In this document: positions 1 to 64,000 of the stretch, piece after piece
How positions within the stretch are numbered: the stretch's first letter is position 1
Layout of the letters: each line of letters starts with the position of its first letter
Assembly (NCBI RefSeq): GCF_003334305.1
Contig: NZ_QOWS01000004.1
DNA: 64,000 bases
DNA from: Escherichia coli
GTDB taxonomy: Bacteria > Pseudomonadota > Gammaproteobacteria > Enterobacterales > Enterobacteriaceae
Strand: one strand, 5' to 3'
Notes under the pieces: model-generated
Told to the model about the DNA's origin: nothing
The model's input: only the letters and a program-made list of their open reading frames with translations
Database searches by the model: none
Program-made: the position numbers and the translations under genes

Positions 1-68
1 CGGGAGGATTCGAACCTCCGACCGCTCGGTTCGTAGCCGAGTACTCTATCCAGCTGAGCTACGGATGC
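1..68 (-). tRNA. argY: tRNA-Arg (anticodon ACG), 3' end cut by window edge
   Basis: Reverse complement reads GCATCCGTAGCTCAGCTGGATAGAGTACTCGGCTACGAACCGAGCGGTCGGAGGTTCGAATCCTCCCG, identical to the full copy at 266-342; symbol assigned by position in the K-12 serV-argV-argY-argZ-argQ cluster. Confidence 0.9.
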
Positions 69-132
69 ATCGGGAAACTTACTTTACTGCAGATTTTTTG
101 ATACCGCTACTAAAGCCGTATCAAGTAAGAGG

Positions 133-151
133 TGGTGCATCCGGGAGGATT
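133..151 (-). other. 19-nt fragment identical to the 3' end (acceptor/T-arm plus CCA) of tRNA-Arg, inside the inter-tRNA spacer
   Basis: tggtgcatccgggaggatt matches the first 19 nt of the tRNA copies at 266 and at window start, then diverges. Confidence 0.6.
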
Positions 152-265
152 ACTCGCCTTGCGGCTCGCCCTTCGGGCCGTTGCTAAAGCAACGTTATCC
201 TCCCTGGTGCCTGCGGTTATACCGCCACCTCTTCCATACCTTCATCGCTGAAAGTACGTAGAATA

Positions 266-342
266 TGGTGCATCCGGGAGGATTCGAACCTCCGACCGCT
301 CGGTTCGTAGCCGAGTACTCTATCCAGCTGAGCTACGGATGC
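266..342 (-). tRNA. argV: tRNA-Arg (anticodon ACG), complete 77 nt with encoded CCA
   Basis: Reverse complement gives canonical cloverleaf GCATCCGTAGCTCAGCTGGATAGAGTACTCGGCTACGAACCGAGCGGTCGGAGGTTCGAATCCTCCCGGATGCACCA. Confidence 0.95.
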
Positions 343-345
343 AAA

Positions 346-438
346 TGGCGGTGAGGCGGGGATTCGAACCCCGGATGCAGCTTTTGACCGCATACTCCCT
401 TAGCAGGGGAGCGCCTTCAGCCTCTCGGCCACCTCACC
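346..438 (-). tRNA. serV: tRNA-Ser (anticodon GCU), 93 nt with long variable arm
   Basis: Reverse complement GGTGAGGTGGCCGAGAGGCTGAAGGCGCTCCCCTGCTAAGGGAGTATGCGGTCAAAAGCTGCATCCGGGGTTCGAATCCCCGCCTCACCGCCA; 3 nt from argV. Confidence 0.95.
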
Positions 439-753
439 ACACGCCTCTTACGAGTGCTTCGAAGAACTTGTTTATCGCTCATCGTCGCTGCGTGGCGCAC
501 ATATTACTTTCTGAGACTTATAAGTCAAACAATTTTTCCTACACTTTTATCGTTTGCACACTTCACGTTCAATTAGTCTGTAAAAACGTCAAAAAGAGTG
601 TTTTATCAACAGAAAAATGGAGGTCTGACAGATAGTAGTAATGCAAAAAAATGGAGACTTAAGTTGAATGAACGGGAGTAAAGCGAAAAGACTATAGAGT
701 GAAGGAGAAATTTTGAGGGTGCGTCTCACCGATAAAGATGAGACGCGGAAAGA

Positions 754-939
754 TTAGTAACTGGACTGCTGGGATTTTTCAGCCTGGATACGCTGGTAGA
801 TCTCTTCACGGTGAACAGAAACTTCCTTCGGGGCATTTACGCCAATACGTACCTGGTTGCCCTTTACCCCTAAAACTGTCACGGTGACCTCATCCCCAAT
901 CATGAGGGTCTCACCAACTCGACGAGTCAGAATCAGCAT
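754..939 (-). CDS. csrA: Carbon storage regulator CsrA (RNA-binding global regulator)
   Basis: ORF track 61 aa, [48 protein letters not shown], full-length CsrA. Confidence 0.97.
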
Positions 940-1173
940 TCTTTGCTCCTTGAAAGATTAAAAGAGTCGGGTCTCTCTGTATCCCGGCATTATCCATCAT
1001 ATAACGCCAAAAAGTAAGCAATGACAAACACATTACATGTAAGCAGTCATGGCATTACATTCTGTTAAACCTAAGTTTAGCCGATATACACAACTTCAAC
1101 CTGACTTTATCGTTGTCGATAGCGTTAATGCGAATGCCGTGAAGCGAGTCCACGGCATTGCCTGACGCTTATA

Positions 1174-3804
1174 TTATTGCAATTTCGCGCTGACCCAGCC
1201 TTTCACACTGGCTAACGCTGCAGGTAAGGCCGCAGCATCCGTACCACCGGCTTGCGCCATGTCAGGACGTCCACCACCCTTGCCGCCCACCTGCTGAGCG
1301 ACCATACCAATCAGTTCCCCTGCTTTCACACGATCTGTGACGTCCTTAGATACGCCTGCAATCAGAGAAACCTTACCTTCGGCTACCGTTGCCAGCACGA
1401 TAATTGTCGACCCCAGCTGATTTTTTAAATCGTCAACCATGGTACGCAACATTTTCGGCTCAACACCGCTAAGCTCGCTAACCAACAGCTTAACACCATT
1501 AACATCAATTGCCTTACTGGAAAGATTTGCGCTCTCCTGTGCGGCAGCTTGTTCTTTAAGCTGTTGTAGTTCTTTTTCTAACTGACGCGTACGTTCCAGT
1601 ACTGAGCGCACTTTATCCGCCAGATTATTGCTATCGCCTTTCAGCAGATGCGCGACTTCGCTTAAGCGATCGCTGTCTGCATGAACGGTGGTGATAGCGC
1701 CTTCTCCGGTTACCGCTTCGATACGACGAACGCCTGCAGCAGTACCCGATTCAGAGATGATGCGGAACAGACCAATATCACCAGTGCGGCTGGCGTGAGT
1801 ACCGCCACACAGCTCGGTGGAGAAATCGCCCATGCTCAGCACGCGTACACGCTCATCATACTTCTCGCCGAACAGCGCCATCGCACCTTTCGCTTTCGCC
1901 GCTTCGAGATCCATGATGTTGGTTTCGATCGGCAAATTGCGACGAATCTGTGCGTTCACCAGGTCTTCGACCGCACGAATCTCTTCCGGTTTCATCGCTT
2001 CGTTGTGTGAGAAGTCGAAGCGCAGCACCTTGTCGTTAACCAGTGAACCTTTCTGCGATACATGAGTCCCCAGAACCTGGCGCAGCGCAGCGTGCATCAG
2101 GTGCGTTGCGGAGTGATTCAGACGAATACGGGCGCGACGAGCCTCATCAACATCAGCCTGCACAGCGTCGCCCACTTTCAGAGAACCCGCAGCAAGTTTA
2201 CCGATGTGACCAATCGCCTGGCCGTATTTCTGCGTATCTTCCACCGCGAAGGAGAAGTTAGCGCCTTTCAGTTCGCCTTTATCACCAACCTGACCGCCGG
2301 ATTCCGCATAGAATGGTGTTTGATCCAGCACGACCACAGCTTCCTGGCCTGCATTGATGGCATCAACCGCTTTACCATCAACAAACAGCGCGGTCACTTT
2401 GCCGTTCAGTTCCAGATGGTCATAGCCTTTAAATTCAGATGCACTATCAACACGGATCATTGCGTTGTAATCGGCACCAAAGCCGCTGGCTTCGCGCGCG
2501 CGACGACGCTGCTCTTCCATTGCTGCTTCAAAACCAGCTTCGTCAACTTTGATGTTGCGCTCACGACAAACATCAGCCGTCAGGTCAACCGGGAAGCCAT
2601 AGGTGTCGTACAGACGGAAAGCCGTTTCACCATCCAGCGTATCACCAGAAAGTTTTGCCAGCTCTTCATCCAGCAACGCCAGACCGCGCTCCAGAGTACG
2701 GGCAAACTGCTCTTCTTCAGTCTTCAGCACCTGCTCAACCTGCGCCTGCTGGCGTTTCAGGTCTTCACCCGCAGAGCCCATAACGTCGATCAGCGGACCA
2801 ACCAGTTTGTAGAAGAAGGTTTCTTTCGCGCCGAGCATATTGCCGTGACGCACTGCGCGACGAATGATACGACGCAGTACATAACCACGGTTTTCATTGG
2901 ACGGCATTACGCCATCCGCGATCAGGAACGCACAAGAACGAATGTGGTCAGCGATTACGCGCAGCGATTTATTGCTCAGATCGGTCGCGCCAGTGACTTT
3001 CGCTACCGCCTGGATCAACGTGCGGAACAGGTCGATGTCATAGTTAGAGTTAACGTGTTGCAGCACCGCAGCAATACGCTCCAGACCCATACCGGTATCT
3101 ACAGACGGCTTCGGCAGCGGTTCCATCGTGCCATCTGCCTGGCGGTTGAACTGCATGAAGACGATGTTCCAGATCTCAATGTAGCGGTCGCCGTCTTCTT
3201 CCGGACTTCCCGGAGGGCCACCCCAAATGTGGTCGCCGTGATCGTAGAAGATTTCGGTGCACGGGCCGCACGGACCAGTGTCACCCATCTGCCAGAAGTT
3301 GTCAGATGCGTATGGCGCACCTTTGTTATCGCCGATGCGAATAATACGTTCGCGCGGGATCCCGACTTCTTTTTCCCAGATTTCGTAGGCTTCGTCGTCG
3401 CTTTCATAGACGGTAACCCACAGACGCTCTTTCGGCAGGGCAAACCATTTTTCGCTGGTCAGCAGTTCCCATGCAAACTGAATGGCATCGTGTTTGAAAT
3501 AGTCGCCGAAGCTGAAGTTGCCCAGCATTTCGAAGAAGGTATGGTGACGCGCGGTGTAACCGACGTTTTCCAGGTCGTTGTGTTTACCACCCGCACGCAC
3601 GCAGCGTTGGGAAGTGGTAGCGCGGGAATAATTACGCTTGTCGAGCCCAAGGAACACATCCTTGAACTGGTTCATCCCGGCGTTGGTAAACAACAAAGTT
3701 GGGTCGTTATGGGGTACCAGGGAGCTGCTGGCAACTACCTGATGTCCCTTACTATGGAAAAAGTCGAGAAACGCCTGACGGATCTCAGCGGTGCTCTTGC
3801 TCAT
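1174..3804 (-). CDS. alaS: Alanine--tRNA ligase
   Basis: ORF track 876 aa, starts [24 protein letters not shown]; class II aaRS; position downstream of recX. Confidence 0.97.
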
Positions 3805-3931
3805 AATTATCCTGAAATCAAGCTAACGAAATATCGCCACCAGCTCCAGCGTGTCTTAACCGCCGGGCTGGTAACTGAAAAGTGGGAATAAGATAAGTTT
3901 TCTTGACTGGGAAGTAAAATACCGTATGCGT

Positions 3932-4432
3932 TCAGTCGGCAAAATTTCGCCAAATATCCTGGATATCTTCCATCAGATAGCCACGATAGAGCAGAAAACG
4001 CTGGATCTTAACTTTTTCTGAAAAGACAGTTGGCAAAGGTTCACCATATTTTCGCGTCGCCTGATCGCGCGCCAGTGCGCACCAGTCGATGTCACATTCA
4101 CGCATCGCTTTTTCTGTCGCTTCGCGGGAAATACCTTTCTGATTCAGTTCCTGACGAATACGTGCAGGTCCATAACCTTTGCGGCTACGGCTGGCGATAA
4201 AGCGCGCAACAAATCGGCTGTCATCGAGATAGCCATGTTCATGGCACCAGGCAATAACGCGCTCGTAATCTTCTGCCGTAGCATCAATCTCTTCTGGGCC
4301 ATTTTTGCCCATAATCGGTGCCGCGAGTTTACGTCGCAGTTCTTGCTCACTGTGATCGCGCACCGCCAGAATGCGTACCGCACGATCCAACAGGCGAGCA
4401 TATGCCGGGCGACGGGACGTTGATTCTGTCAT
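3932..4432 (-). CDS. recX: RecA regulator RecX
   Basis: ORF track 166 aa, [36 protein letters not shown]; immediately downstream of recA on same strand. Confidence 0.95.
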
Positions 4433-4449
4433 GGCATATCCTTACAACT

Positions 4450-4480
4450 TAAAAAAGCAAAAGGGCCGCAGATGCGACCC
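4450..4480 (-). terminator. Rho-independent terminator hairpin between recA and recX
   Basis: Inverted repeat gggccgcagatgcgaccc (4463-4480) followed on the minus strand by a U-rich run (uuuugcuuuuuu). Confidence 0.6.
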
Positions 4481-4594
4481 AGGTTTTGCTGATAAACAGA
4501 TTTAATAGTCAATGAGTGTGCAGAATGTTCCCGCAGGCCCAATTCGTTAGAGGATCGAGGTGAGAGTAATTTTTCACGCCAGTGCTGGCCTGTT

Positions 4595-4631
4595 CCCCTC
4601 ACCCTAACCCTCTCCCCAAAGGGGCGAGGGG
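4595..4631. repeat. GC-rich imperfect palindromic intergenic element (cccctcaccctaaccctctcccc aaa ggggcgagggg)
   Basis: Visible inverted symmetry CCCCTC...GAGGGG around an AAA centre; lies in extra recA-recX intergenic DNA; resembles enterobacterial boxC-type repeats (identity is inference). Confidence 0.45.
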
Positions 4632-4674
4632 ACCGTCCGTGCACACATTATCTATTATCATCAATAACGAACGA

Positions 4675-5815
<1,141 letters not shown>

Positions 5816-6313
5816 TCAAGTGTTTTGTAGAAATTGTTGCCACAAGGTCTGCAATGCATACGCAGTAGCCTGACGACGCACCGCATCACGGTCGCCGCTG
5901 AAGCATTCCCGCCGGGTAATGCCTTCACCGCGGGCAGTGGCAAAAGCAAACCAGACGGTGCCGACAGGCTTCTCTTCACTGCCGCCATCCGGCCCGGCGA
6001 TACCACTAATAGACACGGCATAATCAGCACGAGCCGCTTTCAGTGCGCCTATCACCATTTCCACCACGACGGGTTCACTCACCGCGCCATGCTGCGCCAG
6101 CGTCTCTTCGCGTACGCCGATCATCTGCGCTTTGGCTTCGTTACTGTAGGTGACAAATCCGCGTTCAAACCAGGCGGAGCTACCGGCAATATCGGTAATC
6201 ACTTTCGCTACCCAACCACCGGTACAAGACTCGGCAGTTGTTACGGTTGCGCCACGGGCTTTCAGCGCCTGCCCAACCTGTTCACTTAACTGCATCAGTT
6301 CACTGTCAGTCAT
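5816..6313 (-). CDS. pncC: NMN amidohydrolase PncC (CinA C-terminal domain family)
   Basis: ORF track 5816..6316; protein MTDSELMQLSEQVGQALKARGATVTTAESCTGGW; position between recA and mltB. Confidence 0.9.
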   Translation of the reverse strand: MTDSELMQLSEQVGQALKARGATVTTAESCTGGWVAKVITDIAGSSAWFERGFVTYSNEAKAQMIGVREETLAQHGAVSEPVVVEMVIGALKAARADYAVSISGIAGPDGGSEEKPVGTVWFAFATARGEGITRRECFSGDRDAVRRQATAYALQTLWQQFLQNT

Positions 6314-6457
6314 CACAACCTCTGTCAGTCAAAAATTTATGCCGGACAAGATAGCACTTTCGTCAGGAAGATGGTGTTGGCGTTGCAATTTTACGAGGAG
6401 GATTCAGAAAAAAGCTGATTAGCCAGAGGGAAGCTCACGCCCCCCTCTTGCAAATAG

Positions 6458-7543
6458 TTACTGCACGCGCGCCAGCGCCACGGCTTGTCCTAACTGCCAG
6501 ACCGCCATTGCGTAATGGGTGCTGTGGTTATAACGGGTAATGGTGTAGAAGTTCGGCAGACCGTACCAGTACTGGTAACCGGTACCGACATCCAGACGCA
6601 GCAGGCTGGCTTGTTGATGGTTGCCCAGCGGCTGCTGTGGCGTTAAACCTGCCGTGGCAAGCTGCGAAATGCTGTACCTGGTTTTGAAGCCATTTGGCAA
6701 GCCAGGAGCCTGACCGTTTGCCATTACCGCGACCTGATCGCCTTTCACCCAGCCGTGCGCTTTGAAATAGTTCGCCACGCTACCGATCGCATCAACCGGA
6801 TCCCACAGGTTGATATGCCCGTCGCCGCTGAAATCTACCGCATATTGTTTGTAAGACGACGGCATAAACTGTCCGTAGCCCATCGCCCCGGCAAAGGAAC
6901 CTTTCAGATTGAGCGGATCGTCCTGCTCGTCGCGCGCCATCAACAGGAAGGTTTCCAGCTCGCCAGAGAAATACTCCGCGCGGCGTGGGTAGTTAAATGA
7001 CAGCGTTGCCAGCGCATCGAGGATGCGAGTTTTCCCCATCACGCGCCCCCAGCGGGTTTCAACGCCGATAATCCCGACGATAATTTCCGGCGGTACGCCA
7101 TACACCTGCCACGCGCGATTCAACGCATCTTCATACTGATTCCAGAAAACCACACCGTTCTGCACGTTGTCCGGCGTAATAAATTTTTTGCGATAACGGA
7201 GCCATGCGCCGTTCGGACCTGATGGCGGTTTCACCGATGTGGTTGGTGCCTGGTTATCCATCAGCCGCAGTACCGAATCCAGACGTTTCGCCTGGGAGAG
7301 AATTTCCTGCAACTGCTGACGATCGAAACCGTGTTTGTTCACCATTTTGTCGATGAACTGCTGGGCATTCGGGTTATTAGCGAAATCGCCGCCCATCTGC
7401 ATCACATTGTGCTGCGGCTCAAGCAGGAAGCCGCCAGACGGCGTTCCGGTGGTCGTTTCAGTCTCAGTAGGTTTTGGCTTGCTGCTACAGGCGGCAAGCA
7501 ACACAAAAAGGGGAAGCAATGTTACATAACGACGCTTGAACAT
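6458..7543 (-). CDS. mltB: Membrane-bound lytic murein transglycosylase B (lipoprotein)
   Basis: ORF track 6458..7648; start taken at MFKRRYVTLLPLFVLLAACSS (lipobox LAAC) giving ~361 aa. Confidence 0.9.
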   Translation of the reverse strand: MFKRRYVTLLPLFVLLAACSSKPKPTETETTTGTPSGGFLLEPQHNVMQMGGDFANNPNAQQFIDKMVNKHGFDRQQLQEILSQAKRLDSVLRLMDNQAPTTSVKPPSGPNGAWLRYRKKFITPDNVQNGVVFWNQYEDALNRAWQVYGVPPEIIVGIIGVETRWGRVMGKTRILDALATLSFNYPRRAEYFSGELETFLLMARDEQDDPLNLKGSFAGAMGYGQFMPSSYKQYAVDFSGDGHINLWDPVDAIGSVANYFKAHGWVKGDQVAVMANGQAPGLPNGFKTRYSISQLATAGLTPQQPLGNHQQASLLRLDVGTGYQYWYGLPNFYTITRYNHSTHYAMAVWQLGQAVALARVQ

Positions 7544-7780
7544 GAGGGGTCCATTTAACAGATTCAACCAGGGGCAAGTATGGTAAAGCATCACGCCCCA
7601 CACAAGGAAGCGGTAGTCACTGCCCGATACGGACTTTACATAACTCAACTCATTCCCCTCGCTATCCTTTTACTCAAACTTTCAAATTAAAATATTTATC
7701 TTTCATTTTGAGATCAAAATAACACTTTTAAATCTTTCAATCTGATTAGATTAGGTTGCCGTTTGGTAATAAAACAATAA

Positions 7781-9318
<1,538 letters not shown>

Positions 9319-9328
9319 AGGCTGAAAC

Positions 9329-10483
<1,155 letters not shown>

Positions 10484-10527
10484 TCAACAGCGGAGATCCG
10501 TTAAGGATCTCCGTGAGACTAATAGAA

Positions 10528-10556
10528 TGCCTGATGCGCTACGCTCATCAGGCCTA
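10528..10556. repeat. REP (repetitive extragenic palindrome) unit
   Basis: gcctgatgcgctacgctcatcaggcctac, classic REP palindrome between srlD and gutM. Confidence 0.8.
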
Positions 10557-10588
10557 CAGGACTTCCGCCACTACATTAAGGAAAAGTT

Positions 10589-10948
10589 ATGGTATCCGCA
10601 CTCATCACCGTCGCCGTTATCGCCTGGTGTGCGCAACTGGCCTTAGGCGGCTGGCAAATTTCTCGTTTTAACCGTGCCTTCGACACACTATGCCAGCAAG
10701 GTCGGGTTGGCGTGGGCCGTTCCAGCGGGCGCTTTAAACCGCGGGTCGTGGTCGCCATCGCGCTGGACGATCAGCAGCGTATCGTCGATACCTTGTTTAT
10801 GAAAGGACTGACCGTCTTCGCACGACCGCAAAAAATTCCCGCAATTACCGGCATGCATGCGGGTGATTTACAGCCCGATGTGATCTTTCCCCATGATCCA
10901 CTATCACAGAATGCTCTATCATTGGCGCTTAAACTGAAACGTGGATAA
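10589..10948 (+). CDS. gutM: Glucitol operon activator GutM
   Basis: ORF track 119 aa MVSALITVAVIAWCAQLALGGWQISRFNRAF. Confidence 0.9.
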   Translation: MVSALITVAVIAWCAQLALGGWQISRFNRAFDTLCQQGRVGVGRSSGRFKPRVVVAIALDDQQRIVDTLFMKGLTVFARPQKIPAITGMHAGDLQPDVIFPHDPLSQNALSLALKLKRG

Positions 10949-11014
10949 TTTCGTTGTGAATGTTACTTGCTTGCGAAGTTATCATTTTGAAACCTAAATC
11001 AGGTAATCACGCCC

Positions 11015-11788
11015 ATGAAACCTCGTCAGCGTCAGGCCGCCATTCTGGAGTATCTGCAAAAGCAGGGTAAATGCTCGGTTGAAGAATTGGCGCAATACTT
11101 TGACACCACAGGCACAACCATTCGCAAAGATCTGGTCATTCTGGAACATGCCGGAACCGTCATTCGTACTTATGGCGGAGTGGTGTTGAATAAAGAGGAA
11201 TCCGATCCGCCTATCGATCATAAAACACTCATCAACACCCACAAGAAAGAGCTGATTGCAGAAGCTGCCGTTAGTTTTATCCATGATGGCGATTCGATCA
11301 TTCTTGATGCTGGCAGTACCGTTTTGCAGATGGTTCCCCTGCTCTCGCGCTTTAATAACATCACGGTGATGACCAACAGCCTGCATATCGTCAATGCGCT
11401 ATCCGAACTGGATAACGAACAAACTATCCTGATGCCAGGCGGAACGTTTCGTAAAAAATCGGCCTCATTTCACGGGCAGCTGGCAGAGAATGCCTTCGAG
11501 CATTTCACCTTCGATAAATTGTTTATGGGCACCGACGGCATCGATCTCAATGCGGGCGTAACCACGTTCAACGAGGTTTATACCGTCAGTAAGGCAATGT
11601 GCAATGCCGCGCGCGAAGTGATTTTGATGGCGGACTCATCAAAGTTTGGCCGTAAAAGCCCCAACGTAGTTTGCAGTCTTGAAAGCGTCGATAAGCTGAT
11701 TACCGACGCAGGTATCGATCCGGCGTTTCGTCAGGCGCTGGAAGAGAAAGGGATCGATGTGATCATAACCGGAGAGAGCAATGAGTGA
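11015..11788 (+). CDS. srlR: DeoR-family glucitol operon repressor
   Basis: ORF track 257 aa; N-terminal [32 protein letters not shown]. Confidence 0.95.
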
Positions 11789-12746
11789 AGCACTACTGAA
11801 CGCGGGACGTCAGACGTTAATGCTGGAGTTGCAGGAAGCAAGCCGATTACCGGAACGTCTGGGCGATGATTTTGTTCGCGCCGCCAATATCATCCTGCAC
11901 TGCGAAGGCAAAGTGGTGGTTTCGGGAATTGGCAAATCGGGCCACATTGGTAAGAAAATCGCCGCAACACTTGCCAGTACCGGCACACCGGCTTTTTTTG
12001 TCCATCCGGCAGAGGCACTGCACGGCGATCTGGGGATGATTGAAAGCCGCGATGTGATGCTGTTTATCTCTTACTCCGGTGGCGCGAAGGAACTGGATCT
12101 GATTATTCCGCGTCTGGAAGATAAATCTATCGCGCTGCTGGCGATGACCGGCAAACCGACGTCACCGCTGGGCCTGGCGGCAAAAGCGGTGCTTGATATC
12201 TCCGTAGAACGCGAAGCCTGCCCGATGCACCTTGCGCCGACCTCCAGCACCGTCAATACCCTGATGATGGGTGACGCGCTGGCGATGGCGGTCATGCAGG
12301 CGCGCGGATTTAATGAAGAAGATTTTGCCCGCTCCCACCCAGCCGGGGCACTGGGCGCTCGCTTGCTGAATAAAGTGCATCATCTGATGCGCCGTGACGA
12401 TGCCATCCCACAGGTGGCGTTAACCGCCAGCGTGATGGATGCGATGCTGGAACTCAGCCGCACCGGTCTGGGGCTGGTGGCGGTATGTGACGCTCAACAA
12501 CAGGTACAAGGCGTCTTTACCGACGGCGATTTACGTCGCTGGCTGGTTGGCGGCGGCGCACTCACCACGCCAGTTAATGAAGCGATGACGGTCGGCGGCA
12601 CCACGTTGCAATCGCAAAGTCGCGCCATCGACGCCAAAGAGATCCTGATGAAGCGCAAAATCACTGCCGCACCGGTGGTAGATGAAAACGGCAAACTCAC
12701 CGGCGCAATTAACCTGCAGGATTTCTATCAGGCCGGGATTATTTAA
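11781..12746 (+). CDS. gutQ: D-arabinose 5-phosphate isomerase (SIS + tandem CBS domains)
   Basis: ORF track 321 aa; SIS motif [29 protein letters not shown]. Confidence 0.93.
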
Positions 12747-14257
12747 TCCTTCATTCCCAGACGTTTCGCCAGCCGATGCAGGTTGGCGACGTCGGTTTCC
12801 AGCATCCGCGCGCAGGCAGCCCAGTTGTGATGATTTTGTGCCAGCGCCTGACGAATAGTTTCACGCTGGAACGCTTCTGTCGCTTCACGCAGGTTTTGCT
12901 TAACAACGGGCACCGCCGCCGCTTCTGGCGGCGGCAACGTCACCTCAGGAAAAGCAAAATGTTGCGCCTCAAGAATCACTTCATCGCCGTTGCGGGTGGC
13001 TCTCGACAGCACTACCGCCCGATGAATAGCATGTTCCAGTTCGCGCACGTTCCCCGGAAAACGATAGTGTTGCAGTAAATTTCGCGCTCCGGCACTTAAT
13101 ACCACGCGGGAGAGCCCCAGCCGCAAACGACACTGCTCGCAGAAATACCCCGCCAGCAGAATGACATCATCGCCCCGCTCACGCAGCGGCGGCACCGAAA
13201 GTGGAAACACGCTCAGGCGATGAAACAAGTCAGCGCGAAATCGCCCTGCCAGCACCTCTTCGCGTAAGTCGCGGTTAGTCGCCGCCAGCACGCGCACATC
13301 GACCCGCAAACTGCGGTCATCGCCAACGCGCTGAATATCGCCATACTGCAACACCCTCAGCAGCTTGGCCTGCAATGCCAACGACAACTCGCCGATCTCA
13401 TCCAGAAACAGAGTGCCGTTATCCGCCATTTCAAACTTCCCGCTGCGGTTACTGATAGCGCCAGTAAACGCTCCTTTCACATGCCCGAACAGTTCACTTT
13501 CCGCCACACTTTCCGGCAGTGCGGCACAGTTGAGATAGACCAGCGGATTCACCGCCCGTGGCGAGGCTTCATGAATCGCTTTCGCCACCAGCTCCTTACC
13601 GGTTCCCGTCTCACCGCTGATCAGGACGTTGAGATCGGACGCCGCCACAATCTCAATCTCTTTTTTCAGTTGCGTCATGCCAGGGGACAAGCCAATCATC
13701 TGCGTCTGTTTCACCGCTTCAAACGGCGTGGCATCGCCTGGCATCATATTCTGGCTTTCCAGTTGTTCAATCAGCAACGCATTGCTTAACGCTCCCGCCG
13801 CCAGCGCAGCAATCAGCCGTAGCTCTTCGTCGCTGAAAACATCGAACTGATCGGGCTGCATCCCGTCGAGCGTCAGTGCGCCGATCAGGTTTTGCCCGGC
13901 AAACAATGGCAGACCAACGCAGGCGTGAACCTTCAGACTCTCCTGCCCAGGAATCAAACCGTCATAGGGATCGGGCAATTCGCTGTCTGCGGGAAAGCGC
14001 ACCACATCCCCGGCGCGGGCAATCGCTTCCAGCCGTGGATGCCCTTCCAGCGCAAAGCGTCTACCGAGTACATCCTTTGCCAGACCGTCGATGGCAAGCG
14101 GAATAAACTGCCGCGAATCGTAACGTAGCAACGCAGACGCATCGCACTCCAGCACCTGACGTAGCGTGGTGATCAGGCGCTGAAAACGATCCTGATGACC
14201 AATCCCACGCTGCAATTCGATGGCGATATTCGCCAGCACATCAACGGAAAAACTCAT
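12743..14257 (-). CDS. norR: Sigma54-dependent nitric-oxide-responsive activator NorR
   Basis: ORF track 12743..14332; start taken at [18 protein letters not shown] (504 aa); GAF + AAA+ (GETGTGKE) + HTH. Confidence 0.95.
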
Positions 14258-14269
14258 CTTTGCCTCACT

Positions 14270-14325
14270 GTCAATTTGACTATAGATATTGTCATATCGA
14301 CCATTTGATTGATAGTCATTTTGAC
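14270..14325. promoter_or_regulatory. Three NorR enhancer sites (GT-N7-AC): gtcaatttgac, gtcatatcgac, gtcattttgac
   Basis: Three copies of the GTCA-N3-TGAC motif at 14270-14280, 14291-14301 and 14315-14325 in the norR/norV divergent region. Confidence 0.85.
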
Positions 14326-14380
14326 TACTCATTAATGAGCATACTTTTATTTATATAGTAAAAACAATCAGATAAAAAAC

Positions 14381-14396
14381 TGGCACGCAATCTGCA
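14381..14396 (+). promoter_or_regulatory. Sigma54 (-24/-12) promoter of norVW
   Basis: TGGCACgcaatcTGCA matches the TGGCAC-N5-TTGCA consensus, ~50 nt upstream of the norV ATG. Confidence 0.85.
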
Positions 14397-14443
14397 ATTA
14401 GCAAGACATCTTTTTAGAACACGCTGAATAAATTGAGGTTGCT

Positions 14444-15883
14444 ATGTCTATTGTGGTGAAAAATAACATTCATTGGGTTGGTCAACGTGACTGGGAAGTG
14501 CGTGATTTTCACGGCACGGAATATAAAACGCTGCGCGGCAGCAGTTACAACAGCTACCTCATCCGCGAAGAAAAAAACGTGCTGATCGACACCGTCGACC
14601 ATAAATTCAGCCGCGAATTTGTGCAGAACCTGCGTAATGAAATCGATCTGGCGGATATCGATTACATCGTGATTAACCATGCAGAAGAGGACCACGCTGG
14701 GGCGCTGACCGAACTGATGGCGCAAATTCCCGATACGCCGATCTACTGTACTGCCAACGCTATCGACTCGATAAATGGTCATCACCATCATCCGGAGTGG
14801 AATTTTAATGTGGTGAAAACTGGCGACACGCTGGATATCGGCAACGGCAAACAGCTCATTTTTGTCGAAACACCAATGCTGCACTGGCCGGACAGCATGA
14901 TGACTTACCTGACAGGCGACGCGGTGCTGTTCAGTAACGATGCTTTCGGTCAGCACTACTGCGACGAGCATCTGTTCAACGATGAAGTGGATCAGACGGA
15001 GCTTTTCGAGCAGTGCCAGCGTTACTACGCCAATATCCTGACGCCGTTCAGCCGCCTGGTAACGCCGAAAATTACCGAGATCCTGGGCTTTAACTTACCA
15101 GTCGATATGATAGCGACCTCCCACGGCGTGGTCTGGCGCGATAACCCGACGCAAATTGTCGAGCTGTACCTGAAGTGGGCCGCTGATTATCAGGAAGACA
15201 GAATCACCATTTTCTACGACACCATGTCGAATAACACCCGCATGATGGCTGACGCTATCGCCCAGGGAATTGCGGAAACCGACCCACGCGTGGCGGTGAA
15301 AATTTTCAACGTCGCCCGAAGCGATAAAAACGAAATCCTGACCAATGTCTTCCGCTCAAAAGGCGTGCTGGTCGGCACTTCGACGATGAATAACGTGATG
15401 ATGCCGAAAATCGCCGGGCTGGTGGAGGAGATGACTGGTTTACGCTTCCGTAACAAACGCGCCAGTGCTTTCGGCTCTCACGGCTGGAGCGGCGGTGCGG
15501 TGGATCGTCTTTCCACGCGCCTGCAGGATGCGGGTTTCGAAATGTCGCTTAGCCTGAAAGCCAAATGGCGACCAGACCAGGACGCTCTGGAGTTATGTCG
15601 TGAACACGGTCGCGAAATCGCCCGTCAGTGGGCGCTCGCGCCGCTGCCGCAGAGCACGGTGAATACGGTGGTTAAAGAAGAAACCTCTGCCACCACGACG
15701 GCTGACCTCGGCCCACGGATGCAGTGCAGCGTCTGCCAGTGGATTTACGATCCGGCAAAAGGCGAGCCAATGCAGGACGTTGCGCCAGGAACGCCGTGGA
15801 GTGAAGTCCCGGATAACTTCCTCTGCCCGGAATGCTCCCTCGGCAAAGACGTCTTTGAAGAACTGGCATCGGAGGCAAAATGA
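14444..15883 (+). CDS. norV: Anaerobic nitric oxide reductase flavorubredoxin
   Basis: ORF track 479 aa; metallo-beta-lactamase and flavodoxin domains with C-terminal rubredoxin CxxC...CPxC. Confidence 0.95.
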
Positions 15884-17013
15884 GTAACGGCATTGTGATC
15901 ATCGGTTCGGGCTTCGCCGCCCGCCAACTGGTGAAAAATATTCGCAAACAGGACGCCACTATTCCATTAACCCTGATTGCCGCCGACAGCATGGATGAGT
16001 ACAACAAACCTGACCTCAGCCATGTTATCAGTCAGGGGCAACGTGCCGATGACCTTACCCGCCAGACGGCGGGTGAATTTGCCGAGCAGTTTAATCTGCA
16101 CCTGTTTCCACAAACCTGGGTGACGGATATCGATGCCGAAGCCCGTGTGGTGAAAAGCCAGAATAATCAGTGGCAATACGACAAGCTAGTACTGGCAACC
16201 GGTGCCAGTGCCTTTGTCCCGCCTGTGCCTGGGCGTGAGTTAATGCTGACGTTAAATAGTCAGCAAGAGTATCGCGCCTGTGAAACGCAACTGCGGGATG
16301 CCCGACGCGTGTTGATTGTTGGCGGTGGTTTGATTGGTAGCGAACTGGCGATGGATTTTTGTCGTGCAGGCAAAGCGGTCACGCTAATCGACAACGCTGC
16401 CAGTATTCTGGCGTCATTAATGCCACCGGAAGTAAGCAGCCGCTTGCAGCATCGGTTGACGGAGATGGGCGTTCATCTGTTGTTGAAATCTCAGTTGCAG
16501 GGGCTGGAAAAAACAGATTCTGGCATTCTGGCAACGCTGGACCGCCAGCGCAGTATCGAAGTGGATGCGGTAATTGCCGCCACCGGACTGCGCCCGGAAA
16601 CCGCCCTGGCACGACGCGCCGGGCTGACGATTAATCGCGGCGTTTGCGTCGATAGTTATCTGCAAACCAGTAATGCCGATATTTACGCGCTGGGCGATTG
16701 CGCGGAAATTAACGGTCAGGTATTGCCGTTCCTCCAGCCGATTCAACTTAGCGCGATGGTGCTGGCAAAAAATCTTCTCGGCAATAACACGCCACTGAAA
16801 CTACCGGCGATGCTGGTGAAAATCAAAACGCCGGAATTACCGCTGCATCTGGCAGGCGAAACCCAGCGTCAGGATTTACGCTGGCAAATTAATACCGAAC
16901 GCCAGGGAATGGTGGCGCGCGGCGTTGACGATGCTGACCAGCTTCGCGCCTTTGTGGTCAGTGAGGATCGGATGAAAGAGGCATTTGGATTGTTGAAAAC
17001 ATTGCCGATGTAG
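15880..17013 (+). CDS. norW: NADH:flavorubredoxin reductase
   Basis: ORF track 377 aa; FAD/NAD motifs [10 protein letters not shown] and [14 protein letters not shown]; overlaps norV stop. Confidence 0.95.
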
Positions 17014-17220
<207 letters not shown>

Positions 17221-17238
17221 GTCCAAATGCAACACGTT

Positions 17239-19491
17239 TTATCCGTTCTGGACTTCACCCGCTAACCAACGCGCCGCAGCAATAACCCCCTGCCCCAGAG
17301 ACAAACCGCCATCACCCGCCGGTAAACTCTGTGGAAAGAGCAATGTGAAATCAGCGAGATAATGCGCCAGACGTGCACGCAGCAAACGGTTATGAATAAC
17401 CCCGCCGCTAAATACCAGCGTAGTGATACCACGCATCGTGGCCTGCTCACGCATCAACGCGGCAAAACCCTGCGCCAGCGCATCATGAAACGCCCACGCG
17501 CGTTGATTAACCGGTGCCTGCCAGTTCAGCCACTGCTGCCAGAAAGTGGCGAGATCCAGTTGATTGTCCACCAGCGGCATTGTCACCGGATGCGTCACTC
17601 CGTGGCACGAAGCTGCGAGTGCCTCCAGAGCACAAGCCGCTTCACCTTCATAACTTAACGTGGCTGGCGCACAGCCCAGTGCCGCCGCCACGGCATCGAA
17701 CAACCGCCCACACGATGACGCCAGCGGCGCGTTAATTCCACGCTCAATGGCCCGCGCCAGCACGCTCCAGTTTTGCTGTTGCACACTTGCTGTTTCAGAA
17801 TAATTCTGCCACTCCGGCACAAAGCGCAGGCACTGCGCCAGCAGGTTTCGCCACGGCTGCTTCGCCGCCAAATCGCCACCCGGAAGCGCCACTGCAGGCA
17901 AGCCGCCCAGGTGCTCACATTCGCGATAGTTCACCCGCAGACACTCGCCGCCCCACAAAGCGCCGTTCTCCCCCATACCGATACCATCGAGCGTCAAAGC
18001 AATGACATCACCGCCATCCAGCGGCCACTGATGCTCTGCCAGACACGCCGCTGCGTGGGCATGATGATGCAGCACCGTTTGCGTCGGCATATTCATTTCG
18101 CTCGCCCACTGGCTGGAGACATAGCCCGGATGCACGTCATGCACAACGTATTGCGGAGTGAAATCGTAGATGTTTTGCATCAGGCGTAACGCTTCGCGCC
18201 ACTGCATCTGGATGCCATCGTCACTTAAATCGCCCAGATGCTGACTCAACACCGCTTGTTCACCGCGCACCAGGCAGAAGGTGTTTTTCAGATCCGCGCC
18301 AAGACACAGCACAGGCGGAACATTTTTAAAGCCCGGAGGCAAAACCAGCGCATCCGGCACATACCCGCGTGAACGGCGCAGCATTTCGCCGCTTTCGCGC
18401 ACCACCGAATCATCCATCCGCTGCACGATGTCGCGGTTATGTATCAAGAATCCGTCGGCAATGCCCTGCAAATCCTCCAGCGCCTGTTCGTTGCTGATAG
18501 CCGGTGGTTTACCGCTCAGGTTGCCGGAGGTCATCACCAGCGGGCATTGCAGTTCCTGTAACAGCAAATGCTGGAGCGGGTTCGCAGGCAACATTACCCC
18601 GACTTCGTTAAGGTCAGGGGCGATATCATCACAAAGCTCAGGAACGTATTTTTTATCCACCAGCACAATCGGCGCGGCGGGCGTGGTAAGCAACTGGCGC
18701 GCAGCGTCTGGTAAACCGTCAGCCACTGGCAACATGACCGCCAGCGGTTTCGCCGGGCGATGTTTGCGCGCCCGAAGTGTCGCCACCGCGTTACTGTTAC
18801 GTGCATCGCAGGCAAGATGAAATCCGCCAATCCCTTTGATGGCGACAATGTTGCCCATTTTTAACTGTGCGATAGCCGCCTGTAATGCCGCCTCTTGTTC
18901 TGCATGTTCACCATGACTTACCCATTCAAGATGTGGGCCACACTCCGGGCAGGCCACCGGCTGGGCGTGGAAGCGACGATCGAGCGGGTCGCGGTACTCT
19001 TTGTCACAAGCCGGACACAACGGAAACGCCGCCATCACGGTAAACGGGCGGTCGTAAGGCATGGCGCGAATAATGGTGAAACGCGGGCCGCAGTGGGTAC
19101 AGTTGATAAACGGATAACGATAACGCCGTTCGCCTGGGGTATTCATTTCGGCAAGACAGGCAGGGCAAGTAGCGGCATCGGGAACAATTTGCGTATTCAT
19201 GGTGCCGCCTGTGCTCTGGCGTATAGTGAACTCGGTGGGCAGTTGTGACCAGATGTACGGCTCACGCTCGACGCTATCAATACGCGCCAGCGGCGGGCAG
19301 TGCTGATGCAATTGAACAAGAAACGTTTCCGGGTCTTCCAGCAGCCGGACTTCTACGCCATCGCCGTCATTACAGACATCGCCGTGAAGATTTAATTGCT
19401 GTGCCAGTTGCCAGACAAACGGACGAAAACCGACGCCCTGCACTTTGCCTCGAATACGCAGTTGGACACCGCAAGATGTGTTTTTTGCCAT
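17239..19491 (-). CDS. hypF: [NiFe]-hydrogenase maturation carbamoyltransferase HypF
   Basis: ORF track 17239..19539; start taken at [27 protein letters not shown] (acylphosphatase domain), 750 aa; zinc-finger CxxC pairs. Confidence 0.93.
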
Positions 19492-19643
19492 TGAGTTATT
19501 CCCGCCATCATGAATTGCGTAACCCGCCCTGCCGGACACGACTGCGTCGTATCCGGCAGTCTCAGGTCGGCGATACCGCCAGCTCCGTATTCTACGAATA
19601 TTTCCGGGAATTCCTTTGATGCCAGAACAGTTCTATAAGATTT

Positions 19644-20171
19644 TTAGAACATCAGCGCCGTACGGCGACGTTTTTCTGCGCTCAGTTGTTCAAGTTTATT
19701 ACGATCGACACAAATCAGCGCATGGGTCGGGCAAGCCGCCATACACGCCGGGCCGTCTTCGCGATGGTTGCACAGGTCGCATTTATTGGCTTCAGCTTTG
19801 TCAGCCCGTACATTCAGCCCCGCGCCGCTGTTGCGGATCACCGGACGTACCACCACTTCCATCGCGCCATACGGGCAAGCCACCACGCAGGTTTTGCAAC
19901 CAATGCAACGTTCCTGCATCACATGAACAAACCCTTTATCACGGCTGATAGCACCATTCGGGCAGACGTTAGCGCACGGTGCATCTTCACACTGACGGCA
20001 GACTGTCGCCGTGGAAATGTTCACACCTTTAATGACATGGATTCGCGGTAAAAAGGTTTCCGGGGTCAGCGATGCACAGTCCTGATTTTCCTGATGAGAA
20101 ACCACGCACGCCACTTCACAGGTACGGCAACCAATACATTTACTCGCGTCAGCAATGATGAAACGGTTCAT
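19644..20171 (-). CDS. hydN: 4Fe-4S ferredoxin-type electron transfer protein HydN
   Basis: ORF track 19644..20186; start at MNRFIIADASKCIGCRTCEVACV, 175 aa; multiple CxxCxxCxxxCP motifs. Confidence 0.92.
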   Translation of the reverse strand: MNRFIIADASKCIGCRTCEVACVVSHQENQDCASLTPETFLPRIHVIKGVNISTATVCRQCEDAPCANVCPNGAISRDKGFVHVMQERCIGCKTCVVACPYGAMEVVVRPVIRNSGAGLNVRADKAEANKCDLCNHREDGPACMAACPTHALICVDRNKLEQLSAEKRRRTALMF

Positions 20172-20319
20172 CAAATTCTCCAGCAATGACAGTTAATGCG
20201 CCGATACATTCACAAATCATGCCAGTTTTTAATTTGCTGTTATTTAAGGAAATTAATTTCTGTAATGCAGGAAAAAAGATGTCATCGACACTAGTGACGA
20301 TGACATGTGATGACAATGT

Positions 20320-21330
20320 TTATCGCGAAAGGGCAATGAGTGAGTCGCGGCGGATCAGTTTTCCGCTGAAGGTTTTCGGCGGTGAGAAATCCCCGCCATC
20401 GAGCATAAAAATCAGCCGTCCAATAATTTCCTGAATCATCTCTGTTACCGGAATTTTTACGCTGGAGAGCGCCGGAACGGTGTAGGGGGCAATTGCGATA
20501 TCATCGAATCCGATAACCGACACCTGCTCTGGCACCGCTACGCCGCGCTCGTGCAACGCTTTGATCGCACCTATCGCCATATCGTCGTTACTGGCAACTA
20601 ACGCGCTAAATTTAGCCCCACGTTCGAGCAACGTTTCTACCCCTTCGGCCCCGCTGGCGGGCGTCCATTTACCGTTAGCGATAAGTTTTTCATTGAGCGC
20701 AATACCATGCTGCGACAGCGCGTCTTTATACCCGGCAAGACGTTCAACGCTGGTGGGGGAATCCATCGAGCCGGTAAGGAAAGCAATCTCCTGATGTCCG
20801 GCGTTTATCAACTCTGCCACGGCATTAAAGCTGGTCTGTTTATGATCGCACCAGACGCTATGGCTGCTGTTTTTGCGCAGGCGGCGATTAAGCACCATTA
20901 TCGGCTGACTGTGCGCGTCAATGATGTCATCAATCTCATCCACGCTTAAAAAACGCGGGTAAATCATAATGGCGTCGCAGCGCAAATCCAGCAGATACTG
21001 AATCGCCTGGCGCTCTTCTTCGGCGCTGTGTTTACCATCTGCCAATAGCAACTGCCGCCCTTTCTCTTCCGCCATTCGCGCGGCATGAAACAGTAATTCA
21101 CTAAAATAAATGCCGTGATAAAGCGTGTTGGTCACTACCAGCCCCAGCGTCTGAGTACTCTTCGCCGACAGATTGCGGGCCAGCAAATTTGGGCGGTAAC
21201 CGCTCTCTTCTACCGCCTGAAACACGCGATCTTTAGTCTCCTGGCTGACGTAGCCATTACCTGAAAGCACGCGGGAAACGGTCGCTTTTGAAACCCCGGC
21301 GCGCTTCGCCACTTCCAGCATCGTCGTCAT
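20320..21330 (-). CDS. ascG: LacI-family repressor of the asc (arbutin/salicin/cellobiose) operon
   Basis: ORF track 20320..21396; start at MTTMLEVAKRAGVSKATVSRVLSG (HTH), 336 aa. Confidence 0.93.
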   Translation of the reverse strand: MTTMLEVAKRAGVSKATVSRVLSGNGYVSQETKDRVFQAVEESGYRPNLLARNLSAKSTQTLGLVVTNTLYHGIYFSELLFHAARMAEEKGRQLLLADGKHSAEEERQAIQYLLDLRCDAIMIYPRFLSVDEIDDIIDAHSQPIMVLNRRLRKNSSHSVWCDHKQTSFNAVAELINAGHQEIAFLTGSMDSPTSVERLAGYKDALSQHGIALNEKLIANGKWTPASGAEGVETLLERGAKFSALVASNDDMAIGAIKALHERGVAVPEQVSVIGFDDIAIAPYTVPALSSVKIPVTEMIQEIIGRLIFMLDGGDFSPPKTFSGKLIRRDSLIALSR

Positions 21331-21417
21331 CATTTTCATCCCTTTACACGCAATCAACGCAGTGTACTGCACCGTTTGCCGATTGTCCTTGCGCAATCGG
21401 CGGGAAAAATATTCAGG

Positions 21418-21429
21418 TGACCGGTTTCA
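21418..21429. promoter_or_regulatory. Candidate AscG operator 1 (tgaccggtttca)
   Basis: LacI-type palindrome centred on CCGG in the ascG/ascF divergent intergenic region. Confidence 0.55.
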
Positions 21430-21491
21430 CAAATATAAAAAATGAACAATTAACTCTCTTGCTTATTTAGTGACAACTATTCATGATTTTG

Positions 21492-21504
21492 TGAAACCGG
21501 TTTC
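21492..21504. promoter_or_regulatory. Candidate AscG operator 2 (tgaaaccggtttc)
   Basis: Near-perfect palindrome TGAAACC/GGTTTC about 75 bp from operator 1. Confidence 0.6.
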
Positions 21505-21589
21505 CTAATTCCGTTTCAGCATCGGCATTTTTCCGTTACGTCGACTGATAACAACTACATCTACCCTACTGATAACAGGATAAAATCCG

Positions 21590-24480
<2,891 letters not shown>

Positions 24481-24488
24481 GTAACCGT

Positions 24489-24568
24489 GCCGGATGCGGC
24501 GTGAACGCCTTATCCGGCCTACATAGTTCGTGCGACATGTAGGCCCGATAAGCGCAGCGCATCGGGCA
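24489..24568. repeat. Pair of inverted REP units (BIME) downstream of ascB
   Basis: gccggatgcggcgtgaacgccttatccggcctaca and tgtaggcccgataagcgcagcgcatcgggca. Confidence 0.85.
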
Positions 24569-24593
24569 ATCTGGGGTTTGGCATCAGTCAAAA

Positions 24594-25013
24594 TCAAAGA
24601 AACCATTCCGGCTTAACGCCAAATCGGGCTGAAAGTGCCTTAATGTGGGATATTGTCAGGGATCGTTGTCCAGACAAAATCTGACTGACCAGGGATTTAG
24701 AGCCGATTTCGTTCTTCAAATCCGCATAGGTCAGATTATGTTGATCAATCAACGTGCGAAGTAACGCCACGCCAACCGGCATTGCCGCAACGGCTTTGTC
24801 GAACTCTGCAAACTTTTCGTTGTTGTTTTCATACTCTGCAATGCGGCTCGCCAGAAAGTCGATAAGTGGATTGGTGTCATCTTCTTCAATCAAATATTCG
24901 ACCAGTTCCAGTGCTTCACGATAATCATCTTCTGAGTCACTGCCTCCCAGAAAGGGGACTGCATTGACCAGTTCTCTTGTTGCTTTAACAGCGCGTGCAG
25001 CATTAGCAGTCAT
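24594..25013 (-). CDS. HigA-family antitoxin-like HTH (Xre/Cro-type) protein, no adjacent toxin gene
   Basis: ORF track 24594..25079 (TTG start); ATG at 25011-25013 gives 140 aa MTANAARAVKATRELVNAVPFLGG...GSKSLVSQILSGQRSLTISHIKALSARFGVKPEWFL; by eye about half the residues match my recollection of E. coli HigA (YgjM). Confidence 0.7.
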   Translation of the reverse strand: MTANAARAVKATRELVNAVPFLGGSDSEDDYREALELVEYLIEEDDTNPLIDFLASRIAEYENNNEKFAEFDKAVAAMPVGVALLRTLIDQHNLTYADLKNEIGSKSLVSQILSGQRSLTISHIKALSARFGVKPEWFL

Positions 25014-25032
25014 TCTTTGTTCTCTCTGTAGT

Positions 25033-25055
25033 AACGTGACGTCTGTCTGCACGTA
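25033..25055. promoter_or_regulatory. Inverted repeat ACGTG-N11-CACGT upstream of the HigA-like gene (candidate autoregulatory operator)
   Basis: aacgtgacgtctgtctgcacgtaa between the ORF B stop and the HigA-like ATG. Confidence 0.35.
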
Positions 25056-25083
25056 ATCCCCCTCATAGCCACTCTGCAAAAAG

Positions 25084-25857
25084 TCAGTTCTGGTTCACCC
25101 CATAAAGCACATCCCCCTTTATCAAGCAACGCTGCGTCTGCGCCAGATCTTCCGTTTGCGGGTCGCGCCCGGCGATGGGTTTGAGGACGAGTTTACGGTT
25201 GGGGGTATAAGTAAAACGCGTGAGCGCGGGATAGCTTAACTTGCCAAACCAGCCGTGAACACGCTGCCATTTGGCGTCTTTTACCTGATACAGACTGGTT
25301 ATCCAGTAACCAGAATTAAACTGCATATCCAGCAATTGCGTGTGACCATTGCCTTGCAAATCCAGCAAATCATCTACGCCAGTTTTGCTTGCGGTGTAGA
25401 ATCCCCTGGGTTCAAAGACACAGGGACGGCCTTCGCGCGTGAACGTCATAAGAATTAAATGTGCATAAGGAGCCAGACCATTACCGGTACTTGGTAACCA
25501 GATAACCAGATCCTGAATGCCGTTACGATCAAGATCGGCGCGATAGAGTTGCCCTTTGCCCGCTATGTTTGCCAGCATACCCACAGGCACAGACCAGGAT
25601 TTACCGGCGCGATCTTTACCGTTCAATTGCCATTCACTATCATCATTTGGCATCTTTTCAAGCGTCACGCCAGCAACGCCCACTTTTCTAAAATGCCAGG
25701 TTTGCTCGGCATCATAAGGCATGGTCAGGAGAGGTTTCAGCGCCCGCTTTTGCGCGTATTCGCTGTCACTCATTGGCAGATATTCGGTAAAGCTGGTGGC
25801 CTGTGCAGGCAGCACTAAGCTCAATAAAAAAGCGCACATCCCTGTTCTGATATTCAT
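25084..25857 (-). CDS. Sec-exported protein of unknown function with two DxDxNG-like (FG-GAP/calcium-loop-like) motifs
   Basis: ORF track 257 aa; signal peptide MNIRTGMCAFLLSLVLPAQA|TS; motifs ADLDRNGIQDLVIW and DDLLDLQGNGHTQLL; ATG 24 nt downstream of hycI stop, same strand. Confidence 0.65.
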   Translation of the reverse strand: MNIRTGMCAFLLSLVLPAQATSFTEYLPMSDSEYAQKRALKPLLTMPYDAEQTWHFRKVGVAGVTLEKMPNDDSEWQLNGKDRAGKSWSVPVGMLANIAGKGQLYRADLDRNGIQDLVIWLPSTGNGLAPYAHLILMTFTREGRPCVFEPRGFYTASKTGVDDLLDLQGNGHTQLLDMQFNSGYWITSLYQVKDAKWQRVHGWFGKLSYPALTRFTYTPNRKLVLKPIAGRDPQTEDLAQTQRCLIKGDVLYGVNQN

Positions 25858-25881
25858 TTCGCTGAATTCCCTGATGGAGAA

Positions 25882-26352
25882 TTATTCTTCTTCCACCGCT
25901 AACTGCGCGAAGCCGCCATTCCCTTCCCAGCCTTCCAGTCGTTGATAAACGGTTTCAACCGCATCTTTAATCGGCTGGGTCATCGGGTAGTAAAAGCCGA
26001 CGATATCCGGCTGGATGCCGAGGAAAATCACTTCGCCAATATCTTCTTTCAACTGGTCGATAAGGTAGTTCAACGGCATGTTATGGGTAGTCATCATAAA
26101 CATCTCGGCGATATCATCCGGGTCGATGATGCGGATCTCGCCGGGGTTTAGCCCCATATCAGTGGCGTCGACAATCAGCAGTCGCGTAGGGCGCAGTTCA
26201 CGGATGGCGACGATGTCGTTTTCCGGTGCACTACCGCCGTCAATCACCACCCAGTTACCTTTCGGCGCGGCGGCGCACTTTTCCGCCAGCAGCGGGCCTG
26301 CGCCATCATCGCCCATCATGCTATTGCCAACACAGAGTAAAACGTCAGTCAC
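25882..26352 (-). CDS. hycI: Hydrogenase 3 large-subunit maturation endopeptidase HycI
   Basis: ORF track 156 aa [25 protein letters not shown]. Confidence 0.95.
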   Translation of the reverse strand: MTDVLLCVGNSMMGDDGAGPLLAEKCAAAPKGNWVVIDGGSAPENDIVAIRELRPTRLLIVDATDMGLNPGEIRIIDPDDIAEMFMMTTHNMPLNYLIDQLKEDIGEVIFLGIQPDIVGFYYPMTQPIKDAVETVYQRLEGWEGNGGFAQLAVEEE

Positions 26353-26755
26353 GCAGTCTCCTCACCATCAAATAGATGGCGTTTTCCTGATGAATATCAT
26401 GCAGCATACTTAGCAGCATTGTACTCCATTCCTGCTGCTGCGAAGTTTGCGCTGCCCGGGCTTTATCGAATGCGTTGGCCAGCATCGGCACATGGTTAAT
26501 GTCGATGACGATCTCACCATATTTCGGCACGCCTTCCATTTTGCGGCGGGCTTCGCTGCCCGCCTCCAGAGTGGCAATCCATGCCAGATATTCATCCCAC
26601 GGGCAGGTGAGCGCCGCTTCCAGGCAATCGATAACCCCAAGGTGGTGACCAATCGCCAGGCTGTAATAGACCACCTGCTGCGCCTCGGCGGGCGTGGCAT
26701 CGTTCTCATCAATAAATTTACGGCTCAGTTGACTGAACACCACCTTTTCACTCAT
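26345..26755 (-). CDS. hycH: Formate hydrogenlyase maturation protein HycH
   Basis: ORF track 136 aa [28 protein letters not shown]; operon position. Confidence 0.93.
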
Positions 26756-27519
26756 CGGATACGCGCCTCTTCTACAACATGATTCAGATGGCTGACAATC
26801 TCGTTCAGACGCGGATCGTTTTCCGCTTCCAGCCAGCGTGCAACCTGTTCTTCGCCCTGCCCTAACTGTGTCAGGAAGTCATCGGCAATCTGACGACCGT
26901 AACGATAACCTGCCAGGCGGCGTGCTTCGCGATCCACTTTCACACGCAGCGGCTGCACCATATCGCCATGCAGGATTTCCGCCGGTTGTTCATCCTGCTC
27001 ACCCGGGCCACGGGCGTGAATTTTCTGCTCCAGCAGGCCGAGCGCCATTGCAAAGCCGTACAGCGTGGCGGCAGGCGTTGGCGGGCAACCAGGGATGTAG
27101 ACATCTACCGGGACGATTTTATCCGTACCGCCCCACACGCAGTAGAGATCGTGGAAGATCCCGCCACTGTTACCGCAGGCACCGTAGGAGATACAGATTT
27201 TCGGGTCCGGCGCGGACTGCCACGCACGCAGCGCAGGGGATCGCATTGCACGGGTGACCGCGCCGGTAAACAGTAAAATATCCGCATGACGCGGTGAAGG
27301 AACGACTTTAATGCCGAAGCGTTCTGCATCAAACAGCGGCGAAAGCGTGGCGAAAATTTCGATTTCGCAGCCGTTGCAGCCGCCGCAGTCCACGCGGTAA
27401 ACGTAGGCAGAACGTTTGATTTTTTTCAGTAACGACGCCTTCATGCTGGCGATGGATTCATCCACCGTCATCGGGACCGGAATGCCGTTGGCGTCACGGG
27501 GGCCTAATAAATTGCTCAT
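26752..27519 (-). CDS. hycG: Hydrogenase 3 small subunit (NuoB-like)
   Basis: ORF track 255 aa; NuoB-type Cys motifs ([12 protein letters not shown]). Confidence 0.95.
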
Positions 27520-28061
27520 CAGATGGCCTCTTTCATATGGCGAGTCAGTTCAATACGGTCGGACGGCACCAGGCATTTCTGGCGCTTACATTCCGGGCAA
27601 GTCTCAAAGCTTTCGCGGTGGTTTTCCGCGCGGCTGTCACCATTGTGCTTAAGCAGCGCAATGGCGTAGTCGATCTCTTTCTGGACGGCGAAAGGACGAT
27701 TGCAGACGCGACAGCTGCACAGCACAAAACGGGACTGTTGCAGGAAATCTTCTTTCTTCCACACCGCCAGTTCGTACTCTTGCGACAGTTTGATCGCTGC
27801 CGTCGGGCAGACTTCTTCGCAGCGTCCACAGAAGATGCAGCGCCCGAGATTAAACTCCCACGCAAGCTCTCCTGTGGCGAGGTCAGTTTCAACCGTTAAG
27901 GCGTTTGACGGGCAGGCATTGACGCAGGCCGCGCAGCCGATGCACTGCTGCGGGTTCTGCTCTGGCTTACCACGGAAGTTTTTATCAACCGCAATCGGCT
28001 CCAGCGGATAAGACGAGGTCGCCGTGCCGGTTTTGATGACTTTTTTGATAAAGGTAAACAT
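27519..28061 (-). CDS. hycF: Formate hydrogenlyase 4Fe-4S subunit (NuoI-like)
   Basis: ORF track 180 aa; two CxxCxxCxxxCP ferredoxin motifs. Confidence 0.95.
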
Positions 28062-28070
28062 GGCGATTCC

Positions 28071-29780
28071 TTATTTCAGCGGCGAGTTTTTACGCTCAAT
28101 GCTGTAACGCTCGAGTTCTTTGTACGGCACCACTTTGCTCTTCTTCTTACGCACATCGACCACGGTCATGCGGTCGGTACAGGAGTAGCAAGGGTCCAGG
28201 CTACCGATAATCAGCGGCGCATCGGAAACGGTGTTACCGCGCAGCATGTAGCGCAGGGTCGGCCAGTTCGCGTAGGTCGCGGCACGGCAGCGCCAGCGGT
28301 ACAGCTTCTGGTTGTCGCCGGTCATGCTCCAGTGGATATCGTCGCCGCGCGGCGCTTCGGCAAAGCCCAGCGCGAAACGGTGCGGAATGTAGGTAAAGCC
28401 TTCCACCATCAGCGGACCGCCCGGCAGGTTATCCAGACCGTAGTCGATCATGTTCAGCGCGGTATAAACTTCGTTGATACGCACTTTCAGACGGGAAATA
28501 ACGTCGCAGCCCTGCTCGCTGTGGACTTCCATTGGCAGCAGGCCATAACCGACAAACGGGTGATCGGCGCGAGTATCGCGGGCGTGACCGCTGGCGCGAA
28601 CCATCGGGCCAACGTTACTGAAATCGCGGGCGATTTCCGGGTCCAGACGACCAATGCCGACGGTGCGCTGTTCCATGTTCGGCGTACTCAGCAGCACATC
28701 CACCAGCTCCTGCACTTCACGACGCATTTGTTGCGCCAGCTGGCGGGTCTGGATCATGTCATCTTTCAGCAGATCGCGACGAATCCCGCCGATCAGGTTC
28801 AGGCCGTAGGTTTTACGCGCACCGGTAAGGATCTCTGCCATTTTCATGGAGGTTTCACGCACGCGGAAGAACTGCATAAAGCCGGAGTCGAAGCCAGTAA
28901 AGTGACAGGCCAGGCCGAGGTTGAGCAGATGCGAGTGCAGGCGTTCCACCTCCAGCAGAATGGCGCGGATCATCTGCGCACGTTCTGGCACCTGAATACC
29001 CATCGCGTTTTCCACCGACGTGGTGTAGGCGGTGCTGTGAGCAAAGCCGCAGATGCCGCACACACGGTCAGAGAGGAAGGTCACTTCGTTGTACCCCATA
29101 CGGGTTTCCGCCAGTTTTTCCATGCCGCGATGGACGTAGAACAGGCGGTAGTCGGCGTCGATAATATTTTCGCCATCGACGAACAGACGGAAGTGACCCG
29201 GTTCGTCGGAAGTGACGTGCAACGGACCAATCGGCACGACGTTGTTTTTCTTGTCACCCAGTTCATTGATGAACTCGTAGGTTTCAGCATCGGTGGTCGG
29301 CGCCGGACGCTGACGATAATCCATGCTGTCTTTACGCAGCGGATAAAGTTCATCCGGCCAGTCATCCGGCAGCACCAGACGACGTTCATCCGGCAGACCA
29401 ACCGGAATCAAACCGTACATATCGCGCACTTCGCGCTCGCCCCACACAGCCGCCGGAACGCGCGGCGTCACGGACGGATACTCCGGTTTGTTGGCGTCAA
29501 CTTCGACGCGAACCGTTACCCAACACTTAGTGCCCTTCTCCATCGACAGCACGTAATAAACGGCGTAATGACCATTCAGTTTGCGTTCGTCGTTACCAAA
29601 CAGCACCGACAGCCAGCCACCCTGTTTGTAGTAAAGAAACTCCACCACTTCCGGCAGGTAGTTCACCTTTACGGTGACAGTCAGCTGATCTTTGGTCTGC
29701 CAGGCGTGGTCCAGCACGACGCCCGGAAATGCCTCATTCAGCGCGGCGAGATAATGTTGACCTAATTTTTCTTCAGACAT
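28071..29780 (-). CDS. hycE: Hydrogenase 3 [NiFe] large subunit (NuoC/D fusion-like)
   Basis: ORF track 28071..29801; start at MSEEKLGQHYLAALNEAFPG, 569 aa; RVCGICGFAH and C-terminal DPCYSC Ni-binding motifs. Confidence 0.95.
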   Translation of the reverse strand: MSEEKLGQHYLAALNEAFPGVVLDHAWQTKDQLTVTVKVNYLPEVVEFLYYKQGGWLSVLFGNDERKLNGHYAVYYVLSMEKGTKCWVTVRVEVDANKPEYPSVTPRVPAAVWGEREVRDMYGLIPVGLPDERRLVLPDDWPDELYPLRKDSMDYRQRPAPTTDAETYEFINELGDKKNNVVPIGPLHVTSDEPGHFRLFVDGENIIDADYRLFYVHRGMEKLAETRMGYNEVTFLSDRVCGICGFAHSTAYTTSVENAMGIQVPERAQMIRAILLEVERLHSHLLNLGLACHFTGFDSGFMQFFRVRETSMKMAEILTGARKTYGLNLIGGIRRDLLKDDMIQTRQLAQQMRREVQELVDVLLSTPNMEQRTVGIGRLDPEIARDFSNVGPMVRASGHARDTRADHPFVGYGLLPMEVHSEQGCDVISRLKVRINEVYTALNMIDYGLDNLPGGPLMVEGFTYIPHRFALGFAEAPRGDDIHWSMTGDNQKLYRWRCRAATYANWPTLRYMLRGNTVSDAPLIIGSLDPCYSCTDRMTVVDVRKKKSKVVPYKELERYSIERKNSPLK

Positions 29781-29797
29781 GCTCAAACTCTCTTTAA

Positions 29798-30721
29798 TCA
29801 CGCCGCCAGCAAGGAGACGAACGCTAAAAATGCAAAGCCAAACCCAGCCCAGGTAATGCGCGGAGTAATATCAAGACGCAGACGGGCCATGCTGTTTTCG
29901 AACAGCGCGATAACCAGGACGCCGACCACCAGTTTGACGATGGCAATCACCAGCGCCAGCAGCAGTCCACCGGCGGTGAAGGTTTCCATTTGTCCCCACG
30001 GAATAAACACCCCGACGAACATCTGCAACACCACCAGCTGTTTCAGGCTGATACCCCATTTCATGACGCCAAAGCCGCTACCGCTGTATTCGGAGAGCGG
30101 ACCTTCCTGCAACTCCTGCTCGGCTTCCGCCAGGTCGAACGGCAGTTTGCCCATTTCGATAAAAGTGGCGAACGCACAGGCACAAAGCGCCAGCACCAGC
30201 GGGATGCTCTGGCTCAGCGGCCAGTGATAAACGGTGTCGGTGATGTTGCTGATGTTGGTGGAACCGGCAACCTGTGCGGCAACCCACAGACCAAGCAGCA
30301 GCATCGGTTCGACCAGCACGCCAAGCATCGCTTCACGGCTCGCGCCGATAGCAGTAAACGGGCTACCGGTATCCAGACCGGAAATGGCAAAGAAGAAACG
30401 CGCGATGGCAAAGAGATACAGTAAGGTGATCAAATCGCCCAGTTGCGGCAGCGGAGAACCGACGGTCACCACCGGCAGCGCAGTAGCGATAGTCAGCATG
30501 ACGCCCACCATCACATACGGCGTCAGGCGGAACACCCAGCCGGAGGCATCCGGGCCAACGCTCTGGCGGCCCAGCAGTTTGATAATGTCACGATACTCCT
30601 GCAACACACCCGGCCCACGACGGTTATGTAAGCGGGCTCGCGCCACGCGGGTAATACCGGAGAGCAGCGGCGCAACGGCAAATAGCACCAGCGCCTGAAT
30701 TAACGGATATAAAACACTCAT
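29798..30721 (-). CDS. hycD: Formate hydrogenlyase membrane subunit (NuoH-like)
   Basis: ORF track 307 aa, polytopic membrane protein. Confidence 0.95.
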   Translation of the reverse strand: MSVLYPLIQALVLFAVAPLLSGITRVARARLHNRRGPGVLQEYRDIIKLLGRQSVGPDASGWVFRLTPYVMVGVMLTIATALPVVTVGSPLPQLGDLITLLYLFAIARFFFAISGLDTGSPFTAIGASREAMLGVLVEPMLLLGLWVAAQVAGSTNISNITDTVYHWPLSQSIPLVLALCACAFATFIEMGKLPFDLAEAEQELQEGPLSEYSGSGFGVMKWGISLKQLVVLQMFVGVFIPWGQMETFTAGGLLLALVIAIVKLVVGVLVIALFENSMARLRLDITPRITWAGFGFAFLAFVSLLAA

Positions 30722-30723
30722 TC

Positions 30724-32550
30724 TCAGGCTCCTCGTGAAACAATAATCACCACCAGCACCGCCAGTTCAACCAGCGCCATCCGGCGGAACAGCAACGCAC
30801 TCCCCTCGCACTGCCAGCCCGGCACCAGAGACACCGGATTCAGCCATTTGCGTAGTTTCAGCACCGGCGCAAACGCCTGTTTCACCGGCATGGCAAAACC
30901 GTGAGCGGTAATCACCATTGATTTTTCGTGGTCGTAGCCGCACACCCAGGCCGAGCCGCGGGAACGCGACGGCAAACGATCGCCTTTGCAAATCGCCATA
31001 ATGATGAATGGCAGCAGCGGGCAGGCAATCAGCAGCAATGTGATCATGGGTTGAGAAACGGTGGTGTTAGCAGGCTCCAGAGGCAGAGGTACAGCAGCAG
31101 AGAGCATCGGCAGCAGCCACGGCGCAGCAACACCGCCAATTACGCAGCAAATCGCCAGTGCCACTACGCTTACGCTCATCAGGAGCGGCGCACAGGTGGC
31201 GTTTTCGGCTTCTTTGGTACGCGGCGCGCCGAGGAACGTGACGCCATAGACTTTCGCCATACACATCACCGCCAGCGCACCGGTAATTGCCAGACCCACA
31301 GCGAGCAGCGGCCCCAGCAGACGGGCAACAAACGCGCCACTATTGCTCAGTTTGAAGAAGGATTGATAGATAACCCATTCCCCGGCAAACCCGTTCAGCG
31401 GCGGCAGCGCAGCCATTGCCATTAACCCGACTAACATGGCGATGGAGATAACCGGCATTTTCTTGCCAATACCACCGAGTTTCTCGATATCGCGATGACC
31501 GGTACGGAACCAGACGCTCCCCGCCCCGAGGAACAGTACGCTTTTGAACAGGCTATGGTTAAGCAGATGGTACAGACCACCGACCAGGCCAAGAGCAATC
31601 AGCGCCGGTTGTTCGAACGCGATACCCGTTACGCCAGCGCCCAGCCCCAGCAGGATAATGCCGATATTTTCCAGGGTGTGGTAAGCCAGCAGGCGCTGGA
31701 TGTTGTGTTCCATCAACGCATACAGACCACCGACGAACGCGGTGATCATGCCGAGCACCAGCAGCGCGATCCCCCACCACAGCGGCGCGTTACCACCCAG
31801 CAGCGACAGGGTTAAAATGCCCAGCAGGCCAATTTTCATGACTACCGTAGAAAACAACGCGGCAGCTGGCGCAGAGGCGTTAGCATGTGCCTGCGGCACC
31901 CAGCCGTGCAGCGGAATAATCCCGGCCAGCAGGCCAAAGCCAATCACACCGAGCAGCCAGATATCGGAACCGAGCGGCAGCTGTTGCATACGCATATCCA
32001 GCAGGCGCAGATCCAGCGTGCCATAACGCTGCCACAGCAGCCAGCAAGCAATCGCCAGCAGCAGAGTGCCAAGACGCCCCAGCGCAAACCACAGTTTGCC
32101 CTCTTTGCTGTTGCTGGTAAGGAACACCGCACACAAGGCCATGACTTCAGCCATTACCACGAACATGCCGAGGTTGCTGGCGATGACGGCGCAGACGGCG
32201 GCAGCCATCAACATATTGATCTGCAAGCCGTTGCACTTCACCTGCGCGTGGCGATGCCAGTCAATGTTGTAGAGGCTGACAAACAGACCGCACAGACCGA
32301 GCGTAATCAGCCAAATCGCGTTAAGCGGAGAGATTTGCACATCGTAGCTTACCAGCGACAGCGCACCGCTCACGCCAACCGCGCCAGTCAGTACAGTGAA
32401 GCCCGCGGCTGCCGTATACAGACTACCAACCGCGCCGCCAATTCCGGCTATCCAGCCACTTAGCGTCTTTTGAAAAGAAAAGAGAAATGCCAGAACAGCG
32501 GCGGCGACAAACCATGCCACGCCGCTATTGATCAGGGAAATTGCGCTCAT
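30724..32550 (-). CDS. hycC: Formate hydrogenlyase membrane subunit (NuoL/antiporter-like)
   Basis: ORF track 608 aa, polytopic membrane protein. Confidence 0.95.
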   Translation of the reverse strand: MSAISLINSGVAWFVAAAVLAFLFSFQKTLSGWIAGIGGAVGSLYTAAAGFTVLTGAVGVSGALSLVSYDVQISPLNAIWLITLGLCGLFVSLYNIDWHRHAQVKCNGLQINMLMAAAVCAVIASNLGMFVVMAEVMALCAVFLTSNSKEGKLWFALGRLGTLLLAIACWLLWQRYGTLDLRLLDMRMQQLPLGSDIWLLGVIGFGLLAGIIPLHGWVPQAHANASAPAAALFSTVVMKIGLLGILTLSLLGGNAPLWWGIALLVLGMITAFVGGLYALMEHNIQRLLAYHTLENIGIILLGLGAGVTGIAFEQPALIALGLVGGLYHLLNHSLFKSVLFLGAGSVWFRTGHRDIEKLGGIGKKMPVISIAMLVGLMAMAALPPLNGFAGEWVIYQSFFKLSNSGAFVARLLGPLLAVGLAITGALAVMCMAKVYGVTFLGAPRTKEAENATCAPLLMSVSVVALAICCVIGGVAAPWLLPMLSAAVPLPLEPANTTVSQPMITLLLIACPLLPFIIMAICKGDRLPSRSRGSAWVCGYDHEKSMVITAHGFAMPVKQAFAPVLKLRKWLNPVSLVPGWQCEGSALLFRRMALVELAVLVVIIVSRGA

Positions 32551-33158
32551 TTAGCCTCTCCACTTTGAGCCTGCTGAAACAAGGTGAGATCGCCAAAGTC
32601 CGTGTTAAAGGTCAGCTCACGCTTACGTTTGCTGACGCGGGCGATATCGGTGTTATCCACCAGATGCAGGGCTTTAGTCGGGCACATCCGCACGCAGGCC
32701 GGACCTTGTTCATCAAAACTGCAAAGGTCACATTTGACGGCGATCGCGCGAATACCCGGCACCCAGTCAAGCAGCGTACTGATACGCGCCGGAGCAGGCG
32801 GTGCCGGTGGCGCTTTCGGGGTATTGGCATTTGCAGGAATATCCAGCGGACGGCTGCCGGAAAATTCAATTGCGCCAAACGGGCAGGCGATGCCGCACAG
32901 CTTGCAGCTTACGCACAGGCTTTCATTCAACTGCACGGCCCCATCAACGCGGGTGATGGCGTTAACCGGGCAGACCACCGCGCAGGGTGCATCTTCACAG
33001 TGGTGACAGAGCTGCGGCGCAGATTCTTTTTCATTTAGCATCACTCTCAGGCGCGGCATTGATTGCAGGCCGTGCTGGCGATGCGTCTCTGAACAGGCGG
33101 CCTCACAAGTGTGGCAGCCGATACAGAGCGTGGAGTCAGCAATTACAAAACGATTCAC
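32547..33158 (-). CDS. hycB: Formate hydrogenlyase 4Fe-4S ferredoxin subunit
   Basis: ORF track 203 aa; four Cys clusters. Confidence 0.95.
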   Translation of the reverse strand: MNRFVIADSTLCIGCHTCEAACSETHRQHGLQSMPRLRVMLNEKESAPQLCHHCEDAPCAVVCPVNAITRVDGAVQLNESLCVSCKLCGIACPFGAIEFSGSRPLDIPANANTPKAPPAPPAPARISTLLDWVPGIRAIAVKCDLCSFDEQGPACVRMCPTKALHLVDNTDIARVSKRKRELTFNTDFGDLTLFQQAQSGEAK

Positions 33159-33282
33159 CAGGCATTCCTCAGGTGATTGTCATTTTTGACGAAAACATGC
33201 CGATGAAATGTCATTTTCGACACTCATCGACACGCCCATCCCCAAACAGGCGTAACGCCTGCAAAACGGGCAAAGCCTCAGC

Positions 33283-33744
33283 TCATGCTGCCGGGCTTTG
33301 TCCCTTTACCAGTTGGCTTAAATTCACCGGCACATTGTTTTCAATGGCGGTGTATAAGCTGTCGTAAACGCCAGCGATTTTTTCGAGATAGTGTTCCAGA
33401 ACCTGTTCGCGATCGCGGATGTTGACCTTGCCATCAATCATGCCGTCAATGCTCAGTTGCGCCTGCGCAATCCGCTGTTTGTCTTCGCCATCTTTTGTTT
33501 CGACGTAATACTCGATGGTGTGGCTGTTAAAGCCATCCGCCAGGGTGACGTAAATACGAAAATGTTCAAAAAGGACGAAACAGAGTTCTTTGTCCGGCGC
33601 GCAGCTCATGGCGTGATGCAGGCGCGCTTTCGATAACGTGATCCCCTGAACCAGCGAATTGCAGTAGATGTGCCACTGGTCCTGTAGGCGACGATGCCGC
33701 TGTGCGATGTAATCGGCTTTCTCGCTTATTTCCCAAATAGTCAT
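33283..33744 (-). CDS. hycA: Formate hydrogenlyase regulatory protein HycA (antagonist of FhlA)
   Basis: ORF track 153 aa MTIWEISEKADYIAQRHRRLQDQWHIYCNS; first gene of hyc operon. Confidence 0.93.
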   Translation of the reverse strand: MTIWEISEKADYIAQRHRRLQDQWHIYCNSLVQGITLSKARLHHAMSCAPDKELCFVLFEHFRIYVTLADGFNSHTIEYYVETKDGEDKQRIAQAQLSIDGMIDGKVNIRDREQVLEHYLEKIAGVYDSLYTAIENNVPVNLSQLVKGQSPAA

Positions 33745-33781
33745 TGTCAGGTTACCCGTTTAACAGAGATGCCAGCTTTAA

Positions 33782-33796
33782 GCATTTTTTGTGCCA
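33782..33796 (-). promoter_or_regulatory. Sigma54 (-24/-12) promoter of the hyc operon
   Basis: Minus strand reads TGGCACaaaaaATGCt upstream of hycA. Confidence 0.8.
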
Positions 33797-33844
33797 ACTT
33801 TTAATTTATTGTTATTAAAGAGATTTTTAAGCTAAAGATGAATT

Positions 33845-33890
33845 TCGTCGCCGTGTCGACGTGTCATTTCGACATCATCGACATTATTCA
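33845..33890. promoter_or_regulatory. Candidate FhlA upstream activating region (repeated TGTCG / CGACA half-sites)
   Basis: tcgtcgccgtgtcgacgtgtcatttcgacatcatcgacatt, dense inverted repeats between the divergent sigma54 promoters. Confidence 0.55.
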
Positions 33891-33909
33891 CCGCAGGGAT
33901 AATCAACAC

Positions 33910-33925
33910 TGGCACAATTATTGCT
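33910..33925 (+). promoter_or_regulatory. Sigma54 (-24/-12) promoter of the hyp operon
   Basis: TGGCACaattaTTGCt about 30 nt upstream of hypA. Confidence 0.8.
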
Positions 33926-33955
33926 TGTAGCTGGCAATAGTTAATGGGAGGCGAT

Positions 33956-34306
33956 ATGCACGAAATAACCCTCTGCCAACGGGCACTGGAATTGATCGAA
34001 CAGCAGGCCGCAAAACACGGCGCAAAACGCGTAACTGGGGTCTGGCTCAAAATTGGCGCATTTTCTTGTGTCGAAACCAGCTCTCTTGCCTTTTGTTTTG
34101 ATCTGGTTTGCCGCGGCAGCGTGGCGGAAGGTTGTAAACTGCACCTCGAAGAACAAGAGGCCGAATGCTGGTGTGAAACATGCCAACAGTATGTGACGCT
34201 ACTGACCCAGCGCGTCCGCCGCTGTCCACAGTGTCATGGTGACATGCTACAGATTGTGGCAGACGACGGTTTACAGATTCGGCGGATAGAAATAGACCAG
34301 GAGTGA
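33956..34306 (+). CDS. hypA: Hydrogenase nickel incorporation protein HypA
   Basis: ORF track 33944..34306; start at MHEITLCQRALELIEQQ preceded by gggagg RBS, 116 aa; C-terminal CxxC...CxxC zinc site. Confidence 0.93.
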   Translation: MHEITLCQRALELIEQQAAKHGAKRVTGVWLKIGAFSCVETSSLAFCFDLVCRGSVAEGCKLHLEEQEAECWCETCQQYVTLLTQRVRRCPQCHGDMLQIVADDGLQIRRIEIDQE

Positions 34307-34309
34307 GCG

Positions 34310-35182
34310 ATGTGTACAACATGCGGTTGCGGTGAAGGCAACCTGTATATCGAGGGTGATGAACATAACCCTCATTCCGCGTTTCGTAGCGCGCCATTTG
34401 CCCCGGCGGCACGCCCGAAGATGAAAATCACCGGCATTAAAGCGCCTGAATTTACCCCCAGCCAGACTGAAGAAGGCGACCTGCATTACGGTCATGGCGA
34501 AGCGGGCACTCACGCACCGGGCATGAGCCAGCGTCGGATGCTGGAAGTCGAAATTGACGTGCTGGACAAAAACAACCGTCTGGCTGAACGCAACCGCGCG
34601 CGCTTTGCTGCCCGCAAGCAACTGGTGCTCAACCTGGTTTCCAGCCCTGGTTCCGGTAAAACCACCCTGCTGACGGAAACCTTAATGCGCCTGAAAGACA
34701 GCGTTCCGTGCGCGGTTATTGAAGGTGACCAGCAAACCGTGAACGATGCCGCACGCATTCGCGCTACCGGCACACCAGCGATTCAGGTGAACACCGGTAA
34801 AGGCTGCCATCTTGACGCACAGATGATTGCCGACGCCGCACCGCGTCTGCCACTGGACGATAACGGTATTCTGTTTATCGAAAACGTTGGCAACCTCGTA
34901 TGCCCGGCCAGCTTCGATCTCGGTGAAAAACACAAAGTGGCGGTGCTTTCCGTTACCGAAGGTGAAGACAAACCGCTGAAATATCCGCATATGTTTGCCG
35001 CCGCCTCGCTGATGCTGCTCAACAAAGTTGACCTGTTGCCGTATCTCAACTTTGACGTTGAAAAGTGCATCGCCTGCGCCCGCGAAGTCAATCCAGAAAT
35101 TGAAATCATCCTTATTTCCGCCACCAGCGGTGAAGGGATGGACCAGTGGCTGAACTGGCTGGAGACACAGCGATGTGCATAG
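34310..35182 (+). CDS. hypB: Hydrogenase maturation nickel GTPase HypB
   Basis: ORF track 290 aa; N-terminal [10 protein letters not shown] metal site, P-loop [10 protein letters not shown]. Confidence 0.95.
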
Positions 35183-35445
35183 GCGTTCCCGGCCAGATCC
35201 GCACCATTGACGGCAACCAGGCAAAAGTCGACGTCTGCGGCATTCAGCGCGATGTCGATTTAACGTTAGTCGGCAGCTGCGATGAAAACGGTCAGCCGCG
35301 CGTGGGCCAGTGGGTACTGGTACACGTTGGCTTTGCCATGAGCGTAATTAATGAAGCCGAAGCACGCGACACTCTCGACGCCTTACAAAACATGTTTGAC
35401 GTTGAGCCGGATGTCGGCGCGCTGTTGTATGGCGAGGAAAAATAA
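35173..35445 (+). CDS. hypC: Hydrogenase maturation chaperone HypC
   Basis: ORF track 35146..35445; start at [12 protein letters not shown] (conserved Cys2), 90 aa. Confidence 0.92.
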
Positions 35446-36566
35446 TGCGTTTTGTTGATGAATATCGCGCGCCGGAACAGGTGATGCAGTTAATTGAGCA
35501 TCTGCGCGAACGTGCTTCACATCTCTCTTACACCGCCGAACGCCCTCTGCGGATTATGGAAGTGTGCGGTGGTCATACCCACGCTATTTTTAAATTCGGC
35601 CTCGACCAGTTACTGCCTGAAAACGTTGAGTTTATCCACGGTCCGGGTTGCCCGGTGTGCGTACTGCCGATGGGTAGAATCGACACCTGCGTGGAGATTG
35701 CCAGCCATCCGGAAGTCATCTTCTGTACCTTTGGCGACGCCATGCGCGTACCAGGGAAACAGGGATCGCTGTTGCAGGCAAAAGCACGCGGTGCCGATGT
35801 GCGCATCGTTTACTCGCCGATGGATGCGTTGAAACTGGCGCAGGAGAATCCAACCCGCAAAGTGGTGTTCTTCGGCTTAGGTTTTGAAACCACCATGCCG
35901 ACCACCGCCATCACTCTGCAACAGGCGAAAGCGCGTGATGTGCAGAATTTTTACTTCTTCTGCCAGCATATTACGCTTATCCCGACGCTTCGCAGTTTGC
36001 TGGAACAGCCGGATAACGGTATCGACGCGTTCCTCGCGCCGGGCCACGTTAGTATGGTTATCGGCACTGATGCCTATAATTTTATCGCCAGCGATTTTCA
36101 TCGTCCGCTGGTGGTGGCTGGTTTCGAACCGCTTGATCTACTGCAAGGCGTGGTCATGCTGGTGGAGCAGAAAATAGCGGCCCACAGCAAGGTAGAGAAT
36201 CAGTATCGTCGGGTGGTACCGGATGCCGGTAACCTGCTGGCGCAACAGGCGATTGCCGATGTGTTCTGTGTCAACGGCGACAGCGAATGGCGCGGCTTAG
36301 GCGTGATTGAATCTTCTGGTGTACACCTGACGCCAGATTATCAACGATTCGATGCCGAAGCGCATTTCCGCCCGGCACCGCAGCAGGTCTGCGATGACCC
36401 GCGCGCACGTTGTGGTGAAGTATTAACGGGCAAATGTAAGCCGCATCAATGCCCGCTGTTTGGTAACACCTGTAATCCTCAAACCGCATTTGGTGCACTG
36501 ATGGTCTCCTCCGAAGGAGCGTGCGCCGCGTGGTATCAGTATCGTCAGCAGGAGAGTGAAGCGTGA
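35445..36566 (+). CDS. hypD: Hydrogenase maturation factor HypD
   Basis: ORF track 373 aa; motifs CGGHTHA, GPGCPVC. Confidence 0.95.
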   Translation: MRFVDEYRAPEQVMQLIEHLRERASHLSYTAERPLRIMEVCGGHTHAIFKFGLDQLLPENVEFIHGPGCPVCVLPMGRIDTCVEIASHPEVIFCTFGDAMRVPGKQGSLLQAKARGADVRIVYSPMDALKLAQENPTRKVVFFGLGFETTMPTTAITLQQAKARDVQNFYFFCQHITLIPTLRSLLEQPDNGIDAFLAPGHVSMVIGTDAYNFIASDFHRPLVVAGFEPLDLLQGVVMLVEQKIAAHSKVENQYRRVVPDAGNLLAQQAIADVFCVNGDSEWRGLGVIESSGVHLTPDYQRFDAEAHFRPAPQQVCDDPRARCGEVLTGKCKPHQCPLFGNTCNPQTAFGALMVSSEGACAAWYQYRQQESEA

Positions 36567-37573
36567 ATAATATCCAACTCGCCCACGGCAGCGGCGGCCA
36601 GGCGATGCAGCAATTAATCAACAGCCTGTTTATGGAAGCCTTTGCCAACCCGTGGCTGGCAGAGCAGGAAGATCAGGCACGTCTTGATCTGGCGCAGCTG
36701 GTAGCAGAAGGCGATCGTCTGGCGTTCTCCACCGACAGTTACGTCATTGACCCGCTGTTCTTTCCTGGCGGTAATATCGGCAAGCTGGCGATTTGCGGCA
36801 CTGCGAATGACGTTGCGGTCAGTGGCGCTATTCCGCGCTATCTCTCCTGTGGCTTTATCCTCGAAGAAGGATTGCCGATGGAGACACTGAAAGCCGTAGT
36901 GACCAGCATGGCAGAAACCGCCCGCACGGCAGGCATTGCCATCGTTACTGGCGATACTAAAGTGGTGCAGCGCGGCGCGGCAGATAAACTGTTTATCAAC
37001 ACCGCTGGCATGGGCGCAATTCCGGCGAATATTCACTGGGGCGCACAGACGCTAACCGCAGGCGATGTATTACTGGTTAGCGGCACGCTCGGCGACCACG
37101 GGGCGACTATCCTTAACCTGCGTGAGCAGCTGGGGCTGGATGGCGAACTGGTCAGCGACTGCGCGGTACTGACGCCGCTTATTCAGACGCTGCGTGACAT
37201 TCCCGGCGTGAAAGCGCTGCGTGATGCCACCCGTGGTGGTGTGAACGCGGTAGTTCATGAGTTCGCGGCAGCCTGCGGTTGTGGTATTGAAATTTCAGAA
37301 GCGGCACTGCCGGTTAAACCTGCTGTGCGCGGCGTTTGCGAACTGCTGGGACTGGACGCCCTTAACTTTGCCAACGAAGGCAAACTGGTGATCGCCGTTG
37401 AACGCAACGCGGCAGAGCAAGTGCTGGCAGCGTTACATTCCCATCCACTGGGAAAAGACGCGGCGCTGATTGGTGAAGTGGTGGAACGTAAAGGTGTTCG
37501 TCTTGCCGGTCTGTATGGCGTGAAACGAACCCTCGATTTACCACACGCCGAACCGCTTCCGCGTATATGCTAA
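36563..37573 (+). CDS. hypE: Hydrogenase maturation carbamoyl dehydratase HypE
   Basis: ORF track 336 aa MNNIQLAHGSGGQAMQQLI; C-terminal PRIC. Confidence 0.95.
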   Translation: MNNIQLAHGSGGQAMQQLINSLFMEAFANPWLAEQEDQARLDLAQLVAEGDRLAFSTDSYVIDPLFFPGGNIGKLAICGTANDVAVSGAIPRYLSCGFILEEGLPMETLKAVVTSMAETARTAGIAIVTGDTKVVQRGAADKLFINTAGMGAIPANIHWGAQTLTAGDVLLVSGTLGDHGATILNLREQLGLDGELVSDCAVLTPLIQTLRDIPGVKALRDATRGGVNAVVHEFAAACGCGIEISEAALPVKPAVRGVCELLGLDALNFANEGKLVIAVERNAAEQVLAALHSHPLGKDAALIGEVVERKGVRLAGLYGVKRTLDLPHAEPLPRIC

Positions 37574-37646
37574 TAAAATTCTAAATCTCCTATAGTTAGT
37601 CAATGACCTTTTGCACCGCTTTGCGGTGCTTTCCTGGAAGAACAAA

Positions 37647-39725
37647 ATGTCATATACACCGATGAGTGATCTCGGACAGCAAGGGTTGTTCGACATCACT
37701 CGGACACTATTGCAGCAGCCCGATCTGGCCTCGCTGTGTGAGGCTCTTTCGCAACTGGTAAAGCGTTCTGCGCTCGCCGACAACGCGGCTATTGTGTTGT
37801 GGCAAGCGCAGACTCAACGTGCGTCTTATTACGCATCGCGTGAAAAAGACACCCCCATTAAATATGAAGACGAAACTGTTCTGGCACACGGTCCGGTACG
37901 CAGCATTTTGTCGCGCCCTGATACGCTGCATTGCAGTTACGAAGAATTTTGTGAAACCTGGCCGCAGCTGGCCGCAGGTGGGCTATACCCAAAATTTGGT
38001 CACTATTGCCTGATGCCACTGGCGGCGGAAGGGCATATTTTTGGTGGCTGTGAATTTATTCGTTATGACGATCGCCCCTGGAGCGAAAAAGAGTTCAATC
38101 GTCTGCAAACATTTACGCAGATCGTTTCTGTCGTCACCGAACAAATCCAGAGCCGCGTCGTTAACAATGTCGACTATGAGTTGTTATGCCGGGAACGCGA
38201 TAACTTCCGCATCCTGGTCGCCATCACCAACGCGGTGCTTTCCCGCCTGGATATGGACGAACTGGTCAGCGAAGTCGCCAAAGAAATCCATTACTATTTC
38301 GACATTGACGATATCAGTATCGTCTTACGCAGCCACCGTAAAAACAAACTCAACATCTACTCCACTCACTATCTTGATAAACAGCATCCCGCCCACGAAC
38401 AGAGCGAAGTCGATGAAGCCGGAACCCTCACCGAACGCGTGTTCAAAAGTAAAGAGATGCTGCTGATCAATCTCCACGAGCGGGACGATTTAGCCCCCTA
38501 TGAACGCATGTTGTTCGACACCTGGGGCAACCAGATTCAAACCTTGTGCCTGTTACCGCTGATGTCTGGCGACACCATGCTGGGCGTGCTGAAACTGGCG
38601 CAATGCGAAGAGAAAGTGTTTACCACTACCAATCTGAATTTACTGCGCCAGATTGCCGAACGTGTGGCAATCGCTGTCGATAACGCCCTCGCCTATCAGG
38701 AAATCCATCGTCTGAAAGAACGGCTGGTTGATGAAAACCTCGCCCTGACCGAGCAGCTCAACAATGTTGATAGTGAATTTGGCGAGATTATTGGCCGCAG
38801 CGAAGCCATGTACAGCGTGCTTAAACAAGTTGAAATGGTGGCGCAAAGTGACAGTACCGTGCTGATCCTCGGTGAAACTGGCACGGGTAAAGAGCTGATT
38901 GCCCGTGCGATCCATAATCTCAGTGGGCGTAATAATCGCCGCATGGTCAAAATGAACTGCGCGGCGATGCCTGCCGGATTGCTGGAAAGCGATCTGTTTG
39001 GTCATGAGCGTGGGGCTTTTACCGGTGCCAGCGCCCAGCGCATTGGTCGTTTTGAACTGGCGGATAAAAGCTCCCTGTTCCTCGACGAAGTGGGCGATAT
39101 GCCACTGGAGTTACAGCCGAAGTTGCTGCGTGTATTGCAGGAACAGGAGTTTGAACGTCTCGGCAGCAACAAAATCATTCAGACGGACGTGCGTCTAATC
39201 GCCGCGACTAACCGCGATCTGAAAAAAATGGTCGCCGACCGTGAGTTCCGTAGCGATCTCTATTACCGCCTGAACGTATTCCCGATTCACCTGCCGCCAC
39301 TACGCGAGCGTCCGGAAGATATTCCGCTGCTGGCGAAAGCCTTTACCTTCAAAATTGCCCGTCGTCTGGGGCGCAATATCGACAGCATTCCTGCCGAGAC
39401 GCTGCGCACCTTGAGCAACATGGAGTGGCCGGGTAACGTACGCGAACTGGAAAACGTCATTGAGCGCGCGGTATTGCTAACACGCGGTAACGTGCTGCAG
39501 CTGTCATTGCCAGATATTGTTTTACCGGAACCTGAAACGCCGCCTGCCGCAACGGTTGTCGCCCAGGAGGGCGAAGATGAATATCAGTTGATTGTTCGCG
39601 TGCTGAAAGAAACCAACGGCGTGGTTGCCGGGCCTAAAGGCGCTGCGCAACGTCTGGGGCTGAAACGCACGACCCTGCTGTCACGGATGAAGCGGCTGGG
39701 AATTGATAAATCGGCATTGATTTAA
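37647..39725 (+). CDS. fhlA: Formate hydrogenlyase transcriptional activator FhlA (sigma54-dependent)
   Basis: ORF track 37611..39725; start at MSYTPMSDLGQQGLFDITRTLL, 692 aa; GAF domains + AAA+ ([14 protein letters not shown]) + HTH. Confidence 0.93.
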   Translation: MSYTPMSDLGQQGLFDITRTLLQQPDLASLCEALSQLVKRSALADNAAIVLWQAQTQRASYYASREKDTPIKYEDETVLAHGPVRSILSRPDTLHCSYEEFCETWPQLAAGGLYPKFGHYCLMPLAAEGHIFGGCEFIRYDDRPWSEKEFNRLQTFTQIVSVVTEQIQSRVVNNVDYELLCRERDNFRILVAITNAVLSRLDMDELVSEVAKEIHYYFDIDDISIVLRSHRKNKLNIYSTHYLDKQHPAHEQSEVDEAGTLTERVFKSKEMLLINLHERDDLAPYERMLFDTWGNQIQTLCLLPLMSGDTMLGVLKLAQCEEKVFTTTNLNLLRQIAERVAIAVDNALAYQEIHRLKERLVDENLALTEQLNNVDSEFGEIIGRSEAMYSVLKQVEMVAQSDSTVLILGETGTGKELIARAIHNLSGRNNRRMVKMNCAAMPAGLLESDLFGHERGAFTGASAQRIGRFELADKSSLFLDEVGDMPLELQPKLLRVLQEQEFERLGSNKIIQTDVRLIAATNRDLKKMVADREFRSDLYYRLNVFPIHLPPLRERPEDIPLLAKAFTFKIARRLGRNIDSIPAETLRTLSNMEWPGNVRELENVIERAVLLTRGNVLQLSLPDIVLPEPETPPAATVVAQEGEDEYQLIVRVLKETNGVVAGPKGAAQRLGLKRTTLLSRMKRLGIDKSALI

Positions 39726-39734
39726 CTGCAAATT

Positions 39735-39758
39735 GCCGGACAGATCTGCCTGTCCGGC
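39735..39758. terminator. Hairpin between convergent fhlA and ygbA (gccggacag-atctgc-ctgtccggc)
   Basis: Perfect 9-bp inverted repeat in the 36-bp gap between the two stop codons. Confidence 0.6.
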
Positions 39759-39761
39759 ATA

Positions 39762-40115
39762 CTATTCACGAGGTTTTTTCGGACGATATTTTTCCGGCAG
39801 TTCTGGCACCGGACGCTTGTCATCGATGAGATGACGCACGGTTAAGATCGGATGACGCCACAGCATTCTCGGCCCGGCCCAACGCATAATCTGTTTCATC
39901 TCTTCACGCTTTGCAGGCTGGTAACAGTGCACCGGACACTGCTTACAGGCTGGTTTCTCTTCGCCGAACACACATTTATCCAGCCGCTTTTGCGCGTAAA
40001 CAAACAACGCCTCGTAATGCTCCGGCTCCGCTGACGCCTGCGGGCATTTCGCTTGATAAAGATCGATCATTTTTTTAATCGTCAGTTTTTCACGAGAGAT
40101 ACGCTTGCCGGACAT
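39762..40115 (-). CDS. ygbA: Nitrosative-stress-induced protein YgbA
   Basis: ORF track 117 aa MSGKRISREKLTIKKMIDLYQAKCPQASAEPEHYEALF. Confidence 0.9.
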   Translation of the reverse strand: MSGKRISREKLTIKKMIDLYQAKCPQASAEPEHYEALFVYAQKRLDKCVFGEEKPACKQCPVHCYQPAKREEMKQIMRWAGPRMLWRHPILTVRHLIDDKRPVPELPEKYRPKKPRE

Positions 40116-40132
40116 GCTGCCTCCACCTCATT

Positions 40133-40155
40133 AAGATGTATTTATATTACATCTT
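40133..40155. promoter_or_regulatory. NsrR-type operator-like palindrome upstream of ygbA (aagatgtatttatattacatctt)
   Basis: 8-nt perfect inverted arms AAGATGTA / TACATCTT about 18 nt upstream of the ygbA start; ygbA is a known NsrR target. Confidence 0.6.
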
Positions 40156-40401
40156 AATCTTAAAGGGCACTATGACTCTAAAGAAGAAAGGTTCGCCAAC
40201 CGACGCAATTTTGCGTACTTGCTTCATAAGCATCACGCAAAAGCTGCAAAACAGCATCTTTCCCGGAACCAGCATCAAGAACTCACCGTTCGCTTCTTCC
40301 CCTGAAATGATTAACTCCGGTATCATGTGCGCCTTATGTGATTACAACGAAAATAAAAACCATCACACCCCATTTAATATCAGGGAACCGGACATAACCC
40401 C

Positions 40402-42963
40402 ATGAGTGCAATAGAAAATTTCGACGCCCATACGCCCATGATGCAGCAGTATCTCAGGCTGAAAGCCCAGCATCCCGAGATCCTGCTGTTTTACCGGATG
40501 GGTGATTTTTATGAACTGTTTTATGACGACGCAAAACGCGCGTCGCAACTGCTGGATATTTCACTGACCAAACGCGGTGCTTCGGCGGGAGAGCCGATCC
40601 CGATGGCGGGGATTCCCTACCATGCGGTGGAAAACTATCTCGCCAAACTGGTGAATCAGGGAGAGTCCGTTGCCATCTGCGAACAAATTGGCGATCCGGC
40701 GACCAGCAAAGGTCCGGTTGAGCGCAAAGTTGTGCGTATCGTTACGCCAGGCACCATCAGCGATGAAGCCCTGTTACAGGAGCGTCAGGACAACCTGCTG
40801 GCGGCTATCTGGCAGGACAGCAAAGGTTTCGGCTACGCGACGCTGGATATCAGCTCCGGGCGTTTTCGCCTGAGCGAACCGGCCGACCGCGAAACGATGG
40901 CGGCAGAGCTGCAACGCACTAATCCGGCGGAACTGCTGTATGCAGAAGATTTCGCCGAGATGTCGCTGATTGAAGGCCGTCGCGGCCTGCGCCGTCGCCC
41001 GCTGTGGGAGTTTGAAATCGACACCGCGCGCCAGCAGTTGAATCTGCAATTTGGCACCCGCGATCTGGTCGGTTTTGGCGTCGAGAACGCGCCGCGCGGA
41101 CTTTGTGCTGCCGGTTGTCTGTTGCAGTATGCGAAAGATACCCAACGCACGACCCTGCCGCATATTCGTTCTATCACCATGGAACGTGAGCAGGACAGCA
41201 TCATTATGGATGCCGCGACACGTCGTAACCTGGAAATTACTCAGAACCTGGCGGGCGGTGCGGAAAATACGCTGGCTTCTGTGCTCGACTGCACCGTCAC
41301 GCCGATGGGTAGTCGTATGCTGAAACGCTGGCTGCATATGCCAGTGCGCGATACCCGCGTGTTGCTTGAGCGCCAGCAAACTATTGGCGCATTGCAGGAT
41401 TTCACCGCCGAGTTGCAGCCGGTACTGCGTCAGGTCGGCGACCTGGAACGTATTCTGGCACGTCTGGCTTTACGAACTGCTCGCCCACGCGATCTGGCCC
41501 GTATGCGCCACGCTTTCCAGCAACTGCCGGAGCTGCGTGCGCAGTTAGAAACTGTCGATAGTGCACCGGTACAGGCGCTACGTGAGAAGATGGGCGAGTT
41601 TGCCGAGCTGCGCGATCTGCTGGAGCGAGCAATCATCGACACACCGCCGGTGCTGGTACGCGACGGTGGTGTTATCGCATCGGGCTATAACGAAGAGCTG
41701 GATGAGTGGCGCGCGCTGGCTGACGGCGCGACCGATTATCTGGAGCGTCTGGAAGTCCGCGAGCGTGAACGTACCGGCCTGGACACGCTGAAAGTTGGCT
41801 TTAATGCGGTGCACGGCTACTACATTCAAATCAGCCGTGGGCAAAGCCATCTGGCACCCATCAACTACATGCGTCGCCAGACGCTGAAAAACGCCGAGCG
41901 CTACATCATTCCAGAGCTAAAAGAGTACGAAGATAAAGTTCTCACCTCAAAAGGCAAAGCACTGGCACTGGAAAAACAGCTTTATGAAGAGCTGTTCGAC
42001 CTGCTGTTGCCGCATCTGGAAGCGTTGCAACAGAGCGCGAGCGCGCTGGCGGAACTCGACGTGCTGGTTAACCTGGCGGAACGGGCCTATACCCTGAACT
42101 ACACCTGCCCGACCTTCATTGATAAACCGGGCATTCGCATTACCGAAGGTCGCCATCCGGTAGTTGAACAAGTACTGAATGAGCCATTTATCGCTAACCC
42201 GCTGAATCTGTCGCCGCAGCGCCGTATGTTGATTATTACCGGCCCGAACATGGGCGGTAAAAGTACCTATATGCGCCAGACCGCACTGATTGCGCTGATG
42301 GCCTACATCGGCAGCTATGTACCGGCACAAAAAGTCGAGATTGGACCTATCGATCGCATCTTTACCCGCGTAGGCGCGGCAGATGACCTGGCTTCCGGGC
42401 GCTCAACCTTTATGGTGGAGATGACTGAAACCGCCAATATTTTACATAACGCCACCGAATACAGTCTGGTGTTAATGGATGAGATCGGGCGTGGAACGTC
42501 CACCTACGATGGTCTGTCGCTGGCGTGGGCGTGCGCAGAAAATCTGGCGAATAAGATTAAGGCATTGACGCTGTTTGCCACCCACTATTTCGAGCTGACC
42601 CAGCTACCGGAGAAAATGGAAGGCGTCGCCAACGTACATCTCGATGCGCTGGAGCACGGCGACACTATCGCCTTTATGCACAGCGTGCAGGACGGCGCGG
42701 CGAGCAAAAGCTACGGTCTGGCGGTTGCTGCTCTGGCGGGCGTACCGAAAGAGGTTATTAAGCGCGCACGGCAAAAACTGCGTGAGCTGGAAAGCATTTC
42801 GCCGAACGCCGCCGCTACGCAAGTGGATGGTACGCAAATGTCTTTGCTGTCCGTACCAGAAGAAACTTCGCCTGCGGTCGAGGCACTGGAAAACCTGGAC
42901 CCGGATTCACTGACTCCGCGTCAGGCGCTGGAGTGGATTTATCGCTTGAAGAGTCTGGTGTAA
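40402..42963 (+). CDS. mutS: DNA mismatch repair protein MutS
   Basis: ORF track 853 aa [40 protein letters not shown]; Walker [10 protein letters not shown]. Confidence 0.97.
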
Positions 42964-42969
42964 TAAAAA

Positions 42970-42996
42970 TTCCCGATAGTCTTTTGCTATCGGGAA
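42970..42996 (+). terminator. Hairpin downstream of mutS (ttcccgatag-tcttttg-ctatcgggaa)
   Basis: 10-bp perfect inverted repeat starting 7 nt after the mutS stop; weak T-run. Confidence 0.5.
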
Positions 42997-43068
42997 TATT
43001 AACGACAACTGACGAATCAAATAAAAATACCCTGTATAATAGGAAAGCTTATTTTACAGGGTAAAACC

Positions 43069-43725
43069 ATGCCATCTACACGCTATCAAAAAATCAATGC
43101 CCATCACTATCGCCATATATGGGTCGTTGGTGATATTCATGGTGAATATCAGTTATTACAATCCCGCTTACATCAACTCTCTTTTTTCCCCGAAACCGAC
43201 TTACTTATTTCTGTCGGCGATAATATTGATCGTGGGCCGGAGAGTCTTGACGTCCTGCGCCTGCTAAACCAGCCCTGGTTTATCTCCGTTAAAGGCAACC
43301 ACGAAGCAATGGCGCTGGATGCGTTCGCGACCGGCGATGGCAATATGTGGCTTGCCAGCGGTGGTGACTGGTTTTTCGATTTAAATGATTCAGAGCAACA
43401 AGAGGCAATAGATCTGTTGCTGAAATTCCATCACCTTCCACATATTATTGAAATCACTAACGACAACATAAAATATGTCATCGCACATGCAGATTATCCG
43501 GGGAGTGAATATCTCTTTGGTAAAGAAATAGCGGAGAGCGAATTACTCTGGCCTGTTGATCGTGTGCAGAAATCGCTTAATGGCGAGTTACAACAAATAA
43601 ACGGCGCTGATTATTTTATATTTGGACATATGATGTTTGATAACATTCAGACGTTCGCTAACCAGATTTATATTGATACCGGCACGCCGAAAAGCGGGCG
43701 GCTGTCATTTTATAAAATAAAGTAG
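43069..43725 (+). CDS. pphB: Serine/threonine protein phosphatase 2 (PPP family)
   Basis: ORF track 218 aa; metallophosphatase motifs GDIHG, GDNIDRG, GNHE. Confidence 0.93.
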   Translation: MPSTRYQKINAHHYRHIWVVGDIHGEYQLLQSRLHQLSFFPETDLLISVGDNIDRGPESLDVLRLLNQPWFISVKGNHEAMALDAFATGDGNMWLASGGDWFFDLNDSEQQEAIDLLLKFHHLPHIIEITNDNIKYVIAHADYPGSEYLFGKEIAESELLWPVDRVQKSLNGELQQINGADYFIFGHMMFDNIQTFANQIYIDTGTPKSGRLSFYKIK

Positions 43726-43726
43726 T

Positions 43727-43752
43727 CTCATGCTTCTTCTGTGAAGCATGAG
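43727..43752. terminator. Hairpin between convergent pphB and ygbI (ctcatgcttc-ttctgt-gaagcatgag)
   Basis: 10-bp perfect inverted repeat directly after the pphB stop. Confidence 0.5.
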
Positions 43753-43775
43753 TAACCAAATGTTATTGCAGGCCA

Positions 43776-44573
43776 TTATTCATTTTTCGCAACCAGCAAA
43801 GAGAGATCCTGCTTCGCCAGCGCGCGACTGGCACTCTCCGGCAAACCGTCGTCTGTGATAATCTGATCAAACTCGCTTAATGGTAACGCCAGCCATGTCG
43901 CCACCTGACCATATTTCGTCGCATCACAGACCAAAACTCGCTGGCGGCTGGCACTGGCAATCGCCCGTTTCACCGTGACTTTATCTTCCGCTGGCGTAGA
44001 AATCCCCCGCACACTCCATGACGATGCAGAAATAAAAGCCTGATCAATCATCAGGCTGCGCAGCATGGTCGCAGCGGCTTCCCCGACACAGGAACGGTTT
44101 TCCCGACACACTGCACCGCCAGTGTGAATAATTGTGCAATTACTGTTGTCGAGCAAGTAGTTCGCAATAACGAAATCGTTTGTGACCACAGTCAGTGACT
44201 CCATGTGAATCAGATGCTGTGCTATCGCTAACGTGGTCGTTCCCGCATCCAGATAGATACAACTTCCCGGCTGAACAAGACTTGCCGCCAGCTTGCCAAT
44301 AGCCGCTTTTTGCGTCATTGCCAGCGCAGTTTTTACCTGATGAGAAGGTTCATGCGCCACGCGTCCCGGAGACTGGACGCCTCCGGACACCAGCACAACG
44401 GCTCCCTGCTGCTCCAGTTTTTGTAAATCCCGACGAATGGTCATATGTGACACATTCATTCTGTCCGTTAGTTCAGCAATACTGACAATGCCTTTTTCAG
44501 CTACCATCTCAAGGATGATTTGGCGACGCTCTACGGGTATCAACTTTTGCTCCTTCCTTTGTCCTGCTGACAT
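43776..44573 (-). CDS. ygbI: DeoR-family transcriptional regulator
   Basis: ORF track 265 aa; HTH IVSIAELTDRMNVSHMTIRRDLQKLE; the true start may be a few codons internal. Confidence 0.88.
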   Translation of the reverse strand: MSAGQRKEQKLIPVERRQIILEMVAEKGIVSIAELTDRMNVSHMTIRRDLQKLEQQGAVVLVSGGVQSPGRVAHEPSHQVKTALAMTQKAAIGKLAASLVQPGSCIYLDAGTTTLAIAQHLIHMESLTVVTNDFVIANYLLDNSNCTIIHTGGAVCRENRSCVGEAAATMLRSLMIDQAFISASSWSVRGISTPAEDKVTVKRAIASASRQRVLVCDATKYGQVATWLALPLSEFDQIITDDGLPESASRALAKQDLSLLVAKNE

Positions 44574-44738
44574 TCTACGCTATTTGCCTGCGAAACGTGC
44601 GCGGCGCAACTAACGCTTAGTTCACATAAAATAACACACAATGTTAATTTATGTGAATCAGCTCACCATATCGTTATCTTCCAGCGCTTATATTCACAAT
44701 ATCAAACAAAATATCACTTAAATTAACAAGGAGAGCAG

Positions 44739-45647
44739 ATGAAAACGGGATCTGAGTTTCATGTCGGTATCGTTGGCTTAGGGTCAATGGGAATGGGAGC
44801 AGCACTGTCATGTGTCCGCGCAGGTCTTTCTACCTGGGGCGCAGACCTGAACAGCAATGCCTGCGCTACGTTGAAAGAGGCAGGTGCTTGCGGGGTTTCT
44901 GATAACGCCGCGACGTTTGCCGAAAAACTGGACGCTCTGCTGGTGCTGGTGGTCAATGCGGCCCAGGTTAAACAGGTGCTGTTTGGTGAAACAGGCGTTG
45001 CACAACATCTGAAACCCGGTACGGCAGTAATGGTTTCTTCCACTATCGCTAGTGCTGATGCGCAAGAAATTGCTACCGCTCTGGCTGGATTCGATCTGGA
45101 AATGCTGGATGCGCCAGTTTCTGGTGGTGCAGTAAAAGCCGCTAACGGTGAAATGACTGTCATGGCCTCCGGTAGCGATATTGCCTTTGAACGACTGGCA
45201 CCCGTGCTGGAAGCCGTTGCCGGAAAAGTTTATCGCATAGGTGCAGAACCGGGACTAGGTTCGACCGTAAAAATTATTCACCAGTTGTTAGCGGGCGTAC
45301 ATATTGCTGCCGGAGCCGAAGCGATGGCACTTGCAGCCCGTGCGGGGATCCCGCTGGATGTGATGTATGACGTCGTGACCAATGCCGCCGGAAATTCCTG
45401 GATGTTCGAAAACCGGATGCGTCATGTGGTGGATGGCGATTACACCCCGCATTCAGCCGTCGATATTTTTGTTAAGGATCTTGGTCTGGTTGCCGATACA
45501 GCCAAAGCCCTGCACTTCCCGCTGCCATTGGCCTCAACAGCATTGAATATGTTCACCAGCGCCAGTAACGCAGGTTACGGGAAAGAAGACGATAGCGCAG
45601 TTATCAAGATTTTCTCTGGCATCACTCTACCGGGAGCGAAATCATGA
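44739..45647 (+). CDS. ygbJ: L-threonate dehydrogenase (3-hydroxyisobutyrate dehydrogenase family)
   Basis: ORF track 302 aa; Rossmann motif VGIVGLGSMGMGAA. Confidence 0.9.
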   Translation: MKTGSEFHVGIVGLGSMGMGAALSCVRAGLSTWGADLNSNACATLKEAGACGVSDNAATFAEKLDALLVLVVNAAQVKQVLFGETGVAQHLKPGTAVMVSSTIASADAQEIATALAGFDLEMLDAPVSGGAVKAANGEMTVMASGSDIAFERLAPVLEAVAGKVYRIGAEPGLGSTVKIIHQLLAGVHIAAGAEAMALAARAGIPLDVMYDVVTNAAGNSWMFENRMRHVVDGDYTPHSAVDIFVKDLGLVADTAKALHFPLPLASTALNMFTSASNAGYGKEDDSAVIKIFSGITLPGAKS

Positions 45648-46906
45648 TCAAGATTGGCGTTATCGCCGATGATTTTACCGGCGCGACGGATATCGCCAGT
45701 TTTCTGGTGGAAAACGGTCTACCAACGGTACAAATTAACGGTGTTCCAACAGGTAAAATGCCGGAAGCAATCGACGCACTGGTGATCAGCCTGAAAACGC
45801 GCTCCTGTCCGGTGGTTGAAGCCACACAGCAATCGCTGGCGGCTCTGAGCTGGTTGCAACAGCAAGGTTGCAAACAGATCTATTTCAAATACTGCTCTAC
45901 TTTCGACAGTACGGCGAAAGGTAATATCGGCCCGGTTACCGATGCATTAATGGATGCTCTCGACACGCCGTTTACGGTCTTCTCTCCGGCCCTGCCGGTC
46001 AACGGACGTACGGTTTATCAGGGGTATTTGTTCGTAATGAATCAACTGCTGGCCGAATCCGGGATGCGCCATCACCCGGTAAATCCCATGACCGACAGCT
46101 ATCTTCCCCGTCTGGTTGAAGCGCAATCCACAGGGCGCTGCGGCGTCGTTTCGGCACATGTTTTCGAACAAGGTGTGGATGCCGTTCGTCAAGAGCTGGC
46201 TCGCTTACAGCAAGAGGGCTACCGCTACGCGGTGCTTGATGCGCTGACCGAACACCATCTGGAAATTCAGGGAGAAGCCTTGCGCGATGCCCCACTGGTA
46301 ACGGGTGGTTCTGGTCTGGCGATTGGCCTGGCCCGGCAGTGGGCGCAAGAAAACGGTAACCAGGCTCGCGAAGCAGGGCGTCCGCTCGCTGGGCGCGGCG
46401 TAGTGCTCTCCGGTTCATGCTCTCAAATGACCAACCGCCAGGTGGCACATTACCGTCAAATTGCACCAGCCCGTGAAGTTGATGTGGCACGCTGCCTCTC
46501 AACCGAAACTCTGGCCGCTTATGCACACGAACTGGCAGAGTGGGTTCTGGGCCAGGAAAGTGTACTTGCTCCACTGGTTTTTGCCACCGCCAGCACTGAC
46601 GCATTGGCAGCAATTCAACAGCAATACGGTGCACAAAAAGCCAGTCAGGCAGTAGAAACTCTATTTTCTAAACTAGCGGCGCGGTTAGCAGCGGAAGGCG
46701 TGACACGCTTTATTGTCGCAGGCGGTGAGACCTCCGGCGTAGTCACACAGAGCCTGGGCATAAAAGGGTTTCATATTGGCCCAACCATTTCTCCCGGCGT
46801 GCCGTGGGTAAACGCACTGGATAAGCCTGTCTCACTCGCCCTTAAATCTGGCAACTTCGGTGATGAAGCCTTTTTTTCACGAGCCCAAAGAGAGTTTTTA
46901 TCATGA
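45644..46906 (+). CDS. ygbK: 3-oxo-tetronate kinase (DUF1537 four-carbon acid sugar kinase family)
   Basis: ORF track 420 aa MIKIGVIADDFTGATDIASFL; overlaps ygbJ stop. Confidence 0.88.
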   Translation: MIKIGVIADDFTGATDIASFLVENGLPTVQINGVPTGKMPEAIDALVISLKTRSCPVVEATQQSLAALSWLQQQGCKQIYFKYCSTFDSTAKGNIGPVTDALMDALDTPFTVFSPALPVNGRTVYQGYLFVMNQLLAESGMRHHPVNPMTDSYLPRLVEAQSTGRCGVVSAHVFEQGVDAVRQELARLQQEGYRYAVLDALTEHHLEIQGEALRDAPLVTGGSGLAIGLARQWAQENGNQAREAGRPLAGRGVVLSGSCSQMTNRQVAHYRQIAPAREVDVARCLSTETLAAYAHELAEWVLGQESVLAPLVFATASTDALAAIQQQYGAQKASQAVETLFSKLAARLAAEGVTRFIVAGGETSGVVTQSLGIKGFHIGPTISPGVPWVNALDKPVSLALKSGNFGDEAFFSRAQREFLS

Positions 46907-47541
46907 GCGATTTCGCAAAAGTAGAGCAGTCTTTGCGAGAGGAGATGACGCGGATTGCCAGTTCATTCTTTCAGCGCGGCTATGCAACCGGTTCGGCTGG
47001 CAATCTGTCGCTGCTTTTACCTGACGGGAATTTACTGGCGACACCGACAGGTTCATGCCTGGGCAATCTCGATCCGCAGCGGCTTTCCAAAGTCGCCGCG
47101 GATGGCGAATGGTTAAGTGGTGACAAACCCTCAAAAGAGGTGCTCTTTCATCTGGCGCTGTATCGCAACAATCCGCGCTGTAAAGCGGTGGTGCATTTGC
47201 ACAGCACATGGTCGACGGCGCTTTCCTGCCTGCAAGGGCTGGACAGCAGCAACGTTATTCGTCCGTTCACACCATACGTGGTGATGCGGATGGGAAATGT
47301 CCCGCTGGTGCCTTATTACCGACCGGGCGATAAACGCATCGCACAGGATCTGGCGGAACTGGCAGCAGACAATCAGGCTTTTTTACTGGCAAATCATGGC
47401 CCAGTGGTTTGCGGTGAAAGCCTGCAAGAAGCCGCCAACAATATGGAAGAGCTGGAGGAAACGGCAAAGCTGATTTTTATTCTCGGTGACCGCCCGATCC
47501 GTTATCTGACCGCAGGTGAAATTGCGGAATTAAGGAGTTAA
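46903..47541 (+). CDS. ygbL: Class II aldolase/adducin-family 3-oxo-tetronate 4-phosphate decarboxylase
   Basis: ORF track 212 aa; overlaps ygbK stop. Confidence 0.88.
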
Positions 47542-47545
47542 TGCA

Positions 47546-48322
47546 ATGCCTCGTTTTGCAGCTAATTTATCCATGATGTTCACCGAAGTGCCTTTTATTG
47601 AACGCTTCGCCGCAGCGCGAAAAGCCGGGTTCGATGCTGTGGAATTTCTGTTTCCCTATGACTACTCCACCCTGCAAATCCAAAAGCAACTGGAGCAAAA
47701 CCATCTGACACTGGCGCTGTTCAATACCGCTCCCGGAGATATTAATGCGGGGGAATGGGGATTATCCGCCCTTCCCGGACGTGAGCACGAAGCACACGCA
47801 GACATCGACCTGGCACTGGAATATGCATTGGCGCTCAATTGTGAACAAGTCCATGTGATGGCAGGCGTCGTGCCCGCTGGCGAAGACGCTGAACGGTACC
47901 GGGCAGTATTTATCGATAATCTCCGCTACGCTGCCGACCGCTTTGCGCTACACGGCAAGCGAATATTAGTTGAAGCACTCAGCCCCGACGTTAAGCCTCA
48001 TTATCTCTTCTCCAGCCAGTATCAGGCACTGGCTATTGTTGAAGAGGTTGCGCGAGATAACGTGTTTATTCAACTAGATACTTTTCATGCGCAAAAAGTA
48101 GATGGCAACCTGACGCATTTAATCCGCGACTACGCTGGGAAATATGCGCACGTACAAATTGCCGGACTACCTGATCGACATGAACCGGACGATGGAGAAA
48201 TCAACTATCCGTGGCTGTTCCGCCTGTTCGATGAGGTGGGATATCAGGGCTGGATCGGTTGTGAATATAAACCTCGTGGCCTCACCGAAGAAGGGCTTGG
48301 CTGGTTTGACGCCTGGCGCTAA
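47546..48322 (+). CDS. ygbM: 2-oxo-tetronate isomerase (hydroxypyruvate isomerase-like TIM barrel)
   Basis: ORF track 258 aa [34 protein letters not shown]. Confidence 0.88.
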
Positions 48323-48410
48323 TTCGTTAAATCCCTAATTACAACGTACCCATACATCCCCCCATCTACGGATGGGGTAGGTTAACTATAACTTTCAGAC
48401 AGGGTTTCCC

Positions 48411-49775
48411 ATGTCCACAATTACATTGTTATGCATTGCGTTAGCTGGCGTAATCATGCTGTTGCTGCTGGTCATCAAGGCAAAGGTACAACCATTCGTT
48501 GCTCTGCTCCTCGTCAGCCTGTTAGTCGCACTTGCGGCGGGTATACCGGCGGGCGAAGTGGGTAAAGTGATGATCGCCGGGATGGGCGGTGTGCTTGGTT
48601 CCGTCACTATTATTATTGGTCTGGGCGCTATGCTGGGGCGTATGATCGAACACTCTGGTGGTGCAGAGTCACTGGCTAATTATTTCAGTCGCAAGTTAGG
48701 TGACAAACGAACTATCGCTGCGCTGACTCTGGCAGCGTTCTTCCTCGGTATTCCCGTCTTCTTTGATGTCGGCTTTATTATTCTTGCGCCAATCATTTAC
48801 GGTTTTGCCAAGGTTGCCAAAATATCGCCACTCAAATTTGGCCTGCCTGTCGCTGGAATCATGCTAACTGTTCATGTGGCGGTACCGCCGCATCCAGGCC
48901 CTGTCGCCGCAGCGGGGTTACTCCACGCAGACATCGGCTGGCTAACCATCATCGGTATTGCGATTTCTATTCCCGTAGGGATTGTTGGCTACTTTGCAGC
49001 GAAAATAATCAATACGCGCCAATATGCGATGTCGGTGGAAGTACTGGAACAGATGCAACTGGCTCCGGCCAGTGAGGAAGGCGCAACAAAATTAAGCGAT
49101 AAAATAAATCCACCGGGCGTCGCGCTGGTCACCTCGCTAATTGTTATTCCTATCGCGATTATCATGGCGGGTACGGTTTCCGCAACACTGATGCCGCCTT
49201 CGCATCCCCTGCTTGGTACGCTACAGCTGATCGGCTCACCAATGGTAGCTCTAATGATTGCGCTGGTGCTGGCATTCTGGTTATTGGCTTTACGTCGCGG
49301 CTGGAGCTTACAACACACCAGCGACATTATGGGCTCAGCCCTTCCCACTGCGGCGGTAGTGATTTTGGTTACTGGTGCTGGAGGGGTATTTGGCAAAGTG
49401 CTGGTGGAATCGGGCGTCGGCAAAGCCCTTGCCAATATGCTACAAATGATTGACCTGCCTCTGTTACCAGCCGCATTTATTATTTCACTGGCTCTGCGTG
49501 CATCGCAGGGGTCAGCAACCGTAGCAATCCTGACAACCGGCGGGTTACTCTCAGAAGCGGTGATGGGATTGAATCCGATTCAGTGCGTATTGGTGACGCT
49601 GGCAGCCTGCTTTGGTGGGCTTGGCGCGTCACATATTAATGACTCAGGGTTCTGGATTGTGACCAAATATCTGGGGTTGTCGGTAGCAGACGGTCTGAAA
49701 ACCTGGACAGTGTTAACGACCATTCTCGGTTTTACCGGATTCTTAATTACCTGGTGCGTATGGGCGGTAATTTGA
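48411..49775 (+). CDS. ygbN: GntP-family acid-sugar permease
   Basis: ORF track 454 aa, polytopic membrane protein. Confidence 0.9.
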   Translation: MSTITLLCIALAGVIMLLLLVIKAKVQPFVALLLVSLLVALAAGIPAGEVGKVMIAGMGGVLGSVTIIIGLGAMLGRMIEHSGGAESLANYFSRKLGDKRTIAALTLAAFFLGIPVFFDVGFIILAPIIYGFAKVAKISPLKFGLPVAGIMLTVHVAVPPHPGPVAAAGLLHADIGWLTIIGIAISIPVGIVGYFAAKIINTRQYAMSVEVLEQMQLAPASEEGATKLSDKINPPGVALVTSLIVIPIAIIMAGTVSATLMPPSHPLLGTLQLIGSPMVALMIALVLAFWLLALRRGWSLQHTSDIMGSALPTAAVVILVTGAGGVFGKVLVESGVGKALANMLQMIDLPLLPAAFIISLALRASQGSATVAILTTGGLLSEAVMGLNPIQCVLVTLAACFGGLGASHINDSGFWIVTKYLGLSVADGLKTWTVLTTILGFTGFLITWCVWAVI

Positions 49776-49780
49776 CCTTA

Positions 49781-49816
49781 ATAAAAAGGTCCGATGGGCA
49801 TCGGACCTTTTATTTA
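49781..49816. terminator. Bidirectional rho-independent terminator shared by convergent ygbN and ecdD
   Basis: ataaaaa-ggtccgatg-ggc-catcggacc-tttttattt: stem flanked by an A-run and a T-run. Confidence 0.8.
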
Positions 49817-50050
49817 ACGCTTACCTTCCACCAGCAGCGGCGGGATGCTCGGCACCATTGGCGCGTCATCAATATCTTTCTGCGTCATGCGGAACGCTTC
49901 GGGATAATGTTCGCGGCTGGTACGGCGCAGCGGTTCGGTATCGCGCCAGGTATAAAGGCAATGCTGGCACTGATATACCGTCCAGACATCTTTCACCGGC
50001 GATTTCGCCATCACTTCAATCTGTTCATCGGCACAACGTGGACAAATCAT
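49814..50050 (-). CDS. ecdD: Small zinc-ribbon subunit of UbiD-family phenolic acid decarboxylase (BsdD/EcdD-like)
   Basis: ORF track 78 aa MICPRCADEQIEVMAKSPVKDVWTVYQCQHCLYTW (CxxC...CxxC); last gene of the UbiX-UbiD-small subunit operon. Confidence 0.75.
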   Translation of the reverse strand: MICPRCADEQIEVMAKSPVKDVWTVYQCQHCLYTWRDTEPLRRTSREHYPEAFRMTQKDIDDAPMVPSIPPLLVEGKR

Positions 50051-50060
50051 CTTCTTCTCC

Positions 50061-51488
50061 TTATTTACGTGCAGCCAGCATAGCGGTCAGTTTTTCAGCC
50101 CAGGCTTTGGTTTCCGGTAAATCCACCACCGGTTGGCTGTAGTGACCACGGTTGTCCGGGGCGACAGGCGTAGTGGCGTCGATAATCAGCTTGTCGGTGA
50201 TCCCCGCAGGGCTTGAGCCTGGATCGAGTTCCAGCACGGACATATTCGGCAACTGCACCAAATCCCCTGCCGGGTTCACTTTCGAGGAGAGCGCCCACAT
50301 CACCTGCGGCAGGTTGAACGGGTCAACGTCTTCATCGACCATAATCACCATCTTCACGTAGCCCAGACCATGCGGCGTGGTCATTGCGCGCAGGCCCACC
50401 GCGCGGGCAAAGCCGCCGTAGCGTTTTTTGGTGGAGATAATCGCCAGCAGGCCATGGGTGTACATGGCGTTTACCGCCTGCACTTCAGGGAACTCGGCTT
50501 TCAGCTGCTGATACAGCGGCACGCAGGTGGCTGGCCCCATCAGGTAGTCGATTTCGGTCCACGGCATACCGAGGTACAGCGATTCGAAAATCGGCCTGGT
50601 GCGGTAAGAGACTTTATCGATGCGCACCACGGTCATGTTACGCCCGCCGGAGTAGTGCCCGGTAAACTCACCGAACGGCCCTTCGATTTCGCGTTTACGG
50701 CTTTCGATAACCCCTTCGAGGATCACTTCTGAACCCCACGGCACATCAAAACCGGTCAGCGGGGCGGTGGCGATCGGGTACGGGCTTTCACGCAGCGCGC
50801 CTGCCATTTCATACTCAGACTGATCGTATTTCAGCGGCGTGGCCCCCATCAGCGTGATGATCGGATCGTTACCGAGCGTGATCGCAATCGGCAGATCTTC
50901 ACCGCGCTCTTCTGCTTTATGCAGATGCAGGGCGATATCGTGCATCGGCACCGGTTGCAGGCCGAGCTTACGCTTGCCCTTCACTTCCATGCGGTAGATG
51001 CCGACGTTCTGCTTGCCGAAGTTATCTGGGTCGAGCGGATCGCGGGAAACCACGCAGGCTTTGTCGAGATAGAAACCGCCATCGCCATCGTTTAAACGAA
51101 ACAGCGGCAGGATATCGAACAGGTTAATCTCTTCGCCATCGACGGTGTTCTGCGCCCAGGCTGGATTGGCGCGGCGCTCCGGGGCAATCGGGAAGTTATC
51201 CCAGCGGCGGATAAACTCATCAATCTGCTTTTTGACCGGGGTGTTTGGTGGCAGGCCAAGGGAAATCGCGTGGTTCTGCCAGGAACCGATGGTATTCATC
51301 GTCACGCGGGCATCGGTAAAGCCGCGAATATTATCAAACCACAGCGCGGGCGCGCCGTCGCCGATACGCCCGGTGGCGTTAGCTGCTGCTGCCAGATCCG
51401 GCTCAGCGTTCACCTCTTCGCTGATTTTCAGTAACTGGCCGTGGTCATCAAGCGCCTGTAAAAAGCTGCGTAAATCATCAAATGCCAT
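50061..51488 (-). CDS. ecdC: UbiD-family (prenyl-FMN-dependent) aromatic acid decarboxylase
   Basis: ORF track 475 aa MAFDDLRSFLQALDDHGQLLKISEEVNAEPDL. Confidence 0.85.
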   Translation of the reverse strand: MAFDDLRSFLQALDDHGQLLKISEEVNAEPDLAAAANATGRIGDGAPALWFDNIRGFTDARVTMNTIGSWQNHAISLGLPPNTPVKKQIDEFIRRWDNFPIAPERRANPAWAQNTVDGEEINLFDILPLFRLNDGDGGFYLDKACVVSRDPLDPDNFGKQNVGIYRMEVKGKRKLGLQPVPMHDIALHLHKAEERGEDLPIAITLGNDPIITLMGATPLKYDQSEYEMAGALRESPYPIATAPLTGFDVPWGSEVILEGVIESRKREIEGPFGEFTGHYSGGRNMTVVRIDKVSYRTRPIFESLYLGMPWTEIDYLMGPATCVPLYQQLKAEFPEVQAVNAMYTHGLLAIISTKKRYGGFARAVGLRAMTTPHGLGYVKMVIMVDEDVDPFNLPQVMWALSSKVNPAGDLVQLPNMSVLELDPGSSPAGITDKLIIDATTPVAPDNRGHYSQPVVDLPETKAWAEKLTAMLAARK

Positions 51489-52081
51489 TATTCATTCTCC
51501 TGAGAAAAATTCCGGGCCTGCGGCAATCCTTGCCAGCGCCTGGCATGGGGATGTTCGAGGCCAAATTTATCCAGCACGCGGGCTACCACATGGTGGACAA
51601 TGTCATCTACCGTTTCGGGATGGTTATAAAAGGCAGGCATCGGCGGCACCATCGCCACGCCCATGCGTGAAAGTGCGAGCATATTTTCGAGATGGATGGT
51701 GCTAAGCGGCATTTCACGCGGCACCAGCACCAGTTTGCGGCCTTCTTTGAGCACGACGTCCGCCGCGCGCCCTACCAGGCCATCGGCGTAACCAGCGCGG
51801 ATACCGGCGAGCGTTTTCATACTGCACGGAATAACGATCATGCCGTCGGTACGAAAAGAACCGGATGAGATGATCGCCGCCTGATCCGCCGGGTTATGGC
51901 TGAAGTCTGCGAGGGCAGCAACATCGCGAGCGCTGTAAGGCGTTTCCAGTTCAATGGTGGTTTTCGCCCACTTCGACATCACCAGATGAGTCTCGACATT
52001 CGGCATCTCCCGCAGCGCTTGCAGTAATGCCACACCAAGAGGCGCACCGGTAGCCCCTGTCATCCCGACGATCAGTTTCAT
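51488..52081 (-). CDS. ecdB: UbiX/Pad1-family flavin prenyltransferase
   Basis: ORF track 197 aa MKLIVGMTGATGAPLGVALLQAL; stop overlaps the ecdC start. Confidence 0.85.
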   Translation of the reverse strand: MKLIVGMTGATGAPLGVALLQALREMPNVETHLVMSKWAKTTIELETPYSARDVAALADFSHNPADQAAIISSGSFRTDGMIVIPCSMKTLAGIRAGYADGLVGRAADVVLKEGRKLVLVPREMPLSTIHLENMLALSRMGVAMVPPMPAFYNHPETVDDIVHHVVARVLDKFGLEHPHARRWQGLPQARNFSQENE

Positions 52082-52227
52082 TGCTTATCCTCTTAATTGT
52101 TCGTATACGAACATTATTATTAACATACTCCTTCATTTCCACAGCGGCAAGGATTGAAAAGTAACAACATCTTCTTCGTCACTAAAAAACCGCTATGATA
52201 GCGACAGAGAATTAGCCCGGAGTTTAC

Positions 52228-52635
52228 ATGGCGTTACGAAATAAAGCGTTCCATCAGTTACGACAGCTTTTTCAGCAGCACACGGCTCGCTGGCAGCACG
52301 AGTTACCTGACCTGACCAAACCACAGTACGCGGTGATGCGCGCCATTGCTGATAAACCTGGTATCGAACAGGTGGCACTGATAGAAGCAGCTGTCAGCAC
52401 CAAAGCAACGTTAGCAGAAATGTTGGCAAGAATGGAAAATCGTGGCTTAGTCAGACGTGAACATGACCCCGCTGATAAGCGGCGACGCTTTGTCTGGTTG
52501 ACTGCCGAAGGCGAAAAGATACTTGCTGCGGCGATACCCATTGGTGACAGCGTGGATGAGGAATTTTTGGGGCGTTTGAGTGGAGAAGAGCAGGAGCTGT
52601 TTATGCAGCTGGTGCGCAAGATGATGAACGCATAG
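52228..52635 (+). CDS. hosA: MarR/SlyA-family transcriptional regulator
   Basis: ORF track 135 aa; winged-helix region QYAVMRAIADKPGIEQVALIEAAVSTKATLAEMLARMENRGLVRR; divergent from ecdBCD. Confidence 0.8.
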   Translation: MALRNKAFHQLRQLFQQHTARWQHELPDLTKPQYAVMRAIADKPGIEQVALIEAAVSTKATLAEMLARMENRGLVRREHDPADKRRRFVWLTAEGEKILAAAIPIGDSVDEEFLGRLSGEEQELFMQLVRKMMNA

Positions 52636-52646
52636 GGGGCAAATTT

Positions 52647-52680
52647 CCGGATGCGACGCTATCGCGTCTTATCCAGACTA
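52647..52680. repeat. REP-like element downstream of hosA
   Basis: ccggatgcgacgctatcgcgtcttatccagacta resembles the REP consensus. Confidence 0.6.
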
Positions 52681-52704
52681 CAAATACACCGACTCACCAA
52701 CCGA

Positions 52705-52737
52705 AAGAAAAAAGGCCAGCCTCGCTTGAGACTGGCC
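52705..52737 (-). terminator. Rho-independent terminator of rpoS
   Basis: Minus strand: ggccagtctcaagcgaggctggcc followed by uuuuuucuu, about 20 nt after the rpoS stop. Confidence 0.8.
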
Positions 52738-52755
52738 TTTCTGACAGATGCTTAC

Positions 52756-53748
52756 TTACTCGCGGAACAGCGCTTCGATATTCAGCCCCTGCGTTTGTAG
52801 GATTTCGCGCAAACGGCGCAGGCCTTCAACCTGAATCTGGCGAACACGTTCACGGGTGAGGCCAATTTCACGACCTACATCTTCCAGTGTTGCCGCTTCG
52901 TACCCCAGCAAACCGAATCGACGTGCCAGCACTTCACGCTGTTTGGCGTTCAGCTCGAACAGCCATTTGACGATGCTCTGCTTCATATCATCATCTTGCG
53001 TGGTATCTTCCGGACCGTTCTCTTTTTCATCGGCCAGGATGTCCAGCAACGCTTTTTCGGAATCACCACCCAGCGGGGTGTCTACCGAGGTAATGCGCTC
53101 GTTAAGACGAAGCATACGGCTGACGTCATCAACTGGCTTATCCAGTTGCTCTGCGATCTCTTCCGCACTTGGTTCATGGTCCAGCTTATGGGACAACTCA
53201 CGTGCGGTTCGCAGGTAAACGTTCAGCTCCTTTACGATGTGAATCGGCAAACGAATAGTACGGGTTTGGTTCATAATCGCCCGTTCAATCGTCTGGCGAA
53301 TCCACCAGGTTGCGTATGTCGAGAAGCGGAAACCACGTTCCGGGTCAAACTTCTCTACCGCGCGGATCAGCCCCAGGTTGCCCTCTTCGATAAGGTCCAG
53401 CAACGCCAGACCACGATTGCCATAACGGCGGGCAATTTTTACCACCAGACGCAAGTTACTCTCGATCATCCGGCGGCGAGAGGCGACATCTCCACGCAGT
53501 GCGCGACGCGCAAAATAAACTTCTTCTTCGGCCGTTAACAGTGGTGAATAACCAATCTCACCAAGGTAAAGCTGAGTCGCGTCCAACACACGCTGTGTGG
53601 CTCCCTGCGATAACAGTTCCTCTTCGGCCAAATCGTTATCACTGGGTTCCTCTTCTACTAAGGCCTTTTCGTCAAAAACCTCAACTCCGTTCTCATCAAA
53701 TTCCGCATCTTCATTTAAATCATGAACTTTCAGCGTATTCTGACTCAT
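52756..53748 (-). CDS. rpoS: RNA polymerase sigma factor RpoS (sigma-38), apparently intact
   Basis: ORF track 52756..53784; start at [21 protein letters not shown], 330 aa; no amber at codon 33. Confidence 0.97.
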
Positions 53749-53810
53749 AAGGTGGCTCCTACCCGTGATCCCTTGACGGAACATTCAAGCAAAAGCCTGG
53801 TTCCGCCGAT

Positions 53811-54950
53811 TTATCGCTGCGGCAAATAACGCAGCGGGTTTACGGATTTCCCCTTGTAACGAATTTCAAAATGCAAGCGTGTTGAACTGGTTCCGGTGCT
53901 ACCCATGGTTGCTATTTTTTGCCCCGCCTTCACTTCTTGTTGTTCCCGGACCAGCATTGTGTCGTTATGGGCGTAGGCACTCAGGTAATCATCATTATGT
54001 TTGATGATAATCAGATTACCGTAGCCGCGCAGCGCGTTACCGGCATAAACAACGCGGCCATCTGCGGTCGCGATAATTGCCTGTCCTTTGCTGCCTGCGA
54101 TATCAATCCCCTTGTTGCCCCCCTCAGAAGCGCCAAAGGTTTCGATCACTTTGCCCTCAGTCGGCCAGCGCCAGGTGGAGATAGGCGTACTGGTTGATGT
54201 ACTGCTGACAGTTGGCTCGGTTGTGCTTGCTGTTGGTACCGTTACAGGCGCTGTGACCGTGGTCGCAGCTGGCTTGTTGTTCGGCAACATTTTGTTAGCA
54301 CTCTGTTCACCCGAAGATTCAGAATACGTAATTGTCGGTTGCGACGCAACAGCAACGGTGGAATTTTGTGCAGGCTTGATCACAACTCCTTGCTCTGCTG
54401 CGTCGGCCTGGGTAATGGCATTTCCGCCAGTGATTGGCGTACCGGAAGCATTACCCACCTGCAAGGTCTGACCAACGTTCAGCGCGTATGGTGCCTGAAT
54501 ATTGTTGCGCTGAGCAAGGTCACGGAAATCGTTGCCAGTAATCCAGGCGATATAGAAAAGTGTGTCGCCTTTTTTCACGGTATAGGTACTGCCGCTATAA
54601 CTGCCTTTCGGAATGTTCCCATACTGACGGTTATAGACGATGCGTCCGTTTTCCATCTGTACCGGCTGCTGAGCTACTGGCTGCACTGGCTGGATTTGCG
54701 GTTGTTGAGTAGCCTGAATTTGTGGCTGCTGTACCGGCTGAATTTGCGGTTGCTGGGCTGTAGACGTCGTCCCCATTTTCGGCGGCGGCGTAATCAACAT
54801 ACCAGAATTGGTATTTGCAGGCGCATTGCCATTAACAGAGCTGACCGGTGCCGGTGGATTTGAAGTGTCAGAACAGCCTGCCAGCCATAGCGAAACCAGT
54901 GACAAAGCCGCAATGCGGCGAACGGTGAATTTTGGGCTTCCCGCGCTCAT
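53811..54950 (-). CDS. nlpD: Murein hydrolase activator lipoprotein NlpD (LysM + LytM/M23 domains)
   Basis: ORF track 379 aa; lipobox LAGCS; Gln/Pro-rich repeat QPQIQ. Confidence 0.95.
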
Positions 54951-55089
54951 TTATCCCCCAGGAAAAATTGGTTAATAACCAGTGACATAATTACCGTGCA
55001 AGGCACCCTACTGAACACTGGAAAAGATGTTCACGATACGCTGACCTGCGGCAAAATAACCAGGAAAAATCCAGGTATTTCCTCACGTT

Positions 55090-56451
<1,362 letters not shown>

Positions 56452-56471
<20 letters not shown>

Positions 56472-57501
56472 AATCACCTGTTGTGTTGATAAGTTCCCTG
56501 ACAACGCTGGTTGCAAAACTACCCGCCGGAAGCCAGAAACGGATCTCTACGGTGACGTCATCCCACCAATTCCAGCTTAATTGTTGCGGATACAGCAGCA
56601 TCGCTCTGCGCGCGGCTTCAACTTTTTCGCGCACCAGTAAAGCTTGTAATTCAGTTTCTGCGGCGACAGCTGCTTGTTCGAATGCCAGCGCTTCACGCTG
56701 AGTTCCCCATTCGCCACTGCCCGGCAATGCGGCGGTTATCATCAACTCTTTATCGTTGACGCGACGCTGTAATTCCGCCAGTTCTTCGGTGGTTGCTACA
56801 AACCAGCTACCACGTCCGGCTAATTGTAGCGCATCGCCGTCAACAACTTGATTAACGTCTGCTTTTTTGAGGCGCTCAGCAACAATCTGATTAAACAACG
56901 CACTGCGGGCTGCCGACAACCAAAAACTCCGTTTATTACGATCGCGCACCGGAGTATTGGTTTGCGCCCAGCGCAGCGCGCCCTGCAAGTTGCTACCGCC
57001 AATCCCAAAACGTTGGGCACCGAAGTAGTTCGGTACACCTTTTACGCAAATATCGATCAGACGTTGTTCAACGTCATCGCGATTGCTCACTTCGCGCAGA
57101 ACCAGGGTAAAAGCGTTACCTTTCAGCGCGCCTAAACGCAGCTTACGCTTGTGCCGCGCATACTCCAGCACCTGGCAGCCTTCCAGTTGAAAGGCGCTCA
57201 GATCGGGCATTTCCTTGCCTGGCACGCGAGCGCATAACCACTGTTCCGTAACAGCATGTTTGTCTTTTTGCCCAGCGAAGCTGACTTCACGGGCATGAAT
57301 TTTCAGGAATTTCGCCAGTGCATCCGCCACAAAACGGGTATTGCAGCCGTTTTTGAGGATTCTAACCAGAATATGCTCACCTTCACCATCAGGCTCAAAG
57401 CCCAAATCTTCCACCACCACAAAGTCTTCCGGATTGGCTTTCAGCAGCCCGGTGCCTTGCGGTTTACCGTGGAGGTAAGTGAGATTATCAAACTCAATCA
57501 T
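56452..57501 (-). CDS. truD: tRNA pseudouridine(13) synthase TruD
   Basis: ORF track 349 aa [29 protein letters not shown]. Confidence 0.93.
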
Positions 57502-57977
57502 TTTGTTGCCTTAATGAGTAGCGCCACCGCTTCACAGGCAATCCCTTCCCCACGTCCGGTAAATCCAAGTTTTTCCGTAGTAGTGGCTTTCACGTTAACA
57601 TCATCCATATGGCAGCCGAGATCTTCGGCAATAAACACGCGCATTTGTGGAATGTGCGGCAACATCTTCGGTGCCTGAGCGATGATAGTGACATCGACGT
57701 TGCCCAGGGTATACCCCTTCGCCTGAATACGACGCCAGGCTTCGCGTAGCAGCTCGCGGCTGTCGGCACCTTTAAATGCCGGATCGGTATCCGGGAACAG
57801 CTTGCCGATATCCCCCAGCGCCGCCGCGCCAAGCAATGCATCGGTCAACGCATGGAGCGCCACGTCGCCATCAGAATGCGCCAGCAATCCTTTTTCGTAA
57901 GGAATGCGTACGCCACCAATGATAATTGGGCCTTCACCGCCAAAGGCATGTACGTCAAAACCGTGTCCAATTCGCAT
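57498..57977 (-). CDS. ispF: 2-C-methyl-D-erythritol 2,4-cyclodiphosphate synthase
   Basis: ORF track 159 aa [39 protein letters not shown]. Confidence 0.97.
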
Positions 57978-58687
57978 TATGTATTCTCCTGATGGATGGT
58001 TCGGGTGAGGTAAAACTCGGCCAGTGCCAAATCTTCCGGGCGCGTGACTTTAATGTTATCCGCACGGCCTTCGACCAACTGAGGATGGAATCCGCAATAT
58101 TCCAGCGCCGAGGCTTCGTCGGTAATAGTCGCGCCTTCATTTAGAGCGCGCGTCAGACAGTCATGTAACAGCTCACGAGGGAAAAATTGCGGCGTCAGCG
58201 CGTGCCATAAGCCGTTGCGATCAACGGTATGAGCAATGGCATTTTTGCCCGGTTCGGCACGTTTCATCGTATCGCGCACTGGTGCGGCTAGGATCCCTCC
58301 CGTGCGGCTGGTTTCGCTCAACGCCAACAATCGCGCGAGGTCATCCTGATGCAGACAAGGACGAGCGGCGTCATGCACCAATACCCACTGCGCGTCGCCA
58401 GCGGCTTTCAAACCTGCCAGCACGGAATCGGCACGCTCATCACCGCCATCTACAACGGTGATTTGCGGATGATTCGCCAGAGGAAGTTGTGCAAAACGGC
58501 TATCGCCAGGACTTATGGCAATGACGACACGTTTCACCCGGGGATGCGCCAGCAGCGCATGCACCGAGTGTTCAAGAATGGTTTGATTACCGATTGAGAG
58601 ATATTGCTTAGGACATTCCGTTTGCATTCGACGGCCAAATCCGGCCGCCGGAACCACGGCGCAAACATCCAAATGAGTGGTTGCCAT
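57977..58687 (-). CDS. ispD: 2-C-methyl-D-erythritol 4-phosphate cytidylyltransferase
   Basis: ORF track 236 aa; motif [11 protein letters not shown]. Confidence 0.97.
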
Positions 58688-58705
58688 GTTAATTCCCGGG
58701 CTGAT

Positions 58706-59017
58706 TTATCGATTGTTTTGCCCCGCAGACTGTGCGCGCTTCGACGCGTCAGGCACCAGACGATAAAAAGTTTCGCCCGGCCTGGTCATGCTGAGTTCAT
58801 TACGCGCACGCTCTTCGAGCGCCTCCTGGCCGCCATTGAGATCGTCAATTTCGGCAAAAAGTTGATCGTTTCGCGCTTTAAGTTTCGCGTTTGTAGCTTG
58901 CTGTGCCGCCACATCATCATTGACGCGGGTATAGTCATGTATACCGTTCTTACCGAACCACAGCGAATACTGTAGCCAGACCAGAATAGCCAGCAACAGC
59001 AGCGTTAGTTTACCCAT
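58706..59017 (-). CDS. ftsB: Cell division protein FtsB
   Basis: ORF track 103 aa [29 protein letters not shown]. Confidence 0.95.
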
Positions 59018-59210
59018 CCTGCCCCCTGAAAAACGGCATCATCATCCCATGCATCCGAAGACGACTCTACATCCTCTGTTGGGGATACCGCGACAACGCG
59101 GGCAAATGTACCACATTTGTCCATTGTTACGTATACCCAGGGCGTGCAGAACATAATCTCATTATTAGTTACGGTTTGAATTATGAACAGAGGAGACAAG
59201 AAAGTACAAA

Positions 59211-59534
59211 TTAGCCCAGTAGCCACATAAACAGTGCGCCAAACATAATGCCTACTGTCACCAGGGTGAAAACAATACTGTAGCGTAGCTTTCCGTCCAT
59301 CAATGAATGCAGCGCAATCCCCACCACTACCGCGACGGGCATCAGCGCCAGAAAGAAAGGCCAGGTGTAGATAAAGAAGAACAGCGTGTTAGAGCCATAA
59401 ATCAACATCGGCATCGCCAGCGCAAATAACCAGGAGATAAAACCGACCACGGCACCAGGCAGTGACCATGTGGTTTCTTCATCCTCAGTAAGGCTGTCGT
59501 TATTTGTTAGTGTAATGTTATGGCTATTACGCAT
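59211..59534 (-). CDS. ygbE: Inner membrane protein YgbE
   Basis: ORF track 107 aa, three predicted TM helices. Confidence 0.88.
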   Translation of the reverse strand: MRNSHNITLTNNDSLTEDEETTWSLPGAVVGFISWLFALAMPMLIYGSNTLFFFIYTWPFFLALMPVAVVVGIALHSLMDGKLRYSIVFTLVTVGIMFGALFMWLLG

Positions 59535-59583
59535 ATTTGATCCTGTTACTTTGACGAACCGGGCATGGAAACCCGGTGGTGTC

Positions 59584-60189
59584 TCAGGATCTGATAATAT
59601 CGTTCTGTCTCAACAGATCTAATAATTGCTGTACCAAATTTGTTACTAATTGTTCACCATTGAGATGAATTTCTGCCGATTCAGGCGCTTCGTAAACGGA
59701 ATCTATTCCCGTAAAGTTGCGCAGTTCACCGGCACGCGCTTTCTTATATAAGCCTTTGGGATCGCGGGCTTCGCAAATCGCCAGCGGCGTATCGACAAAC
59801 ACTTCGATAAAGCGCCCTTCTCCTACGCGTTCGCGAACCATCTGGCGTTCGGCGCGGTGTGGCGAGATAAATGCGGTCAGCACCACCAGTCCGGCTTCAA
59901 CCATCAAATTCGCCACTTCACCGACGCGACGGATATTCTCTTTACGATCGGCATCGCTAAAACCGAGATCGCTGCATAATCCGTGGCGAACATTATCGCC
60001 ATCCAGCAGATACGTACTGACGCCGAGTTTATGTAACGCCTCCTCCAGCGCCCCGGCGACCGTTGATTTACCGGACCCGGAGAGGCCGGTAAACCACAGC
60101 ACTACACCACGATGACCGTGGTGTAGCTCGCGTTGTTGCACAGTGACCGGATGGCTATGCCAGACGACGTTTTCGTCATGCAGCGCCAT
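59584..60189 (-). CDS. cysC: Adenylyl-sulfate (APS) kinase
   Basis: ORF track 201 aa; P-loop GLSGSGKST. Confidence 0.97.
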
Positions 60190-61616
60190 TATTTATCCCC
60201 CAGCAAATCGCGCGCGCCCCAGTGCGGAAAGTGGCGGCGAACCAGAGCATTCAATTCCAGTTCGAATGCACTAAATTCAGATGACGCAACGGCGGCCTCG
60301 TTTTTCGGCTCATGCACCATACCGGCACCAACAGTCACGTTGCTCAGGCGATCGATAAAAATCAGCCCACCCGTCACCGGATTTTGTTGATAACGATCTA
60401 ACACCAGCGGCTCGTCAAAAGTGAGATCCACGAGGCCGATCCCATTCAGTGGCAGGTTTTCAACTTCACGCTGGGTAAGGTTATTAATATCAACCTGATA
60501 GCGAATGCCATCAACACGCGCGCGCGTCTTCTTACCGGCAATTTTGATGTCATAACTCTGGCCCGGGGAAAGCGGCTGTTCCGCCATCCATACCACATCC
60601 ACCGACGCGCTCTGCACAGCCGGTAACGCTTCGTCTGCCGCCAGCAGCAGATCGCCACGGCTGATGTCGATCTCATCCGTCAGCACCAGGGTGATCGCTT
60701 CTCCGGCAAAGGCTTCTTCGCGATCACCATCAAAAGTCACGATCCGCGCGACGTTTGATTCCACACCAGAGGGCAGCACTTTGACACGTTGCCCGACTTC
60801 CACGCGACCGGATGCCAGCGTTCCGGCGTAGCCACGAAAATCGAGATTCGGGCGGTTAACGTACTGCACCGGGAAGCGCATTGGCTGAGCATCCACCACT
60901 CGCTGGATCTCCACGGTTTCCAGCACTTCGAGCAGTGTAGGACCGCTGTACCACGGCATACTTTCACTTTGTGAAGCCACGTTGTCACCTTCCAGTGCGG
61001 AGAGCGGCACAAAGCGGATATCCAGATTCCCCGGCAGTTGCCCGGCAAAAGTCAGATAATCTTCACGAATACGTGTGAACGTCTCTTCACTGTAATCCAC
61101 CAGATCCATTTTGTTGATCGCCACGACCAGATGTTTGATCCCCAACAGTGTGGAGATAAAACTGTGACGACGGGTTTGATCGAGCACGCCTTTACGGGCA
61201 TCGATCAGTAAGATCGCCAGTTCACATGTCGATGCGCCAGTCGCCATATTGCGAGTGTACTGCTCGTGCCCTGGGGTGTCGGCGATAATAAATTTACGCT
61301 TCTCGGTAGAGAAATAGCGGTAGGCCACATCAATAGTAATGCCCTGTTCGCGCTCAGCTTGCAGGCCGTCCACCAGCAGTGCCAGATCCAGCTTTTCGCC
61401 CTGGGTGCCGTGACGCTTACTGTCGTTATGCAGCGATGAGAGCTGATCTTCGTAGATTTGGCGGGTATCGTGCAGCAGGCGACCAATCAGGGTACTTTTG
61501 CCGTCATCGACGCTACCACAGGTCAGAAAACGCAGCAGGCTTTTATGTTGTTGCGCAATCATCCAGGCTTCGACGCCGCCTTCATTAGCGATTTGTTGTG
61601 CAAGTGCGGTGTTCAT
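60189..61616 (-). CDS. cysN: Sulfate adenylyltransferase subunit 1 (GTPase)
   Basis: ORF track 475 aa; GTPase motifs GSVDDGKST and DTPGH. Confidence 0.97.
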
Positions 61617-61617
61617 C

Positions 61618-62526
61618 TTAAAAATACCCCTGACGTTTTTTCAGCTCCATAGACCCCGCCTGGTCGCGGTCAATCACGCGGCCCTGACGTTCACTGGTGG
61701 TGGAAACCAGCATCTCTTCGATGATCTCCGGCAGTGTTTGTGCATTTGACTCCACCGCACCGGTCAGCGGCCAGCAGCCCAGCGTACGGAAACGCACCAT
61801 CCGTTTTTTAATCACTTCGCCCGGTTGCAGGTCGATACGGTTGTCATCAATCATCATCAACATACCGTCGCGTTCCAGAACCGGACGTTCCGCAGCGAGA
61901 TACAGCGGCACAATGTCGATATTTTCCAGCCAGATGTATTGCCAGATATCCTGCTCGGTCCAGTTAGAGAGCGGGAAGACGCGGATGCTTTCGCCTTTGT
62001 TAATTTGCCCGTTGTAGTTGTGCCACAGCTCCGGGCGCTGATTTTTCGGATCCCAGCGATGGAAGCGGTCACGGAAAGAGTAGATTCGCTCTTTAGCGCG
62101 GGATTTCTCTTCGTCACGGCGCGCACCACCGAAGGCGGCATCAAAACCGTATTTGTTCAGCGCCTGTTTCAGGCCTTCAGTTTTCATAATATCGGTATGT
62201 TTCGCGCTGCCGTGCACGAATGGATTAATCCCCATCGCCACGCCTTCCGGGTTTTTATGCACCAGCAGCTCGCAGCCGTAGGCTTTCGCCGTACGATCGC
62301 GGAACTCATACATCTCGCGGAATTTCCAGCCGGTATCGACATGCAGCAACGGGAAAGGCAGCGTACCTGGATAAAACGCCTTGCGCGCCAGATGCAGCAT
62401 GACGCTGGAATCTTTACCGATAGAGTAGAGCATCACCGGATTTGAGAATTCTGCCGCCACCTCGCGAATAATGTGGATGCTTTCCGCCTCCAGTTGCCGC
62501 AGGTGAGTAAGTCGTTTTTGATCCAT
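61618..62526 (-). CDS. cysD: Sulfate adenylyltransferase subunit 2
   Basis: ORF track 302 aa; PAPS-reductase-like motif [15 protein letters not shown]. Confidence 0.97.
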
Positions 62527-62777
62527 AACCGTTCCTTTGCAATACCGCTATTTTCTTGCCATCAGATGTTTCGACTATAGGGAGCGTAAGAGAACGAATG
62601 AAATTACCAATTAGAATGAGTAGTTCCTTAACGGAATAACGATTTGGCAAAGCTAATATCAAAAAGTGCTTAAGGCACCGGATTTCGGGCGTTTAGGAAG
62701 ATTTGAAATTGTTTTAGCGCAGCGGCAGTTTCATACTATGGCGGTAAAAAAATTTGCATGGTATTTAAGGACTCACT

Positions 62778-63815
62778 ATGTTTTCCGCATTGCGCCACCG
62801 TACCGCTGCCCTGGCGCTCGGCGTATGCTTTATTCTCCCCGTACACGCCTCGTCACCTAAACCTGGCGATTTTGCTAATACCCAGGCACGACATATTGCT
62901 ACTTTCTTTCCGGGACGCATGACCGGAACTCCAGCAGAAATGTTATCTGCCGATTATATTCGCCAACAGTTTCAGCAAATGGGTTATCGCAGTGATATTC
63001 GGACATTTAATAGTCGGTATATTTATACCGCCCGCGATAATCGCAAGAACTGGCATAACGTGACAGGAAGTACGGTGATTGCCGCTCATGAAGGCAAAGC
63101 GCCGCAGCAGATCATCATTATGGCGCATCTGGATACTTACGCCCCGCTGAGCGATGCTGACGCCGATGCCAATCTCGGCGGGCTGACGTTACAAGGAATG
63201 GATGATAACGCCGCAGGTTTAGGTGTCATGCTGGAATTGGCAGAACGCCTGAAAAATACGCCTACCGAGTATGGTATTCGATTTGTGGCGACCAGCGGCG
63301 AAGAGGAAGGGAAATTAGGCGCTGAGAATTTACTCAAGCGGATGAGTGACACCGAAAAGAAAAATACGCTGCTGGTGATTAATCTCGATAACTTAATTGT
63401 TGGCGATAAATTGTATTTCAACAGCGGTGTAAAAACTCCTGAAGCAGTAAGGAAATTAACGCGCGACAGGGCGCTGGCAATTGCGCGCAGTCACGGAATA
63501 GCCGCAACGACCAACCCGGGTTTGAATAAAAATTATCCGAAAGGCACTGGGTGTTGTAATGACGCAGAAATATTCGACAAAGCGGGCATTGCTGTACTTT
63601 CGGTGGAAGCGACTAACTGGAATCTTGGGAATAAGGATGGTTATCAGCAACGCGCAAAAACACCTGCCTTCCCGGCGGGAAATAGCTGGAATGACGTAAG
63701 ACTGGATAATCAACAACATATTGATAAGGCACTTCCTGGAAGAATAGAACGTCGCTGCCGTGACGTTATGCGGATAATGCTACCGTTGGTGAAGGAGCTG
63801 GCGAAGGCGTCTTGA
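62778..63815 (+). CDS. iap: Alkaline phosphatase isozyme conversion aminopeptidase (M28 family)
   Basis: ORF track 345 aa with signal peptide MFSALRHRTAALALGVCFILPVHA. Confidence 0.93.
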   Translation: MFSALRHRTAALALGVCFILPVHASSPKPGDFANTQARHIATFFPGRMTGTPAEMLSADYIRQQFQQMGYRSDIRTFNSRYIYTARDNRKNWHNVTGSTVIAAHEGKAPQQIIIMAHLDTYAPLSDADADANLGGLTLQGMDDNAAGLGVMLELAERLKNTPTEYGIRFVATSGEEEGKLGAENLLKRMSDTEKKNTLLVINLDNLIVGDKLYFNSGVKTPEAVRKLTRDRALAIARSHGIAATTNPGLNKNYPKGTGCCNDAEIFDKAGIAVLSVEATNWNLGNKDGYQQRAKTPAFPAGNSWNDVRLDNQQHIDKALPGRIERRCRDVMRIMLPLVKELAKAS

Positions 63816-63835
63816 TGGGTTTGAAAATGGGAGCT

Positions 63836-64000
63836 GGGAGTTCTACCGCAGGGGCGGGGAATTCTAAGTGATATCCATCATCGCATCCAGTGCGCCCGGT
63901 TTATCCCCGCTGGCGCGGGGAACACTCACGCGCTGTTACCCAGTCCCTTTTTTTCAGCGGTTTATCCCCGCTGGCGCGGGGAACACCGCCGCGGACTCAC
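63836..64000. CRISPR. Leader-distal end of a type I-E CRISPR array: degenerate terminal repeat, two 29-nt repeats, 32-nt spacers; runs off the window
   Basis: Repeat cggtttatccccgctggcgcggggaacac at 63897-63925 and 63958-63986; spacers at 63865-63896 and 63926-63957; degenerate copy gggagttctaccgcaggggcggggaattc at 63836-63864 (18/29 match). Confidence 0.93.

Follow-up and report, generated by a model that had tools for sequence, protein, structure and literature searches.

The region between hycA and hypA in this stretch of Escherichia coli DNA is very probably the characterized hyc/hyp control region of the formate regulon, in which divergent sigma54 promoters are combined with FhlA-type enhancers. 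We analyzed 64,000 nucleotides in all (the window), a piece of the E. coli chromosome with the order alaS-recA-srl-norRVW-hypF-hydN-asc-hyc-hyp-fhlA-mutS. The hycA-hypA spacer occupies 33745-33955 (211 bp), exactly the interval that a first-pass annotation, made from the sequence, had marked as a divergent sigma54 control region with a central FhlA-site-like repeat. Alignment with the characterized hyc/hyp region, which that annotation had suggested as a check, showed both the hycA-hypA and the hycA-hycB spacers to be 100% identical to E. coli K-12 MG1655; there is no difference from the K-12 control region (hycAp, hypAp) in either of them. Between the starts of hycB and hypA, the two sequences differ only by two substitutions in hycA, at window positions 33346 and 33556. 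The hycA-hypA spacer was found in all 5,426 of 5,426 complete E. coli genomes, at 90-100% identity.

We take the K-12 region to be the one characterized by Lutz et al. (1990), Schlensog et al. (1994), Hopper et al. (1994), and Leonhartsberger et al. (2000). Judged by its sequence, the control region here is one already known, an ordinary region that repeats the K-12 version base for base. Its discovery value is accordingly small: it is a classic region for sigma54 and its enhancer-binding proteins, with the same sequence as in the experiments. Its practical value is that of a positive control, as it indicates that -24/-12 promoters and arrays of activator sites can be recognized from raw sequence. 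The features discussed below are collected in Table 1.

Table 1. Features of the hyc/hyp control region and related loci, in window coordinates
Feature	Position	Strand	Details
hydN-hypF control region	~20209-20315	-	GTC/GAC cluster at 20280-20315; IHF-like AATAACAGCAAATTAAAA; CTGGCATGATTTGTGAA at 20225-20209
Second FhlA-type enhancer (putative)	33178-33233		GTCATTTTTGACGAAA at 33179-33194 and TGTCATTTTCGACACTCATCGACAC at 33209-33233
hycA CDS	33283-33744	-	153 aa; FhlA anti-activator, first in the hyc operon (hycABCDEFGHI); open reading frame, annotated in identical E. coli records
hyc sigma54 promoter	33781-33797	-	TTGGCACAAAAAATGCT; GG 33795/33794, GC 33783/33782; predicted start ~33770, 26-nt leader
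IHF-like core	33802-33814	-	TAACAATAAATTA; one mismatch to WATCAANNNNTTR; 5 nt upstream of hyc -24
Central FhlA-type enhancer (putative UAS)	33853-33886		Repeated GTC/GAC units, conserved core GACGTGTCATTTCGACATCATCGACAT
hyp sigma54 promoter	33909-33925	+	CTGGCACAATTATTGCT; GG 33911/33912, GC 33923/33924; predicted start ~33936, 20-nt leader
hypA ribosome-binding site	33947-33951	+	GGAGG
hypA CDS	33956-34306	+	116 aa; first gene of hypABCDE-fhlA; ATG at 33956
fhlA	37647-39725	+	Formate-sensing sigma54 activator, last gene of the hyp transcription unit; annotated in identical strains

Divergent sigma54 promoters

A -24/-12 motif faces each of the two genes, as the first-pass annotation had proposed. 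On the minus strand, TGGCACAAAAAATGC at 33782-33796 is directed toward hycA; on the plus strand, TGGCACAATTATTGC at 33910-33924 is directed toward hypA. The promoters stand back to back, 114 bp apart; in both, GG and GC are separated by 10 nt, and the GC dinucleotides are found 38 nt (hycA) and 32 nt (hypA) upstream of the start codons. TGGCAC-N5-TTGC is matched exactly just once in the 64 kb, by the hyp motif; the hyc motif departs from this pattern at one position (ATGC). When one mismatch was allowed, the pattern gave 8 matches against 7.6 expected in 64 kb, which is chance frequency; the pattern alone is thus uninformative, and we therefore scored the window with a sigma54 weight matrix built from 186 promoters (PMC7658346, Table 2). 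This prediction ranked the hyp motif first, with a score of 18.65, and the hyc motif fourth, with 14.93, among ~128,000 positions. Mononucleotide shuffles gave 0.565 matches scoring at least 14.9 per 64 kb, a rate from which the probability of two such matches within ~212 bp is ~2e-6.

Both promoters correspond to sites of sigma54 occupancy in vivo. Bonocora et al. (2015; PMC4591121) described the E. coli MG1655 sigma54 ChIP-seq sites OS27 (hycA) and OS28 (hypA), each flagged as a confirmed promoter, with a stronger peak at OS28; the 17-mers TTGGCACAAAAAATGCT and CTGGCACAATTATTGCT agree with OS27 and OS28 base for base. The same paper lists a value of 26 for hycA and 20 for hypA. We read these values as leader lengths, which would place the transcription starts near 33770 on the minus strand and 33936 on the plus strand, in each case 12 nt past the GC dinucleotide. 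The hycA-hypA spacer was also recovered by gSELEX, an in vitro genomic selection with the sigma54 holoenzyme (PMC8743547).

To this we added a HycA-based scan with one genome per species, which yielded 80 loci (L002-L081) and, with the window, 81 sequences; the genera included Escherichia, Salmonella, Citrobacter, Enterobacter, Klebsiella, Raoultella, Kluyvera, Kosakonia, Lelliottia, Pseudocitrobacter, and Pseudescherichia, among others. All 80 loci have hypA facing away from hycA-hycB, and their spacers measure 188-223 bp. The GG and GC pairs, on whose presence in a careful alignment the first-pass annotation had staked its reading, are kept at both promoters in 81/81 of these enterobacterial species-level sequences. 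Both promoters hold a fixed position across the 80 species, that of hyc at 50-53 nt from the hycA start codon, and the GGAGGC that precedes hypA is invariant in an alignment of 19 genera.

Other sigma54-like sequences came up in these searches. The second-best match to the sigma54 matrix is the norV promoter, TGGCACGCAATCTGCA at 14381-14396 on the plus strand, which is ChIP-seq site OS25 (PMC4591121). A further motif, TGGCACATCTACTGCA, is found inside hycA at 33660-33675 on the minus strand and scores 15.0, slightly above the real hyc promoter. We rejected it as a promoter because it spells the codons W-H-I-Y-C; TGC and TGT alternate freely as the Cys codon, and the His codon varies too. Its score ranges from 4 to 19 across species, and the -12 GC is lost in many of them through the synonymous TGC/TGT change; in the text of PMC4591121, hycA is named in the OS27 promoter entry only. 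The motif looks like a by-product of coding. The two promoters also form a 27-nt inverted repeat (81%), 33770-33796 versus 33910-33936, which runs past the -12 elements to about +1 (TGCTTaaAGCTGGCA versus TGCTTgtAGCTGGCA). As a functional element this repeat was rejected; the extension is restricted to Escherichia and absent in other genera.

FhlA-type arrays in two spacers

Between the two promoters lies a repeat-dense segment, which the first-pass annotation had recognized; the repeat string gtgtcgacgtgtcatttcgacatcatcgaca covers 33853-33883, and a repeat search of the spacer returned the short direct repeats TCGACATCA/TCGACATTA and GTCGCCGT/GTCGACGT. An unsupervised, model-free count of TGTC/GACA tetramers found four of them within 36 nt in this central block. 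Clusters of at least four within 36 nt occur twice in the 64 kb, at 33854 and at 20280, against a shuffle mean of 0.42; the cluster at 20280 lies ~60 bp upstream of the sigma54 promoter of hydN, an FhlA-controlled unit. Counted from the predicted transcription starts, the center of the central block falls at about -100 for hyc (start at 33770) and at about -67 for hyp. The former position fits that of an FhlA enhancer (UAS) of hyc.

Two descriptions of the FhlA site were applied. The idealized 16-nt consensus that PMC4987338 quotes from Leonhartsberger 2000, CATTTCGTACGAAATG, is matched nowhere in the window with up to three mismatches, and the half-site CATTTCG, at 33864-33870, is the sole part of it that is visible. 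Since this consensus is idealized, we relied instead on a 14-nt matrix made from 13 characterized sites (PMC7658346) and on the motif-free statistics. The matrix scores are partly circular, because those 13 sites very probably include these E. coli sequences. With this reservation, TGTCGATGATGTCG at 33870-33883 on the minus strand scores 16.1 of a maximum 17.1, the second-best match in the window. TGTCATTTCGACA, the unit of the central block that is conserved best, scores poorly with the matrix; its spacer measures 5 nt instead of 6 nt. Conservation gives a view of the block that does not depend on a motif model: the block is conserved across ~19 genera and its flanks are not.

A second array, overlooked by the first-pass annotation, is located in the 124-bp spacer between hycA and hycB, 20 bp from the hycB start codon and ~715-750 bp upstream of the hyp start. 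It contains the best FhlA matrix match in the window, TGTCGAAAATGACA at 33209-33222, which reaches the maximum score of 17.1 with a matrix that is partly circular, and a further match at 33178-33191 with a score of 11.8. GTCATTTTTGACGAAA is invariant in 19/19 genera, and together with TCGACAC-N3-TCGACAC it makes up an almost invariant portion of the hycA-hycB spacer across the 19 genera, with a conservation that exceeds that of the central block. The central block is a near-copy of this array (TGTCATTTCGACATCATCGACA versus TGTCATTTTCGACACTCATCGACA) and is similar to the array at hydN; all three belong to FhlA-controlled units. Both the central block and the hycA-hycB block are retained in all 80 related loci.

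Since the stretch from the hycA-hycB array to hycB contains no sigma54 motif, the target of the array must be a remote one. Schlensog et al. (1994) reportedly found FhlA to bind in the hyc-hyp as well as the hycA-hycB spacer, the latter being required for induction of hyp; on that account, the hycA-hycB array would be the activator element of hyp and the central block that of hyc. The main hyp enhancer is most likely the hycA-hycB array, acting over ~0.7 kb. The first-pass reading of the spacer as the known FhlA-activated control region therefore stands as to identity, but the enhancer set extends beyond the central repeat to the array at 33178-33233, which that reading missed.

Promoter geometry and proposed mode of activation

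Alignment of the spacer showed six conserved islands in a diverged background. In order, these are the hycA leader with its ribosome-binding site; the hyc -12/-24 elements; an A/T-rich TTAA...TTGAT; a core, GAC-r-TGTCATTTCG-w-CA...TCGACAT; the hyp -24/-12 elements; and the hypA GGAGGC. Across the 80 species, the distance from the hyc -24 element to a TGTCAT anchor is 44, 55-58, or 66-67 nt, that from the anchor to the hyp -24 element is 46-48 or 57-59 nt, and that from one -24 element to the other is 92, 102-103, or 112-116 nt. These spacings vary only in steps of ~11 bp, or one helical turn, in the 80 enterobacterial species, so that the central array stays in phase with both promoters. Such quantized spacing is compatible with face-of-helix constraints and with an influence of the central array on hyp as well. 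The ~11-bp pattern, however, goes back to only ~4-6 independent insertions or deletions, and repeat units of about one turn, if gained or lost, would produce it equally well. For those who work on enhancer geometry, the quantized spacings are a modest addition.

An IHF-like core is positioned between the central enhancer and the hyc promoter, 5 nt from the T of TGGCAC. Its best match (0-2 mismatches; 27 perfect) lies 4-6 nt from TGGCA in 70 of the 81 species. Hopper et al. (1994) are said to have shown that IHF binds and stimulates hyc. ihfAB is listed as activating both hyc and hyp (PMC2636881). A module of the form AATAACAnnAAATTAAAA-nn-TGGCA precedes the hydN promoter too, and from the IHF core to the end of the -24 element, 21 of 26 nt agree between hydN (AATAACAGCAAATTAAAAACTGGCAT) and hyc (AATAACAATAAATTAAAAGTTGGCAC). 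The hydN-hypF control region, a published sigma54 site and FhlA target (PMC4591121; PMC4987338), resembles hyc in having, in order, a repeat array, the A/T-rich IHF-like core AATAACAnnAAATTAAAA, and TGGCA-N6-TG; unlike hyc/hyp, it points in one direction rather than being divergent, and its -12 element (TGTGAA) is weak. A site common to hyc and hydN and fixed 5 nt from the -24 element is again of modest interest for enhancer geometry.

Taken together, these features suggest the following mechanism. Sigma54 RNA polymerase would wait in closed complexes at both -24/-12 promoters. As formate builds up, FhlA, an enhancer-binding ATPase encoded 3.7 kb downstream, would bind the GTC/GAC repeat arrays, reach the polymerase by DNA looping, and open the promoter with ATP. 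For hyc, FhlA would act from the central block (33853-33886, about -100), with a loop that may be aided by an IHF bend at 33802-33814; for hyp, it would probably act from the hycA-hycB array (33178-33233) over a range of ~0.7 kb. Our analysis itself establishes the motifs, their agreement with K-12, their rarity, and their conservation; the sigma54 occupancy and FhlA dependence of both operons come from published experiments (PMC4591121, PMC3844500, PMC4987338), and the assignment of enhancers to promoters, the binding of IHF, and the start sites are inferred. With fhlA as the last gene of the hyp unit and an antagonist of FhlA encoded by hycA, the arrangement gives both a positive and a negative loop, and loops of both kinds are established for the formate regulon (PMC11841067).

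Other explanations of the spacer were weighed against this mechanism. That the sigma54-like motifs are chance occurrences, and that ordinary sigma70 promoters in the A/T-rich spacer drive the operons, is so improbable that we give it practically no weight. One sigma70-like match is present (33944-33917, minus strand), and the one-mismatch sigma54 pattern is, as noted above, no more frequent than chance (8 versus 7.6); but a single sigma70-like match is also what shuffled sequence provides (1 versus 1.2), and scans for sigma70 promoters and terminators over 33100-34350 remained at chance level. By comparison, the sigma54 motifs hold matrix ranks 1 and 4, are correctly oriented 26 and 20 nt before the genes, are invariant in 81/81 species, and are identical to K-12 motifs that sigma54 occupies in vivo. 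Loss of formate induction in an rpoN mutant has been reported. Very unlikely, too, is a central block that is bound by another regulator or that is a chance or structural feature, for instance the hairpin CGTCGCCGTGTCGACG. The failure of CATTTCGTACGAAATG to match within three mismatches speaks for such a block, as do a terminator-like hairpin called at 33846-33861 and the report that ModE is a secondary activator of hyc (PMC2636881). However, hairpins are at shuffle level (1 found versus 1.7 expected) and no transcript end is expected there, whereas the likeness of the block to the hycA-hycB array and to the hydN enhancer, all in FhlA-controlled units, and its conservation across genera amid diverged flanks both argue for FhlA.

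The alternative that deserves most attention is that the central block is a single, shared bidirectional enhancer for hyc and hyp, with the hycA-hycB array auxiliary or serving some other purpose; this is the picture that the first-pass annotation implied. Its position between the promoters, at about -100 from hyc and -67 from hyp, and the phase that it keeps to both across 80 species agree with this idea. We nevertheless consider it unlikely, since the hycA-hycB array has the best FhlA score and an invariant 16-mer and, with no sigma54 motif before hycB, points to a distant target; the array, not the central block, is reportedly what hyp needs (Schlensog et al. 1994); and the 11-bp steps may reflect repeat-unit gain or loss in some 4-6 independent indels. 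Separate enhancers for hyc and hyp are thus our preferred reading. It is also conceivable, if doubtful, that a central enhancer phase-locked to both promoters is part of a two-promoter nucleoprotein complex, possibly looped to the hycA-hycB enhancer. If true, such a complex would depart from the textbook arrangement of one enhancer per promoter.

The region can also be compared with known systems. Leonhartsberger et al. (2001) reportedly described divergent sigma54 promoters with central ZraR sites at zraP/zraSR. That locus resembles hyc/hyp in its back-to-back sigma54 promoters and in having activator sites in the spacer; it differs in its activator, in its zinc signal, and in that a single central enhancer reportedly acts on both promoters, whereas hyc/hyp has a second, remote enhancer. 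In Salmonella Typhimurium (STM2853/STM2854), the divergent layout and the order of blocks are those of E. coli, with promoters spaced by 112 bp, but both -24 elements read TGGCAT rather than TGGCAC and the sequence between the conserved blocks has diverged. The orthologous Salmonella motifs bind sigma54 in ChIP-chip, and the operons are 26-fold and 5.6-fold sigma54 dependent (PMC3844500); FhlA is named as the activator of Salmonella hyc/hyp (PMC4987338).

Gene content and neighboring features

The first-pass annotation had also stated that the formate hydrogenlyase (FHL) regulon is intact in this strain. An intact control region does not imply intact genes, so this does not follow from the promoter region; it can be judged for the local genes. 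In the window, hycA-I, hypA-E, fhlA, hydN, and hypF are full length, and in a strain that is identical to it over 25 kb they carry no pseudogene flags. The lengths of hycA-I and hypA-C, the genes that are complete in the K-12 record compared, equal those of K-12, and the fhlA open reading frame is unbroken through 39725. As far as gene content goes, the local genes needed to make hydrogen from formate are thereby confirmed in this strain. The wider statement was an overreach, for the window includes neither fdhF nor the molybdenum-cofactor genes nor the selenocysteine machinery.

Besides the hycA substitutions, the local sequence departs from K-12 in one place only: far downstream, between ascB and hycI, it has ~1.3 kb (24594-25857) that K-12 lacks. 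This insert contains two minus-strand ORFs, one for an HTH-domain protein and one for a 257-aa protein with, by eye, a signal-peptide-like N terminus; a family search of the two ORFs against NCBIfam gave no informative match. Another E. coli strain has IS621 at the same spot, which makes the ascB-hycI junction a variable insertion hotspot.

An Rfam scan of the whole 64 kb returned nothing in the control region; its sole matches were three tRNA genes on the minus strand at the edge of the window (1-438), one of which is cut by the window start. On the other side, genes for subunits of a nonoxidative hydroxyarylic acid decarboxylase follow ygbN, at ~49800-51500 and beyond. This stretch appears to be the mosaic mutS-rpoS region (PMC4209514), which is variable between E. 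coli lineages.

Follow-up and report, generated by a model that had tools for sequence, protein, structure and literature searches.

NsrR is described in the literature as an iron-sulfur repressor of the Rrf2 family that senses nitric oxide. The regulon known from E. coli K-12 includes hmp, ytfE, hcp-hcr, yeaR-yoaG and ygbA, and the strongest operators of the family, those of ytfE and hmp, share a 23-bp inverted repeat with AAGATG...CATCTT ends. Since 2006, ygbA has been accepted as part of the NsrR regulon in E. coli and Salmonella, and its operator is already known and catalogued. In E. coli, repression of ygbA by NsrR goes back to Bodenmiller and Spiro (2006, as cited in PMC5320621 and PMC2884951), and for K-12 the gene is referred to as NsrR-regulated and as bound in ChIP-chip, as cited in PMC5320621. 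Likewise, the expression of ygbA is increased 31.8-fold in an nsrR mutant of Salmonella (PMC2884951). Rodionov (2005; PMC1274295) presented the motif gATGyAT-N5-ATrCATc, with which the box described below is compatible; the same paper cites a communication from Spiro on hmp, ytfE and ygbA. In strain CFT073, which belongs to phylogroup B2, ygbA was among the genes most highly upregulated in a triple mutant when anaerobic nitrate-grown cultures were studied by RNA-seq (PMC5320621), and a 23-bp NsrR site was predicted at this gene (PMC5320621, Table 4). Nevertheless, ChIP-seq in CFT073 revealed no NsrR peak at ygbA, a result that its authors call a probable false negative; the same paper states that K-12 and CFT073 have identical NsrR sequences (PMC5320621).

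The palindrome upstream of ygbA

The DNA analysed here, referred to as the window, is a stretch of 64 kb (64,000 nucleotides) from E. coli. The coding sequence of ygbA, the regulated gene, occupies 39762-40115 on the minus strand and specifies 117 aa, in agreement with the RefSeq annotation. Its product scores 274 bits against the NCBIfam equivalog NF007713, "nitrous oxide-stimulated promoter family protein", for which the cut-off is 234. The neighbouring genes are fhlA, which ends at 39725, and mutS, located at 40402-42963 on the plus strand. The nsrR gene is absent from the 64-kb window; E. coli encodes NsrR outside this stretch.

The spacer between ygbA and mutS contains a 23-bp palindrome, AAGATGTATTTATATTACATCTT (the same box may be written aagatgtatttatattacatctt), at 40133-40155, and 17 nt separate it from the ATG of ygbA. 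The box, which has no strand of its own, is an 11-1-11 inverted repeat that reads AAGATGTATTT-A-TATTACATCTT on the plus strand and AAGATGTAATATAAATACATCTT on the ygbA strand, and it conforms to the 23-bp 11-1-11 pattern AAGATGCATTT-N-AAATGCATCTT of NsrR operators. A re-reading of the window reproduced exactly the box sequence, its coordinates and the 286-bp region (40116-40401) that had been given in the first-pass annotation, where the distance to the ygbA start, put at about 18 nt, also agrees with our count. That annotation described perfect inverted arms of 8 nt; these 8 nt are indeed perfect, but the true perfect length is 11 nt, since the arms ATTAAGATGTA (40130-40140) and TACATCTTAAT (40148-40158) are perfectly inverted, with 7 nt in between. 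The full perfect palindrome of the window allele, again without strand, therefore covers 40130-40158.

A motif scan with an NsrR weight matrix had been proposed as a check on the identity of the box. The matrix used here was derived from 25 distinct published sites (Table 4 of Mehta et al. 2015, PMC5320621), with the ygbA site excluded, and was made symmetric. When the 64-kb window was scanned, the ygbA box ranked first with 23.1 bits, a value that is mid-range among the training sites (12.6-32 bits). In 200 shuffled windows the mean maximum was 13.1 bits, and none of the 200 reached the score of the box. The match is also unique by a simpler measure: when up to three mismatches to the consensus AAGATGYATTTNAAATRCATCTT were allowed, the only match on both strands of the 64 kb was the ygbA box, with two mismatches, where 0.01 matches were expected. 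The match to the NsrR motif at 40133-40155 is thus far beyond chance. The matrix scan, the conservation across 80 loci presented below and the literature all support the earlier proposal that this is an NsrR-type operator and that ygbA accordingly belongs to the nitrosative-stress NsrR regulon.

The second-best match of the matrix in the window, AACATGCCGATGAAATGTCATTT at 33194-33216 (16.9 bits), lies in the spacer between hycA and hycB, and about 35 nt separate it from the hycB start. It is identical to the hycB site of CFT073 that has a ChIP-seq peak (Mehta et al. 2015, Table 4; PMC5320621), and as a published ChIP-seq site it serves as a positive control for the matrix scan.

Compared with the described operators, the element in the window is the same as that of K-12, at the same gene and in the same position; the K-12 derivative RP437 has an identical box with identical flanks, and sequence differences are found only elsewhere in the spacer. 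The ygbA site of CFT073, AAGGTGCATTTATATTACAACTT, is orthologous to the window box, from which it differs neither in position nor in its 11-1-11 architecture; however, it carries substitutions at positions 4, 17 and 20, is less symmetric and reaches 20.9 bits, versus 23.1 bits for the window box. The ytfE operator, in contrast, is near the ideal consensus with 32 bits, whereas one half of the ygbA box is degraded toward a -10 sequence (GTAATA instead of GCATTT).

Conservation of the box and a predicted ygbA core promoter

The comparative set consisted of 80 ygbA loci, with one genome per species, from about 20 enterobacterial genera. These include Escherichia, Citrobacter, Salmonella, Klebsiella, Raoultella, Enterobacter and Kluyvera, as well as Lelliottia, Leclercia, Phytobacter, Pluralibacter, Trabulsiella, Rahnella and others. 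When the 200 nt preceding ygbA are considered, the best matrix match is 12-21 nt away from the ATG in every one of the 80 loci, and in 79 of them the ygbA box is the best match of the whole locus of approx. 3.3 kb. Boxes scoring at least 14 bits were found in 71/80 loci, while none of 255,238 other positions reached this value; at a threshold of at least 12 bits the corresponding figures are 75/80 boxes and 2 of 255,238 other positions. The box is therefore conserved with ygbA in the Enterobacteriaceae at a fixed position, and accompanies this gene through at least 20 enterobacterial genera, whichever gene is its neighbour; this adds to what had been catalogued for the operator.

An information profile anchored on the box revealed that, apart from a short yTG motif, conservation in the 70 nt before ygbA is confined to the box. 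Within the box, positions 1, 2, 6, 7, 8, 11, 12, 16-19, 22 and 23 carry 1.4-2.0 bits each. Upstream of it, only the yTG at box coordinates -17 to -15 is conserved; -15 is G in 73/81 sequences, and -17 is a pyrimidine (T or C) in 78/81. On the ygbA strand, box positions 7-12 read TAnnAT in 79/81 sequences; T7, A8 and T12 never vary, and the hexamer occurs as TATTAT (52), TAAAAT (8), TAATAT (7) and TAGAAT (7).

A separate observation concerns two loci in which the box has decayed, to 3.9 bits in an Enterobacteriaceae MAG (L065) and to 8.4 bits in Kosakonia sp. (L068), the AAG...CTT ends being kept in both. This may reflect loss or retuning of the NsrR control in those lineages.

No ygbA promoter was called by a sigma-70 consensus scan of 39700-40500 at a threshold of 9 of 12 positions, and for this reason the promoter was deduced from conservation. 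A generic scan misses it because the -35 matches the consensus at two of six positions. Our search of the literature found no mapped start site for ygbA, and ygbA is not among the entries of the start-site supplement of Kim et al. (2012). Given the TAnnAT within the box and the yTG located 17 nt upstream, the putative -10 hexamer was assigned to TAATAT (40144-40149, minus strand; box positions 7-12), whose TAnnAT form is conserved in the orthologues, and a weak -35 hexamer to TAGTGC (40167-40172, minus strand), 17 nt upstream of the -10. Transcription is predicted to start at the A in position 40137 of the minus strand, 7 nt after the -10, a placement that follows from the position of the -10 itself. 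The leader from this predicted start (about 40137) would be approx. 22 nt long, and it includes a Shine-Dalgarno sequence, GGAGG, at 40120-40124 on the minus strand, as read directly from the sequence. With this predicted -10/-35 geometry the box overlaps the core promoter, as is expected of an NsrR operator, and would span roughly from -18 to +5 of the ygbA promoter, a geometry suited to steric repression.

The two halves of the box are unequal. The strong NsrR half-site, AAGATGTATTT (40133-40143, plus strand), lies on the side of the ygbA promoter that is nearer to the predicted start, and scores 14.5 bits with a half-site matrix, which finds just three positions with at least 12 bits in the 64-kb window. 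The weaker half-site, AAGATGTAATA (40145-40155, minus strand), carries the putative -10 hexamer and scores 6.9 bits; it departs from the NsrR consensus exactly at the -10 positions. In the orthologues, T7 is invariant and A11 near-invariant in the half that bears the -10, whereas in the opposite half position 7 is C or T and position 11 is T or A. The unequal half-sites fit a dual role, as -10 and as half-site, that makes one half weak. From the sequence, a further point can thus be proposed for this operator, namely that it is embedded in the core promoter and combines the -10 and half-site codes.

The explanation that best accounts for the palindrome is that it is the operator by which NsrR acts on the ygbA promoter, excluding RNA polymerase, and that it is a feature of ygbA and not of mutS; we regard this as very probable. 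According to this model, a dimer of holo-NsrR would bind the 11-1-11 inverted repeat at 40133-40155. Since the box contains the -10 (40149-40144) and the predicted start (about 40137), bound NsrR would cover both, and RNA polymerase would be physically excluded. Nitric oxide would then nitrosylate the cluster, NsrR would leave the DNA and ygbA would be transcribed. The occlusion geometry is a prediction to the same degree as the exact assignments of the -10, the -35 and the start site, from which it derives. Beyond annotation, the significance of this assignment is small.

Divergent mutS and other readings of the palindrome

In Escherichia, ygbA and mutS share a single spacer, of 286 bp in the window, and the first-pass annotation pointed out that the operator sits close to mutS control sequences. 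The mutS promoter is indeed located in this spacer; nevertheless, its start site is 173 bp from the edge of the box. Chen and Gottesman placed the mutS start at -74 and identified an Hfq ARN motif and ArcZ pairing as control elements of the leader (PMC5580658). Computed from the ATG at 40402, the start at -74 (PMC5580658, Figure 4 legend) defines a mutS 5' leader at 40328-40401 on the plus strand, outside the NsrR unit. The start predicted for ygbA stands back to back with that of mutS, at a distance of approx. 191 bp, so a coupling through supercoiling is conceivable. It could be argued from this arrangement that the box is a shared bidirectional operator through which NsrR also controls the divergent mutS, tying NO stress to mismatch repair; such a role is highly unlikely. 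The mutS start lies about 184 bp downstream from the centre of the box, and the spacer contains no second full NsrR site. The other half-site-like match, at 40250-40260 (8.6 bits), corresponds to the chance density of such matches, which the window contains at 0.83 per kb, and the B2 allele has a changed sequence there. The known control of mutS is post-transcriptional and resides in its leader (PMC5580658), and the word "mutS" has no occurrence in the text of the NO/NsrR study of CFT073 (PMC5320621).

The comparison among loci bears directly on this issue. mutS is found within 1.5 kb upstream of ygbA in 25/80 loci, those of Escherichia, with a spacer of approx. 285 bp, and those of Enterobacter, Lelliottia and Leclercia, with a spacer of approx. 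520 bp. The other 55 loci, from Citrobacter, Salmonella, Klebsiella, Kluyvera and others, lack mutS within this distance of ygbA, but the box is kept unchanged. Given that the box is retained whether or not mutS adjoins, the operator belongs to ygbA, and its proximity to mutS is a lineage-specific accident, without evidence of function. The remark on mutS in the first-pass annotation thus holds as loose geometry alone, and nothing ties the operator to this gene: the known control elements of mutS lie in the 74-nt leader, a second NsrR site is lacking and the box persists in loci without mutS. Accordingly, a third point that can be added to the description of the operator is that the sequence gives no support for NsrR control of mutS.

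The distribution of mutS among the loci agrees with the history of the locus that has been reported, in which ygbA together with sitABCD is ancestral, and sitABCD was lost in Escherichia (PMC7232297). It can be imagined that this loss set ygbA back to back with mutS, and that a burst of ygbA transcription released by NO might alter the mutS promoter 190 bp away, for example by local negative supercoiling. If true, nitrosative stress would be coupled to the capacity for mismatch repair, but we give this idea very little credence.

Concerning mutS itself, the loci of Enterobacter, Lelliottia and Leclercia (a subset of L032-L084) share a block, TTTTTTCATGCGACAATAG, that is strongly conserved and lies at about 80 to 62 nt before the mutS ATG. 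At the equivalent place Escherichia has GGTATCATGTGCGCCTTATG, which includes the published mutS start at -74. The TTTTTTCATGCGACAATAG/GGTATCATGTGCGCCTTATG block probably represents the core promoter of mutS, which has diverged between these two groups.

Another possibility is that the palindrome acts as RNA, either as a stem-loop in a longer ygbA leader or as the terminator of an upstream ORF, so that ygbA would be controlled after initiation. When the region is transcribed whole it folds as an 11-bp hairpin, and a stretch of 63 nt has a folding energy of -20.1 kcal/mol (z = -4.3); in addition, an ORF annotated by PGAP (40147-40326, minus strand) ends inside the box. However, among 65 distinct boxes the complementarity of the arm pairs equals the expectation from column composition, that is, the arms do not covary, and this argues for a protein site over an RNA hairpin. 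The typical box has 6-8 of 11 complementary pairs, the window allele being unusually symmetric with 9, and the pair formed by positions 7 and 17 is mostly T:G at the DNA level. The covariation analysis therefore places the constraint on the half-sites and not on base pairing between the arms, as is expected of an NsrR operator. Likewise, no run of T follows the stem, a terminator scan made no call, and no Rfam family matched in 39700-40500 at E values up to 1. If transcription begins at the predicted start, which lies inside the palindrome, the RNA would contain just one of the two arms. As for the upstream ORF, it matches no family, and other E. coli strains have it truncated or frameshifted or lack it. 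Altogether, an RNA function is even less probable than a shared operator.

It is just as hard to believe that the box is an AT-rich core promoter that is palindromic by chance, or a site for IscR, Fur or FNR with a coincidental likeness to the NsrR motif: the region is AT-rich and a -10 alone would explain the TAnnAT part of the conservation, but NsrR-specific positions that have no promoter role (A1, A2, G6, T16, G17, C18, A19, T22 and T23) are conserved at 1.4-2.0 bits, an independent NsrR matrix picks out the box in 79/80 loci, and genetic data, as recounted in PMC5320621 and PMC2884951, put the gene under NsrR. With regard to IscR, FNR and Fur, direct reading of the sequence found no GACT/AGTC type-1 core, no TTGAT-N4-ATCAA site and no Fur-box repeat, respectively.

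Operator alleles within E. coli

The 401 bases around the NsrR box are 100% identical to those of strain M8 and 98.5% identical to those of K-12 derivatives. Of 5426 complete E. coli genomes, 5420 have a match to this 401-bp query, 2111 contain the exact 41-mer that surrounds the window box and 1087 the B2-type 41-mer. Among the Escherichia alleles sampled, the box varies solely at position 4 (A or T), positions 16-17 (TA, TG or CA) and position 20 (T or C), all of which are degenerate positions of the motif. The perfect 11-nt arms are therefore a property of one allele, the K-12/M8 type. A fourth point to be added is thus that E. coli has several alleles of this operator, which differ in predicted strength. 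The perfect palindrome of the K-12 type and the imperfect one of the B2 type may differ in NsrR occupancy, and this may explain why a ChIP-seq peak was absent in CFT073.

The ygbA-mutS spacer (40116-40401) is unusually polymorphic in E. coli: 1536 genomes are just 90-95% identical to the window over the 401 bp. The differences concentrate in the ygbA-proximal half of the spacer.

The ORF at 40147-40326 on the minus strand is annotated by RefSeq/PGAP in strain M8 as a "hypothetical protein" of 59 aa, and its stop codon falls inside the NsrR box. It has 44 aa in the sampled K-12, O157 and C2 strains, is frameshifted in 2017.09.02CC and is not called in the B2 strain M22546; a search of NCBIfam gave no match for it. 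This ORF is probably an annotation over-call.

Two loci differ from the window in the surroundings of ygbA. In E. coli A2, from platypus (L004, NZ_CP028772.1; locus 3200-4935), an IS3 element is located approx. 130 bp upstream of ygbA and is directly followed by a truncated truD. The segment mutS-pphB-...-rpoS-nlpD-pcm-surE is missing from this locus and the NsrR box is kept; this isolate may be a natural deletion strain for mutS and rpoS. In the B2 strain M22546 (L003, locus 1-283), the gene of a TOBE-domain (ModE-like) protein lies directly downstream of ygbA, in the place where the window has fhlA; this position of the TOBE-domain gene is a feature of B2-type E. coli.

Follow-up and report, generated by a model that had tools for sequence, protein, structure and literature searches.

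An intact ygbI/ygbJKLMN cluster, a predicted L-threonate catabolic operon, in the mutS-rpoS interval of Escherichia coli, and a frameshifted kinase gene in its K-12 counterpart

The ygbI/ygbJKLMN cluster of Escherichia coli described here is very probably a repressor-controlled operon through which L-threonate, a four-carbon sugar acid formed when ascorbate is oxidised, serves as a carbon source by way of a four-step pathway. It occupies positions 43776-49775 of a 64,000-nucleotide stretch of DNA (GCF_003334305.1, NZ_QOWS01000004.1; hereafter the window). Its two end positions are the final bases of the stop codons of ygbI (minus strand) and ygbN, respectively, and each of the six reading frames is open and full length, with no internal stop (Table 1). 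Between window positions 43000 and 51000 the sequence is 100% identical to that of E. coli A7 (NZ_CP028767.1), in whose annotation none of the six ygb genes carries a pseudogene flag. A preliminary description made from the sequence had proposed this gene order, these families and an intact cluster, all of which are borne out by the open full-length frames and by NCBIfam and Pfam matches, as are the divergence of the DeoR-family regulator from the dehydrogenase and the overlaps at ygbJ/ygbK and ygbK/ygbL, both of the 4-nt ATGA type. The system is already known, being an ordinary, described E. coli catabolic operon within a described polymorphic interval, and it holds nothing unexpected. Published work on characterised species is the source for the pathway chemistry, and published work on K-12 for the CRP footprint and for repression by YgbI; gene content, intactness, family membership, the conserved module, the conserved spacer elements and the population distribution were derived in the present analysis.

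Table 1. Features of the ygb cluster and its surroundings (window coordinates).
Feature	Position	Strand	Product or description
Hairpin	43727-43752		10-bp stem, from terminator scan; between convergent pphB (ends 43725) and ygbI (ends 43776); probable ygbI terminator
ygbI	43776-44543	-	255 aa; DeoR-family transcriptional repressor; divergent from ygbJ
Control region	44544-44738		Divergent, between ygbI and ygbJ
Further partner arm of 15-nt motif	44621-44636		Inverted repeats I1, I2
15-nt motif TCAC(A/T)TAAATTAACA	44642-44656 and 44714-44728		Inverted copies; inverted repeats I1, I2; putative YgbI site
CRP site TGTGAatcagcTCACC	44652-44667		Sequence match to K-12 footprint
Candidate -10 TATATT	44689-44694		
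Ribosome-binding site GGAG	44730-44733		
ygbJ (ltnD)	44739-45647	+	302 aa; NAD-dependent L-threonate (2-)dehydrogenase; pathway step 1
ygbK (otnK)	45644-46906	+	420 aa; 3-oxo-tetronate kinase (former DUF1537); pathway step 3
ygbL (otnC)	46903-47541	+	Decarboxylase, class II aldolase fold; pathway step 4
ygbM (otnI)	47546-48322	+	258 aa; TIM-barrel 2-oxo-tetronate isomerase; pathway step 2
ygbN	48411-49775	+	454 aa; GntP-family permease
Hairpin	49784-49811		Bidirectional terminator (A-run/stem/U-run) common to convergent ygbN and ecdD
ecdD	49814-50050	-	Hydroxyarylic acid decarboxylase subunit (RefSeq annotation of A7)
ecdC	50061-51488	-	Hydroxyarylic acid decarboxylase subunit (RefSeq annotation of A7)
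ecdB	51488-52081	-	Hydroxyarylic acid decarboxylase subunit (RefSeq annotation of A7)
MarR-family regulator gene	52228-52635	+	RefSeq annotation of A7
rpoS	from 52756		After ecd island

Family membership was judged by curated NCBIfam equivalog cut-offs, backed by Pfam domains and PDB alignments, and all six products exceeded the cut-offs in the profile assignment that had been proposed as a check. YgbI matched NF040890 (trans_reg_YgbI) over profile positions 1-253 of 253 with 484.3 bits (cut-off 400); an alternative 265-aa start at the first ATG of the reading frame (44573) was rejected, the RefSeq start, the NCBIfam profile coverage and homologues of 253-254 aa all favouring 255 aa. YgbJ scored 473.6 bits against the threonate dehydrogenase equivalog NF043037 (ThreonDh; cut-off 350) over residues 7-301, identifying it as LtnD, and differs from its K-12 counterpart by one amino acid. 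YgbK reached 599.7 bits against NF043035 (OxoTetrKin; cut-off 350) over profile positions 1-417 of 418, and its Pfam domains SBD_N (residues 4-228) and NBD_C (residues 253-411, with 168 of 168 model positions covered) likewise place it as OtnK. It aligns end to end with the solved DUF1537 structures 3dqq, 1yzy and 5dmh, and its C-terminal part has the conserved motifs PGVPWV and SLALKSGNFG. YgbL, identical to the K-12 protein, scored 334.8 bits against NF043034 (OxoTetrPhDc; cut-off 250) and contains an Aldolase_II domain (PF00596, residues 13-190), as expected of OtnC. For YgbM the corresponding values were 395.4 bits against NF043033 (OxoTetrIsom; cut-off 325) and an AP_endonuc_2 domain (PF01261, residues 21-256), which identify OtnI, and the protein also matched the K-12 YgbM structure 1k77. 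YgbM has four substitutions relative to K-12, including P135L and G148D, which are also seen relative to Nissle; residue 135 is Leu in the window and Pro in K-12, Nissle and the Brucella structure 3ngf. Finally, YgbN exceeded the cut-off of NF007332 (826.9 bits, cut-off 524) and matched TIGR00791 (gntP) with 344 bits. It is presumed to be an L-threonate:H+ symporter, with the substrate taken from gene context, and the modules of Pectobacterium, Serratia and Salmonella likewise end with a GntP permease. Work in K-12 additionally ties YgbN to 2,4-dihydroxybutyrate uptake (PMC12709889).

The genes are tightly packed, with the ATGA overlaps followed by a gap of 4 nt between ygbL and ygbM and one of 88 nt between ygbM and ygbN. 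Outside E. coli the same six-gene module (DeoR divergent from LtnD-OtnK-OtnC-OtnI-GntP) is found in Pectobacterium and Serratia, at loci unrelated to this one, and in Salmonella with the addition of DenD. This conserved clustering, the overlaps, the 4-nt gap and K-12 RNA-seq transcripts that run across ygbK-ygbL (PMC4168707) fit co-transcription of the pathway genes. Because the six proteins pass curated family cut-offs and the module recurs in these three genera, the cluster is a genuine conserved operon rather than a chance arrangement. Long antisense reading frames within ygbK and ygbN (e.g. 45999-46634, minus strand) were taken as chance ORFs, a hairpin in the ygbM-ygbN spacer was dropped as an attenuator or internal terminator since it was no more stable than shuffled sequence (z = -0.74), and no RNA family was found by Rfam at gathering thresholds between window positions 40000 and 55000.

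The four-step pathway of Zhang et al. [quoted passage not shown] In the scheme we propose, YgbN would import L-threonate, YgbJ (LtnD) would oxidise it to 2-oxo-tetronate with NAD+, and YgbM (OtnI) would convert this to 3-oxo-tetronate. YgbK (OtnK) would then phosphorylate 3-oxo-tetronate with ATP as donor, and YgbL (OtnC) would decarboxylate the phosphorylated product to CO2 and dihydroxyacetone phosphate (DHAP), the latter entering glycolysis. PMC12540250 also summarises a shorter bypass for L-threonate, of three steps (2-OtnK, 2-OtnC; Guo et al. 2024), which has the LtnD entry step and the DHAP end product in common with this route; in that summary, however, its decarboxylase is of the F_bP_aldolase type and there is no OtnI. 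The window has OtnI, and its OtnC belongs to the Aldolase_II type, both features of the four-step route. The strain would be expected to grow on L-threonate. The cluster had been called a characterised system, which holds for the enzyme families and for K-12 YgbI but less well for the E. coli enzymes, still labelled 'putative' in K-12 RefSeq; in the literature the E. coli growth phenotypes we found were on tartrate in derepressed K-12, with none on threonate.

The preliminary description had also assigned the cluster to both L-threonate and D-erythronate. The L-threonate half of this assignment stands, with four enzymes above their cut-offs, but the D-erythronate half does not, as DenD, the entry enzyme of the SDR/epimerase family, is missing from the cluster. 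In Salmonella enterica the ygb cluster also lies between mutS and rpoS, with the same regulator and four enzymes (OtnK being 80% identical to that of the window) and with ecdD, ecdC and a MarR gene adjoining. Its orientation with respect to mutS and rpoS is opposite to that in the window, and DenD (NF043036, 449.5 bits, cut-off 325) sits between otnI and a longer GntP permease of 498 aa that scores 280 bits, below the YgbN equivalog cut-off of 524. A dual role for the E. coli cluster could be argued from this pair of dehydrogenases in Salmonella and from the convergence of both acids on 2-oxo-tetronate, OtnI, OtnK and OtnC being common to both routes (PMC12994016). It is nevertheless very improbable: the Pectobacterium and Serratia modules likewise lack DenD, a tblastn search of the window with Salmonella DenD gave no counterpart (best E = 0.93), and no DenD-like DNA was found by blastn at a 'distant' setting in 5,426 complete E. 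coli genomes. As judged from gene content, the E. coli cluster encodes the L-threonate branch only, and because DenD is absent from the complete genomes of the species we annotate it as an L-threonate cluster rather than an L-threonate/D-erythronate one.

Regulation was examined in the spacer between ygbI and ygbJ, which differs from that of K-12 at 2 of 195 positions. In K-12, ChIP-exo located a single YgbI site, between ygbI and ygbJ, and deletion of ygbI derepresses ygbJKLMN (PMC8464067). The equivalog match of YgbI, its divergent position and the near-identity of the spacer to the one holding the ChIP-exo site mark the window protein as the same repressor. The CRP site is the sequence footprinted in K-12 (PMC12871828) but for one spacer base. 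An alignment of four genera, in which the spacer is otherwise diverged (mean identity 56%), revealed conserved blocks (TGTTAAT..TGTGA, TCACC, TATATT and ATCAC..TTAACA) that coincide with the putative operators, the CRP site and the -10 element. We suggest that the 15-nt motif may be the YgbI binding site, that the CRP site would have class II promoter geometry, and that a single CRP-dependent promoter would drive ygbJKLM and probably ygbN too, with YgbI shutting the ygbJ promoter through the two inverted 15-nt sites flanking the CRP site and -10 element; the exact operator, transcription start and inducer of the system are likewise putative. Generic scans for sigma-70 promoters (6 versus 5.5 in shuffled sequence) and terminators (7 versus 6.7) were not used as evidence because their counts were at chance level and they missed the conserved TATATT and the ygbN terminator. 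Two hairpins at the edges of the cluster are far more stable than expected. The minus-strand RNA of 43726-43775 folds at -18.4 kcal/mol (z = -4.05), with none of 200 shuffles equally stable; its hairpin is missing from O157-type genomes, which lack the ygb cluster, and is the probable terminator of ygbI. The ygbN hairpin folds at -17.1 kcal/mol (z = -5.11; again 0 of 200 shuffles). K-12 is identical to the window through this hairpin and diverges at once thereafter, and O157 joins on the ecd side just beyond it. At this hairpin the ygb module gives way to the ecd island.

In K-12 MG1655 the cluster (b2735-b2740) has the same locus, gene order and control region, and its proteins differ from those of the window by 0-4 residues, with the exception of YgbK, for which the window encodes 420 aa and the K-12 reference 388 aa. 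The K-12 gene has a one-base deletion, the T at window position 46792 being missing, so that its product ends in ...GPTISPACRG and loses the invariant C-terminal motifs, leaving a gap of 91 bp between ygbK and ygbL. A 3' extension or misassembly in the window was rejected because homologues from six genera (419-424 aa) and the three crystal structures share its length and C-terminal motifs. Intactness therefore survives the alignment against reference proteins that had been named as its possible refutation, the mismatch being a defect of the K-12 reference and not of the window. All 40 inspected carriers of the deletion appear to be K-12 derivatives or other laboratory strains. The deletion and its occurrence in K-12-derived genomes are plain from the sequences. 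We consider it likely that the frameshifted K-12 otnK is inactive, the missing motifs suggesting a loss of kinase function, and the lesion may be confined to the laboratory lineage. Searchable literature yielded no report pairing ygbK with a frameshift or pseudogene.

Work on K-12 YgbI has led to the proposal of a native role in the catabolism of L- or meso-tartrate, on which the K-12 lesion bears. With ygbI deleted, K-12 grows on 20 mM L-tartrate, on which the wild type fails to grow (PMC8464067), and both laboratory evolutions on m-tartrate gained ygbI mutations with overexpression of ygbJKLMN (PMC6452873; PMC6892915). Yet this phenotype was seen only after artificial derepression and was considered a likely promiscuous activity by its original authors (PMC6452873), L-tartrate is listed as one of the side substrates, known or potential, of LtnD enzymes from bacteria (PMC12540250), and the four enzymes all lie above threonate-pathway cut-offs. 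Moreover, the phenotype arises in K-12, whose kinase lacks the conserved C-terminus, and therefore cannot need the complete pathway. A native tartrate role is thus very improbable, and L-threonate catabolism remains the favoured reading.

The mutS-rpoS interval had been described as a deletion and insertion hotspot with the cluster abutting a variable ecd island, and both statements agree with our census of 5,426 complete E. coli genomes, counted by junction. The ecdDCB-MarR island (49814-52635) adjoins the ygb cluster directly after the ygbN terminator hairpin but is not part of it, and is present in 2,381 genomes; K-12 lacks it, ygbN there abutting rpoS. Four alternative junctions together account for 5,386 genomes, in agreement with four published patterns (PMC4209514): the window layout (1,593), the K-12 layout with ygbN adjoining rpoS (1,945), the B2 layout (1,042) and the O157 layout without the ygb cluster (806). 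The window corresponds to mutS-rpoS (o454-nlpD) pattern IV, the EPEC E2348/69 type of Ewers et al. 2014 (PMC4209514), with no structural difference, its order being ygbN (o454), kpdD/C/B (ecdDCB), a slyA-like regulator and rpoS; the functional labels given to the pattern IV ORFs in that work predate the pathway assignment.

Given this variability, the cluster might be intact in sequence yet cryptic or decaying in the window lineage, on its way to the state of O157-type strains, which have lost it. As a hotspot of rearrangement, the interval lacks the cluster in 806 genomes, a single genome has an IS1-mediated deletion and another single genome an IS110 element in otnK, K-12 has its otnK frameshift, and YgbM of the window carries P135L and G148D. 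Against such decay, which we regard as extremely improbable, the six genes contain no stops or frameshifts, profile matches are full length throughout and the control elements are conserved. Comparison with Nissle gave 124 nucleotide but only 26 amino-acid differences over the six genes, and the majority of changes relative to K-12 and Nissle leave the protein unaltered, a pattern in line with purifying selection. The comparison of presence and absence across strains, proposed at the outset, found the cluster retained in 84% of genomes (4,577 of 5,426).

The four-way junction census shows how common each of the classical mutS-rpoS typing patterns is at present. If the reading of K-12 ygbK is correct, K-12 would be unable to run an L-threonate pathway open to most natural isolates, including the window strain; the separate 'ygbJK' and 'ygbLM' operons of RegulonDB would be artefactual, produced by the frameshift; and derepressed K-12 would owe its tartrate phenotypes to a partial pathway without the kinase. 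Taking K-12 as the pathway reference means taking a kinase without its invariant C-terminal motifs, a defect that would affect Keio mutants, tartrate laboratory evolution, regulon maps and metabolic models. Natural isolates such as the window strain would be the appropriate background in which to study L-threonate physiology.

The six-gene content and the two coupled overlaps of the preliminary description were recovered from an ORF listing of window 41000-53000 and from the annotation of E. coli strain A7 (NZ_CP028767.1), which together show that the stated coordinates, 43776 and 49775, coincide exactly with the outer ends of ygbI and ygbN. An ATGA overlap joins ygbJ to ygbK and ygbK to ygbL, ygbL and ygbM are spaced by 4 nt, and no internal stop occurs in any of the six frames from ygbI to ygbN. 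In a megablast search of 5,426 complete E. coli genomes, window 43000-51000 is 100% identical over the full query to A7 and about ten others. The A7 annotation runs mutS, pphB, ygbI, ltnD (ygbJ), otnK (ygbK), ygbL, ygbM, ygbN, hydroxyarylic acid decarboxylase D, C and B, MarR regulator and rpoS, and none of the genes in this mutS-rpoS stretch is flagged as a pseudogene. A few neighbouring annotations vary: the mechanical rpoS ORF encodes 342 aa where 330 aa (52756-53748) are annotated, and nlpD is 1,095 or 1,140 nt depending on the record, both being matters of start-codon choice, while a short 'hypothetical protein' CDS between ygbA and mutS (A7 record 3148-3327, window about 40147-40326) varies in length, from 135 nt in TUM9757 and O157 to 180 nt in A7.

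Features of the ygb cluster and its surroundings (window positions; genes from the ORF listing; scores and cut-offs in bits from NCBIfam)
Feature	Position	Strand	Assignment	Score	Cut-off
Hairpin between pphB and ygbI	43727-43752		z = -4.05
ygbI	end 43776	minus	YgbI repressor	484	400
Near-palindrome	44621-44657		ygbI-ygbJ spacer
CRP site	44650-44670		ygbI-ygbJ spacer
TATATT element	44689-44694		ygbI-ygbJ spacer
Further half-site copy	44714-44728		ygbI-ygbJ spacer
ygbJ	44739-45647	plus	L-threonate dehydrogenase	474	350
ygbK	45644-46906	plus	3-oxo-tetronate kinase	600	350
T missing in K-12	46792		inside ygbK
ygbL	46903-47541	plus
ygbM	47546-48322	plus	2-oxo-tetronate isomerase	395	325
ygbN	48411-49775	plus	GntP-family transporter YgbN	827	524
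Hairpin 3' of ygbN	49784-49811		z = -5.1
ecd island	49814-52635		ecdD/C/B and divergent MarR regulator
rpoS (mechanical ORF)	52756-53784

Families were called by the curated whole-protein cut-offs of the NCBIfam equivalog models, and all six products score over theirs. The folds proposed from sequence agree with Pfam: YgbK carries SBD_N and NBD_C, jointly the former DUF1537, the YgbL decarboxylase is an Aldolase_II protein and the YgbM isomerase a xylose-isomerase-like TIM barrel. YgbK residues 1-418 align with the Salmonella structure 3dqq, and alignments to Haemophilus HI1011 (1yzy) and 5dmh cover nearly the whole protein; the PDB match of YgbM is 1k77, the structure of the K-12 protein. Compared with K-12 and Nissle, YgbM has L rather than P at residue 135 (47948-47950; P also in the Brucella homologue 3ngf) and D rather than G at residue 148 (47987-47989), a variable position in the 3ngf comparison. 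RefSeq/PGAP names this product 'HPr family phosphocarrier protein' (model NF007441), which looks like a naming slip, since the sequence lacks a PTS-HPr domain and scores over the OtnI equivalog cut-off. The records that misname ygbM also call ygbL only 'aldolase' and give fhlA the symbol 'flhA'. The open frames and full-length profile matches bear out the intactness claimed for the cluster and argue against its being a cryptic system in decay, a reading further disfavoured by divergence that is mainly silent (over the six genes, 124 nucleotide differences from Nissle yield only 26 amino-acid differences).

Gene context in other genera provides independent support. Searching with the kinase sequence brought up thousands of relatives; most of the best 120 are 419-424 aa long, and their sources include Salmonella, Citrobacter, Serratia, Pectobacterium, Dickeya and Edwardsiella. 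In both Pectobacterium parmentieri and Serratia aquatilis the kinase is part of the same module of six genes, in which a DeoR regulator is transcribed divergently from genes for a dehydrogenase, the kinase, an Aldolase_II protein, a TIM-barrel protein and a GntP permease; the chromosomal neighbourhood there is unrelated to the E. coli locus. The Salmonella enterica module (CP130618.1; locus record L006, 5264-20432) occupies the same mutS-rpoS interval in the opposite orientation, and differs in having a longer GntP permease (498 aa) and one additional gene between isomerase and permease. MarR-ecdC-ecdD-rpoS borders it on one side, and LysR, MFS and DUF4440 genes separate it from mutS on the other; no gene was called at L006 6938-7700, the expected place of ecdB.

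The pathway has four steps and was defined by Zhang et al. 2016; as summarised in PMC12540250 and PMC12994016, LtnD oxidises L-threonate to 2-oxo-tetronate, OtnI isomerises this to 3-oxo-tetronate, OtnK phosphorylates the latter and OtnC decarboxylates the OtnK product to dihydroxyacetone phosphate (DHAP); the organisms tested no longer grew on L-threonate once pathway genes were deleted (PMC12540250, PMC12994016). A known three-step bypass, which lacks OtnI and uses an F_bP_aldolase-type decarboxylase (PMC12540250), is not the set encoded in the window. K-12 RefSeq labels the cluster enzymes 'putative'. The preliminary description assigned the cluster to both L-threonate and D-erythronate, of which the first substrate only is upheld. 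The additional Salmonella gene encodes DenD, the D-erythronate dehydrogenase (NF043036, 449.5 bits; cut-off 325), which has no counterpart in the window (Salmonella protein against six frames of the 64-kb window; best E = 0.93), and the Salmonella denD query gave no DNA match at blastn sensitivity in the 5,426 complete E. coli genomes. Because DenD is absent from both, the E. coli cluster, judged by its gene content, encodes the L-threonate entry step only; the dual role is disfavoured, and use of D-erythronate would need a side activity of LtnD.

K-12 is identical to the window through the strong hairpin 3' of ygbN and diverges right past it, and the point where O157-type sequence meets the ecd side also falls just past this hairpin. 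The second hairpin, between pphB and ygbI, is missing in genomes without the ygb cluster. From these hairpins and breakpoints it follows that the module is bounded on both sides by its own terminators. The ecd island, which comprises the ecdD/C/B hydroxyarylic acid decarboxylase genes and a divergent MarR regulator, begins immediately past the ygbN terminator hairpin, and this boundary and the A7 annotation confirm that it adjoins the cluster.

Of the 5,426 genomes, 4,577 carry the ygb cluster at a coverage of at least 80%, and 2,381 carry the ecd island. Layouts were counted with 301-bp junction-spanning queries, which recovered the window layout (ygbN-ecdD) in 1,593 genomes, the K-12 layout (ygbN-rpoS) in 1,945, the phylogroup B2 layout seen for example in Nissle 1917 (ygbN-MBL hydrolase) in 1,042, and the O157:H7 layout that lacks the cluster (pphB-ecdD) in 806, jointly accounting for 5,386. 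These are the four layouts of the published o454-nlpD typing scheme (PMC4209514), the window corresponding to its pattern IV. Sporadic insertion-sequence lesions also occur: in TUM9757 (L003 8248-9909) pphB, ygbI-ygbM and the 5'-terminal third of ygbN are replaced by an IS1A directly 3' of mutS, an IS1-mediated deletion that spares just the 3' part of ygbN, and in CFIAFB20190172 an IS110-family element splits otnK. The interval is thus the hotspot it was said to be. The finding is correct, and both the system and the polymorphic region that contains it are already known; the initial reading is supported, with the refinement to L-threonate only.

In K-12, the one YgbI site located by ChIP-exo lies in the ygbI-ygbJ spacer, where it overlaps the ygbJ promoter, and deletion of ygbI raised expression of ygbJ, K, L, M and N (PMC8464067); an independent transcriptome decomposition arrived at the same repressor model (PMC6892915). 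The window's 195-bp spacer has two differences from that of K-12 and contains a near-palindrome (TTCACATAAAATAACA / TGTTAATTTATGTGAA), a further half-site copy (TCACTTAAATTAACA) immediately before the GGAG ribosome-binding site, and TATGTGAATCAGCTCACCATA, which is the K-12 CRP site footprinted in vitro (PMC12871828) but for one spacer base. Aligned across E. coli, Salmonella, Pectobacterium and Serratia, the spacer has a mean identity of 56%, with conserved islands at TGTTAAT..TGTGA, TCACC, TATATT and ATCAC..TTAACA. From these elements we infer a class II CRP geometry combined with two-site YgbI binding. Transcription would start roughly 7 nt past TATATT, near 44701, putting the CRP site centre (44659.5) about 41.5 bp upstream, and the YgbI targets would be two 15-nt sites in inverted orientation, spaced about 72 bp apart, the first overlapping a CRP half-site and the second lying between the start and the ribosome-binding site. 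A generic promoter scan neither supports nor contradicts this model.

Alignment against reference proteins, proposed as a check for frameshifts or truncations, found the window frames intact and a defect in the K-12 reference itself. Five of the six MG1655 proteins are equal in length to those of the window and differ at 0-4 residues, whereas YgbK is 420 aa in the window and 388 aa in K-12. DNA alignment traces this to one missing T (window TTTCTCCC versus K-12 TTTC-CCC; L002, the MG1655 record, about 8483), after which K-12 YgbK continues past residue 382 with ACRG and a stop, so that the 91 bases preceding ygbL are untranslated. The lost stretch of 38 residues forms the end of the NBD_C domain and includes PGVPWV and SLALKSGNFG, both invariant in 16 Enterobacterales OtnK sequences, among which the lost segment has 50% invariant columns versus 39% for the entire protein. 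The exact K-12 56-mer spanning the deletion occurs in 371 of 4,574 cluster-bearing genomes, and the 40 carriers among the matches listed all look like laboratory strains, either K-12 derivatives or others, the commercial BLR(DE3) among them. In sampled non-K-12 rows the match spans 57 nt of the genome record, so the T is present there. With the lost motifs conserved and the base present in these genomes, sequence comparison identifies the 420-aa window protein as the full-length form shared with other genera, which makes the K-12 reference the variant.

RegulonDB lists ygbJK and ygbLM as separate operons, and an RNA-seq transcript bridges them over a '92-bp intergenic' gap (PMC4168707); split and bridge are most simply explained as results of the K-12 frameshift. 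The K-12 literature names YgbI a regulator of tartrate catabolism on the grounds that a ygbI deletion strain grows on L-tartrate and that ygbI mutations were selected during evolution on m-tartrate. These phenotypes depend on derepression, arose in a strain with the truncated kinase and are called likely promiscuity by their own authors, and we regard tartrate as a side substrate. The frameshifted K-12 kinase, whose activity has probably been lost, is the one modestly interesting point to emerge, and it lies outside the window.

Follow-up and report, generated by a model that had tools for sequence, protein, structure and literature searches.

The ecdBCD-hosA decarboxylase locus between ygbN and rpoS in Escherichia coli: a very probably ancestral locus, lost from K-12, in a published layout

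What occupies the gap between ygbN and rpoS in this Escherichia coli strain, and was it gained here or lost from K-12? In the window, the 64,000-nucleotide stretch analysed, the gap from the ygbN stop (49775) to the rpoS stop codon (52756) is exactly 49776-52755 and holds four intact open reading frames (Table 1), in agreement with a sequence-only reading that had described minus-strand enzyme genes and a divergent regulator. The B, C and D subunit genes are adjacent and co-oriented, in the order of the three-subunit Vdc/Bsd/Ecd/Kpd-type systems; the ecdB stop and the ecdC start share one base (ATGA), and 10 nt separate ecdC from ecdD. Strain H15, with 3 differences from the window in 26,401 compared bases, carries a RefSeq annotation of the same four genes. 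Opposite-strand ORFs, such as 49754-50083 (+) and 51145-51705 (+), fall within strongly conserved genes and were for that reason discounted as spurious. The left flank, ygbN, is the last gene of an intact ygbI-N cluster. We assign the block to the known ecdBCD-hosA locus (also kpd/vdc/pad1-yclC-slyA), in the published 'pattern IV' order mutS-pphB-ygbI..N-ecdDCB-hosA-rpoS, and give this assignment, taken jointly with the mechanism and the ancestral origin proposed below, a probability of about 0.93.

Table 1 Features of the ygbN-rpoS interval and its flanks (window coordinates)
Feature	Position	Strand	Basis
ygbN (o454), GntP-family transporter, left flank	48411..49775	+	NCBIfam PRK09821, 827 bits (cut-off 524); ygbN in the H15 annotation
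Bidirectional terminator hairpin AAAAAGGTCCGATG-GGCATCGGACCTTTTATT, convergent ygbN/ecdD	49783..49814		Folding
ecdD/vdcD, 78-aa zinc-ribbon activator subunit	49814..50050	-	NCBIfam VdcD
Segment absent from K-12, the '2.9-kb' variable part of the mutS-rpoS region	49815..52709		Junction comparison
ecdC/vdcC, 475-aa UbiD-family, prFMN-dependent reversible hydroxyarylic acid decarboxylase	50061..51488	-	NCBIfam VdcC
ecdB/vdcB (pad1), 197-aa UbiX-type flavin prenyltransferase	51488..52081	-	NCBIfam VdcB
HosA operator, perfect 16-bp palindrome TGTTCGTATACGAACA	52098..52113		Inverted repeat I1; published oligonucleotide core
Putative ecdBCD promoter: -35 TTGCCG (52150-52145), 17-nt spacer, -10 TATGTT (52127-52122)	52122..52150	-	Conserved columns
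CGCTATGATAGCG conserved element, 25-37 nt upstream of hosA	52191..52203	+	Inverted repeat I2
hosA, 135-aa MarR-family repressor, divergent from ecdBCD	52228..52635	+	Near-identity to 8AGA
REP-like palindromic element, hosA-rpoS gap	52647..52681		-15.1 kcal/mol, z -5.6
rpoS terminator, 15-pair stem	52709..52742	-	Terminator scan
rpoS, right flank, intact, 330 aa	52756..53748	-	330/330 against O157:H7 RpoS; annotated in H15

Families were assigned with the curated NCBIfam cut-offs, using the Vdc models and the Sedimentibacter VdcCD structure 7AE4 as reference. All three enzyme subunits exceed their cut-offs (VdcB, 308.9 against 290 bits; VdcC, 788.7 against 650; VdcD, 121.2 against 30). EcdB also scores above those of the UbiX family (PRK06029, 255 against 188 bits; TIGR00421, 244 against 109) and is identical at 194 of 197 residues to PDB 1SBZ, the O157:H7 Pad1, while EcdC belongs to the UbiD family (TIGR00148, 417 bits against 245). 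The alignment of EcdC with 7AE4_A (ShVdcC; E = 1.6e-160, residues 3-471) runs end to end and keeps the EGPFGEF loop, which contains ShVdcC E273 and the catalytic E278, as well as the NVG-YR segment; the catalytic Arg was assigned by reading this alignment and not from a residue number in the paper. Cysteines C3, C6, C28 and C31 of EcdD (CxxC...CxxC) align with the four Cys of ShdD (7AE4), which bind Zn in ShVdcD, the subunit that VdcC requires for activity (PMC8379154). In spite of these likenesses, the VdcCD systems of Sedimentibacter hydroxybenzoicus and Bacillus subtilis (ShdCD, BsdCD) are far more distant relatives, the D subunits matching only at E = 4e-11, and their regulators differ, HosA being specific to the enterobacterial loci examined. 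The K-12 UbiX/UbiD pair follows a similar two-enzyme logic, with a flavin prenyltransferase and a prFMN-dependent decarboxylase, but the two proteins are distant paralogues (UbiD, 2IDB, against EcdC, E = 3e-46; NCBIfam UbiD equivalog, 173 bits against 788), without a D subunit, acting on a polyprenylated substrate and unlinked to hosA.

By analogy with these homologues, EcdB would convert reduced FMN and dimethylallyl phosphate to prFMN, with which EcdC, a presumably hexameric UbiD-family enzyme, would reversibly decarboxylate 4-hydroxybenzoate or vanillate to phenol or guaiacol and CO2; the EcdD zinc ribbon would be bound to EcdC and required for its activity. The substrate range proposed for the E. 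coli enzyme is that of the Sedimentibacter and Bacillus homologues, to which the identity of EcdC is much below 100%.

The regulator is identical at 131 of 134 residues to PDB 8AGA ('Transcriptional regulator HosA'), and together with the enzyme matches this bears out the UbiX-like, UbiD-like, Zn-ribbon and MarR-type identities proposed earlier for the four products. All seven ligand-contact residues named in a preprint (F8, H9, R12, F15, H18, K31 and D110; bioRxiv 10.1101/2024.04.24.590444) are found in the HosA translation of the window. No NCBIfam equivalog scored above its cut-off for HosA, the best being BagL_FevM with 92 bits against 230. PcaV (4FHT; E = 4e-17) and other MarR hydroxybenzoate sensors share the winged-helix MarR fold and de-repression by ligand, but HosA forms a separate orthologous group, and their operators and regulons differ from its own. 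HosA was originally described as a motility regulator, a role that the ecdBCD operon does not explain.

The 14-bp operator core GTTCGTATACGAAC lies at 52099-52112, and the 16-bp palindrome around it is separated by 17 nt from the start codon of ecdB, on the upstream side. Table S1 of PMC6261655 lists HosA-binding oligonucleotides with the same core; a full-text literature search gave no match to the operator sequence, the match being in the supplement of that paper. In the supplement the sequence is given as GTTTCGTATACGAAC, which has an additional T relative to the stated 14-bp site, and the match consists of the shared core CGTATACGAAC with its flanks. HosA binds its site and is released by 4-hydroxybenzoate (KD 4.7 μM; PMC6261655). 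The operator is present at the same distance, with at most one mismatch, in 62 of 65 species.

In a 56-species intergenic alignment, the conserved columns CTTG, GTA and TTAAT suggest the ecdBCD promoter listed in Table 1. A consensus promoter scan disagrees with this placement and returned one weak site, TGGAAA-17-AATAAT at 52141-52113, where 2.5 are expected by chance; we prefer the candidate drawn from cross-species conservation. With the promoter at this position, transcription would start just before the operator, which is consistent with the reported location of the HosA site downstream of the start site. On the hosA side, columns CTATCATAG within the CGCTATGATAGCG element are 80-95% conserved, and TATGAT at 52194-52199 inside it is the probable hosA -10 hexamer, a function predicted from the sequence. 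A HosA dimer on the operator core may block transcription from the ecdB promoter just upstream, and 4-hydroxybenzoate at the dimer interface would release it.

In 31 of 65 Enterobacterales loci there is a second, distal operator, about 57 bp further upstream than the proximal one. Between Escherichia and Pseudocitrobacter, third-position identity is 82-86% for ecdC-ecdD and 63% for mutS. We see even odds that the distal operator was lost in Escherichia and that ecdC-ecdD was exchanged between these two genera, both being small variations. If the operator loss is real, control of ecdBCD and autoregulation of hosA in E. coli would be simpler and possibly leakier.

The boundaries of the block were defined by a base-by-base junction comparison with one K-12 record, which lacks 49815-52709 (2,895 bp) and has the 8 bp GTGCACAG instead, so that the expected K-12 deficit of about 2.9 kb is confirmed. 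Of a 3.3-kb query, K-12 records cover 12%, in the flanks only. The hairpin between ygbN and ecdD (-17.6 kcal/mol on the plus and -17.5 on the minus strand; z -5.0 and -5.3; none of 200 shuffles as good) is retained in K-12, with identity through 49814, and the left breakpoint follows it immediately; identity resumes at 52710, the right breakpoint, at the edge of the rpoS terminator. In B2 and O157 records, a similar element occupies the position of the REP-like one at 52647-52681. A scan of the whole window with Rfam gave only tRNAs, at 1-438, and no RNA family at or close to the locus.

The earlier description of the block as an island did not hold. A horizontal acquisition beside rpoS in pathogenic lineages, with the K-12 layout as the original one, might be suggested by the missing block in K-12 and B2 strains and by a G+C content (0.56-0.58) that slightly exceeds that of the neighbours (0.51-0.53); a 2024 preprint also calls HosA 'horizontally acquired' and claims a transfer from Shigella (bioRxiv 10.1101/2024.04.24.590444). 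Nucleotide identity to O157:H7 is likewise lower in the block (95.4%) than in rpoS-nlpD (99.2%), a difference that we ascribe to allelic mosaicism. Against acquisition, hosA-ecdBCD adjoins rpoS in 46 of the 80 species sampled from Enterobacterales, in many genera, and has mutS on its far side in 39, where the order rpoS-hosA-ecdBCD-(pphB)-mutS is kept. Synonymous sites of ecdC have diverged in step with those of mutS and rpoS: when E. coli is compared with Klebsiella, Citrobacter, Enterobacter or Salmonella, third-codon-position identity is 61% for ecdC and 55-63% for mutS, which argues for vertical descent. Integrase and IS genes among the ORFs, a nearby tRNA and direct repeats at the borders were sought and none was found, and we reject a mobile island for this reason; the K-12 junction itself has the form of a clean excision, bordered by two terminators and filled with 8 bp. 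Acquisition is already largely refuted by the synteny, and we consider it very improbable. The synteny in 39 of 80 species and the mutS-like synonymous divergence instead indicate that K-12 lost the block: ecd-hosA is very probably an ancestral Enterobacteriaceae locus beside rpoS, lost or replaced in K-12 and B2, and K-12-type strains very probably carry a clean deletion between the ygbN and rpoS terminators.

In a set of 5,426 complete genomes of E. coli, the block is present in 2,379 and missing from more than half, and in at least one genome (H5) an IS3 element is inserted in ecdC. Such frequent loss could mean that the four genes are decaying remnants without present function in this strain. 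This is hardly credible, since the four ORFs are full-length, the catalytic, Zn-binding and ligand residues are intact and the operator is a perfect palindrome; in addition, EcdC keeps 88-99% protein identity across the order while its synonymous sites are near saturation, which points to strong purifying selection.

The layout of the window is common. Its ygbN-ecdD junction is present in 1,593 of the 5,426 genomes (about 29%), and O26:H11, O111:H8 and O121:H19 genomes share the arrangement at 98-100% identity; in B2 strains the block is missing and other genes are in its place. In the window ygbN is followed by ecdD, hosA is followed by rpoS and ygbI-N is intact, which equals the order o454(ygbN)-kpdD-kpdC-kpdB-slyA-rpoS published as 'pattern IV' for EPEC/EHEC-2-type and other non-B2 E. 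coli (Ewers et al. 2014, PMC4209514). There is no difference of substance between the two, the names being kpd/slyA there and ecd/vdc/hosA here, and the sequence-only reading was right to see a known polymorphism and no new system.

Its further proposal, that the block is the variable segment of the O157:H7 type, is supported by near-identical proteins (EcdD 77/78, EcdC 473/475, EcdB 194/197 and HosA 130/135; 96-99.6%) and by equal genes, order, orientation and rpoS-side junction. The most divergent gene is ecdC, with 88% third-position identity. The difference lies on the other side, where ecdD abuts ygbN in the window but abuts pphB in O157:H7, via a REP-like hairpin and with ygbI-N missing.

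This difference bears on which E. coli arrangement came first. The fuller layout, with both ygbI-N and ecdBCD-hosA, was reportedly put forward as the ancestral E. coli arrangement by Herbelin et al. in 2000; O157 types would then have lost ygbI-N, and K-12 types ecd-hosA. It is the most parsimonious source of both shorter forms within E. coli and, with 1,593 of 2,379 genomes, the most frequent of the forms that carry ecd, and two Salmonella loci also have ygb genes in the mutS-rpoS interval, although both blocks are arranged differently there. However, a blastn-short comparison of the O157 pphB-ecdD spacer showed that this spacer, a REP-like hairpin (GCCGGGTAAAGCAAAGCCACTACCCGGC), is not made of pattern-IV sequence and is shared with Escherichia sp. 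E1V33 and Pseudocitrobacter, so that O157 seems to have the junction of the outgroups. None of the non-E. coli loci sampled has ygbI-N between ecdD and mutS in the orientation of the window, including the 39 species in which rpoS and mutS flank the block (0/39). Since the O157-type junction, and not that of the window, is shared with outgroups, ygbI-N is the likelier inserted piece. Alternatively, O157 may have re-imported an outgroup-like segment, as the 95.4% identity of the block would allow. We therefore regard an ancestral fuller layout as somewhat less probable than its alternatives; of the earlier suggestion that the fuller form is of ancestral type, the ecd-hosA part stands, whereas outgroups share the junction that lacks ygbI-N.

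The enzymes, repressor, operator and exact chromosomal layout of the locus have all been published, as has the locus itself, and the discovery value is small. As a marker of the non-B2 'pattern IV' form of the mutS-rpoS region, the locus has some value for strain typing. By analogy with the characterized homologues, the strain is probably able to convert 4-hydroxybenzoate, such as that derived from parabens or plant phenolics, to phenol. The analysis also corrects a label that is still in the literature: ecdBCD-hosA is very probably an ancestral Enterobacteriaceae locus lost by K-12, and not a pathogen-specific acquired island.

The interval 49776-52755 is the exact gap between the ygbN stop (49775) and the rpoS stop codon (52756), and within it lie three intact minus-strand open reading frames and a fourth, also intact, that is divergent from them. 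The coordinates of these genes and of neighbouring features are collected in the table. The G+C content of the block is 0.56-0.58, against 0.51-0.53 in the flanks, and its base composition is unremarkable.

Features of the ecdBCD-hosA block and its surroundings (window positions)
Feature	Position	Strand	Remarks
tRNA genes (three)	1-438	-	first one truncated by window edge
pphB-proximal junction	43726-43775		short hairpin GTCTCATGCTTCTTCTGTGAAGCATGAG, then ygbI
ygbI-N cluster	about 43730-49807		6.1 kb
ygbM	47546-48322
Bidirectional terminator hairpin	49783-49814		common to ygbN and ecdD
ecdD (vdcD)	49814-50050	-	78 aa; 10 nt beyond ecdC
ecdC (vdcC)	50061-51488	-	475 aa; start overlaps ecdB stop by one base (ATGA)
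ecdB (vdcB/Pad1)	51488-52081	-	197 aa
Perfect 16-bp palindrome TGTTCGTATACGAACA	52098-52113		17 nt 5' of ecdB ATG
Putative ecdB -10, TATGTT	52127-52122	-	17-nt spacer to -35
Putative ecdB -35, TTGCCG	52150-52145	-
Putative hosA -10, TATGAT	52194-52199	+
hosA	52228-52635	+ (divergent)	135 aa
REP-like element	52647-52681		between hosA and rpoS
rpoS terminator	52709-52742
rpoS, mechanical ORF	52756-53784		begins 12 codons upstream of annotated 330-aa start
Type I-E CRISPR array	~63897-64000		predicted start, 3' of iap; offset from H15 annotation

To identify the proteins, we compared them with family models, structures and the O157:H7 genome. EcdB, EcdC and EcdD score 309, 789 and 121 against the NCBIfam models VdcB, VdcC and VdcD of 'non-oxidative hydroxyarylic acid decarboxylase' (curated cut-offs 290, 650 and 30), and the enzyme proteins also exceed the general NCBIfam UbiX and UbiD family models. 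With the NCBIfam equivalog model of the ubiquinone UbiD, EcdC falls far short of the cut-off (173 versus 788). EcdB is identical at 194/197 positions to the O157:H7 UbiX-like protein 'Pad1' (PDB 1SBZ), while EcdC aligns end to end with Sedimentibacter VdcC (7AE4, E 1.6e-160) and conserves the EGPFGEF loop with the catalytic glutamate E278. EcdD aligns with VdcD/ShdD of the same structure and carries Cys3, Cys6, Cys28 and Cys31, the same residues that bind zinc in ShVdcD (PMC8379154). HosA matches 'Transcriptional regulator HosA' of EPEC (8AGA) at 131/134 residues, and retains all the 4-hydroxybenzoate contacts described for HosA, F8, H9, R12, F15, H18, K31 and D110 (bioRxiv 10.1101/2024.04.24.590444). 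Identities to the O157:H7 genome proteins are 77/78 (EcdD), 473/475 (EcdC), 194/197 (EcdB) and 130/135 (HosA). These close identities, together with the family and structure matches, indicate that the sequence-only reading had called the four genes (UbiX-like, UbiD-like, zinc-ribbon and MarR-type) correctly.

The divergent ecdB-hosA region is 146 bp long, and the core and flanks of its palindrome match the oligonucleotides used with HosA in EMSA and biolayer interferometry (PMC6261655, table S1). In an alignment of this region from 56 species the conserved blocks are the palindrome, a CTTG...GTA...TTAAT element upstream of it and CTATCATAG adjoining hosA. From these blocks we infer the ecdB and hosA promoters, although a simple consensus promoter scan chose another, weak site rather than this ecdB promoter. 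With the ecdB promoter so placed, transcription would start just upstream of the operator, which agrees with the description given with bioRxiv 10.1101/2024.04.24.590444. The proximal operator is found with at most one mismatch in 62 of 65 species, and a second HosA-like site (e.g. GATCGTATACGAAC) lies about 57 bp upstream of it in 31 of 65 Enterobacterales loci. When window positions 52040-52230 were compared with the loci of EcdC relatives (L005-L084, one per species), only the proximal site was seen in E. coli, Escherichia sp. E1V33, Salmonella and several Citrobacter.

By analogy with close homologues, EcdB would make prenylated FMN, with which EcdC would catalyse the reversible decarboxylation of 4-hydroxybenzoate or vanillate, with EcdD bound to it as an obligatory zinc-ribbon activator (PMC8379154). 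HosA on the palindrome would repress the operon until released by 4-hydroxybenzoate, which frees it from DNA with a KD of 4.7 uM (PMC6261655).

K-12 records match the flanks only. Identity between the window and K-12 continues to 49814, where the ygbN terminator ends, and restarts at 52710, on the margin of the rpoS terminator; base by base, an 8-bp GTGCACAG in K-12 replaces 2,895 bp of the window. Both comparisons bear out the claim that K-12 lacks the block. The rpoS gene of the window is intact and encodes the same protein as that of O157:H7; in the K-12 comparison record it is marked as a pseudogene, interrupted by an internal stop. ygbM carries the RefSeq product name 'HPr family phosphocarrier protein' in both K-12 and E. 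coli strain H15; this looks wrong, as we take YgbM to be OtnI, a hydroxypyruvate-isomerase-like protein of the threonate/erythronate pathway.

Among 5,426 complete E. coli genomes we observed four layouts: the window type, with ygbN adjoining ecdD; the O157 type, with pphB adjoining ecdD and without ygbI-N; the K-12 type; and the B2 type, in which an MBL-fold hydrolase and a flavodoxin replace the ecd block. The block is present in 2,379 of these genomes and the ygbN-ecdD junction in 1,593. Ewers et al. 2014 (PMC4209514) described the same four layouts, and their pattern IV, o454-kpdD-kpdC-kpdB-slyA-rpoS, is the arrangement of the window. The RefSeq annotation of H15, which differs from the window at 3 of 26,401 bases, lists the same four genes. 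The arrangement is therefore both published and common, a known polymorphism as had been proposed. In the B2 strain K-15KW01 the MBL-fold hydrolase and flavodoxin-family genes occupy positions 3319-5138 of the locus extracted (L004); this type keeps the REP-like element and rpoS terminator on the rpoS side and has an altered ygbN 3' end. In one further E. coli genome (H5, NZ_CP071711.1) the UbiD-like gene is split by an IS3-family transposase, a case of the locus still being inactivated.

The block had been termed an island, which the comparison with other genera contradicts. We scanned one genome per species and kept the best 80 EcdC relatives: in 46 of these species hosA-ecdBCD is next to rpoS and oriented as in the window, and in 39 of the 46 mutS is on the ecdD side, a few hundred bases to a few kb away. 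The genera with an rpoS-adjacent block include Citrobacter, Klebsiella, Enterobacter, Kluyvera, Leclercia, Kosakonia, Atlantibacter, Franconibacter and Mangrovibacter; Salmonella and Phytobacter have it inverted, with ecdD adjoining rpoS. Neither rpoS nor mutS was found within 10 kb of the block in 24 of the 80, some on short contigs, including Rahnella, Pantoea, Erwinia, a Vibrio and several Enterobacteriaceae. For ecdC, third-codon-position identity of E. coli to Klebsiella, Citrobacter, Enterobacter or Salmonella is 61%, similar to mutS (55-63%) and rpoS (63-79%), while the EcdC proteins are 97% identical, a pattern typical of strongly constrained genes that were inherited vertically rather than transferred recently. 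Neither an integrase or IS nor a tRNA or border repeat was found at the block. Synteny, mutS/rpoS-like divergence and the lack of mobility features together argue that the block is ancestral and was lost by K-12. The label 'horizontally acquired' in the 2024 preprint (bioRxiv 10.1101/2024.04.24.590444) likewise does not fit the synteny and divergence.

The sequence-only reading had also suggested that the fuller layout, with ygbI-N, is of the ancestral type. Synteny supports this for the block itself, but the ygbI-N part is less secure, because the REP-like hairpin found between pphB and ecdD in O157:H7 is common to other genera. This hairpin, GCCGGGTAAAGCAAAGCCACTACCCGGC (positions 5973-6012 of the O157:H7 locus, L003), forms the pphB-ecdD spacer of the O157 type and also occurs, little altered, in Escherichia sp. 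E1V33 and Pseudocitrobacter. It is not in the window, where ygbI-N fills its exact position, and the pphB-proximal junction differs between the layouts. Among the best 80 EcdC-relative species, ygbI-N does not lie between ecdD and mutS in the window orientation in any other genus; in Salmonella the interval does contain ygb genes, in a different order. Either an ancestor of E. coli gained ygbI-N by insertion at this position, or a segment of outgroup type was brought back into the O157 lineage; the nucleotide identity between the window and O157 lineages, 95.4% in the block against 99.2% in rpoS-nlpD, is compatible with the latter.

At third positions the window and O157:H7 (L003) are 88% identical in ecdC, 99% in ecdD, 94% in ecdB and 93% in hosA, with rpoS at 98% and mutS also divergent (89%); judged by these values the block is a mosaic within E. 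coli. Pseudocitrobacter (L007-L009) ecdC and ecdD resemble their E. coli counterparts unusually closely (82-86%), while ecdB (60%), hosA (42%), mutS (63%) and rpoS (71%) do not, which suggests an exchange between Escherichia and Pseudocitrobacter confined to ecdCD.

The original observation is confirmed, and its interpretation is supported with two corrections, to the term 'island' and to the ancestral layout. Every aspect of the locus was known already, from its genes, structures and regulator to its operator and its polymorphism in the population.

Follow-up and report, generated by a model that had tools for sequence, protein, structure and literature searches.

The convergent genes ygbN and ecdD meet, in a 64,000-nucleotide stretch of Escherichia coli DNA (the window, as the whole of the analysed sequence is called below), across a short spacer whose G+C-rich hairpin probably serves as a canonical intrinsic, Rho-independent terminator of the ygbN transcription unit, usable from both sides. 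An identical hairpin and T-run are present in K-12, which lacks the ecd genes, and the hairpin therefore belongs to the ygbN side of the junction. The breakpoint of the ecd segment falls exactly at the outer edge of the T-run, implying that ecdD, lacking its own terminator in this arrangement, borrows that of ygbN. A first-pass annotation had described the hairpin as forming the left junction of an ecd island. The hairpin does lie at the boundary of the ecd segment, with the breakpoint between 49814 and 49815 at the T-run edge, but its presence in a genome without ecd genes contradicts the idea that it forms that boundary. The features involved are listed below in window coordinates.

48411-49775, plus strand: ygbN, GntP-family transporter, last gene of the ygbJ-N operon; stop codon TGA at 49773-49775 (open reading frame list; RefSeq annotation of identical sequence in other genomes)
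49783-49787, strand not applicable: A-run AAAAA, paired with the T-run in the extended stem and template of the U-tract for minus-strand (ecdD-direction) transcripts (sequence and fold)
49788-49807, strand not applicable: G+C-rich hairpin core, with arms 49788-49795 and 49800-49807 (8 bp) and loop 49796-49799
49808-49815, strand not applicable: T-run TTTTATTT, serving as U-tract for plus-strand (ygbN-direction) transcripts and ending in two bases of the ecdD stop codon
49814-50050, minus strand: ecdD, subunit D of non-oxidative hydroxyarylic acid decarboxylase, last gene of ecdBCD; stop codon TAA at 49816-49814, tta on the plus strand (open reading frame list; annotation)
49814/49815, strand not applicable: left breakpoint of the ecd segment; 49814 is the last base identical to K-12, and the match is lost at 49815, where the T-run has its edge, in the ecdD stop codon (probe match, sequence, alignment)
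49815-52709, strand not applicable: variable segment of 2,895 bp, with ecdD, ecdC and ecdB (minus strand) and a MarR-family regulator (plus strand, 52228-52635); K-12 has the 8 bp GTGCACAG instead
52709-52742, minus strand: rpoS intrinsic terminator, right bound of the variable segment (built-in terminator scan); common to K-12 from AAAAGGCC onward

Sequence and Fold of the Hairpin

The spacer between the two convergent stop codons measures 38 bp (49776-49813) and contains a perfect 9-nt inverted repeat, GGTCCGATG (49788-49796) and CATCGGACC (49799-49807), with 2 nt between the arms. The 9-bp stem, the flanking A-run and T-run, the 38-bp spacer, and the overlap of the T-run with the ecdD stop codon that the first-pass annotation had reported are all present at the positions given above. 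Its stem length is exact for the DNA repeat of 9 + 9 nt and differs from that of the RNA, in which a 2-nt loop is unable to close; the RNA stem therefore comprises 8 bp with a 4-nt loop (GGGC on the plus strand, GCCC on the minus), or 12 bp when lengthened by A:U pairs (49784-49795 with 49800-49811). The 8-bp core contains five G/C pairs and folds with -11.8 kcal/mol on either strand. Folding of the whole 38-nt spacer yields -17.1 kcal/mol (z = -5.3) on the plus strand and -16.6 kcal/mol (z = -4.9) on the minus strand, values equalled by none of 200 shuffles of each. The upstream A-run mirrors the downstream T-run, such that a stem followed by a U-tract is offered to polymerase from either side: the tract directly after the stem is UUUUAUUU on the plus strand and UUUUUAUU on the minus strand, with seven U in eight positions in each. 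RNA polymerase arriving from either direction would therefore meet the stem and then the U-tract. Both stop codons are close by, the extended stem and the core being 2 and 6 nt, respectively, from that of ecdD and 8 and 12 nt from that of ygbN.

The hairpin combines the recognised attributes of Rho-independent terminators, namely a G+C-rich stem within about 5-14 bp and a loop within 3-8 nt, a U-rich tract 3' of the stem, and a position past the last stop codon, here of both operons. It also has the makeup of a bidirectional terminator, a single hairpin between convergent genes, flanked by an A-run and a T-run on opposite sides. Such an arrangement is rare by chance. Both strands of the 64-kb window were scanned for perfect stems (7 bp or longer, four or more G/C pairs) that enclose a loop of 3-8 nt and are followed by six or more T within 8 nt, yielding four sites compared with a mean of 0.23 in 200 dinucleotide-preserving shuffles; the ygbN hairpin is the only one of the four with a mirror-image A-run, and a site of that kind appeared in 0 of the 200 shuffles. 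A built-in promoter and terminator scan of the window does not include the ygbN hairpin among its terminators, presumably because the stem is extended through A:T pairs, leaving too few T in the remaining tail. On a d'Aubenton-Carafa-type score, the hairpin reaches +14.5 on the plus strand and +18.7 on the minus strand. It is weaker than the rpoS terminator both by this measure (about 15-19 vs +50) and in the energy of its core (-11.8 vs -18.6 kcal/mol).

The 20-nt core has no second copy in the window, the sequence maps to a median of one place per E. coli genome, and an Rfam scan of 44-56 kb returned no family at the hairpin. Assignment as a repeated extragenic palindrome (REP) was rejected on both counts. 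A reading as an operator or as a member of a repeat family was likewise rejected, the half-site being not enriched and having no copy in either promoter region.

Breakpoints and Comparison with K-12

The limits of the variable segment were placed at base level by searching 5,426 complete E. coli genomes with a 440-nt junction probe (49576-50015). Of these, 1,602 contain the entire ygbN-ecdD junction; K-12-type and BL21 genomes, which are without ecd, match probe positions 1-239 only, corresponding to 49576-49814. Reciprocally, in genomes with the arrangement of the window (pattern IV, below), the match to the K-12 junction stops after the last T of TTTATT. K-12 carries the identical ygbN stop codon, hairpin, and TTTTATT, in the order ygbN TGA, CCTTAATAAAAAGGTCCGATGGGCATCGGACCTTTTATT, GTGCACAG, and then AAAAGGCCAGCC, which begins the rpoS terminator. 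On the far side of the segment, homology with K-12 resumes at 52710, in the A-run of the rpoS terminator. The comparison with the ygbN-rpoS junction of K-12 that the first-pass annotation had proposed upholds a boundary beside the hairpin and shows that the hairpin occurs in the absence of an ecd junction.

RNA 3' Ends in K-12 and Probable Termination from Either Side

From the hairpin into ygbN, the K-12 sequence is identical to that of the window. In MG1655 grown in LB, TRS analysis of RNAtag-seq data placed a 3' terminus peak on the minus strand (2866465-2866474), 4-13 nt beyond the hairpin stem (PMC10687069, Supplementary Data 3 and 4). The signal of this peak is 0.90, equivalent to approximately 10% local read-through, with adjusted p values of 8e-7, 0, and 3e-10 in the three libraries (PMC10687069). 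The fold drawn by the authors for the terminus corresponds exactly to the ygbN hairpin, at -16.6 kcal/mol, and the terminus is listed as the second of the primary ends of rpoS, with a 3' UTR of 95 nt (PMC10687069). The 3' end of the K-12 rpoS terminator proper lies at 2866510 and 2866506 across that work and a Term-seq study (PMC7815308), and the table of the latter contains the rpoS end at 2866510 alone, without the minus-strand end at the ygbN hairpin. No plus-strand 3' end is assigned to ygbN in the supplements of these two K-12 studies (PMC10687069, PMC7815308); the gene was probably barely expressed in the media of both. The TERMITe supplement mentions neither ygbN nor rpoS. Of the two strands, then, the minus strand alone has a mapped 3' end at the hairpin, in K-12. 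RNAtag-seq is unable to separate termination from processing, and exonuclease trimming back to a hairpin can also yield a 3' end; the mapped K-12 end presumably reflects termination rather than such trimming.

The K-12 end gives direct support to the minus-strand, ecdD-direction reading, though in another gene context, and transcripts of ecdD presumably end at the hairpin in the window strain as well. Termination of ygbN transcripts is predicted from sequence. In the window, the hairpin would be the only structure available to end both the ygbJ-N (plus strand) and the ecdBCD (minus strand) transcripts. In K-12, without ecd, it lies 8 bp from the rpoS terminator and may act as a minus-strand back-up stop for rpoS read-through. 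The ygbN hairpin resembles the rpoS terminator (52709-52742), which is of the canonical intrinsic type, in its G+C-rich 8-bp stem, its 4-nt loop, its seven U in eight, its position past the last stop codon of an operon, and a K-12 3' end a few nucleotides after the stem. It differs from canonical intrinsic terminators such as that of rpoS in its weaker core and in its unusual proximity to both stop codons (2-12 nt). Proximity of this order is known to matter: in E. coli, tR2 placed a few bp past a stop codon is almost fully repressed by the translating ribosome and attains full strength only beyond approximately 27-30 nt from the stop codon (PMC4824070). With both stop codons close to the stem, such ribosome repression could plausibly let transcription continue into the opposing gene when closely followed by translation. 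The first-pass description of a symmetric, factor-independent terminator serving both transcripts is accordingly supported in part, by the hallmarks on both strands and by the K-12 minus-strand end; efficient service of both transcripts is less certain, the stop codons being 2-12 nt from the stem.

Alternative Readings of the Hairpin

One competing model regards the hairpin as a collision-type bidirectional terminator, which mainly pauses polymerase and depends for release on the head-on and trailing collisions of convergent transcription units. The shared use of a single hairpin by the convergent ygbN and ecdD genes fits this model, which has been published for many convergent E. coli gene pairs (bioRxiv 10.1101/2022.10.23.513370), and a modest hairpin energy with both stop codons nearby suggests weak termination by either unit on its own. 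The bidirectional class defined by SEnd-seq, exemplified by ynaJ-uspE, indeed resembles the ygbN hairpin in having one hairpin common to convergent units and mirror-image A- and T-runs (bioRxiv 10.1101/2022.10.23.513370). Members of that class are, however, described as unlike intrinsic terminators, without intrinsic features and dependent on collision, whereas the ygbN hairpin has full intrinsic features with textbook U-tracts on both strands. Moreover, the K-12 minus-strand 3' end forms without evident opposing transcription, ygbN appearing silent, which makes a requirement for an opposing polymerase unlikely, and neither the ygb nor the ecd operon is known as highly expressed. Collision is thus an unlikely explanation of the site as a whole, although it could contribute there. 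A mainly protective or processing role for the hairpin, in which Rho or entry into the opposing gene stops transcription at a point beyond the stem and exonucleases then trim the RNA back to a stabilising hairpin, is improbable. Terminator 3' ends usually lie 7-9 nt after the stem, and the K-12 minus-strand peak, spread over 4-13 nt with its dominant position distal, falls slightly beyond that range; RNAtag-seq, being blind to the distinction between termination and processing, is compatible with such trimming. Against this stand the U-tracts directly after the stem on both strands, needless for a hairpin that only protects, and the loss of approximately 90% of the local signal at the site.

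It is very improbable that the hairpin is instead a recombination joint or protein-binding site, such as a cruciform-prone site, an attachment site, or an operator, that made or marks the ecd junction. Across all four arrangements of the region, breakpoints fall at or beside terminator hairpins, and small deletions near this hairpin fall at short direct repeats, both of which would be in keeping with a joint. The hairpin is nevertheless unchanged in K-12, where no junction exists; no direct repeats flank the segment beyond AAAAAGG, part of both terminators; the segment holds no integrase or tRNA; the half-site is neither enriched nor present in the two promoter regions; and the hairpin sequence has one copy per genome. 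As a primary role, this reading is largely refuted.

Terminators in the Mosaic of the mutS-rpoS Region

The mutS-rpoS polymorphic region has previously been divided into four arrangements of the interval between ygbN (o454) and nlpD, termed patterns I-IV (PMC4209514). The gene order of the window, with ygbN (o454), kpdD/C/B (= ecdD/C/B), a slyA-like MarR regulator, and rpoS, is the same as that of pattern IV (PMC4209514). The EPEC strain E2348/69 is reported to have ygbN and ecdD arranged in this way (PMC4209514). Patterns in that work were typed by PCR amplicon size, and the word "junction" is absent from its text (PMC4209514); the present analysis placed the breakpoints at base level (49814|49815 and 52709|52710) and attributed the hairpin to the ygbN side. 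Counts from junction probes for the four patterns, which together account for 5,395 of the 5,426 complete genomes, are as follows.

Pattern I: pphB beside ecdD, O157 type; 806 genomes
Pattern II: K-12 type; 1,945 genomes
Pattern III: B2 type, other genes after ygbN; 1,042 genomes
Pattern IV: arrangement of the window; 1,602 genomes

In these and related genomes, the ecdD stop codon is fused to different hairpins: that of ygbN in the window, a GCCGGGTA hairpin in O157-type E. coli and Pluralibacter, and the rpoS terminator in Salmonella. The pattern I hairpin, GCCGGGTA...TACCCGGC, lies a few nucleotides from the ecdD stop codon (L002, 3470-3512). Its counterpart in Pluralibacter, TGCCGGGCA..TGCCCGGCA, is shared with mutS (L093, 3532-3586) and, judged by sequence, looks homologous to it, with a T.A to C.G compensatory change. 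In Salmonella, the ecd block is inverted and ecdD uses the rpoS terminator itself (AAAAAAAAGGCCAGTCgacaGACTGGCCTTTTTTT; L090, 6238-6282). Every arrangement examined places the ecdD stop codon within 0-8 nt of a hairpin common to the convergent neighbour. The ecdD-side hairpins of Salmonella and Pluralibacter have clear A/T runs on both sides, and the U-tract of pattern I is poor in the ecdD direction. Pattern III diverges from 49764, in the last codons of ygbN; the ygbN hairpin is lost there, and another 12-bp hairpin with a T-run lies further downstream.

Apart from one just inside ygbN, all mapped breakpoints fall at the outer edge of the A- or T-run of a terminator hairpin. It is tempting to regard terminator hairpins as preferred joints of the mutS-rpoS cassette mosaic, created by illegitimate recombination targeted to hairpins or AT-tracts, but this idea is decidedly speculative and unlikely to be correct; alternatively, the same distribution could arise by the mere survival of those rearrangements that keep each cassette insulated. 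A further hairpin, of 10 bp (CTCATGCTTC..GAAGCATGAG), lies in the convergent pphB/ygbI spacer (43726-43775) and marks the left breakpoint of pattern IV relative to pattern I; the two patterns share sequence up to AAATAAAGTA after pphB and then diverge.

Standing of the ecd Segment as an Island

The term island, as applied to ecd by the first-pass annotation, is doubtful. EcdD homologues, which carry Pfam PF26358, are 85-88% identical in Salmonella, Klebsiella, and Pluralibacter, and the MarR-ecdBCD block lies between mutS and rpoS in all three genera, filling the whole interval in Pluralibacter. The G+C content of the segment is unremarkable (55%, compared with 53% for the window). Its gene content is limited to ecdBCD and the MarR gene, with neither an integrase nor a tRNA, and its two ends have no common direct repeat longer than AAAAAGG, itself part of both terminators. 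The junction of an integrative element was considered and rejected, since flanking repeats beyond AAAAAGG, an integrase, a tRNA, and atypical composition are all lacking. The ecd block is probably ancestral at the mutS-rpoS locus rather than a recent insertion, and loss of ecd from K-12-type genomes is the more likely course of events. A ygb cassette with its own terminator may have come to lie beside the old ecd block, displacing an older hairpin on the ecdD side, with K-12-type genomes then losing ecd.

Conservation and Natural Variants

Of the 5,426 complete E. coli genomes, 3,516 contain a 70-nt sequence comprising the hairpin together with the ygbN 3' end, and in 3,245 of these it is identical. 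The stem is invariant in every strain sampled, and the sampled variants differ only in the length of the A-run (4-5) or the T-run (4-5 T). The flanking DNA is also approximately 99% identical, so this conservation carries little weight. Outside E. coli, a search of genome contigs for ygbN orthologues retrieved a close one from E. albertii only, with 98% identity, on a contig that ends 4 nt after the stop codon, followed by orthologues of approximately 80% identity from Serratia, Edwardsiella, and others; most of the distant orthologues examined have unrelated strong hairpins downstream. Orthologous hairpins consequently offered no usable case of covariation, given the E. albertii contig end and the unrelated hairpin sequences of the ~80% relatives. 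A protein search with YgbN returned near-identical E. coli entries only. Salmonella contains a ygb-like cluster (L095, 10719-13162) with an extra epimerase gene and a 498-aa GntP permease, a paralogue 33% identical to YgbN; at this low identity, the two ygb clusters are not simple orthologues at their permease ends.

Two natural strains lack the hairpin altogether. In strain a7 (L008, 4165-4275), it has been lost by a 30-bp deletion between GACCTT repeats. In strain N2512 (L098, 2500-2580), an 82-bp deletion between TGAC repeats has removed both the ygbN hairpin and the rpoS terminator, bringing the ygbN and rpoS stop codons to within 11 bp of each other. The absence of the hairpin from such rare strains indicates that it is dispensable.

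Significance and Other Hairpins of the Region

Taken as a terminator, the ygbN hairpin is a routine two-way element of an already known kind in a long-studied polymorphic region, and its importance extends little beyond careful annotation. Such annotation gives the exact limits of the ecd segment (49815-52709), records the dependence of ecdD on the ygbN hairpin in the pattern IV arrangement, and corrects the use of "island" for what is probably an ancestral block, lost from K-12. Both stop codons are very near the stem, and read-through from either operon would therefore make antisense RNA over the other, which could couple expression of the ygb (threonate/erythronate) and ecd (phenolic acid) functions.

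Several other hairpins were observed in the window. A REP-like palindrome, CCGGATGCGACGCTATCGCGTCTTATCCAG, occupies 52612-52678 just after the MarR/hosA stop codon and has a weak Rfam match to naRNA4 (33.7 bits, compared with a gathering score of 59.5); REP-like copies are found at the same rpoS-proximal place in pattern I and III strains and not in K-12. A perfect 11-bp hairpin at 42969-42997, between the plus-strand genes mutS and pphB, has a T-run on the minus strand only, and the K-12 mutS 3' end has been mapped to a hairpin downstream of this one, at approximately 43040-43065. Finally, on the minus strand at 44037-44057, a perfect 8-bp hairpin followed by TTTATTTC is found inside the ygbI coding sequence, an intragenic, terminator-like structure on the sense strand.

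Follow-up and report, generated by a model that had tools for sequence, protein, structure and literature searches.

A very probable leader-distal end of an O157:H7-like type I-E CRISPR locus downstream of iap in Escherichia coli

The DNA analysed here, referred to throughout as the window, is a 64,000-nt stretch of Escherichia coli sequence that closes inside a CRISPR array lying immediately downstream of iap. The features at this end of the window are as follows, with spacers numbered such that spacer 1 is the oldest.

62778-63815, plus strand: iap, alkaline phosphatase isozyme conversion aminopeptidase, 345 aa; an open reading frame, annotated as iap in E. coli A7
63816-63835, no strand: 20-nt gap from the iap stop to the array, conserved here and in K-12 by alignment
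63836-63864, minus strand: degenerate terminal (trailer-end) repeat GGGAGTTCTACCGCAGGGGCGGGGAATTC, 18 of 29 matches to the consensus, hairpin largely lost; homologues in K-12 and O157:H7
63865-63896, minus strand: spacer 1, the oldest spacer and ancestral anchor; TAAGTGATATCCATCATCGCATCCAGTGCGCC on the plus strand
63897-63925, minus strand: regular type I-E repeat of the CRISPR-A variant, exact 29-nt match; GTGTTCCCCGCGCCAGCGGGGATAAACCG in crRNA sense
63926-63957, minus strand: spacer 2; TCACGCGCTGTTACCCAGTCCCTTTTTTTCAG on the plus strand
63958-63986, minus strand: second regular repeat, the same 29 nt as the copy at 63897-63925
63987-64000, minus strand: first 14 nt of spacer 3, cut by the window end; the complete form in A7 is CGCCGCGGACTCACGAGCAGACCATCACAGAC

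The regular 29-nt repeat, CGGTTTATCCCCGCTGGCGCGGGGAACAC on the plus strand, occurs at 63897-63925 and again, exactly, at 63958-63986, giving a period of 61 nt. Further copies with up to three mismatches numbered zero in the 64-kb window and zero in 100 shuffles. The adjacent iap gene, whose TGA stop codon occupies 63813-63815, is identical to its K-12 counterpart at 1024 of 1038 nt; it serves as the landmark flanking the CRISPR-I locus, and its orientation is convergent with transcription of the array.

The degenerate repeat begins 20 nt after the iap stop codon and differs from the consensus at 11 positions. Its score is not rare in itself, as 12 of 127,944 window positions reach 18/29, and the assignment rests instead on its position: the copy sits exactly one 61-nt period upstream of the first regular repeat, for which p is ~4e-5 at one fixed position. 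It also aligns with the terminal repeat of the K-12 array, to which it is homologous. The initial annotation, made from the letters of the window, had described two exact 29-nt repeats with 32-nt spacers preceded by an 18/29 degenerate repeat; each of these elements was recovered, the degenerate copy in register, and the two full spacers and one partial spacer that it quoted (63865-63896, 63926-63957 and 63987-64000) were correct.

The sequence beyond the window end could be read from E. coli A7 (NZ_CP028767.1), an isolate from orangutan faeces. Direct string comparison showed the window to be identical to A7 positions 3654858-3718857 at every one of its 64,000 bases, and the last 25 kb gave a perfect megablast match to the same genome. 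The A7 array contains 13 regular repeats, all identical, and 13 spacers, all of 32 nt, one of which precedes the regular repeats; in the window and in A7 alike, identical repeats of fixed length thus alternate with unique spacers of fixed length. At the far end of the array, outside the window, is a leader of 96 nt with a GC content of 26%, compared with 53% for the window. After the leader follow, on the minus strand, cas2e-cas1e-cas6e-cas5e-cas7e-casB-casA-cas3, then a Hok/Gef gene and cysH. The eight cas open reading frames are free of internal stops, and all eight Cas proteins score above the curated NCBIfam cut-offs (those of the type I-E equivalogs or of the core and HD domains of Cas3), so that the type I-E gene set is present in the byte-identical A7 genome, the cas genes themselves lying beyond the window.

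Five relatives, H15, TUM1887, GF47, 05-3629 and O121 RM8352, were fetched with their flanks and are at least 98.6% identical at the iap/array junction. All five have the order iap-array-leader-cas2e, followed by cas1e and more cas genes. Our description of the leader, the cas genes and most of the array, all of which fall outside the window, is drawn from the identical A7 genome and these five close relatives. Because the window is identical to A7, whose array continues to a leader and an intact cas operon, the locus is read as a complete type I-E locus and not as an orphan. This agrees with the proposal of the initial annotation that the array is of type I-E with its leader and cas genes beyond the window; the same source had named downstream sequence devoid of repeats and cas genes as the mark of an orphan remnant, and extension into A7 and the five relatives revealed a leader and cas genes in every case.

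The evidence leads us to conclude, with a probability of about 0.94, that the window ends in the trailer of the CRISPR2.1 array, its oldest and leader-distal end, at the E. coli CRISPR-I locus (iap-cysH), which belongs to the O157:H7-like type I-E variant with cas-E1/cas-EO genes, CRISPR-A repeats and leader-A. The variant can be recognised from the repeat. All repeats of the window and of A7 end in AACAC, the A form, while 12 of the 13 regular repeats of MG1655 end in AACTC, as the initial annotation had stated; ten of the latter have the canonical sequence CGGTTTATCCCCGCTGGCGCGGGGAACTC, one mismatch from the window repeat. This A/T difference is a published marker, CRISPR-A repeats being accompanied by leader-A and cas-EO (E1, O157:H7-type) and CRISPR-T repeats by leader-T and cas-EK (E2, K-12-type) (Diez-Villasenor et al. 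2013, PMC3737337; PMC3903273). The acquisition motif is CWT for the CRISPR-A set and CTT for the CRISPR-T set (PMC3737337). The gene sets have been named E1 and E2, with E1 concluded to be ancestral (Almendros et al. 2014, PMC3903273), and a minor group of strains including K-12 has been proposed to have swapped the E1 module for E2 and to have retained the trailer portion of the original array (PMC3903273). The oldest regular repeat of K-12, CGGTTTATCCCCGCTGATGCGGGGAACAC (locus L002, 2202-2230), is of the A type, ends in AACAC and is the same as the oldest regular repeat of O157:H7 (locus L011, 12033-12061); its presence in an otherwise T-type array fits the published insertion of an E2 module into an older A-type array (PMC3903273). 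In the collection of complete E. coli genomes the A form of the window is the commoner one, the A-type leader having been detected in 1842 genomes, compared with 1222 for the K-12-type leader (3064 together; approximate counts, dependent on megablast thresholds), and K-12 is the exception.

The CRISPR I locus of K-12 is the laboratory model of the type I-E system. The first report of CRISPR repeats also came from this locus (Ishino et al. 1987, cited as reference 1 of PMC3737337). The MG1655 array resembles that of the present strain in its iap-adjacent site, its architecture of 29-nt repeats and 32-nt spacers, its homologous degenerate terminal repeat and its oldest spacer, apart from the first base of the latter. 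The two loci differ, however, in features that define the K-12 type (E2/cas-EK, CRISPR-T): K-12 has AACTC repeats and cas-E2/cas-EK genes, whereas the present strain has AACAC repeats and cas-E1; the K-12 leader is clearly divergent from that of A7; and the Cas6e, Cas5e, Cas7e, CasB, CasA and Cas3 proteins of K-12 and A7 are only 22-37% identical, compared with 84-86% for Cas1 and Cas2. The A7 CasA and Cas3 proteins fall below the cut-offs of the equivalog models PRK09693 and PRK09694. Averaged over the cas genes, GC is 45.6% in K-12, equal to the published E2 figure, and 51.4% in A7. The acquisition motif differs likewise, being CTT in K-12 and CWT for the present variant (PMC3737337).

The likeness to O157:H7 (arrangement A; PMC3737337, PMC3903273) extends to the iap-cysH site, the 29-nt repeat with A as its penultimate base, the degenerate terminal repeat and the oldest spacer. 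The Cas proteins of O157:H7 and A7 are 94-100% identical, their leaders are nearly identical, and both strains have hok/sok beside cas3, as in arrangement A (PMC3903273). They differ only in spacer content beyond the oldest spacer and in a few point changes; the first regular repeat, for instance, has GATG in O157:H7 and GGCG in the present strain. The hok/sok genes have been reported in all arrangements save those with cas-E2 (PMC3903273). Consistent with this distribution, K-12 lacks hok and has only the sokX small RNA between cas3 and cysH, where A7 has the Hok/Gef gene. This toxin gene lies beyond the window, at 24108-24260 of the A7 locus (L001), and is present in O157:H7 as well.

The locus is an already known, textbook iap-adjacent E. 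coli CRISPR array, real but ordinary. Beyond correct annotation its importance is small, and its repeat base is a marker already published for E1, the majority (O157:H7-like) variant. Since this one base is enough to predict the accompanying Cascade/Cas3 set and the acquisition motif, what is learned from the K-12 model should be applied to this strain only with care.

In crRNA sense (window minus strand, GUGUUCCCCGCGCCAGCGGGGAUAAACCG) the regular repeat is predicted to fold into a 7-bp stem with a tetraloop at -15.2 kcal/mol (z = -3.2). A predicted stem-loop in a 29-nt repeat together with spacers that are all 32 nt long is the form found in type I-E arrays. The centroid structure predicted for the K-12 repeat is no different, at -15.1 kcal/mol, and the A/T base falls outside the stem; this base would be position 2 of the repeat in crRNA sense, and the substitution is predicted to leave the fold unchanged. 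The degenerate repeat, by comparison, has a predicted fold of only -6.4 kcal/mol. The consensus printed in the Introduction of PMC3737337 (…GCTGACGCGGGG…) departs at a single loop position from the canonical form of the repeat in all genomes examined (…GCTGGCGCGGGG…), K-12 and O157:H7 included, which is probably a consensus or typographic matter. Comparison with Rfam, which covers curated families only, returned no CRISPR-repeat family at the gathering score or at E<=1. The only match, to Chlorobi-1 RNA at 63942-63987 on the minus strand, was rejected as spurious: it scored 20.3 bits against a gathering score of 50 and arose from the repeat hairpin and the T-run of spacer 2 (an A-run on the minus strand).

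Established type I-E biology and the cited papers suggest a model for the working of this locus in which the array would be transcribed from the leader toward iap, on the window minus strand. A pattern scan for sigma-70 promoters and terminators across the A7 array and leader yielded no promoter-like site, nor did it detect a terminator at the iap/array junction; the direction of transcription therefore rests on array polarity and the literature. By analogy with characterised type I-E systems, Cas6e would bind the repeat hairpin (CCCCGC-GCCA-GCGGGG) and cut at its 3' base, yielding crRNAs of 61 nt, each expected to comprise the 8-nt 5' handle AUAAACCG, a spacer of 32 nt and, as 3' handle, a hairpin of 21 nt. 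Cascade loaded with these crRNAs would then find DNA protospacers beside a CWT motif (window plus orientation), and Cas3 would degrade the target. Under the 28-nt duplicon convention, the first C of each repeat (plus orientation) would derive from the protospacer motif (PMC3737337). New spacers would presumably be inserted at the leader end by Cas1-Cas2. In K-12 the system is silenced by H-NS. Spacer 1 is probably not matured into a normal crRNA, as the RNA downstream of it would be the decayed repeat, which lacks a proper hairpin.

The polarity of the array was examined by comparing spacer content among A7 and four of its relatives. From oldest to newest the spacers are as follows.

A7: 1-13
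H15: 1-10, 13
TUM1887: 1-7, 9, 10, 13
GF47: 1-4, a different spacer, 6, 8, 13, and a new spacer at the leader end
05-3629: 1-3, 8-10, 13, and a different new spacer at the leader end

The spacers on the iap side are common to these strains, and the changes consist of internal losses and of additions at the leader side, which is the pattern to be expected of the oldest, or trailer, end. The degenerate repeat lies at the end opposite the AT-rich leader. The initial annotation had taken the degenerate repeat to mark the oldest end of the array, and both the leader-distal position of that repeat and the pattern of shared spacers uphold this view.

Spacer 1 is far more widespread than its neighbours. 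Of 5426 complete E. coli genomes, at least 3746 gave a match to it (an approximate count, set by megablast thresholds), among them K-12, where the only difference is C for T at base 1, and the spacer is present in O157:H7. At least one of spacers 2 and 3 was found in 165 genomes. Both were found in 20 of the 5426, and spacer order is usable for strain typing. Set beside the 3064 genomes with a leader of either type, the count for spacer 1 indicates that several hundred genomes appear to keep the terminal unit without a leader. The near-universal retention of spacer 1 is likely best explained by the inability of recombination between intact repeats to delete it.

A different account of this retention holds that the terminal unit, that is, the degenerate repeat with spacer 1, is kept by selection for a role outside immunity, such as terminating convergent iap and pre-crRNA transcripts or serving as a regulatory RNA, and not by mere resistance to deletion. 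The presence of the unit in 3746 of 5426 genomes, including genomes in which neither leader type was detected, and its start only 20 nt past the iap stop codon would suit such a role. However, across ~81 nt the unit carries four changes relative to K-12, including a 1-nt indel, and so has diverged more than the neighbouring iap gene (14 of 1038 nt), the opposite of what constraint would give. In addition, the pattern scan found no terminator-like site at the unit, its residual hairpin is weak at -6.4 kcal/mol, and passive retention explains the pattern, as a spacer next to a decayed repeat is out of reach of deletion by recombination between good repeats. A non-immune role of the terminal unit is thus very unlikely and without positive support.

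The same counts bear on the possibility that the window holds a CRISPR2.1 remnant with no leader or cas genes downstream, a non-functional relic. Such orphans have been described in BL21-type and many other E. coli strains devoid of cas genes; BL21 derivatives have CRISPR-A repeats without a leader or cas genes (PMC3737337), and their orphan array has the same repeat variant and chromosomal position as the array described here. Spacer 1 is found in more genomes than is a leader of either type (3746 against 1842 + 1222 = 3064), and the window itself ends inside the array. By contrast with BL21, A7, which matches the window over its full 64 kb, has the leader and all eight cas genes, and the five close relatives carry the leader, cas2e, cas1e and more cas genes. 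We therefore regard an orphan array in this strain as extremely improbable. That the repeats are not CRISPR at all and represent generic palindromic intergenic repeats (REP/BIME-like) or iap terminators, as a GC-rich palindrome downstream of a gene might suggest, is already refuted by the strict 61-nt period, the unique 32-nt spacers and the recurrence of the repeat 13 times beside a leader and cas operon in A7 and nowhere else in the 64-kb window.

All 13 A7 spacers were compared by word-11 blastn (E<=10) with the phages of INPHARED (50,697 records) and the plasmids of PLSDB (72,556 records), a comparison that the initial annotation had suggested. For spacers 1-3 no credible target was found in either database, and exact scans of IMG/VR with N at every sixth position gave no hits. 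A distant-mode search of complete E. coli genomes with spacers 2 and 3 returned, among the matches listed, only sites that belong to annotated CRISPR arrays or lie at this array locus, with no prophage protospacer among them. A full-text literature search with the three spacer sequences in both orientations found no papers. A match to Pseudomonas phage uligo was rejected, since it spans the artificial junction of spacers 1 and 2, and weak matches to P2-like and Pf integrases around spacer 11 (E 0.1-5) were not accepted, as they run over an artificial junction.

Spacer 4, GCAGACTATAACGAGGGTCGCACGCGGATCAT, which lies beyond the window (L001 14681-14741 region, ~700 nt past the window end), matches at 29 of 32 positions the darB gene of the P1-like phage D6, and the same 29/32 match is found in about a hundred P1-like plasmids; darB is glossed as "defense against restriction". 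The mismatches fall at protospacer positions 6, 18 and 30 from the leader-proximal end, all of which are codon third positions. These are also among what we take to be the every-sixth positions that are left without base pairing in the Cascade structure. The match supports a real phage-plasmid origin for part of the array. The flanking triplet in the D6 and plasmid homologues is AAT or TAT, compared with the expected CAT or CTT; a source with CAT is plausible, because the discrepant base, the first of the triplet, is a codon third position (Ile ATA/ATT/ATC).

Elsewhere in the window, the gap between ascB and hycI contains two genes on the minus strand within 24594-25857, encoding proteins of 139 aa (24594-25013) and 257 aa (25084-25857); in K-12 MG1655 this gap is ~158 nt long and holds no gene. 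An HTH_3 domain is found at the C terminus of the 139-aa protein (Pfam, E=8e-9), and this protein also matches the N-terminal part of PADLOC PD-Lambda-2_B (E=2.4e-14); the 257-aa protein gave no match in Pfam, NCBIfam or PADLOC. The gene pair is a small strain-variable island. Between ygbN and rpoS, at 49814-52635, lie genes for hydroxyarylic acid decarboxylase subunits D, C and B and a MarR-family regulator, which are also found at the O157:H7 locus. Polymorphism is known in the mutS-rpoS interval, and these decarboxylase and MarR genes are presumably absent from K-12. At the opposite end of the window from the array, positions 1-438 carry two tRNA-Arg genes and one tRNA-Ser gene on the minus strand, upstream of csrA, and at 45713-45759 a 24-nt unit is repeated twice (83% matches) inside otnK; both features look ordinary.
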